A DNA stretch of 24,013 bases from Candidatus Pacearchaeota archaeon ex4484_31 (GTDB lineage Archaea > Nanobdellota > Nanobdellia > Pacearchaeales > UBA284), in assembly GCA_002254805.1 (NCBI GenBank), contig NJDW01000001.1:1-24013 (forward strand), given 5' to 3'. This document shows, piece after piece, positions 1 through 24,013 of this stretch (positions are counted from its first letter, which is position 1; every line of letters begins with the position of its first letter). The position numbers were made by a program, and so were the translations under genes. The notes under the pieces were generated by a model, which worked only from the letters and a program-made list of their open reading frames with translations, had not been told where the DNA came from and did not search any database.

Positions 1-2
1 GA

Positions 3-311
3 TGGGCTACAGCAGAAATAACTCCAGAAAGCTTTGTACTTGAACCTAGCGAAAAAGAAACAGTAAGTATCTACATAAATGTTGATGAAAATGCAGTTAC
101 AGGAAAGCATATCTTTACAGCTAGCTTTTCCTATGACACAGAAGTAAAGGAATATAGCTTAACAGCAAATGTGAAAGAACCAGAAATAGGATTTGTAAAG
201 CCAGACATAAAAACTACGTTGATGGTAGTAGCCATAGTACTTGCTGTAATCATCATAGTGTTGCTAGTGGTTTTACTTGCACAAAAACCAAAAAAAGAAG
301 AATACTACTAA
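3..311 (+). CDS. 3' end of a surface/S-layer-like protein: Ig-like (NEW3/CARDB-type) domain plus C-terminal transmembrane anchor; 5' partial
   Basis: Open frame from the window edge: WATAEITPESFVLEPSEKETVSIYINVDENAVTGKHIFTASFSY...TLMVVAIVLAVIIIVLLVVLLAQKPKKEEYY*. Beta-rich Ig-type pattern, then a ~20-aa hydrophobic helix and a short charged tail. Stop TAA at 309-311. Absent from the supplied ORF track because it has no start in the window. Confidence 0.8.
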   Translation, partial: WATAEITPESFVLEPSEKETVSIYINVDENAVTGKHIFTASFSYDTEVKEYSLTANVKEPEIGFVKPDIKTTLMVVAIVLAVIIIVLLVVLLAQKPKKEEYY

Positions 312-370
312 ATTTTTGTTTTTTATTTTCTTTTTTATTTTTTTCTTTTTATTTTATCTTTTTTTTATCC
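312..370 (+). terminator. Oligo(T)-rich archaeal intrinsic terminator region
   Basis: About 55 nt of near-continuous T runs directly after the stop at 311; archaeal terminators are U-tracts. Confidence 0.6.
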
Positions 371-393
371 TTTCAAAATGTATTTTACACTAT

Positions 394-408
394 CAAAAAG
401 TTTATATA
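394..408 (+). promoter_or_regulatory. BRE/TATA promoter of the 714-aa surface protein
   Basis: CAAAAAG followed by TTTATATA (401-408), 37 nt upstream of ATG 446. Confidence 0.6.
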
Positions 409-445
409 TCCTATTTTTCTCTTTAAGTAATAACAAAAAGCAAAA

Positions 446-2590
446 ATGAAAAAGAAATCTTTAAAGCTTACAGCTAAGCTTACGAGTTTTTGCTTAATTC
501 TTTTAACTCTTTTCTTAGTTGTTTCTTTAACAAAGCTTGCTATGGCTGATTTTACTGTTGAAGAAAGAATCTTAACGAATAGCGTATGTCCTGGAAGCAC
601 GATCCTTATCCAAGAAAAGATAACAACAGATACAGCATCAACCTTTACAGTTACTCTTTCAGGATCAGCTTCAAGATTTAGCGTAGCTGTTCCAAGCGGT
701 TTTTGGCTTGAGCCAGATGAAGAAAAAACAGTATACATTTATGTAACGCCTTCAAGCAGAACAGTTCCTGGCAGTTACACACTCAGAGTGAACATAGAAA
801 GCCAAGGAATTTCAAAAGTAAGGGAGTATGAAATAATTGTAGAAAACTGTCATAGTACTTCTCTGACGGTTGAACCAACATTCCAAAGGATTTGCGCTTG
901 TGAAACAAAGCAACTAAAGTTAACAATAAAAAATCAAGGAAATTATCTTGAAAATTATCAACTAAAGGTAAGAAGTCCTATAGCAAGCTGGGTAAACCTA
1001 ACATCAGAAACAGTTTCTTTACATCCTGGATCAGAAAAAGAAATAACAGCTTATGTTTCTGTTCCTTGCAATGCAAGAGGTGATTATGAAATAAACTTTG
1101 AAGCTGTTGGAACTTCAGAATATGCAAGAGCAAGTGCAAAGGCGAGTGTTTCTGTTGTTCAGTGCTTTGATTACTCGCTAAGTCCTGAAAAGACTTCTTA
1201 TTCTTTATGTGATGGTGAAAAATTAAATACAAGCATAAAAATAAAAAATTTAGGAACAAGAGATAATACATATAGTTTGATGGTTGATGCTCCGAGATGG
1301 GTTTCTATAGAGCAAAAAAAAGTAAGTGTTAAGAAGAATGAAGAAAAGACCTTAAGCCTTAGGGTAGAACCTCCTTACCTAACAGAAGGCACCTTCACTG
1401 CAAAGATCACAGCTTTAAGCGATTACGGAAAGGTTATGAAAACAGTTGAAATTGAGTTTAAGATAGAAAGATGTCATGGAATAATCTTAACAGTAGAAAA
1501 GGAAAAGGATAAAATATGTAATGGATTTTCAAAAAATTATTCCTTAACAGTTAGGAACATAGGAAAATTTAAAGATACTTTTGACATAACATTAGAAGCT
1601 CCTGAATGGGTTTCTTTAAGCTTAACTCACTTAACATTGAATGCAACAGAAGAAAGAACCCTTACATTAACTGCCTCTCCACCAACCAATGCCAGAGAAG
1701 GAAAGAACGAAATCATAGTAAAAGTGAAGGATCCTTTAACAAAGGCAGAATCAGAAGCAAGAATAGAGCTAGAAACTGTATCGATAGAAAATTGTTATAA
1801 GCCGGTTATAGAAACTGAAAATACTACAGTGATTATAGCGAAAGACACAACAACCATTTTACCTTTAACAATAACAAATGAAGGAATAGAAAAAGCAACA
1901 TATGAAATAAGCTTGAGCGGAACTGGTATAGGATTCTGTCAAATAAATCCTGCAGCCTTGTCGTTAAAGCCTGAAGAATCTGAAATCATTTATTTGTACA
2001 TAGCTCCTCCTGTAGAAATCGAAGAAGGAAACTACTTTGTTAATATAATAGCAAAAGCAGTAGAGGGAAATGCTGTTGCAAGCAAAACAATAATCATTTC
2101 AGTAACAAAACCAACAGAATTTGAAAAGATAGAAAAGATAGAAAAGCCAGAGGTTACAGGAAAAGCAGTAGAAGAAAAAAAGAAAATTTCATGGTTTGCA
2201 AAATTGATTTCCTTTATCTTAAGGTTGTTCAGGCCAAGAACAGAGAAAATAAATATTACGAATGTAACTAACATAACAAACATAACTGAAATTAGTGAAA
2301 CAAAACCGATAAACAGAGCGCCTGTGCTTATAAAAGAGATTCCAAACATTACGATAAAAAAGAACGAAACATTTACGATTGATCTAGCTTTATACTTCAA
2401 AGATCCTGACAACGATAAGCTTACATTCGTTGTTATAAAACCTTTGCATATAGAAGTTAAAACAAAAGGAAGTAAAGTAACTTTGATTCCTGAAAAGGGT
2501 TTTGAAGGAGAAACAAAAACAAGGTTTTATGCGTTTGATGGTAAAGAAATAGCTTCTAGCAATCCTGTAAAGATAACAGTAAAAAGCTAA
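446..2590 (+). CDS. Secreted multi-Ig-domain (NEW3/CARDB-like) surface protein with a C-terminal cadherin-like domain
   Basis: Signal peptide (MKKK, hydrophobic core, AMA-D). About five ~98-aa Ig-like repeats (l.I.N.G...d.y.l.v..p.wv.l). Central amphipathic segment WFAKLISFILRLF, linker NITNVTNITNIT, and a C-terminal NRAPVL...DLALYFKDPDNDKLTF cadherin/Big-like domain. Confidence 0.75.
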   Translation: MKKKSLKLTAKLTSFCLILLTLFLVVSLTKLAMADFTVEERILTNSVCPGSTILIQEKITTDTASTFTVTLSGSASRFSVAVPSGFWLEPDEEKTVYIYVTPSSRTVPGSYTLRVNIESQGISKVREYEIIVENCHSTSLTVEPTFQRICACETKQLKLTIKNQGNYLENYQLKVRSPIASWVNLTSETVSLHPGSEKEITAYVSVPCNARGDYEINFEAVGTSEYARASAKASVSVVQCFDYSLSPEKTSYSLCDGEKLNTSIKIKNLGTRDNTYSLMVDAPRWVSIEQKKVSVKKNEEKTLSLRVEPPYLTEGTFTAKITALSDYGKVMKTVEIEFKIERCHGIILTVEKEKDKICNGFSKNYSLTVRNIGKFKDTFDITLEAPEWVSLSLTHLTLNATEERTLTLTASPPTNAREGKNEIIVKVKDPLTKAESEARIELETVSIENCYKPVIETENTTVIIAKDTTTILPLTITNEGIEKATYEISLSGTGIGFCQINPAALSLKPEESEIIYLYIAPPVEIEEGNYFVNIIAKAVEGNAVASKTIIISVTKPTEFEKIEKIEKPEVTGKAVEEKKKISWFAKLISFILRLFRPRTEKINITNVTNITNITEISETKPINRAPVLIKEIPNITIKKNETFTIDLALYFKDPDNDKLTFVVIKPLHIEVKTKGSKVTLIPEKGFEGETKTRFYAFDGKEIASSNPVKITVKS

Positions 2591-4992
2591 AGCTTTAAGC
2601 TTATAACCTTACTTACTCCATCCTGCATAGAAGCTCCATATAGCGTATCGGCTTGACTTATCACTGCATCGTTATGTGTTATTATTATGCACTGTGAATT
2701 TTTTACACTTTCTCTTAGCATAAATGCAAACCTTTCTGAGTTTCTTTTATCAAGTGCTGGATCGACTTCATCAAAAATGTAAAAACAGTATGGCTTATAC
2801 TTTTGTATTGCAAGTATCAAAGCCAATGCTGTTAAAACCTTTTCGCCTCCACTCAACGATTCAGCATCCATGTACTTTCCTTTTCCTAACTTTATGACTA
2901 TTTCAATGCCACCAGCAAAAGGATCCTCTTTATTTTCAAGCCTCATGAAAGCTTCTCTGTTTTTTCCATCAAGCATTGTAAAGTTTTTAGAAAAATTCTT
3001 GTTTATCTCGTTGAACGTTTGCATGAACGCTTGTTTCTTTTTTCTATCAATCGTTCTTATGACTTTCAGTATTTCTTCCTTTTCTTCTTCTAATTTGTTA
3101 ACCTTCTCAACAATACTTTCGTACTCAGCCTTAACCTTTTCATACACTTCTAGAGCTCTAAGATTTACAGAACCGATTTCCAAAAGCTTTCTTTCATTTC
3201 TTGCTATCCTCTCTTTTAGTTCATTCTTACTTTCTTTTATTTCAGTAACAGATTCTTTCAAATCTTCGTATTCTTTTGATTCTTCTAACATTACTTCCAG
3301 CTCAGCATTTAACTTTGCCTTTAAAATATTAAGCTCGTTAATTTCGTTTTCTATTTCCCTAGCTTTTATTTCCTTCTCCCTTACTTTCATTTCTTTTTCC
3401 CTTTTCAGCTCCTGCAGCTTGTTTTTTCTCATCAAAAGCCTTGAGAACTTTTCTTTCAATTTTTTTTCTTCTTTTTCTTTCTCTCTCAATAACTTAGCTT
3501 TTCTCTTGCTTTCCTTCTCAAGCTCATTCTTTAGTTCTTCAAAGTTTTTCTTTTCAAGCTTTGTTTTCTTTATAAGTTCCTCTATCCTTAACACTTCTTT
3601 CTTCATAAGTTCAAGTTCAAGAACAGAATCTTTTATTTTTTCTTCAGATATTTTAAGCCTTCTTGCTTCCTCTATCATCAAAGCAGCTTTTTTTATTTCT
3701 TCATTCAAATTCTTAGATATGCTATCTATGTAAGAAATCATTTTTTTTATTTCCTCAGCAGCTTTTTCTAAGCTATTTTCTTTGATAAAACTTTCAATAG
3801 CAAAGTTCTTTTCTTTGATATTGTTCAGAAACTCTTTTAAGGTACCATTAATTCTGTTCCAGCTTTCCTTTAATGTATTTGCAATTCTTATTATTTCTTT
3901 TCTGAAAGAGCCTACACTAACATATTTGAAGTTCTCTTCTTTCTTGCTTTTTTCTAAACTTTCTATTTTTTTTGTGATTGCTTCTTTATCTTTTTTTAGC
4001 TGTTCTATCCTTTTTTCAACATTTTCGAGCTGATCCTTTGAATGAGAAAGTTTAACGTTAAGTACAGCTACCTCAGATCGTAGCTTACTTAGTTCCTCAA
4101 ACAATTTTTCTTGCTCTATTCCTGATTGTCTTTCTATTTCCTCATTTATTTTCTGGATTTCTTCCTCTATTCTAGAAATCTTTTCTTTGAAAACGTTTAT
4201 ACTTTCTTTTGTTTTATCAGCAAGTTTTTTCCTTTCTTCGATGTTTTCCAAAAGCTTTTCAATTTCTTTTTTCTTTTCAAAGATTTGCTTGAAAATTAAA
4301 GCAGCTTTATCCTTTCTTATTTCTTCCTTCAGCTTTTCATACATTTCGGCTTGTTTCTTTTCCTTCTCCAAATTTTTCATGTAAGCAGATCTTTCGTTTA
4401 GTATTGTTTTAACCTCCTTTAACTTAGCTTCGGTTTTTTCAAGCTCGTTCAATGCTTTTTCTTTTCTCTTTTCATATATGCTTATTCCAGCTATTTCCTC
4501 TATGATTTGTCTTTTCTCTTCAGGATGAAGCCTTATAAGCTTATCTATCTCTGCCTGTAGGATTATGTTAAAACCTTCTGGATCTATTCCTGCTTGAGCT
4601 AGTAGTTCCAAAACTTCTTGTCTTGTTTTTGTTTTTCCGTTTATCTTATAAATACTTGTTCCGTCTCTTCTTACGATTCTTGTTATTTCAACTTCCTTGC
4701 ATGGTTCTGGCAAAACAAATACGTTATCTGAATTATCAAACACGATGCTTACAGTAGCAGTTTTGGCAGGTTTATCGTTGGTTCCGCCATGGTAGATAAG
4801 GTTTGAGGCTTTCGAAGCTCTTAGGCTTTTTACTTTTAACCTTCCTAGAACAAAACAAATTGCTTCAACAAGGTTGCTCTTTCCACTACCGTTAGGACCA
4901 ACTATACAATTCAGGCCTTTTTCAAATATGATAGTTGTTGGTTTTGCAAAGCTTTTAAAACCATCAAGGTAAAGCTTTTTTATGTAAGGCAT
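2587..4992 (-). CDS. smc: Short Smc-family ATPase (801 aa) with no recognisable hinge
   Basis: Walker A GPNGSGKSN, Q-loop region NIILQAEI, signature LSGGEK, Walker B/D-loop FDEVDPALD, H-loop ITHN. Smc-type neck motifs IEEIAGI and IGSVNLRALEVY, with long coiled coils between the head halves. Confidence 0.85.
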   Translation of the reverse strand: MPYIKKLYLDGFKSFAKPTTIIFEKGLNCIVGPNGSGKSNLVEAICFVLGRLKVKSLRASKASNLIYHGGTNDKPAKTATVSIVFDNSDNVFVLPEPCKEVEITRIVRRDGTSIYKINGKTKTRQEVLELLAQAGIDPEGFNIILQAEIDKLIRLHPEEKRQIIEEIAGISIYEKRKEKALNELEKTEAKLKEVKTILNERSAYMKNLEKEKKQAEMYEKLKEEIRKDKAALIFKQIFEKKKEIEKLLENIEERKKLADKTKESINVFKEKISRIEEEIQKINEEIERQSGIEQEKLFEELSKLRSEVAVLNVKLSHSKDQLENVEKRIEQLKKDKEAITKKIESLEKSKKEENFKYVSVGSFRKEIIRIANTLKESWNRINGTLKEFLNNIKEKNFAIESFIKENSLEKAAEEIKKMISYIDSISKNLNEEIKKAALMIEEARRLKISEEKIKDSVLELELMKKEVLRIEELIKKTKLEKKNFEELKNELEKESKRKAKLLREKEKEEKKLKEKFSRLLMRKNKLQELKREKEMKVREKEIKAREIENEINELNILKAKLNAELEVMLEESKEYEDLKESVTEIKESKNELKERIARNERKLLEIGSVNLRALEVYEKVKAEYESIVEKVNKLEEEKEEILKVIRTIDRKKKQAFMQTFNEINKNFSKNFTMLDGKNREAFMRLENKEDPFAGGIEIVIKLGKGKYMDAESLSGGEKVLTALALILAIQKYKPYCFYIFDEVDPALDKRNSERFAFMLRESVKNSQCIIITHNDAVISQADTLYGASMQDGVSKVISLKL

Positions 4993-5068
4993 TTTAATGC
5001 ATTTTAATAGAACGCTTAAGAGCTTTTTAATTTTTATTTTTTGTTTTTTAGTTTTTGTTTTTTATTAT

Positions 5069-5082
5069 GAAAGTTTTATAAA
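5069..5082 (+). promoter_or_regulatory. BRE/TATA promoter of the KaiC operon (probably leaderless mRNA)
   Basis: GAAAG then TTTATAAA (5075-5082), 20 nt upstream of ATG 5103. Confidence 0.6.
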
Positions 5083-5102
5083 GGTAAGAATAAAAGTAAT
5101 GT

Positions 5103-5951
5103 ATGGTAAAAAAAGAGTTTTGTAAGTTGGAAGAACTAGAGGGGAAAGCTCCAGAGATATTTGGAGTGTCAACAGGAACAAAACTTGATCAACTTTTCTG
5201 GAAAATTGAAAAAGAGAAAAATAAAATTGTAAAAAAGCCATTAGGAGGAATTCCTTACCTTTCTGTTATGAACATCACAGGGATTCCAGATAGTGGAAAA
5301 AGTCTTTTTGCTGAGCAATTCGCCATCACACAAGCGAATGAAGGATACAAGGTACTTTTTGTTACGGTTGAATCTCCTGCAAATTTTCTTTATACTTCAT
5401 TCAAAACAAAGGCAGAGTATCTTAAGGTAGACTTTTCAAAAGTTGTTAACAATGTTATAGTCATAGATGCTTCAGCAAAAGAAGAATTTAGAGAAAATCC
5501 AAAGGCATTGATGGATACCATGGCAGAAGCAATAAAAGAATATCATACAACGAACGTAGTAATAGACAGTATTACTGGACTTTACGAACATAAAGAAATG
5601 ATGGCAAGACAAATAGTAAGAAAATTCTTTAATTTTTTGAAAAAATGGAAACAAACAGGACTGTTCGTTTCTCAAAAAAGATCGGCACAGGCTGCTGAAA
5701 CAGCGGAAGCTGCAGGAGGGTTAGCTGTTGCACATATCGTAGACGGAACAATAGTCATGGATAAAAAGCTGATCGAAAATAAGTGGGAAGAAAATCTGTA
5801 TAGGTTGCCTGTTGGCAGTACTTTAAGAACCATAAGAATAGATGGTTGTAGGCTTACAGGTCATGATACAAAGCCATGGATTTTTGAAATTTCTCCAGCA
5901 GGAACAATCGATATTTTAACACCATTGGAAAAGTTTATAAGAAGAAAATAA
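5103..5951 (+). CDS. KaiC-domain ATPase, AF_0795 family (TIGR03878-like)
   Basis: Walker A GIPDSGKS and Walker B VVIDS. Family-typical strings VTVESPANF, DSITGLYE..EMMARQIVR, SQKR, AEAAGG.AV.HIVDG and RIDGCR..GHDT, recognised from memory of the family. Confidence 0.88.
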   Translation: MVKKEFCKLEELEGKAPEIFGVSTGTKLDQLFWKIEKEKNKIVKKPLGGIPYLSVMNITGIPDSGKSLFAEQFAITQANEGYKVLFVTVESPANFLYTSFKTKAEYLKVDFSKVVNNVIVIDASAKEEFRENPKALMDTMAEAIKEYHTTNVVIDSITGLYEHKEMMARQIVRKFFNFLKKWKQTGLFVSQKRSAQAAETAEAAGGLAVAHIVDGTIVMDKKLIENKWEENLYRLPVGSTLRTIRIDGCRLTGHDTKPWIFEISPAGTIDILTPLEKFIRRK

Positions 5952-5954
5952 AAC

Positions 5955-6362
5955 GTGAAAATAAAAATGGATGAAGAAAAAGGTGAAGAAAAAGAAGAAA
6001 AAATGAAAGTAATAAAAGAACCTATCATCAAAGAAAATGTTGATGAGTTAGCAGAAAAGGTTTTCCATGAATGTATAAACATTCTTGGAGGTTTAAAAAA
6101 ACTCATGGAATACAGGAACCTAACGTGGCTTCCATCGTTAGCAGAAGCATCATACGTTGTTGTGCTTAAAGAAGAACTGATGAAAACAAACAGGGAGATA
6201 GCTGAAATGCTTGGAATAACTGAGCAAACTGTAAGAAATATTTTACAAGCGGATGAAGAAGAAGTAAAAAAATACATAGGAGGAGAAATAGAAAAGGTGG
6301 ATGAACACAAAGCTGGAGGAATCGCTAAACTTGCTTATAAAAACATAAAAAGAAAGTCTTAA
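5955..6362 (+). CDS. KaiC-associated HTH regulatory protein (TIGR03879-like); true start may be ATG 5967
   Basis: NLTWLPSLA...EIAEMLGITEQTVRNIL...KAGGIAKLAY matches the partner family found next to KaiC-domain genes. Begins 3 nt after the KaiC stop. Confidence 0.85.
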   Translation: MKIKMDEEKGEEKEEKMKVIKEPIIKENVDELAEKVFHECINILGGLKKLMEYRNLTWLPSLAEASYVVVLKEELMKTNREIAEMLGITEQTVRNILQADEEEVKKYIGGEIEKVDEHKAGGIAKLAYKNIKRKS

Positions 6363-6364
6363 GC

Positions 6365-7390
6365 ATGAAAAGGTTTTTGGTAACATGTGATCCTGGCTTG
6401 GAAGACATAGCTGAAGAAGAAATAAGAAAAAAGTTAAAAGCTAAGGTTAAAAGATTTTTCAACTTTCAGGGCAAGCTTCTCGTTGATTTAAAAAGCTCAA
6501 AAAAGCTGTTTGCATTACATTCACTTCATCATATAATAGAACTGAAAAAAACATTCTTTCTTAGGAAAAAAACCTTAGATGAACTGTATGAAAAAATAAA
6601 AAGAACTAACATAGATGAACTTGAAAAAGCTGATAGCTTTAGGGTGACAAGTAAAAGGTTTGGTCAGCATAGCTTTACTTCTATACAAATTCAAAATATT
6701 TGTGGTAAGGCTTTACAAGAAAAGTACAAAAAGAAGGTTGACCTAAAAAATTTTGATGTTAACATAAGGATTGATGTTGTAGGAAACCTTTGCTTTGTTG
6801 GAATACAACATACAAGGGAATCTTTATATAAAAGATTCAAAAAAAGTTTTAACCATCCAGCTGCAATAAAATCTACAATTGCTTATGGAATGCTTTGTTT
6901 AGCAGGGATAAAGAAAGGAAATACTTTACTTGACCCGATGTGTGGAAGCGGTACAATTCCTTTAGAAGCAGCTTCACTGTTTAAGGATAAAATAAGAATT
7001 GTGGCTGGTGACATAAACAAAGAATATGTGAAAGGAGCTGAAGAAAATGCTAAGCTTAACGGACTTGAAAAGTTCATAGAATTTAAGATGATTGATGCTA
7101 CAAAACTCGAGAAATACTTTGAGAAAGCAGAAAAAGTAGATAGAATAGTTACAAATCCTCCTTATGGAATCAAGATTGGTAAGAGAAAAAACCTAAGAAA
7201 ACTTTACAGAAATTTTTTGGTATCAGCAAGCAAAATTCTTTCAGATTCTGGCAGAATGGTAGTTATAAATCTAAGGGCAGAAATGTTCAGGATAGCAGTA
7301 ATAAGAACAAAGTTATTTAAAGTAATTCATGAAAGGGTTGTTGAAAGCGGAGGCCTATATCCTCACATATTCGTGTTAGAAAAAATTTAA
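6365..7390 (+). CDS. trm14: THUMP-domain tRNA (guanine-N2)-methyltransferase, Trm14/TrmN-like (m2G6)
   Basis: N-terminal THUMP (SFRVTSKRFGQHSFTS...KVDLKNFD), HPAAIKSTIA, SAM motif I DPMCGSGTI and motif IV TNPPYG. Site specificity is inferred from family resemblance. Confidence 0.8.
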   Translation: MKRFLVTCDPGLEDIAEEEIRKKLKAKVKRFFNFQGKLLVDLKSSKKLFALHSLHHIIELKKTFFLRKKTLDELYEKIKRTNIDELEKADSFRVTSKRFGQHSFTSIQIQNICGKALQEKYKKKVDLKNFDVNIRIDVVGNLCFVGIQHTRESLYKRFKKSFNHPAAIKSTIAYGMLCLAGIKKGNTLLDPMCGSGTIPLEAASLFKDKIRIVAGDINKEYVKGAEENAKLNGLEKFIEFKMIDATKLEKYFEKAEKVDRIVTNPPYGIKIGKRKNLRKLYRNFLVSASKILSDSGRMVVINLRAEMFRIAVIRTKLFKVIHERVVESGGLYPHIFVLEKI

Positions 7391-7411
7391 ATCCTAACTT
7401 TAAGGTAATCT

Positions 7412-8089
7412 ATGGAGAAAAAAACAAAGCTAGCTGTGCTATTCACTGGTGGAAAAGACAGTTGCTTAGCTATGTTTCTCGCAAGAAAATCGAATGAAAT
7501 ATGTTGTTTAATAACCATTGATTCTGAAAACAAGGAAAGCTATATGTTTCATACTCCTTCGATTTCTGCAGTAAAAAAACAAGCATCTGTTATGGAACTG
7601 CCTATAATAATAAAAAAAACAAAAGGTGAAAAGGAAAAAGAACTGAAGGATCTGGAAAAAGCAATCAAAATCGCTAAGCAAAAATATGAAATAGAAGGCA
7701 TTGTAACTGGAACAATTGCATCAACCTACCAGCTTTCTAGGATACAAAAAATTTGCAACACTCTTTCTTTAAAATGCTTAAATCCTTTATGGCAAAAAGA
7801 CCAGTTTGAAATTTTAAATGAGTTGATAAGGAATAGGTTTGAGGTAATAATAACTGGGGTTTTTGCATATCCATTAACAAAGGAATGGCTAGGAAGAAAA
7901 ATAGATAAAAGCTTCGTTGAGGAAATGAAAAAATTAAACGAAAAGTATAAAATAAATCCTGCTGGCGAGGGCGGTGAATTTGAAAGCTTTGTTTTGTATT
8001 GTCCAATGTTTAGGAAAAGACTGAAAGTAGTTGATAAAAAGATTTTTGGAGAAAAGAATTCTTTTAGGATGGAAATCAAGGTTGAGTAA
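7412..8089 (+). CDS. dph6: Diphthine--ammonia ligase (Dph6/MJ0570 family PP-loop ATPase)
   Basis: PP-loop FTGGKDS, SYMFH, GTIASTYQ, PLWQ and NPAGEGGEFESFV motifs. Confidence 0.88.
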   Translation: MEKKTKLAVLFTGGKDSCLAMFLARKSNEICCLITIDSENKESYMFHTPSISAVKKQASVMELPIIIKKTKGEKEKELKDLEKAIKIAKQKYEIEGIVTGTIASTYQLSRIQKICNTLSLKCLNPLWQKDQFEILNELIRNRFEVIITGVFAYPLTKEWLGRKIDKSFVEEMKKLNEKYKINPAGEGGEFESFVLYCPMFRKRLKVVDKKIFGEKNSFRMEIKVE

Positions 8090-8127
8090 AAAGTAAAAAA
8101 ATTTTAAAACAAGATTGTTTATAAGTT

Positions 8128-9297
8128 ATGCTAAACATATTCCTCTTCCTTGCCTTAGTCTTCATTTTTACATTTATAATTGGCAGGATAATAGAAAAAA
8201 TACATATTCCATGGGTTTTTGCAGCACTGATCTTAGGCTCTTTACTGGCTTTTAAAAACCCTTTCAGCTCTGTTACATCTTCCCAAAGTTTTGTTTTTCT
8301 TGCTCAACTAGGAATGTATTTTTTACTTTTTGTCATAGGATTTGAAATAGATCTGAAAGAAATGAAAAAAAAGAGCAAGTTTATTTTTAAAGCCACATTT
8401 TTCATCATCCTTTTTGAAGCATTGTTTGGTTCCTTACTTTTACATTTTGTTTTTGGTTATGGATGGCTCATTTCTTGTTTGGTTGCTTTGTCATTCGCTA
8501 CAGTGGGTGAGGCGATGCTTGTTCCTATTTTAGACAAATTTAAAGTAATAAAAACAAAGCTTGGACAAACATTGATAGGAATAGGAGCCATAGATGACAT
8601 AATAGAAATAGTAGTACTGATTTCAGTTATCGGACTTATCGGTTTACAATCCCAAACACGTTTGAACGTAAGCTTGAATTTCATTTCCTTATTTTTCTTG
8701 TTTTTGCTAACCATATTTTTTATCAACTTCAAGAAAAAAGGGAAAAAGTTTGGTTTCCAAAGTATAGAAACACTCTTCCTATTTTCACTTTTCGTCCTTT
8801 TCCTGTTCTTAGGAGTAGGAAAGTACTCTGAATCAACAGCACTAGCAGCTTTGCTTGCTGGACTTAGTTTAAAGACATTCATTCCAAAAGAAAGGCTAAG
8901 GCTTATAGAAAAAGAAATAAAAAGTGTTTGTTATGGGTTGTTTGCTCCTCTCTTTTTCTTATGGGTAGGGTTAACAATGAACATCAACTATTTGGTTATC
9001 CATCCTTTACTGGTTCTTGTTGTTATGCTAGTTTCTAATGGAACAAAAATATTTAGCAGTTATTTGATAGGAAAAAAAGAGCTAGGAACAAAAAAATCAA
9101 TATTGCTTGGGATAGGCCTTTCTGTTAGGTTCAGCACAAGCCTTATCATCATAAAGATTTTGTTTGAAAATGGTTTGATAGGTTCTGGACTATATTCGGT
9201 TTTGATAGCTTCAAGCATCTTACAAAAATTTATTGTTCCATTGCTTTTCTCTAACCTTCTTGTAAGATGGAAGATAGCAAGAAAGCATAAAAGCTAG
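8128..9297 (+). CDS. Cation:proton antiporter (CPA2, NapA-like)
   Basis: About 12-13 hydrophobic segments, LFVIGFEIDL, SFAT, and the conserved DD motif AIDDI. Confidence 0.88.
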   Translation: MLNIFLFLALVFIFTFIIGRIIEKIHIPWVFAALILGSLLAFKNPFSSVTSSQSFVFLAQLGMYFLLFVIGFEIDLKEMKKKSKFIFKATFFIILFEALFGSLLLHFVFGYGWLISCLVALSFATVGEAMLVPILDKFKVIKTKLGQTLIGIGAIDDIIEIVVLISVIGLIGLQSQTRLNVSLNFISLFFLFLLTIFFINFKKKGKKFGFQSIETLFLFSLFVLFLFLGVGKYSESTALAALLAGLSLKTFIPKERLRLIEKEIKSVCYGLFAPLFFLWVGLTMNINYLVIHPLLVLVVMLVSNGTKIFSSYLIGKKELGTKKSILLGIGLSVRFSTSLIIIKILFENGLIGSGLYSVLIASSILQKFIVPLLFSNLLVRWKIARKHKS

Positions 9298-10568
9298 TAA
9301 TAAATTTTTTTCCATCTTTCCAAAGCAAGTTTAAGCTCTTTCTGTTTTTTTGCAGCTTCTTCTAACGGAATTCCTTCTAACGCTGCATTCACTGCTTGTC
9401 TTACAGCTCTTGCTCCAGATTCTGTACCTAAAGGATGGCCATGGATTCCACCACCAAATTGCAAAACAATGTTTTTTCCAAGCCTTTTTATCAAGTAAGG
9501 AACATGGCCTGGATGCAAGCCTCCTGAACAAACAGCAAACATAGGCTTTATATGAAACCATTTCTGTTCAAGAATATGGCCGGCTTTATCACTCACTATG
9601 ATACTTTCTTCTATTTCTTGATCTATGGCAACAACTTCCCTTTTTGGTGTATCCATTTTTCCGACGATTGTTCCTATATGAAGTTGATCCAAGCCGATAA
9701 GCCTTGCTATCTTAGCGATAACCAACATACTTATCCCATGTCTTGGATTTCTGCTTAATGCAGCATAACCTGCTCTATGAGCATGTAAAACTAAGCTTAA
9801 ACTTTCATTTTCTTCCCTTAGGGTTTGTAAAGAACTCCATCCTGCAGTAATTATGTCTACCATAACATAGGTTCCGTTATTTTCTTTAACAAACCTAGCT
9901 CTTCTTAACATCTCCTCTGTTTCAGCTGTTATGTTTGGTAGATAAGCCTTTCTTTCTCCTGTCTCTCTTTCAGCTTTTTCTTTCAGTTTTAAAGTTTCAA
10001 CTACCCTTTTTTTAAATTGGTTAAACTTTTGGTTTGTTAAGTTTTCATCATCCTTAACCAGATCACAGCCACCTATCCAAGCTTGGTAAGCTCTTTTTGC
10101 ATGTTCTCTTGCAGTTAACCCAAGTTTTGGCTTTATTATCGTTCCAACCAAAGGTCTTTCCTTAACCTTCAACAATTTTCTTACTCCAGGAATTCCAAAA
10201 AGAGGGCCTTTAAATTCCCTTACAATTTTTTTAGGAAAGCTTACATCCAAAAGCTTCAATGCCTTTATTTCTTTCATCCCAAAAACGTTTCCAGCTACAG
10301 AACTAAGAATCTGAGGAACATTACTTGGTTCAAAGAGTTGTAATGGATAGGCTATCTTTATGTAATTTCCTTTTATGGAAAAAACCTTTGCACTAATTTT
10401 CTTTACTCTTTCTGGTGCTTTTACTTCAGTCCACGTGCCTGTACTGCTTTCTGAAGCAACAGCTCCAGCAGCTTCCTCAATGCTTTTGGATGGTTTAACA
10501 TAAAATTCACAAATTAGATCATCTTTTTCTGGTCTATATTTTAAATCAACATAGTCCGTGTATTCCAT
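9294..10568 (-). CDS. rbcL: Form III ribulose-1,5-bisphosphate carboxylase large subunit
   Basis: All catalytic motifs intact: ASESSTGTW, AGNVFGM, GTIIKPKLGL, carbamylation motif DLVKDDENL, LHAHRA, DQLHIGT, VGKM, SGGLHPG, QFGGGIHGHP. Length (424 aa) and N-terminus are form III-like. Confidence 0.95.
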   Translation of the reverse strand: MEYTDYVDLKYRPEKDDLICEFYVKPSKSIEEAAGAVASESSTGTWTEVKAPERVKKISAKVFSIKGNYIKIAYPLQLFEPSNVPQILSSVAGNVFGMKEIKALKLLDVSFPKKIVREFKGPLFGIPGVRKLLKVKERPLVGTIIKPKLGLTAREHAKRAYQAWIGGCDLVKDDENLTNQKFNQFKKRVVETLKLKEKAERETGERKAYLPNITAETEEMLRRARFVKENNGTYVMVDIITAGWSSLQTLREENESLSLVLHAHRAGYAALSRNPRHGISMLVIAKIARLIGLDQLHIGTIVGKMDTPKREVVAIDQEIEESIIVSDKAGHILEQKWFHIKPMFAVCSGGLHPGHVPYLIKRLGKNIVLQFGGGIHGHPLGTESGARAVRQAVNAALEGIPLEEAAKKQKELKLALERWKKIYY

Positions 10569-10590
10569 TTTTTTAAGAAAAAAATTTATC

Positions 10591-10620
10591 TTAATAAATC
10601 TTTTCCCATAAGCTTAAAAA
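10591..10620. promoter_or_regulatory. Back-to-back divergent promoters for rbcL (-) and rgy (+)
   Basis: Minus strand GAAAAGA-TTTATTAA (10605-10591), 22 nt before the rbcL ATG. Plus strand CTTAAAAA (10613-10620), 23 nt before the rgy ATG; this is the weaker match. Confidence 0.5.
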
Positions 10621-10643
10621 AGTAATGAGTAAAAATTAATTAT

Positions 10644-13600
10644 ATGAAAGCGCTCTTTATCAACTTTTGTCCTAATTGTGGAAGCAACATCAGTGATGAA
10701 CGTTTGAGCAAGGCTAGTTTATGTAGCAAATGTCTTTCAAAACCTTTAGCTACAAACAACTACCTAAAAATTTTCAGAGAACTGAAACAAAAAGGAAAGA
10801 TAAAGCATTACTTAAAACTTTACAATTTTTTCAAGGAAAAGGAAAAAATAAAAAGGATGTATGAAAAAGTTCTTAACAATAAACCTTCTGCTTTGCAGGA
10901 AACATGGATCAATAGGGTTTTGCTTGGAAAAAGTTTTTCGATAGTTGCGCCAACAGGGATTGGAAAAACTGTTTTTGGTTTGATTACAGCAATTTATTTT
11001 GCAAGCAAAAAGAAAAAGTCTTACCTTATGTTCCCAACCAGTTTACTCGTCCAACAAGCAGAAGAAAAATTAAGAAAATTTTTGAAAAAGCTGAATCTGA
11101 ACATCAACTTTCTTGCTTATCATTCTGCTTTGAAGCAAAAGCAAAAAAAAGAAGTTTTAGATGCGATAGAAAGAAATGAATACAATATATTGATAACAAC
11201 AAACCATTTTCTTGTTAAAAATTTTGAAAAGATAAATCAAAGTTTTGATTTTGTTTTTGTTGATGATGTAGACAGCTTCTTGAAAAGTTCAAAAAACATA
11301 GATAAAATCATAAAGTTGCTTGGCGGAAACAAAGAACTTCTTGAAGTTGGAATGAAAAAGATTTCAAAAGAAAAACTAAACGCTAGGGAAGAAAAAATGC
11401 TCGAAGAAGTAAGGCAAAAACAAAAGCTTGGTCTACTTGTTTTCTCTTCTGCAACAGCAAAGCAAAGAAGAACAAAGAAGATAAGGTTATTTCGTGAGCT
11501 CTTTGGTTTTGAACTTGGTTTTAAGCCAGAGTTTCTAAGAAACATAGAAGATATTTATGTTGAAATAAAAGATGAAAGCAAGAAAGAAATTAAAGAAAAG
11601 GTTCTCGAACTTGTGAAAAAACTCGGTAATGGAGGTTTGATTTTTGTTCCTTCTGCTTTAGGAACAGAGTTTTGTAAGGAACTTGATGAATGGCTCAACA
11701 AAAAAGGTATCAAAGCATGGCATTACGAAAAGCCTGATGCGAAAATCATAGAAGAATTCAGGAAAGGAATGTTTACAGTACTTATCGGTATAGCTAGCTA
11801 CAAGAGTCCGCTTGCAAGAGGTCTTGATTTGCCAGAAACAATTCGTTATGCAATTTTCGCTGGAATTCCTCGTTCAGAAATTTCGTTAAGCATAGAAACA
11901 TACAATGCTAACAAACTTCTTGTTCTGGCTAACAGCTTGGTTGAACTTATTGAGGATAAAGAAAAAAGGCTTGAGTTAGAAAAGGTTATTGTTAAGTTAA
12001 GAAAAATAGTTCCACTAACCAAAGAACAGATAGAAGCAATAGAAAAAAATGAAATAGAAAACAGCTTTTTGAAACATGCAAAAGAAATAGTTGAAAAGGC
12101 GCAAAAAGTTTTGAAAAACCTTCTCAGTAAAGAATTTCTGGAAAAAATAAAACAAAGTAAGGAAATAAGGTTAAAGAAAGACAGGCAAGGCTTTAAGCTT
12201 GTTGTCGCAGATCCTGTAGGGTATTTACAAGCAAGCGGAAGAACCTCAAGGCTTTTTGTTAACGGTATTAGCAAAGGTCTTTCTTTGGTTGTTGTAGATG
12301 ATCAGAAAGCATTTTATGGTTTGAAGAAAAAACTAAGCTACTATACAGAGGAAGTTGAATTTAAAGAGTTTGAAAAAGGATTACTTGAAGAAATCATAAA
12401 AGAAGTTGATAAAGATAGGGAAACAATAAAAAAAGCGTTGAGCGGCAAGTTTGTCAAAGCAGAGAAGGATTTTGTTAAAACAACTCTTGTGATTGTGGAA
12501 AGTCCAACAAAGGCTAGAACAATAGCAAGGTTTTTTGGTAAGCCGAGTAAAAGAGAAATCAACGGAATCGAAGCTTTTGAAATTTCAACAGGCAAAAAAA
12601 TTCTTAGCATTGTTGCAAGTATAGGCCATCTACTAGATTTGTCTGAAAACAAAGGCTTTGATGGTGTTAAGATTGTTAAGGAAAAAGGAAAACTCATGTT
12701 TTTGCCGGTTTATGATTCGATAAAAAAATGTAAGGTTTGTAACGAACAATTTGTTGACTTTAACTATTGTCCTAGATGTAAAAGCAAAGAATTTGTTGAT
12801 AAAAGAAAGATTATCGAAGCCTTACAAAATCTTGCTCTTGAAGTTAACGAGGTTTTGATTGCTACAGATCCAGACGCAGAAGGAGAAAAAATTGCATGGG
12901 ATTTGGCCTTGCTTTTGAAACCTTTCAATGCAAACATAAAAAGAAGTGAATTTCATGAGGTGACAAGAAAAGCCTTAAAAAAGGCTTTTGAAGAAGCAAG
13001 AAAAATTGATGAAGCTTTGGTTGATGCGCAGATAGTAAGACGGATAGAAGATAGATGGATAGGTTTTGAATTAAGCAAGATTTTATGGAAAAAATTCAGA
13101 AACCATAACTTATCTGCAGGAAGAGTCCAAACTCCTGTTCTTGGCTGGATCATAGAAAGAACAAGTAAGGTAAGAGAAAAAGTTAAGGTTTTGAAAGTAA
13201 ATGTCGAAGCTTATAGCTTTACTTTCAAAGATGTTGAAATTGATGAGGCTCCTAAAAAAATAAAGGTAAAAATAGAAACAGCTGAAAAGGAAGAAACTGT
13301 AAATCCTTTACCTCCGTTTACAACAGATTCCTTACTTAAAGAAGCAAGCACATTGCTTAAATTTCCTAGTGCAAAAACCATGCAACTTGCTCAGCAGCTT
13401 TTTGAAATAGGTTTGATAACATACCATAGGACAGACTCAACACATCTAAGCAGTTATGCTATCAATCTTGCTAAGCAATGGTTTCAAGATAACAACAAAT
13501 CAGAAATTTTTCATCCAAGACAGTATGGTAAAGAAGGAACTCACGAAGCAATTAGACCAACGAAACCAATCGATGCTAAAGAGTTGGTTAGGTTAGTTTA

Positions 13601-14195
13601 TGCTGGCATACTAAGATTTCCGATAAAGTTAACCAAAGAACATCTACAGCTCTATGATTTAATTTTCAAACGCTTTGTTGCTAGTCAAGCAAAAAAAGCA
13701 ACGATAGTTAAGCAAAAAATTAAAGCAAGTATAAAGATCAATGATAAAAGTTATGTTGATGAAAAAGAAGCAATCATTGAAATTAAGGAAAAAGGATTTT
13801 ATGAATTCATCAAGCCAAGGATTCACAAACCTATCAAACCAAACATCTATGAAGCAGAAACAAAACTTTATGTTATGCCAAAAGCAAAACCATTCATGCA
13901 GGGAGATGTTATTGCATTGATGAAGGAAAAAGGAATAGGAAGGCCTTCAACTTACGCAAAAATAATGCAAACATTACTTGAAAGACAATATGTCAAAGAA
14001 ATTAAAAACTTTCTTTTCTCAACGAAGAAGGGCTTCAAGGTTTTCAACTTTCTTAATTCAAAATATCACGAGTATGTTACAGAAACTTTTACAAGAAAGC
14101 TCGAATCAGATATGGATGCCATAGAGAAAGGCAAACTAAACTATCTCGATGTTTTAAGAAATCTCTACAAAGAAGTCAGAAAATTTGCAAAATAA
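10644..14195 (+). CDS. rgy: Reverse gyrase (single chain, 1183 aa)
   Basis: N-terminal Zn finger CPNC...CSKC and SF2 helicase module (APTGIGKT, DDVD, SAT, RGLDLP, QASGRTSR). Toprim VESPTKA...ATDPDAEGE with a second Zn finger CKVC...CPRC, SAGRVQTP, catalytic Tyr in ITYHRTD, HEAIRPT and GIGRPSTY. Confidence 0.97.
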   Translation: MKALFINFCPNCGSNISDERLSKASLCSKCLSKPLATNNYLKIFRELKQKGKIKHYLKLYNFFKEKEKIKRMYEKVLNNKPSALQETWINRVLLGKSFSIVAPTGIGKTVFGLITAIYFASKKKKSYLMFPTSLLVQQAEEKLRKFLKKLNLNINFLAYHSALKQKQKKEVLDAIERNEYNILITTNHFLVKNFEKINQSFDFVFVDDVDSFLKSSKNIDKIIKLLGGNKELLEVGMKKISKEKLNAREEKMLEEVRQKQKLGLLVFSSATAKQRRTKKIRLFRELFGFELGFKPEFLRNIEDIYVEIKDESKKEIKEKVLELVKKLGNGGLIFVPSALGTEFCKELDEWLNKKGIKAWHYEKPDAKIIEEFRKGMFTVLIGIASYKSPLARGLDLPETIRYAIFAGIPRSEISLSIETYNANKLLVLANSLVELIEDKEKRLELEKVIVKLRKIVPLTKEQIEAIEKNEIENSFLKHAKEIVEKAQKVLKNLLSKEFLEKIKQSKEIRLKKDRQGFKLVVADPVGYLQASGRTSRLFVNGISKGLSLVVVDDQKAFYGLKKKLSYYTEEVEFKEFEKGLLEEIIKEVDKDRETIKKALSGKFVKAEKDFVKTTLVIVESPTKARTIARFFGKPSKREINGIEAFEISTGKKILSIVASIGHLLDLSENKGFDGVKIVKEKGKLMFLPVYDSIKKCKVCNEQFVDFNYCPRCKSKEFVDKRKIIEALQNLALEVNEVLIATDPDAEGEKIAWDLALLLKPFNANIKRSEFHEVTRKALKKAFEEARKIDEALVDAQIVRRIEDRWIGFELSKILWKKFRNHNLSAGRVQTPVLGWIIERTSKVREKVKVLKVNVEAYSFTFKDVEIDEAPKKIKVKIETAEKEETVNPLPPFTTDSLLKEASTLLKFPSAKTMQLAQQLFEIGLITYHRTDSTHLSSYAINLAKQWFQDNNKSEIFHPRQYGKEGTHEAIRPTKPIDAKELVRLVYAGILRFPIKLTKEHLQLYDLIFKRFVASQAKKATIVKQKIKASIKINDKSYVDEKEAIIEIKEKGFYEFIKPRIHKPIKPNIYEAETKLYVMPKAKPFMQGDVIALMKEKGIGRPSTYAKIMQTLLERQYVKEIKNFLFSTKKGFKVFNFLNSKYHEYVTETFTRKLESDMDAIEKGKLNYLDVLRNLYKEVRKFAK

Positions 14196-14533
14196 TTTTA
14201 CTTAGCTTTATGTAAAAAAGTCTTTCAAATTTCATCAGACGAGTATTGTTTATGTTGCTGTTGAAAGAAGTAAAAATTCCTTTCTTGCCTATCATGTTTT
14301 AGTTGTCGATATTCAAGAATTTTTTGATGTGGAATTAAAAAAATTTTTAAAGCTCGAAACTTCCTTAACTTTATTATTTTCTAAAACTGGAATTAACATT
14401 TTTCTCTTAAGATACTTTCTTCTTAATTTACCTTAATGATTAAATTAGTAACAGCTTACTGTCTTTATTTTTTCTCTTAATTTAAGTCTGTAAGTAATAT
14501 TCATCCAGTATTTGAATTTTTTAAAATTGGAGG

Positions 14534-14548
14534 CGAAAGATTTAAATA
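14534..14548 (+). promoter_or_regulatory. rRNA operon promoter (BRE/TATA)
   Basis: CGAAAGA + TTTAAATA (14541-14548). Predicted start near 14570-14573, giving a ~105-nt 5' external spacer. Confidence 0.7.
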
Positions 14549-14605
14549 GGAAATCTTTTATTTTAATTATGATGGTAATGAGTGCCTTAATGCTCAAATT
14601 AAGGT

Positions 14606-14658
14606 ATGATGTTGCAAGGGCAGGTGACTACAATGAAGCATTAAACAGTAAACACTGA
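14606..14658 (+). ncRNA. Candidate box C/D sRNA embedded in the pre-rRNA 5' leader
   Basis: C-like ATGATGT (14606-12), 11-nt guide TGCAAGGGCAG, D'-like GTGA (14624-27), 5-nt spacer, C'-like ATGAAGC (14633-39), 15-nt guide, D box CTGA (14655-58). 53 nt is a typical archaeal sRNA size. The first guide is exactly complementary to tRNA-Ala positions 27-37. Confidence 0.55.
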
Positions 14659-14676
14659 ACAGTAAGACTTTTTCTA

Positions 14677-16141
<1,465 letters not shown>

Positions 16142-16173
16142 AAAAAACAAAGAACATAGATGCTAAGAGTGAT

Positions 16174-16259
16174 GGGCCCGTAGTTCAACTGGTAGAACGC
16201 TGCCCTTGCAACATCTGCAAGAAAGGCAGAGGTTCCGTGTTCGAATCACGGCGGGTCCA
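16174..16259 (+). tRNA. tRNA-Ala(UGC) with a 13-nt intron at 37/38 (16211-16223); CCA not encoded
   Basis: Acceptor GGGCCCG/CGGGTCC with the G3:U70 alanine determinant. D arm GTTC/GAAC, anticodon stem CTGCC/GGCAG, anticodon TGC at 16207-09, T arm CCGTG-TTCGAAT-CACGG, discriminator A16259. Confidence 0.93.
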
Positions 16260-16273
16260 TCATTTATGATGAA

Positions 16274-16297
16274 ACCCATCAAAATGCTTTGATGGGT
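16274..16297 (+). other. 10-bp hairpin in the tRNA-23S spacer
   Basis: ACCCATCAAA-atgc-TTTGATGGGT, a perfect inverted repeat preceded by ATGATGA. Confidence 0.7.
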
Positions 16298-16320
16298 GGA
16301 TGTCGATCATGATGAAATGA

Positions 16321-19270
16321 GACACCATAGTAAGTAGTGGCAAGGCTGCTAGATGGATGGCTCGGCTTGGGCTGCGACGAAGGACGTGGCAAGCTGCGAA
16401 AAGGCTAGGGGAGATGCATGCAATCTTTGATCCTAGCATCTCCGAATACGAGAACGGGCTATCCGAAGAGGATAGCATTCAGCTGCAAAAAGCAGCTGAA
16501 GGTCCACGCCGGGAATTGAAACATCTTAGTACCGGCAGGAAAAGAAAGCAAAATGCGATTCCCTGAGTAGCAGCGAGCGAAAGGGGAGGAAGGCAAACCG
16601 AATCCTTTAGCGAAAGCTAAAGGAGATGTGGAGTTGAGAGTGGGCAGGAGCACAGCTAAGCTGCCGAAGCCGAAGTTGCCTGGAATGGCACACCATAGAG
16701 GGTGAAAGTCCCGTAGGCGTAGGCAGTATGCTGATTTCCTGCTCCAAGAGTAGCGTATCCTGGTTTGGATGCGCGAAGGCGGCTCAACTAAGAGCCAACC
16801 TTAAATATGAGCCCAAGTCCGATAGCGCACTAGTACCGTGAGGGAATGCTGAAAAGAACCCTTGGCAGGGAGTGAAAAGACCTGAAATCTAGCAGCCATA
16901 GTGTGTTACAGCTCCCTTTTGGGAGTTGTAACGTCCGTTTTGAAGAACGGGCCAGGGAGTTAGGCTAAGTGGCGAGGTTAAGCCTCTTTTGAGGCGGAGC
17001 CGTAGCGAAAGCGAGTCTGCTTATTCCAGCTTTATGCTGGAAGAGGCAGAGCATCCGAAAGGGTGTAAGTCACTTGGCCTAGACCAGAAACCAGGCGACC
17101 TACTCCTGGCCAGGGTGAAGCCTTCCTAACGGAAGGTGGAGGCCCGAACCAGTGTTGCGGGCAAGCACTTGGATGAGCTGGGAGTAGGGGTGAAAAGCCA
17201 ATCTAGCCTGGCGATGGCTGGTTCCTGCCGAAATATACCTCAGTATAGTCTCTTGCTAGCTTGCTAGCGAGGTAGAGCTACGGATTGGGCATGCAGGCAG
17301 CTTTGCTGTCGGTGCCCTTTCCAACTCCGAATGCGCTAGCAGCGTAGCAAGGGAAACAGGGCTGGGGGGTAAGCTTCCAGTCCGAGACCCGAACAAGGGA
17401 GACTGGGGTTAAGGTCCTTAAATGCTGGCTAAGTGCAAAGCAAGGCAGTCCTGATCCTGAGACAGCGGGGAGGTAGGCTTAGAAGCAGCCATCCTTTAAA
17501 GAAAGCGTAACAGCTCACCCGTCGAGGATCAGGGCGCCGAAAATCGACGGGGCTAAGCCAGCTACCGAGACCCCAGCGTTCCTCGAAAGAGGAACGGGTA
17601 GGCAGGCGTGCTGCTTGGGCAGAAGCATGCTTGTAAGAGCATGTGGACCGAGCAGCAATGAGAATCCTGGCGCTAGTAGGATCCTACTCAGGTGAGAACC
17701 CTGAGGGTCGGAAGGGCAAGGGTTCCTTGGCAATATCGATTAGCCAAGGGTTAGCCGGTCCTAACCCTGCCCTTAACTGAGGCAGGGGAAGGGGAAGCAG
17801 GTTAATATTCCTGCGCTACTTAAGACCGTTGAAGCTGTTAGGGACGCTTCGGGATAAGCAGAGTGTATCTCGTAAGAGACATCCCTTGCAAGAAGGCCAT
17901 GGAGTATCGTAATGATGAGAAGTGGCTGAATTGCAAGGGCGAAAGTCTGCTGATTCCTGGAGCCAGTGAAAACCTAACAGCAGAGGTCTTAAGTAACCGT
18001 ACCCAGAACCTGCACTAGTGCCCTCCCTGAGTAGGGGAAGACCTGAAAGTTTAAGGCTGGTAAGGGAAATCGGCAAATTGGCCTCGTATCTTCGGTAGAA
18101 GAGGTGCCTATGCTTGTGCCTTTGATTCTTTTGAATTGAAGGTGCAAGCGTAGGTCGCAGTGACAAGGGCGGCCCGACTGTTTATTAAAAACGTAGCCAA
18201 GCGCAAAGCCGAAAGGCTTGGTACGCTTGGTGAGGCCTGCCCAGTGGTGGTGTTTGAAGGCTCCTTTCAAGGAGCTTAAGACCCACCAAACGGCGGGCCT
18301 AACCTTGAGGCTCTTAAGGTAGCGTAATGCCTTGTCGTCTGAATGGCGACGTGCATGAATGGCTTAACGAGGTCGCCACTGTCCCTACCAGCCAGCTTCC
18401 GAACGTCTCTTCCTGGTGAACAGGCCAGGGACGCCCAGTGGGAAGCGAAGACCTTGTGGACCTTTACTGCAGCCTGTTGTTGTGTTTTGCGATTGGGTAC
18501 AAAGAGTAGCTAGGAGGGATGAAATGAAGCTTCGGCGTAGTGGACCGAAAGTGTAACACTAGCTACCCTTTTGCAAAACACTCACTCGAAAGAGGACAGC
18601 AGCAGGTGGGCAGTTTGGCTGGGGCGGCACCCTCCCGAAAAGATATCGGGAGGGCCCAAAGGTGAGCTCAGCGTAGTTGGAAACTACGCGTAGAGTGCAG
18701 GGGCAAAAGCTCGCCTGACTGTGGCTCGAAAAGAAAGAGCCGCAGGCGCGAAAGCGTGGCCCAGCGAACCCTAATGGCTCTTTAGTGGAGCCTTAGGATG
18801 ACAGAAAAGGTACCCCAAGGATAACAGACTGGTCGCGCCCGATAGTTCACATTGACGGCGCGGTTTGGTACTCCGCTGTCGGCTCTCCCTATCCTGGCTG
18901 TGCACAAGCAGCCAAGGGTGCCGGGGTTCACGCATTAAAAGGGATCGTGAGCTGGGTTGAGAACGTCGTGAGACAGTTTGGTTGATATCTACTGGGCGTG
19001 TTGTTGCCTGAGTGGAACCAAGCCGTAGTACGAGAGGAACCGGCTTGGGGGGCCTCTGGTCTAGCGGTTGTCCTAACAGGGCAGGCCGCGCAGCTACGCC
19101 CTGGTGGATAAGGGCTGAATGCATCTAAGCCCGAAGCCACCCGCAAAAAGAGGCAACAAAGGCCGTCCAAGAAGAGGACGTTGATAGGGCCGGGGTGTAA
19201 GTGCCGAGACGCAAGTCGAGGCATTCAGCCCGCGGCTACTAAAAGCCTCATCACTACTTACTATGGTGTC
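16321..19270 (+). repeat. 19-bp perfect inverted repeat enclosing 23S rRNA (processing stem): 16321-16339 / 19252-19270
   Basis: GACACCATAGTAAGTAGTG is the exact reverse complement of CACTACTTACTATGGTGTC. Confidence 0.92.
16343..19248 (+). rRNA. rrl: 23S rRNA (ends approximate)
   Basis: GGATGGCTCGGC near the 5' end, GAAACATCTTAGTACC, GTPase centre CTTAGAAGCAG/GCGTAACAGC, PTC GGATAACAG and sarcin-ricin loop AGTACGAGAGGAAC. Terminal helix AGGCT/AGCCT lies inside the processing stem. Confidence 0.95.
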
Positions 19271-19430
19271 AATGATTAGAACTTCAGAAAAATTCTAAAC
19301 GATATACGTTATTTCTGATTGTTTTGTTATGATGATGGATTCATAACTTCGTATCATATCTTTAATTTTGAAACTTCAACTTTATTTGAAGCTTAGAAAA
19401 TCTTTTTAAATTTCTTTTTTGTAGCAGTTT

Positions 19431-19943
19431 ATGGAATACATAGCTGTTTCGCTCGATGATGAAAAAGCAAAAGCAATAGGAGAAGTTATAAGTAATGAAA
19501 CAGCAAGAAAGATACTAAAGTTACTAGCAAAGAAGAATGCAACTGAAAGTGAAATAGCTAAAGAACTTAATTTGCCTCTCTCAACTGTAAGCTATAACAT
19601 AAAAAAGTTGCTTGAATGTAAGCTTATAGAAGTAAATGGTTTTTACTACAGTGAAAAAGGAAACAAGGTGAATGTTTATAGACTTGCAAAAAAAGTTGTT
19701 TTGATAACACCTAAAAGCTCTTTTGTAAAGCTAAAGAATGTTTTGTTAACAGCTCTTACTGTATTTGCTTGTTCATTTGCGATAAAACTAGGATTCAAAA
19801 AACCATTTCTTGCTGAAAGAAAGGTTGCTTTAGCCATTCCAGAAAGTTCACAGCTAGCTAGCTCTAATTACTTTGCTCTTTTCTTCATTGCTGGCGCTTT
19901 TCTTGCTTTAATCGTCTATTTACTTTTGTCAAGAAGAAAATAA
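19431..19943 (+). CDS. ArsR-like winged-HTH regulator with two C-terminal transmembrane helices
   Basis: ISNETARKILKLL...TESEIAKELNLPLSTVSYNIKKLLECKLIE HTH plus wing YYSEKGNKV. Hydrophobic segments VLLTALTVFACSFAIKLGF and YFALFFIAGAFLALIVYLLL. GAAAA-TTTTTAAA promoter at 19396-19410. Confidence 0.85.
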   Translation: MEYIAVSLDDEKAKAIGEVISNETARKILKLLAKKNATESEIAKELNLPLSTVSYNIKKLLECKLIEVNGFYYSEKGNKVNVYRLAKKVVLITPKSSFVKLKNVLLTALTVFACSFAIKLGFKKPFLAERKVALAIPESSQLASSNYFALFFIAGAFLALIVYLLLSRRK

Positions 19944-20014
19944 AATTTTTGAAAAGTTTTTTTTTGCATACTTAGCAAATTTTTTAAACAATAAAAAATT
20001 AAAAATTTTAAAGG

Positions 20015-20377
20015 ATGGGACAAAAAAGAAGTTTAACGAAGGAAGAAAAAATTAAAATATATCACAAATTTTTTCATTACTTCTTTCCTTTAAAAATAGA
20101 TGTGATCGGACTTTTAGCAACTTACCATAATAATAAAGTTTTCAAAGAATATTTAAACGAAGTTTCTAATGCAAAGTATCTTAACGAAATAATAAATGAA
20201 GAATATAGAGAGATTGCTGAAGTGATAGCAGAAGGTCTAAACGAAAAAGAAAGAAAAGAATTCTTTGGAATCTGTGAAAAAGTAAGAGGAATAGCAAAAA
20301 AAATAAAGGAAAAAGAAGTTGAAAAGAAACACTTAAAAGATGTTAATAAATGGTTATATCAACTGTTTAAATTTTAA
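20015..20377 (+). CDS. Hypothetical alpha-helical protein, first gene of a four-gene operon
   Basis: 120-aa ORF with host-like codon and amino-acid bias. TATA-like TTTTTAAA at 19981-88. 2-nt gap to the next gene. No recognisable motif. Confidence 0.7.
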   Translation: MGQKRSLTKEEKIKIYHKFFHYFFPLKIDVIGLLATYHNNKVFKEYLNEVSNAKYLNEIINEEYREIAEVIAEGLNEKERKEFFGICEKVRGIAKKIKEKEVEKKHLKDVNKWLYQLFKF

Positions 20378-20379
20378 AA

Positions 20380-21429
20380 ATGCAAGAGGTAAAAAAAGTA
20401 ATAAAAAAAGAAATCGCAAGCTTGGTAAAACCTTTAACAAAGATAAAAAGTGTTAAAGGGATTCTTGTTTATGGAAGTGCTGTAAAAAAAGGAATTCAAA
20501 AAGGTCATGATATCGATTTGCTTGTAGTTTTTGATGATACATGTAAAGATGATGGCATGGAAAAAATAAAATTTTTCATAAATTTGATAACTTTAAAAGC
20601 TAAGAAGCAGGAACTAATTTTACATTTTCAGCCACCGAAGCCTTTAAGCTTTTTTTGGAAGCTTTTGCATAAGGCAGAACCATGGCTGATTTCTGCATTA
20701 AGAAATAGCATAATTCTTTATGATCCAACAGAGCTGTTAAAGGTTACGAAAAAATTAATAGCAAGTGGAAAATTATATTCGATAGATGAGAAAGCAGAAA
20801 GACTTATGGCTAGAGCAATAGAAGAATTCATAGAAGTAAGAAAAATCTTGATGAAAGCTCCTTGGATATTGCTTGACACAATGACGATAGCGGGTCAAAT
20901 AATGCTAAGCTATCTAGGCATTTTTACTACATCAGCTAATGAAACAAAAAAGATGCTTGAAAAAAACAAGGAAAAGCTTGGATTAAGTAATGCTTACATA
21001 GATTTCTATGATGATTTGATAAAGATAAACGAAAAAATTGCAAAAGGAACGTTAAGCGAATTTACTGCTGTTGAAATAGATAAGTACACTTTCAAGGTTA
21101 AGGTATTTATTAAGGAAAGTGAAAACATCTTGCTTAATCTTGAAAAAGAAACAGAAAAAAGATCGATAAAAGAAGCTTATGATTATGCTATCAAAATATG
21201 TGAAAGGGCCCTTACTCGTTTAGGAAAAGTTCCGAAGAATGATAAAGAAAAGATAGAGCTTTTCAAGAAATATTTTGTTGATACAAAGAAGATAAAGGCT
21301 ATACACTACAAAACTTTAGAGGAACTTTACAATTATGTGAAAGGAAAGGCAAAGAAAAAGCCTAAGTACGTTGACAAAGTTTATTTAAAAACAATGGAAA
21401 TAGCAATAAACAAATTGTTGAAAAAATGA
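20380..21429 (+). CDS. Minimal nucleotidyltransferase (Pol-beta superfamily) fused to HEPN-like helical domain(s)
   Basis: VYGSAVKK...HDIDLLVVFDD (GS...DxD motif), followed by an all-helical region. An extra C-terminal helical repeat (AYDYAIKICERAL...FKKYFVDTKKI) resembles a second partial HEPN. Confidence 0.75.
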   Translation: MQEVKKVIKKEIASLVKPLTKIKSVKGILVYGSAVKKGIQKGHDIDLLVVFDDTCKDDGMEKIKFFINLITLKAKKQELILHFQPPKPLSFFWKLLHKAEPWLISALRNSIILYDPTELLKVTKKLIASGKLYSIDEKAERLMARAIEEFIEVRKILMKAPWILLDTMTIAGQIMLSYLGIFTTSANETKKMLEKNKEKLGLSNAYIDFYDDLIKINEKIAKGTLSEFTAVEIDKYTFKVKVFIKESENILLNLEKETEKRSIKEAYDYAIKICERALTRLGKVPKNDKEKIELFKKYFVDTKKIKAIHYKTLEELYNYVKGKAKKKPKYVDKVYLKTMEIAINKLLKK

Positions 21430-22187
21430 GCGAAGAAATATTGCTGAAGGAGTTTGTTGAAAAAGTAAAAGCAAAAGAAATAAAAGCGATATGGATGATA
21501 AAACATGAAAAAGAATACCTTATGGTCTTGCTTGTCGATGATTTTAAAGCAAAAGGAAAAAAGATAAAAGAAATAAAAGTAAAGGCATTGAAGCTAGCAA
21601 ACAAAATCTTAAAAGAGCATAACATTGTTTTACATCCTGAAATTGTTTTCGTAAGTGATTTCTATAATAAGATAATTCAGAATAAGATAGACATTTTTCT
21701 GGAAATAAAGAAAGCTGTTTGTTTGTACGACACAGGATTTTTTATGCCTATCAAAGCACTTTTAAATAAAGGTGAGATCAAAGGAACAAAAGAAGCTTTG
21801 TTCAAACTTGTCTTGGAAGTAAGAAAAAACATGAAAGAAATAAAGGAAATAAAACTTGATGTTCTCAGTGCTTTGTATTCAGCTGTGATAGATGCAGCAG
21901 AGTCAGCTTTGATGACAAAAGGAATAGGTTTTTTTATTCCTAGAGAGATTCCTAAGTTGCTTGAAAAAGAATTTTTTAGGAAGAAGTTGATAAGTAAAAA
22001 AACACTAAGAGCTTTTCAAGCTATTTATGATACTTACAAAGCATATGAACATGGAAAAATTAGTGAAATAAACGGAAAGGAGCTTGACAGATTGATAAAA
22101 AAAGCTGATTCTTTCATTACTGAAATGCAAGATCTAGCTAGCGAAGCTATGGAAGAAGTGAGGAAAAGTACTTTTCAAAAAAAGTAA
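21426..22187 (+). CDS. Paralogous degenerate-NTase + HEPN-like protein
   Basis: Same architecture as the upstream gene (LLVDD, LHPE, LYDTGFF.PIK.LL.KG.I), but the GS/DxD motif is missing. HEPN-like LYSAVIDAAESAL...IP..L...F...YKAYEHG. ATGA overlap with the upstream gene. Confidence 0.7.
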   Translation: MSEEILLKEFVEKVKAKEIKAIWMIKHEKEYLMVLLVDDFKAKGKKIKEIKVKALKLANKILKEHNIVLHPEIVFVSDFYNKIIQNKIDIFLEIKKAVCLYDTGFFMPIKALLNKGEIKGTKEALFKLVLEVRKNMKEIKEIKLDVLSALYSAVIDAAESALMTKGIGFFIPREIPKLLEKEFFRKKLISKKTLRAFQAIYDTYKAYEHGKISEINGKELDRLIKKADSFITEMQDLASEAMEEVRKSTFQKK

Positions 22188-22191
22188 CAAA

Positions 22192-22761
22192 ATGAAACTT
22201 TATTTAGTTAGGCATGCACAAAGAGATTTTGGATTAAAATTTGACCAGTTAAATGAAGTAGGAATCGAACAAGCTAAAAGGTTGGGATGTTATTTTAAAA
22301 ACAAAAAAATTGATTTTGTTTATTGTAGTGTTAATAAACGCGCTAAAGAAACCCTAAAATATATATTACCATTTTTGAAAAAGCCATTCAAAATAACCTA
22401 TACTTCAAGACTCCGACAACATAATGTTCCTAAAGAAGTTGGGAAAGATGCATTTAAAATACTAAAACTCAAGGAAAAAATTGAAACAAAGGAAGAACTA
22501 GAAAAAAGAGCAAAAAATTTTTGGGAATATCTAAAGAAAAAACACGGAAAACATAAACATACTATATTGACAGTAAGCCACAAAGAAGTTATAAAATCCA
22601 TTATATGTCAAATTCTTAATTTACCATTAAGCGAAAGTGTTTATATTGACAAGTTACCTAGTGCCAGTATTTCAACTTTTGAATTTGATAAGAATTTAAG
22701 ATTAAAAACATTTTTAATTGGAGATCTAACTCATTTGTTAAAGTTTCGCATACCTTCATAA
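22192..22761 (+). CDS. Histidine phosphatase (phosphoglycerate mutase-like) family protein
   Basis: LYLVRHAQ (RHG-type motif), LNEVGIEQA, YCS...RAKET and LTVSHKEVI (second His). Confidence 0.88.
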   Translation: MKLYLVRHAQRDFGLKFDQLNEVGIEQAKRLGCYFKNKKIDFVYCSVNKRAKETLKYILPFLKKPFKITYTSRLRQHNVPKEVGKDAFKILKLKEKIETKEELEKRAKNFWEYLKKKHGKHKHTILTVSHKEVIKSIICQILNLPLSESVYIDKLPSASISTFEFDKNLRLKTFLIGDLTHLLKFRIPS

Positions 22762-22807
22762 ACTTTTATTTTTAACAGGCCTATTTTATATATTTTGAAC
22801 TTTTAGT

Positions 22808-23071
22808 TATTGGAAAGTTAGAAAGCGCGAGGGAAAAAAGTAGATTTTGTAATTAAAAATAAAGAAAAAGTTAAGCAATTAATACAAGTTACTTATGCTA
22901 GGTAAGGATGAAATAGAGAAGGGAGAGATTAAGACGTTATTAAAAGCTAGTGAGTTGCTTAAATGTAAAAACTTGCTCGTCCTTACTTGGGATTATGATG
23001 CTGAAGAAACTATTAACAGAAAGAGAATTAATTTTATACCTCTTTGGAAATGGTTAATTAGAGATTTATGA
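22808..23071 (+). pseudogene. Frameshifted C-terminal remnant of an AAA+ ATPase (AAA_14/DUF4143 family)
   Basis: Three frame segments join to YWK.../VDFVIKNKEKVKQLIQVTYA/KDEIEKGEIKTLLKASELLKCKNLLVLTWDYDAEE...INFIPLWKWLIRDL*, the typical family C-terminus. Frameshifts near 22839 and 22900; no ATPase N-terminus. Confidence 0.8.
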
Positions 23072-23358
23072 AAAAGGTTTTAGAGTTGTAGGAAGGGAAA
23101 GAAAAAAGATATTTTTTCTTGATCCTTTATTGCTTAAATTATTTTCTTATTGGAGTAATTCTGAATTTTTAAAATCAGCGTTGATGGAAAATATAGTTCA
23201 AGCTCATCTTTATAGAAAGTTTTGCGAGATCTATTACTATCGTAATAAGTATGAAATTGATTGTATAGCTGGAAACTTAAAAGTTGAAGTTAAGGCAGGC
23301 AAACCGTATTGTTGATAAAGAAAATTTGCCGAGATTTTTGTTGGGTTGTGAAAAATAG
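23058..23358 (+). pseudogene. Second, different AAA+/DUF4143 C-terminal remnant (includes supplied ORF 23130-23315)
   Basis: RERKKIFFLDPLL...LMENIVQAHLYRKFCEIYYYRNKYEIDCIAGNLKVEVKAGK (PD-(D/E)xK-like EID...EVK), then a frameshift to DKENLPRFLLGCEK*. No upstream ATPase half. Confidence 0.72.
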
Positions 23359-23517
23359 AAAAGGAAAAAAGAAGGTTTGTGGTTTTGTGGAAGGGCTGTT
23401 AGAAAAATAAAAAGTTAGGTCAAGAAGCTATCAGAAAATGTTCTAAAATGTTAAGATTATTGATAAGGAAATTTACCCGAGTTCTTATTGTGATGTTTAA
23501 AAAAAGAAAAAGAGAAA

Positions 23518-24012
23518 TCACCTCTCTAAAATTTCTGTATTACGCAATAGCGCTTCCATCTTCCCTATTTCAGATGGTACTATTACAGGAGGACTCCAAA
23601 GCATTAGTCTCTTACTTTTACTTAGAGATAATCCCACCGGCCAAAAGAGGTATCCTGTCGATTTCTCGCAATATATTATTTCCCCTTCCCGCCTCTCATC
23701 AAAATTTCTATATGCGTCTATAAAATCTTCTGGAGTTACTATTCCCAGTATTAATGCACTATACATAATTCCTGGATCATGACCTCCAAGTCCTGTGGTG
23801 TAGATTATAAGTTTATCTTCATCTTTTCCTAATTTCTCCTTTATTAAATGAGCAGCGAGAAGTCCTCCCAATCTTTTTGCATTATTACTTCTAATATGGT
23901 CACATTTTGTCCAAGGACTTAGGCTATTCATAAGATCTCTCTCTTCTGGGCCAGACACTAAGAATTGCTGGAGCCAAAAATTGTATTTTTCTAATTTCTT
24001 TTTGTCAAATCC
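23518..24012 (-). CDS. Hypothetical protein, 5' partial (frame stays open to the window edge)
   Basis: The frame of the supplied 146-aa ORF continues upstream without a stop (GFDKKKLEKYNFWLQQFLV-SGPEE...). No family recognised. GC about 37-38% in sampled lines. Confidence 0.6.
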   Translation of the reverse strand, partial: GFDKKKLEKYNFWLQQFLVSGPEERDLMNSLSPWTKCDHIRSNNAKRLGGLLAAHLIKEKLGKDEDKLIIYTTGLGGHDPGIMYSALILGIVTPEDFIDAYRNFDERREGEIIYCEKSTGYLFWPVGLSLSKSKRLMLWSPPVIVPSEIGKMEALLRNTEILER

Positions 24013-24013
24013 C

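Follow-up and report, generated by a model that had tools for sequence, protein, structure and literature searches.

It is common to regard the ribosomal active site as frozen, a rule that, according to a 2024 preprint, some hyperthermophilic archaea break. Thermoprotei and Methanomethylicia have divergent peptidyl-transferase centers (PTCs), and the ribosome structure of Pyrobaculum calidifontis reveals a natural C2500, a flipped base at 2504, and a uL3 loop shorter than that of E. coli (Nissley et al. 2024, bioRxiv 10.1101/2024.11.12.623245). The text of that report makes no mention of Pacearchaeales or Nanoarchaeia, and our full-text literature searches found no paper on PTC variation in DPANN archaea. 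Here, we analyzed the 23S rRNA gene of Candidatus Pacearchaeota archaeon ex4484_31, a tiny-genome, probably host-dependent DPANN archaeon (Pacearchaeales, Nanoarchaeota). The window, meaning the whole stretch of DNA analyzed, comprises 24,013 nucleotides (positions 1 to 24,013 of contig NJDW01000001.1, assembly GCA_002254805.1).

As in the archaea of Nissley et al., the substitutions are clade-wide and fall at positions of the 2447-2453 and 2500-2504 strands that most archaea conserve, with catalytic function presumably kept in ex4484_31 too. The resemblance to P. calidifontis extends to the replacement of U2500 by C and to a uL3 loop of the short archaeal length, the ex4484_31 protein aligning without gaps to Pyrococcus and Thermococcus uL3 through GPW..AGQ. 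Unlike the previously described clades, the relatives of ex4484_31 are Candidatus Pacearchaeota/Nanoarchaeota, outside both Thermoprotei and Methanomethylicia, and the sites are different ones: 2499, 2503, and 2586, plus 2576, 2552, and 2058/2059 in relatives, with 2447, 2453, and 2501 unchanged in ex4484_31. Furthermore, Pacearchaeales hold many interchangeable states, not one derived sequence.

Parallels also exist elsewhere. U2499 is shared with 23/107 non-DPANN archaea (Methanobacteriales, some Methanosarcinales, and Thermoplasmata), where it is mostly accompanied by U2453 (AACUG or AAUUG) rather than by the A2453 of ex4484_31; eukaryotic 25S/28S rRNAs also carry U2499. Methanomassiliicoccales, which are free-living or gut methanogens, combine a natural C2503 with U2499 (UUCGCU at 2499-2504, five sequences) as ex4484_31 does, but they keep U2500, U2586, and U2552, as well as G2576 and A2059; we found no paper on this UUCGCU state. 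Laboratory-selected PTC mutants of halophilic archaea and bacteria involve the same positions (2452, 2453, 2499, 2500, 2503, 2504, and 2576), although those changes are single and selected, their drug phenotype has been measured, and they often slow growth, whereas the changes in Pacearchaeales are natural, combined, lineage-wide, and read from genomes.

Active-site bases and integrity of the 23S rRNA gene

Positions 18864 to 18882 of the contig read TTTGGTACTCCGCTGTCGG. The Infernal alignment to RF02540 is gap-free at this site (consensus ACcUCGAUGUCgG, ex4484_31 ACUCCGCUGUCGG) and the alignment to E. coli 23S rRNA is ungapped as well (CACCTCGATGTCGG versus TACTCCGCTGTCGG in ex4484_31), which rules out an alignment shift. 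Because the E. coli copy used runs 2 nt ahead of conventional numbering, positions were numbered from the landmarks A2451, U2552/G2553, G2576, and U2585. This places U2499 at 18872, C2500 at 18873, C2503 at 18876, and G2586 at 18959, and the hexamer at 2499-2504 is UCCGCU in place of the canonical CUCGAU (Table 1). A sequence-only reading of this DNA had reported these three central-loop substitutions, with the same numbering, and the G at 2586, and the alignments bear it out on both. A2451, C2452, U2506, U2585, and A2602, which it had listed as retained, are indeed kept, as are G2576, A2059, and A2453.

Table 1. Features of the ex4484_31 rRNA operon and PTC, in window coordinates (base numbers follow E. 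coli)
Feature	Position	Strand	Remarks
16S rRNA	14677-16141	+	One operon with 23S
Spacer tRNA	16174-16259	+	One operon with 23S
23S rRNA gene, full length	16329-19262	+	RF02540, 2561 bits, model positions 1-2987
Strand 2057-2066, CGAAGACCUU	18446-18455	+	Archaeal-type G2058, A2059, G2061, A2062, C2063; U2065/U2066 base-pair with A2445/A2444
A2444/A2445	18817-18818	+	Helix 74; compensating partners of U2066/U2065 (18455/18454); no mismatch flag (Infernal)
Central-loop strand 2447-2455, GAUAACAGA	18820-18828	+	G2447, A2450, A2451, C2452, A2453 canonical; A2455 pairs with U2496
Central-loop strand 2496-2507, UACUCCGCUGUC	18869-18880	+	U2499, C2500, C2503; C2498, C2501, G2502, U2504-C2507 canonical
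G2552, A loop	18925	+	U in 104/107 non-DPANN archaea; A17/G13 in Pacearchaeales
G2586, tunnel entrance, adjoins U2585	18959	+	U in 102/105 non-DPANN archaea; A24/C3/G3 in Pacearchaeales

The gene scores 2561 bits against a gathering cut-off of 50 for RF02540, placing it among archaeal LSU rRNAs, and is the single 23S copy detected in the assembly (279 kb, 33 contigs, 59% complete). Its helices are kept by compensated changes, namely U2065/U2066 with A2445/A2444, a compensation recognized in the earlier reading and fixed in 30/30 Pacearchaeales (U2065 with A2445), and A2455 with U2496; changes in H89 are confined to paired columns (18839/18857). Across 18603-19137, the contigs of two independent DNA metagenomes and of two metatranscriptome runs show zero differences at these sites (word depth of the matching contigs, 163 and 31). 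The RNA-library contigs, of 821 and 531 nt, span 18606-19137, likewise with 0 differences, and the comparison of DNA-run with RNA-library contigs gave no sign of RNA editing. Between 79 and 85% of sampled words were present in three metatranscriptome runs, a figure to which DNA carry-over in the RNA libraries may contribute. Hydrothermal vents and marine sediments are the sources of the metagenomes in which the sequence occurs, and UCCGCU is present in about 14 other archaeal assemblies. Bacterial matches to the exact 20-mer were rejected as instances of a shared PTC; they lack 23S similarity and are attributed to chance, about 35 such matches being expected by a rough estimate for 596 Gb.

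Such a sequence could in principle come from faulty assembly or binning, from a chimera, or from a pseudogene copy in decay, and the bin is fragmentary, so a second rRNA operon is possible. The full-length match to the model, the compensated helices, the identical contigs in independent DNA runs and RNA libraries, and the recurrence of the hexamer in other assemblies argue against an artifact, which we regard as having a negligible chance of being the explanation. The gene looks like a working, correctly assembled rRNA gene, as had been proposed.

Distribution of the altered positions among archaea

Variation at this PTC is lineage-wide, involves repeated changes, leaves the first shell invariant, and is accompanied by scattered divergence in domain V. 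Among the 107 non-DPANN archaea sampled, UCCGCU occurs in none; besides U2499, the single states are found in 3/107 (C2500), 7/107 (C2503, all Methanomassiliicoccales), and 0/105 (G2586). The altered positions had been called almost invariant, a description that does not hold in Archaea: C2499 is present in 82/107 non-DPANN archaea and in 4/51 sequences from other orders of Nanoarchaeia, and A2503 is replaced by C in Methanomassiliicoccales. Nor is the change peculiar to ex4484_31. Of about 180 23S genes from Pacearchaeales (30 aligned, plus 150 listed pattern matches drawn from 401 genomes in the order), none has the canonical CUCGAU, which was found in 2/51 from the other orders of the class Nanoarchaeia, where a hand tally gave A24/U14/G9/C4 at 2499 and A35/U12/C4 at 2503, all in phylogenetically unbalanced samples. 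An Aenigmarchaeota contig also carries UCCGCU.

On a tree of 30 Pacearchaeales genomes, UCCGCU occupies at least five separate places, and the minimum numbers of changes are 6 at 2499, 6 at 2500, and 4 at 2504. C2503, present in 27/30, accounts for one change and is nearly fixed; the position is therefore constrained to a new state, not free. Positions that vary within the order are 2058, 2059, 2452, 2453, 2499, 2500, 2503, 2504, and 2576, the last being U in 25/30 relatives.

The first-shell bases (2061-2063, 2447, 2450, 2451, 2505-2507, 2553, 2583-2585, and 2602) are canonical in 148/148 compared sequences, a count that is inflated for 2505-2507, given that the collection patterns demanded GTCGG at 2505-2509 plus conserved flanks. 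Domain V has 241 columns that are ≥97% conserved in the 107 non-DPANN archaea; conservation is lost at 31 of these in Pacearchaeales, and ex4484_31 itself departs at 20, spread from H74 to H93. The G at 2552 in the A loop is a component of the same lineage-wide pattern. Viewed as one face of the active site, the tunnel entrance in Pacearchaeales has C2503 nearly fixed, U2576 in most genomes, U2586 and U2552 replaced, 2058/2059 variable, and 2499/2500/2504 switching freely.

Candidate causes: relaxed constraint, inhibitors, partners, and heat

We think it probable that, in a functional ribosome, the second shell of the active site is evolving fast and under weak constraint, and that the changes reflect this. 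The "symbiont drift" suggested by the sequence-only reading is of this kind and fits the data best. The bases of the chemistry and those that hold the tRNA ends are untouched and the second shell is altered, where 2499 and 2500 buttress A2453, C2452, and U2504, and 2503 and 2586 line the tunnel entrance. Under weak constraint, such positions may turn over quickly in Pacearchaeales as one facet of a broader speed-up of rRNA evolution in tiny-genome, probably host-dependent archaea, and UCCGCU is one among about ten interchangeable states. Locally, A2453 would face C2500 rather than U2500, and U2499 would offer an alternative Watson-Crick partner; because A2453 is kept in ex4484_31, an A-U pair with U2499 is possible. 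Archaeal ribosomes can accommodate such changes because their local architecture leaves space for other hydrogen-bond networks, as P. calidifontis shows, and tolerance of PTC changes is greater where the uL3 loop is shorter (bioRxiv 10.1101/2024.11.12.623245). Even in E. coli, A2503 and U2586 are mutationally flexible in an in vitro assay (PMC7049736). Two observations count against weak constraint: the near fixation of C2503 speaks against free variation at 2503, and the variable positions are the classic drug-resistance positions, as selection by natural inhibitors would also predict.

Such selection, for insensitivity to natural inhibitors acting at the A-site cleft or tunnel entrance, would make the substitutions a resistance trait intrinsic to the lineage. 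Laboratory-selected mutations at the sites found variable within the order confer resistance to phenicols, oxazolidinones, pleuromutilins, anisomycin, sparsomycin, and macrolides. The U2576 of most relatives is the classic linezolid-resistance change, and repeated switching at 2499/2500 could mirror changing selection. Halophilic archaea tolerate such mutations, single PTC changes being viable there (Nissley et al., bioRxiv 10.1101/2024.11.12.623245). However, the positions associated with resistance are those that mutate readily in any case, so the two sets would overlap even if nothing were selected; divergence reaches beyond the drug pocket, into the conserved domain V columns and the A loop; and ex4484_31 itself retains G2576, A2059, C2452, and A2453. 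We know of no inhibitor, producer, or phenotype. On balance, inhibitor selection appears unlikely, and drug insensitivity of the ex4484_31 ribosome, which the sequence-only reading had suggested, is a possible by-product; under weak constraint, an altered pocket for active-site drugs would likely be a side effect, not a demonstrated cause.

The triple substitution might instead be a coevolved set that compensates for a changed partner, such as the uL3 finger tip, an rRNA modification that has been lost, or a different base of the rRNA. The uL3 loop, to which the sequence-only reading had looked for compensation, does vary: the finger residue after a conserved Trp is His in Pyrococcus and Thermococcus, Thr in ex4484_31, and H/T/N/I/S across the order, and His is absent in 4/6 UCCGCU genomes compared. 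Likewise, U2552 and U2586, which are modified uridines in Haloarcula, are both replaced order-wide. Yet these features do not covary cleanly with the rRNA state, as the uL3 residue that accompanies UCCGCU can be T, N, or H, and 2452/2453 can read CA, UA, CU, or UU alongside it. The release factor aRF1 has a canonical GGQ in five relatives, of which three carry UCCGCU (it was not found in the incomplete, 59% assembly of ex4484_31), and the C2503 of Methanomassiliicoccales stands alongside A2059 and an otherwise canonical pocket. With this evidence on both sides, we consider coevolution quite unlikely. A strict pairing logic between 2500 and 2453/2452 was separately rejected, given the four different 2452/2453 combinations seen with UCCGCU.

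Adaptation to heat, through more C or stronger or alternative pairs, would suit the vent and sediment origin of the samples and the fact that known divergent active sites belong to hyperthermophiles. The two GC-richest 23S genes of the 30 (ex4484_31 at 54% and another at 56.5%) both carry UCCGCU, and several other carriers come from hot-spring or Guaymas-type samples, as judged from record titles. Nevertheless, the remaining four UCCGCU genomes have a 23S GC content of 44-46%, sequences with C2500 and U2500 show no difference in GC (Mann-Whitney p = 0.63), and it is in low-GC lineages from groundwater and lakes that the related states AUCGCU and AUCGCC predominate, making a thermal cause very improbable.

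Meaning for Pacearchaeota and the ribosomal active site

The earlier phrase "naturally remodelled PTC" is a fair description. More tentatively, Pacearchaeales, and more loosely the class Nanoarchaeia, might possess an active site whose tunnel-entrance face has been systematically rebuilt, an architecture that we did not find described. If so, the rebuilt face would alter nascent-chain sensing and the pocket that most PTC-targeting drugs have in common, and it would give ribosome engineering a ready supply of viable variants changed at several sites.

Since the lineage varies at supporting positions with its catalytic bases fixed, ex4484_31 represents a further case of natural archaeal active-site variation and no one-off. 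Variation alone shows neither a new mechanism nor a resistance trait. Pacearchaeota-type DPANN archaea thus join the hyperthermophiles in breaking the frozen-site rule, at other positions (2499, 2503, and 2586; 2576 and 2552 in relatives), and they provide a natural map of viable second-shell combinations, of use for ribosome engineering and for understanding the plasticity of the drug pocket, that also bears on what primers, probes, and alignments take for granted about "universal" rRNA sites.

The rRNA operon and its unusual bases

The window holds a single archaeal rRNA operon, whose 23S gene is the sole one found in the assembly (279 kb, 33 contigs, 59% complete). The sequence-only reading had proposed a triple substitution, C2499U, U2500C and A2503C, at nearly invariant sites of the peptidyl-transferase centre (PTC) in a functional, correctly assembled gene. 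The substitutions are borne out by gap-free alignment of the central loop, both by Infernal (window ACUCCGCUGUCGG, consensus ACcUCGAUGUCgG) and against a real E. coli 23S rRNA (TACTCCGCTGTCGG versus CACCTCGATGTCGG). Because the E. coli copy compared runs 2 nt ahead of conventional numbering, numbers were set by the landmarks A2451, U2552/G2553, G2576 and U2585. G2586 and the pairing of U2065/U2066 with A2445/A2444 also hold in the alignments, and A2451, C2452, U2506, U2585 and A2602 are retained as described.

Coordinates of the rRNA operon and of the unusual 23S bases (landmark numbering)
Feature	Positions	Remarks
16S rRNA	14677-16141	part of the operon
Spacer tRNA	16174-16259	between 16S and 23S
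23S rRNA	16329-19262	RF02540 match over whole model, 2561 bits
U2499	18872
C2500	18873
C2503	18876
G2586	18959

Nearly all of a 1-kb stretch of the window is present in five or more DNA metagenome runs, one possibly the window's source (labels: marine, marine sediment, hydrothermal vent and one coded organism), and in three metatranscriptome runs. Contigs of two independent DNA runs show zero differences over 18603-18917. Contigs of 821 and 531 nt, at word depths of 163 and 31, from two RNA libraries likewise match without difference over 18606-19137; the comparison rests on assembler contigs rather than reads, and RNA libraries can contain DNA. None of these contigs lists alternative letters at 18864-18885 or 18959. 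The matching DNA and RNA contigs speak against a misassembly, a pseudogene or the restoration of U2500 by C-to-U editing; an artefact of assembly or a decayed gene copy is effectively excluded, and the letters are real.

Hexamer states across archaea

Positions 2499-2504 read UCCGCU in the window, versus canonical CUCGAU. By record title the relatives are Candidatus Pacearchaeota or Nanoarchaeota, both DPANN archaea, and the canonical hexamer occurs in none of 30 full 23S genes of the order Pacearchaeales, where the states are AUCGCU, AUCGCC, UCCGCU, UUCGCU, AUCGAC, GUCGCU and CUAGAC. When 401 genomes of the order were scanned by pattern, the site was located in 166; all 150 matches listed carry C2503, none is canonical, and 27 (by hand count) carry C2500. 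Among 200 further genomes of the class Nanoarchaeia, only 2 of the 51 matches outside the order are canonical. U2503 (UUCGUU, GUCGUC, GUCGUU) is found in other Nanoarchaeia orders (genomes G436, G451, G467, G494, G549, G554, G570 and others), so A, C and U are all present at 2503 within one class. UCCGCU is not private to the window's genome: about 14 archaeal contigs in a set of 185,579 species genomes carry the exact hexamer with archaeal flanks, nearly all of them DPANN by title and including one Nanohalarchaeota and one Aenigmarchaeota contig. Fifteen further matches, all but one bearing bacterial titles, are without 23S similarity and were rejected as chance matches.

As a baseline, the collection was scanned with a pattern fixed to conserved flanking sequence, which yielded 120 stretches, and 163 domain-V segments were aligned and their columns tabulated.

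Base counts by 23S position (baseline sample phylogenetically unbalanced; class matches counted by hand)
Position	Non-DPANN archaea (n=107)	Pacearchaeales (n=30)	Class, outside order (n=51)
2058		G23/A4/U3
2059	A in 98/98	A17/G9/U4
2499	C82/U23/A2	A19/U9/C1/G1	A24/U14/G9/C4
2500	U104/C3	U24/C6	U47/C3/A1
2503	A100/C7	C27/A3	A35/U12/C4
2504	U102/C5	U17/C13
2552	U in 104/107	A17/G13
2576	G103/U2	U25/G5
2586	U102/A2/C1	A24/C3/G3

"Almost invariant" is thus too strong for Archaea at 2499 and, less so, at 2503; of the three changes, U2500C is the least common. The seven non-DPANN C2503 sequences comprise five UUCGCU (Methanomassiliicoccales or other Thermoplasmata) and two UCCGCC (archaeal metagenome-assembled genomes). 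Five Methanomassiliicoccales/Methanomethylophilaceae 23S loci (L064, L071, L082, L135, L160) combine UUCGCU with an otherwise canonical pocket, a natural C2503 outside DPANN for which we found no published description. Positions 2060-2063, 2447, 2450, 2451, 2454, 2498, 2502, 2505-2507, 2553, 2583-2585 and 2587 are unchanging in every group, the test being weak for 2505-2509 because the search patterns demanded GTCGG there.

The maximum-likelihood tree built from the 23S genes of the 30 Pacearchaeales requires a minimum of 6 changes at 2499, 6 at 2500 and 4 at 2504, with a single change at 2501 and another at 2503. UCCGCU appears at no fewer than five separate points on this tree: two lie in f1, the family to which the window belongs, and one in each of families f7, f5 and f3.

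Several LSU rRNA contigs, most likely mis-binned, lie in bins with ill-fitting names. The sequence is of Pacearchaeales type in L053 ("Promethearchaeota", 3.8 kb) and L062 ("Desulfonema") and of other archaeal types in L106 ("Sphingobium"), L139 ("Omnitrophota") and L152 ("Bacillota"); that of L100 ("Berkelbacteria") looks eukaryote-like.

Divergence beyond the hexamer and candidate partners

The 23S sequence nearest to the window's is only 82% identical. Within a 571-nt stretch of domain V, 241 columns reach 97% conservation or more among the non-DPANN sequences. Of these, 31 are not kept by Pacearchaeales, and the window departs at 20 (8%); departures are scattered from H74 to H93, several as compensated pairs. 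U2552 in the A loop is a near-universal 2'-O-methylated U; the window has G (18925), and the order A or G throughout. The columns of 2058/2059 (18447-18448) also vary in Pacearchaeales. At the column of 18949, most Pacearchaeales have U2576, the change classically linked to oxazolidinone resistance, as do 6 of 11 other DPANN sequences; the window keeps G. Infernal flags two non-standard pairs in helix 89. In this helix 18843 and 18853, respectively G and C in other archaea, are both U in 30/30 Pacearchaeales, a fixed U-U if they face each other. Seven Pacearchaeales 23S genes (L024-L030, from G053, G012, G042, G051, G035, G031 and G033) span 3.4-4.2 kb versus about 2.85 kb and thus contain insertions or introns.

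Compensation by partners, including the uL3 loop as the sequence-only reading had raised, finds no support as a cause in these small tests. The genome's uL3 (322 aa; L179:283-1248, contig C4) aligns gap-free with Pyrococcus/Thermococcus uL3 across the active-site finger and keeps its Trp, followed by Thr (GPWTP) where those have His; across 35 genomes this position is occupied by H, T, N, I or S and does not track the hexamer cleanly. Two genomes are without the Trp (G409, GPDVP; G058, SSFGL), and one uL3 match, in a Pacearchaeales genome (L196, G052:C1:66242-67165), contains an in-frame TGA, which could reflect recoding, a broken gene or an error in sequencing. No aRF1 was found in the window's incomplete genome; the aRF1 GGQ motif is canonical in five relatives, three of them UCCGCU carriers. 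UCCGCU is combined with CA, UA, CU or UU at 2452/2453, so no single pairing rule accounts for it. Heat adaptation is likewise without support at this scale: carriers of C2500 and of U2500 show no difference in 23S GC content (p = 0.63), although the two most GC-rich 23S genes, the window's included, both carry UCCGCU.

A probable fast-evolving second shell

Divergent archaeal active sites have recently been described from an alignment of GTDB archaeal 23S sequences, with lower conservation of core PTC nucleotides than in bacteria and as many as six substitutions within 2447-2453 and 2500-2504 in Thermoprotei and Methanomethylicia clades (Nissley et al., bioRxiv 10.1101/2024.11.12.623245). The same work reports A2453-U2500 and pseudouridine 2504-C2452 pairs in E. 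coli, a new hydrogen-bond network of C2453, C2500 and C2504 with C2499 in the P. calidifontis structure, and more tolerance of PTC changes with a shorter uL3 loop; neither DPANN nor position 2503 comes up in its text. In E. coli, A2503 and U2586 are among the mutationally flexible PTC-ring positions (d'Aquino et al., PMC7049736).

The best-supported reading is that the ribosome is functional and that its second shell, the bases supporting the catalytic and tRNA-holding first shell, evolves fast under weak constraint, the window's triple being one among many interchangeable states. Lineage-wide acceleration of rRNA evolution would provide the setting, and an archaeal architecture tolerant of second-shell substitutions would permit them. 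Locally, A2453 lies opposite C2500, and U2499 might serve as an alternative Watson-Crick partner of A2453. Since the variable positions coincide with classic resistance positions, the substitutions may instead have been selected for insensitivity to natural inhibitors, although the same positions are mutable anyway and divergence extends beyond the pocket. The original observation stands and its interpretation, a remodelled PTC that is possibly drug-insensitive or a product of symbiont drift, is supported in part. The variation in these archaea adds another clade and other positions to the archaeal PTC divergence recently described; our literature search found no papers on active-site variation in DPANN.
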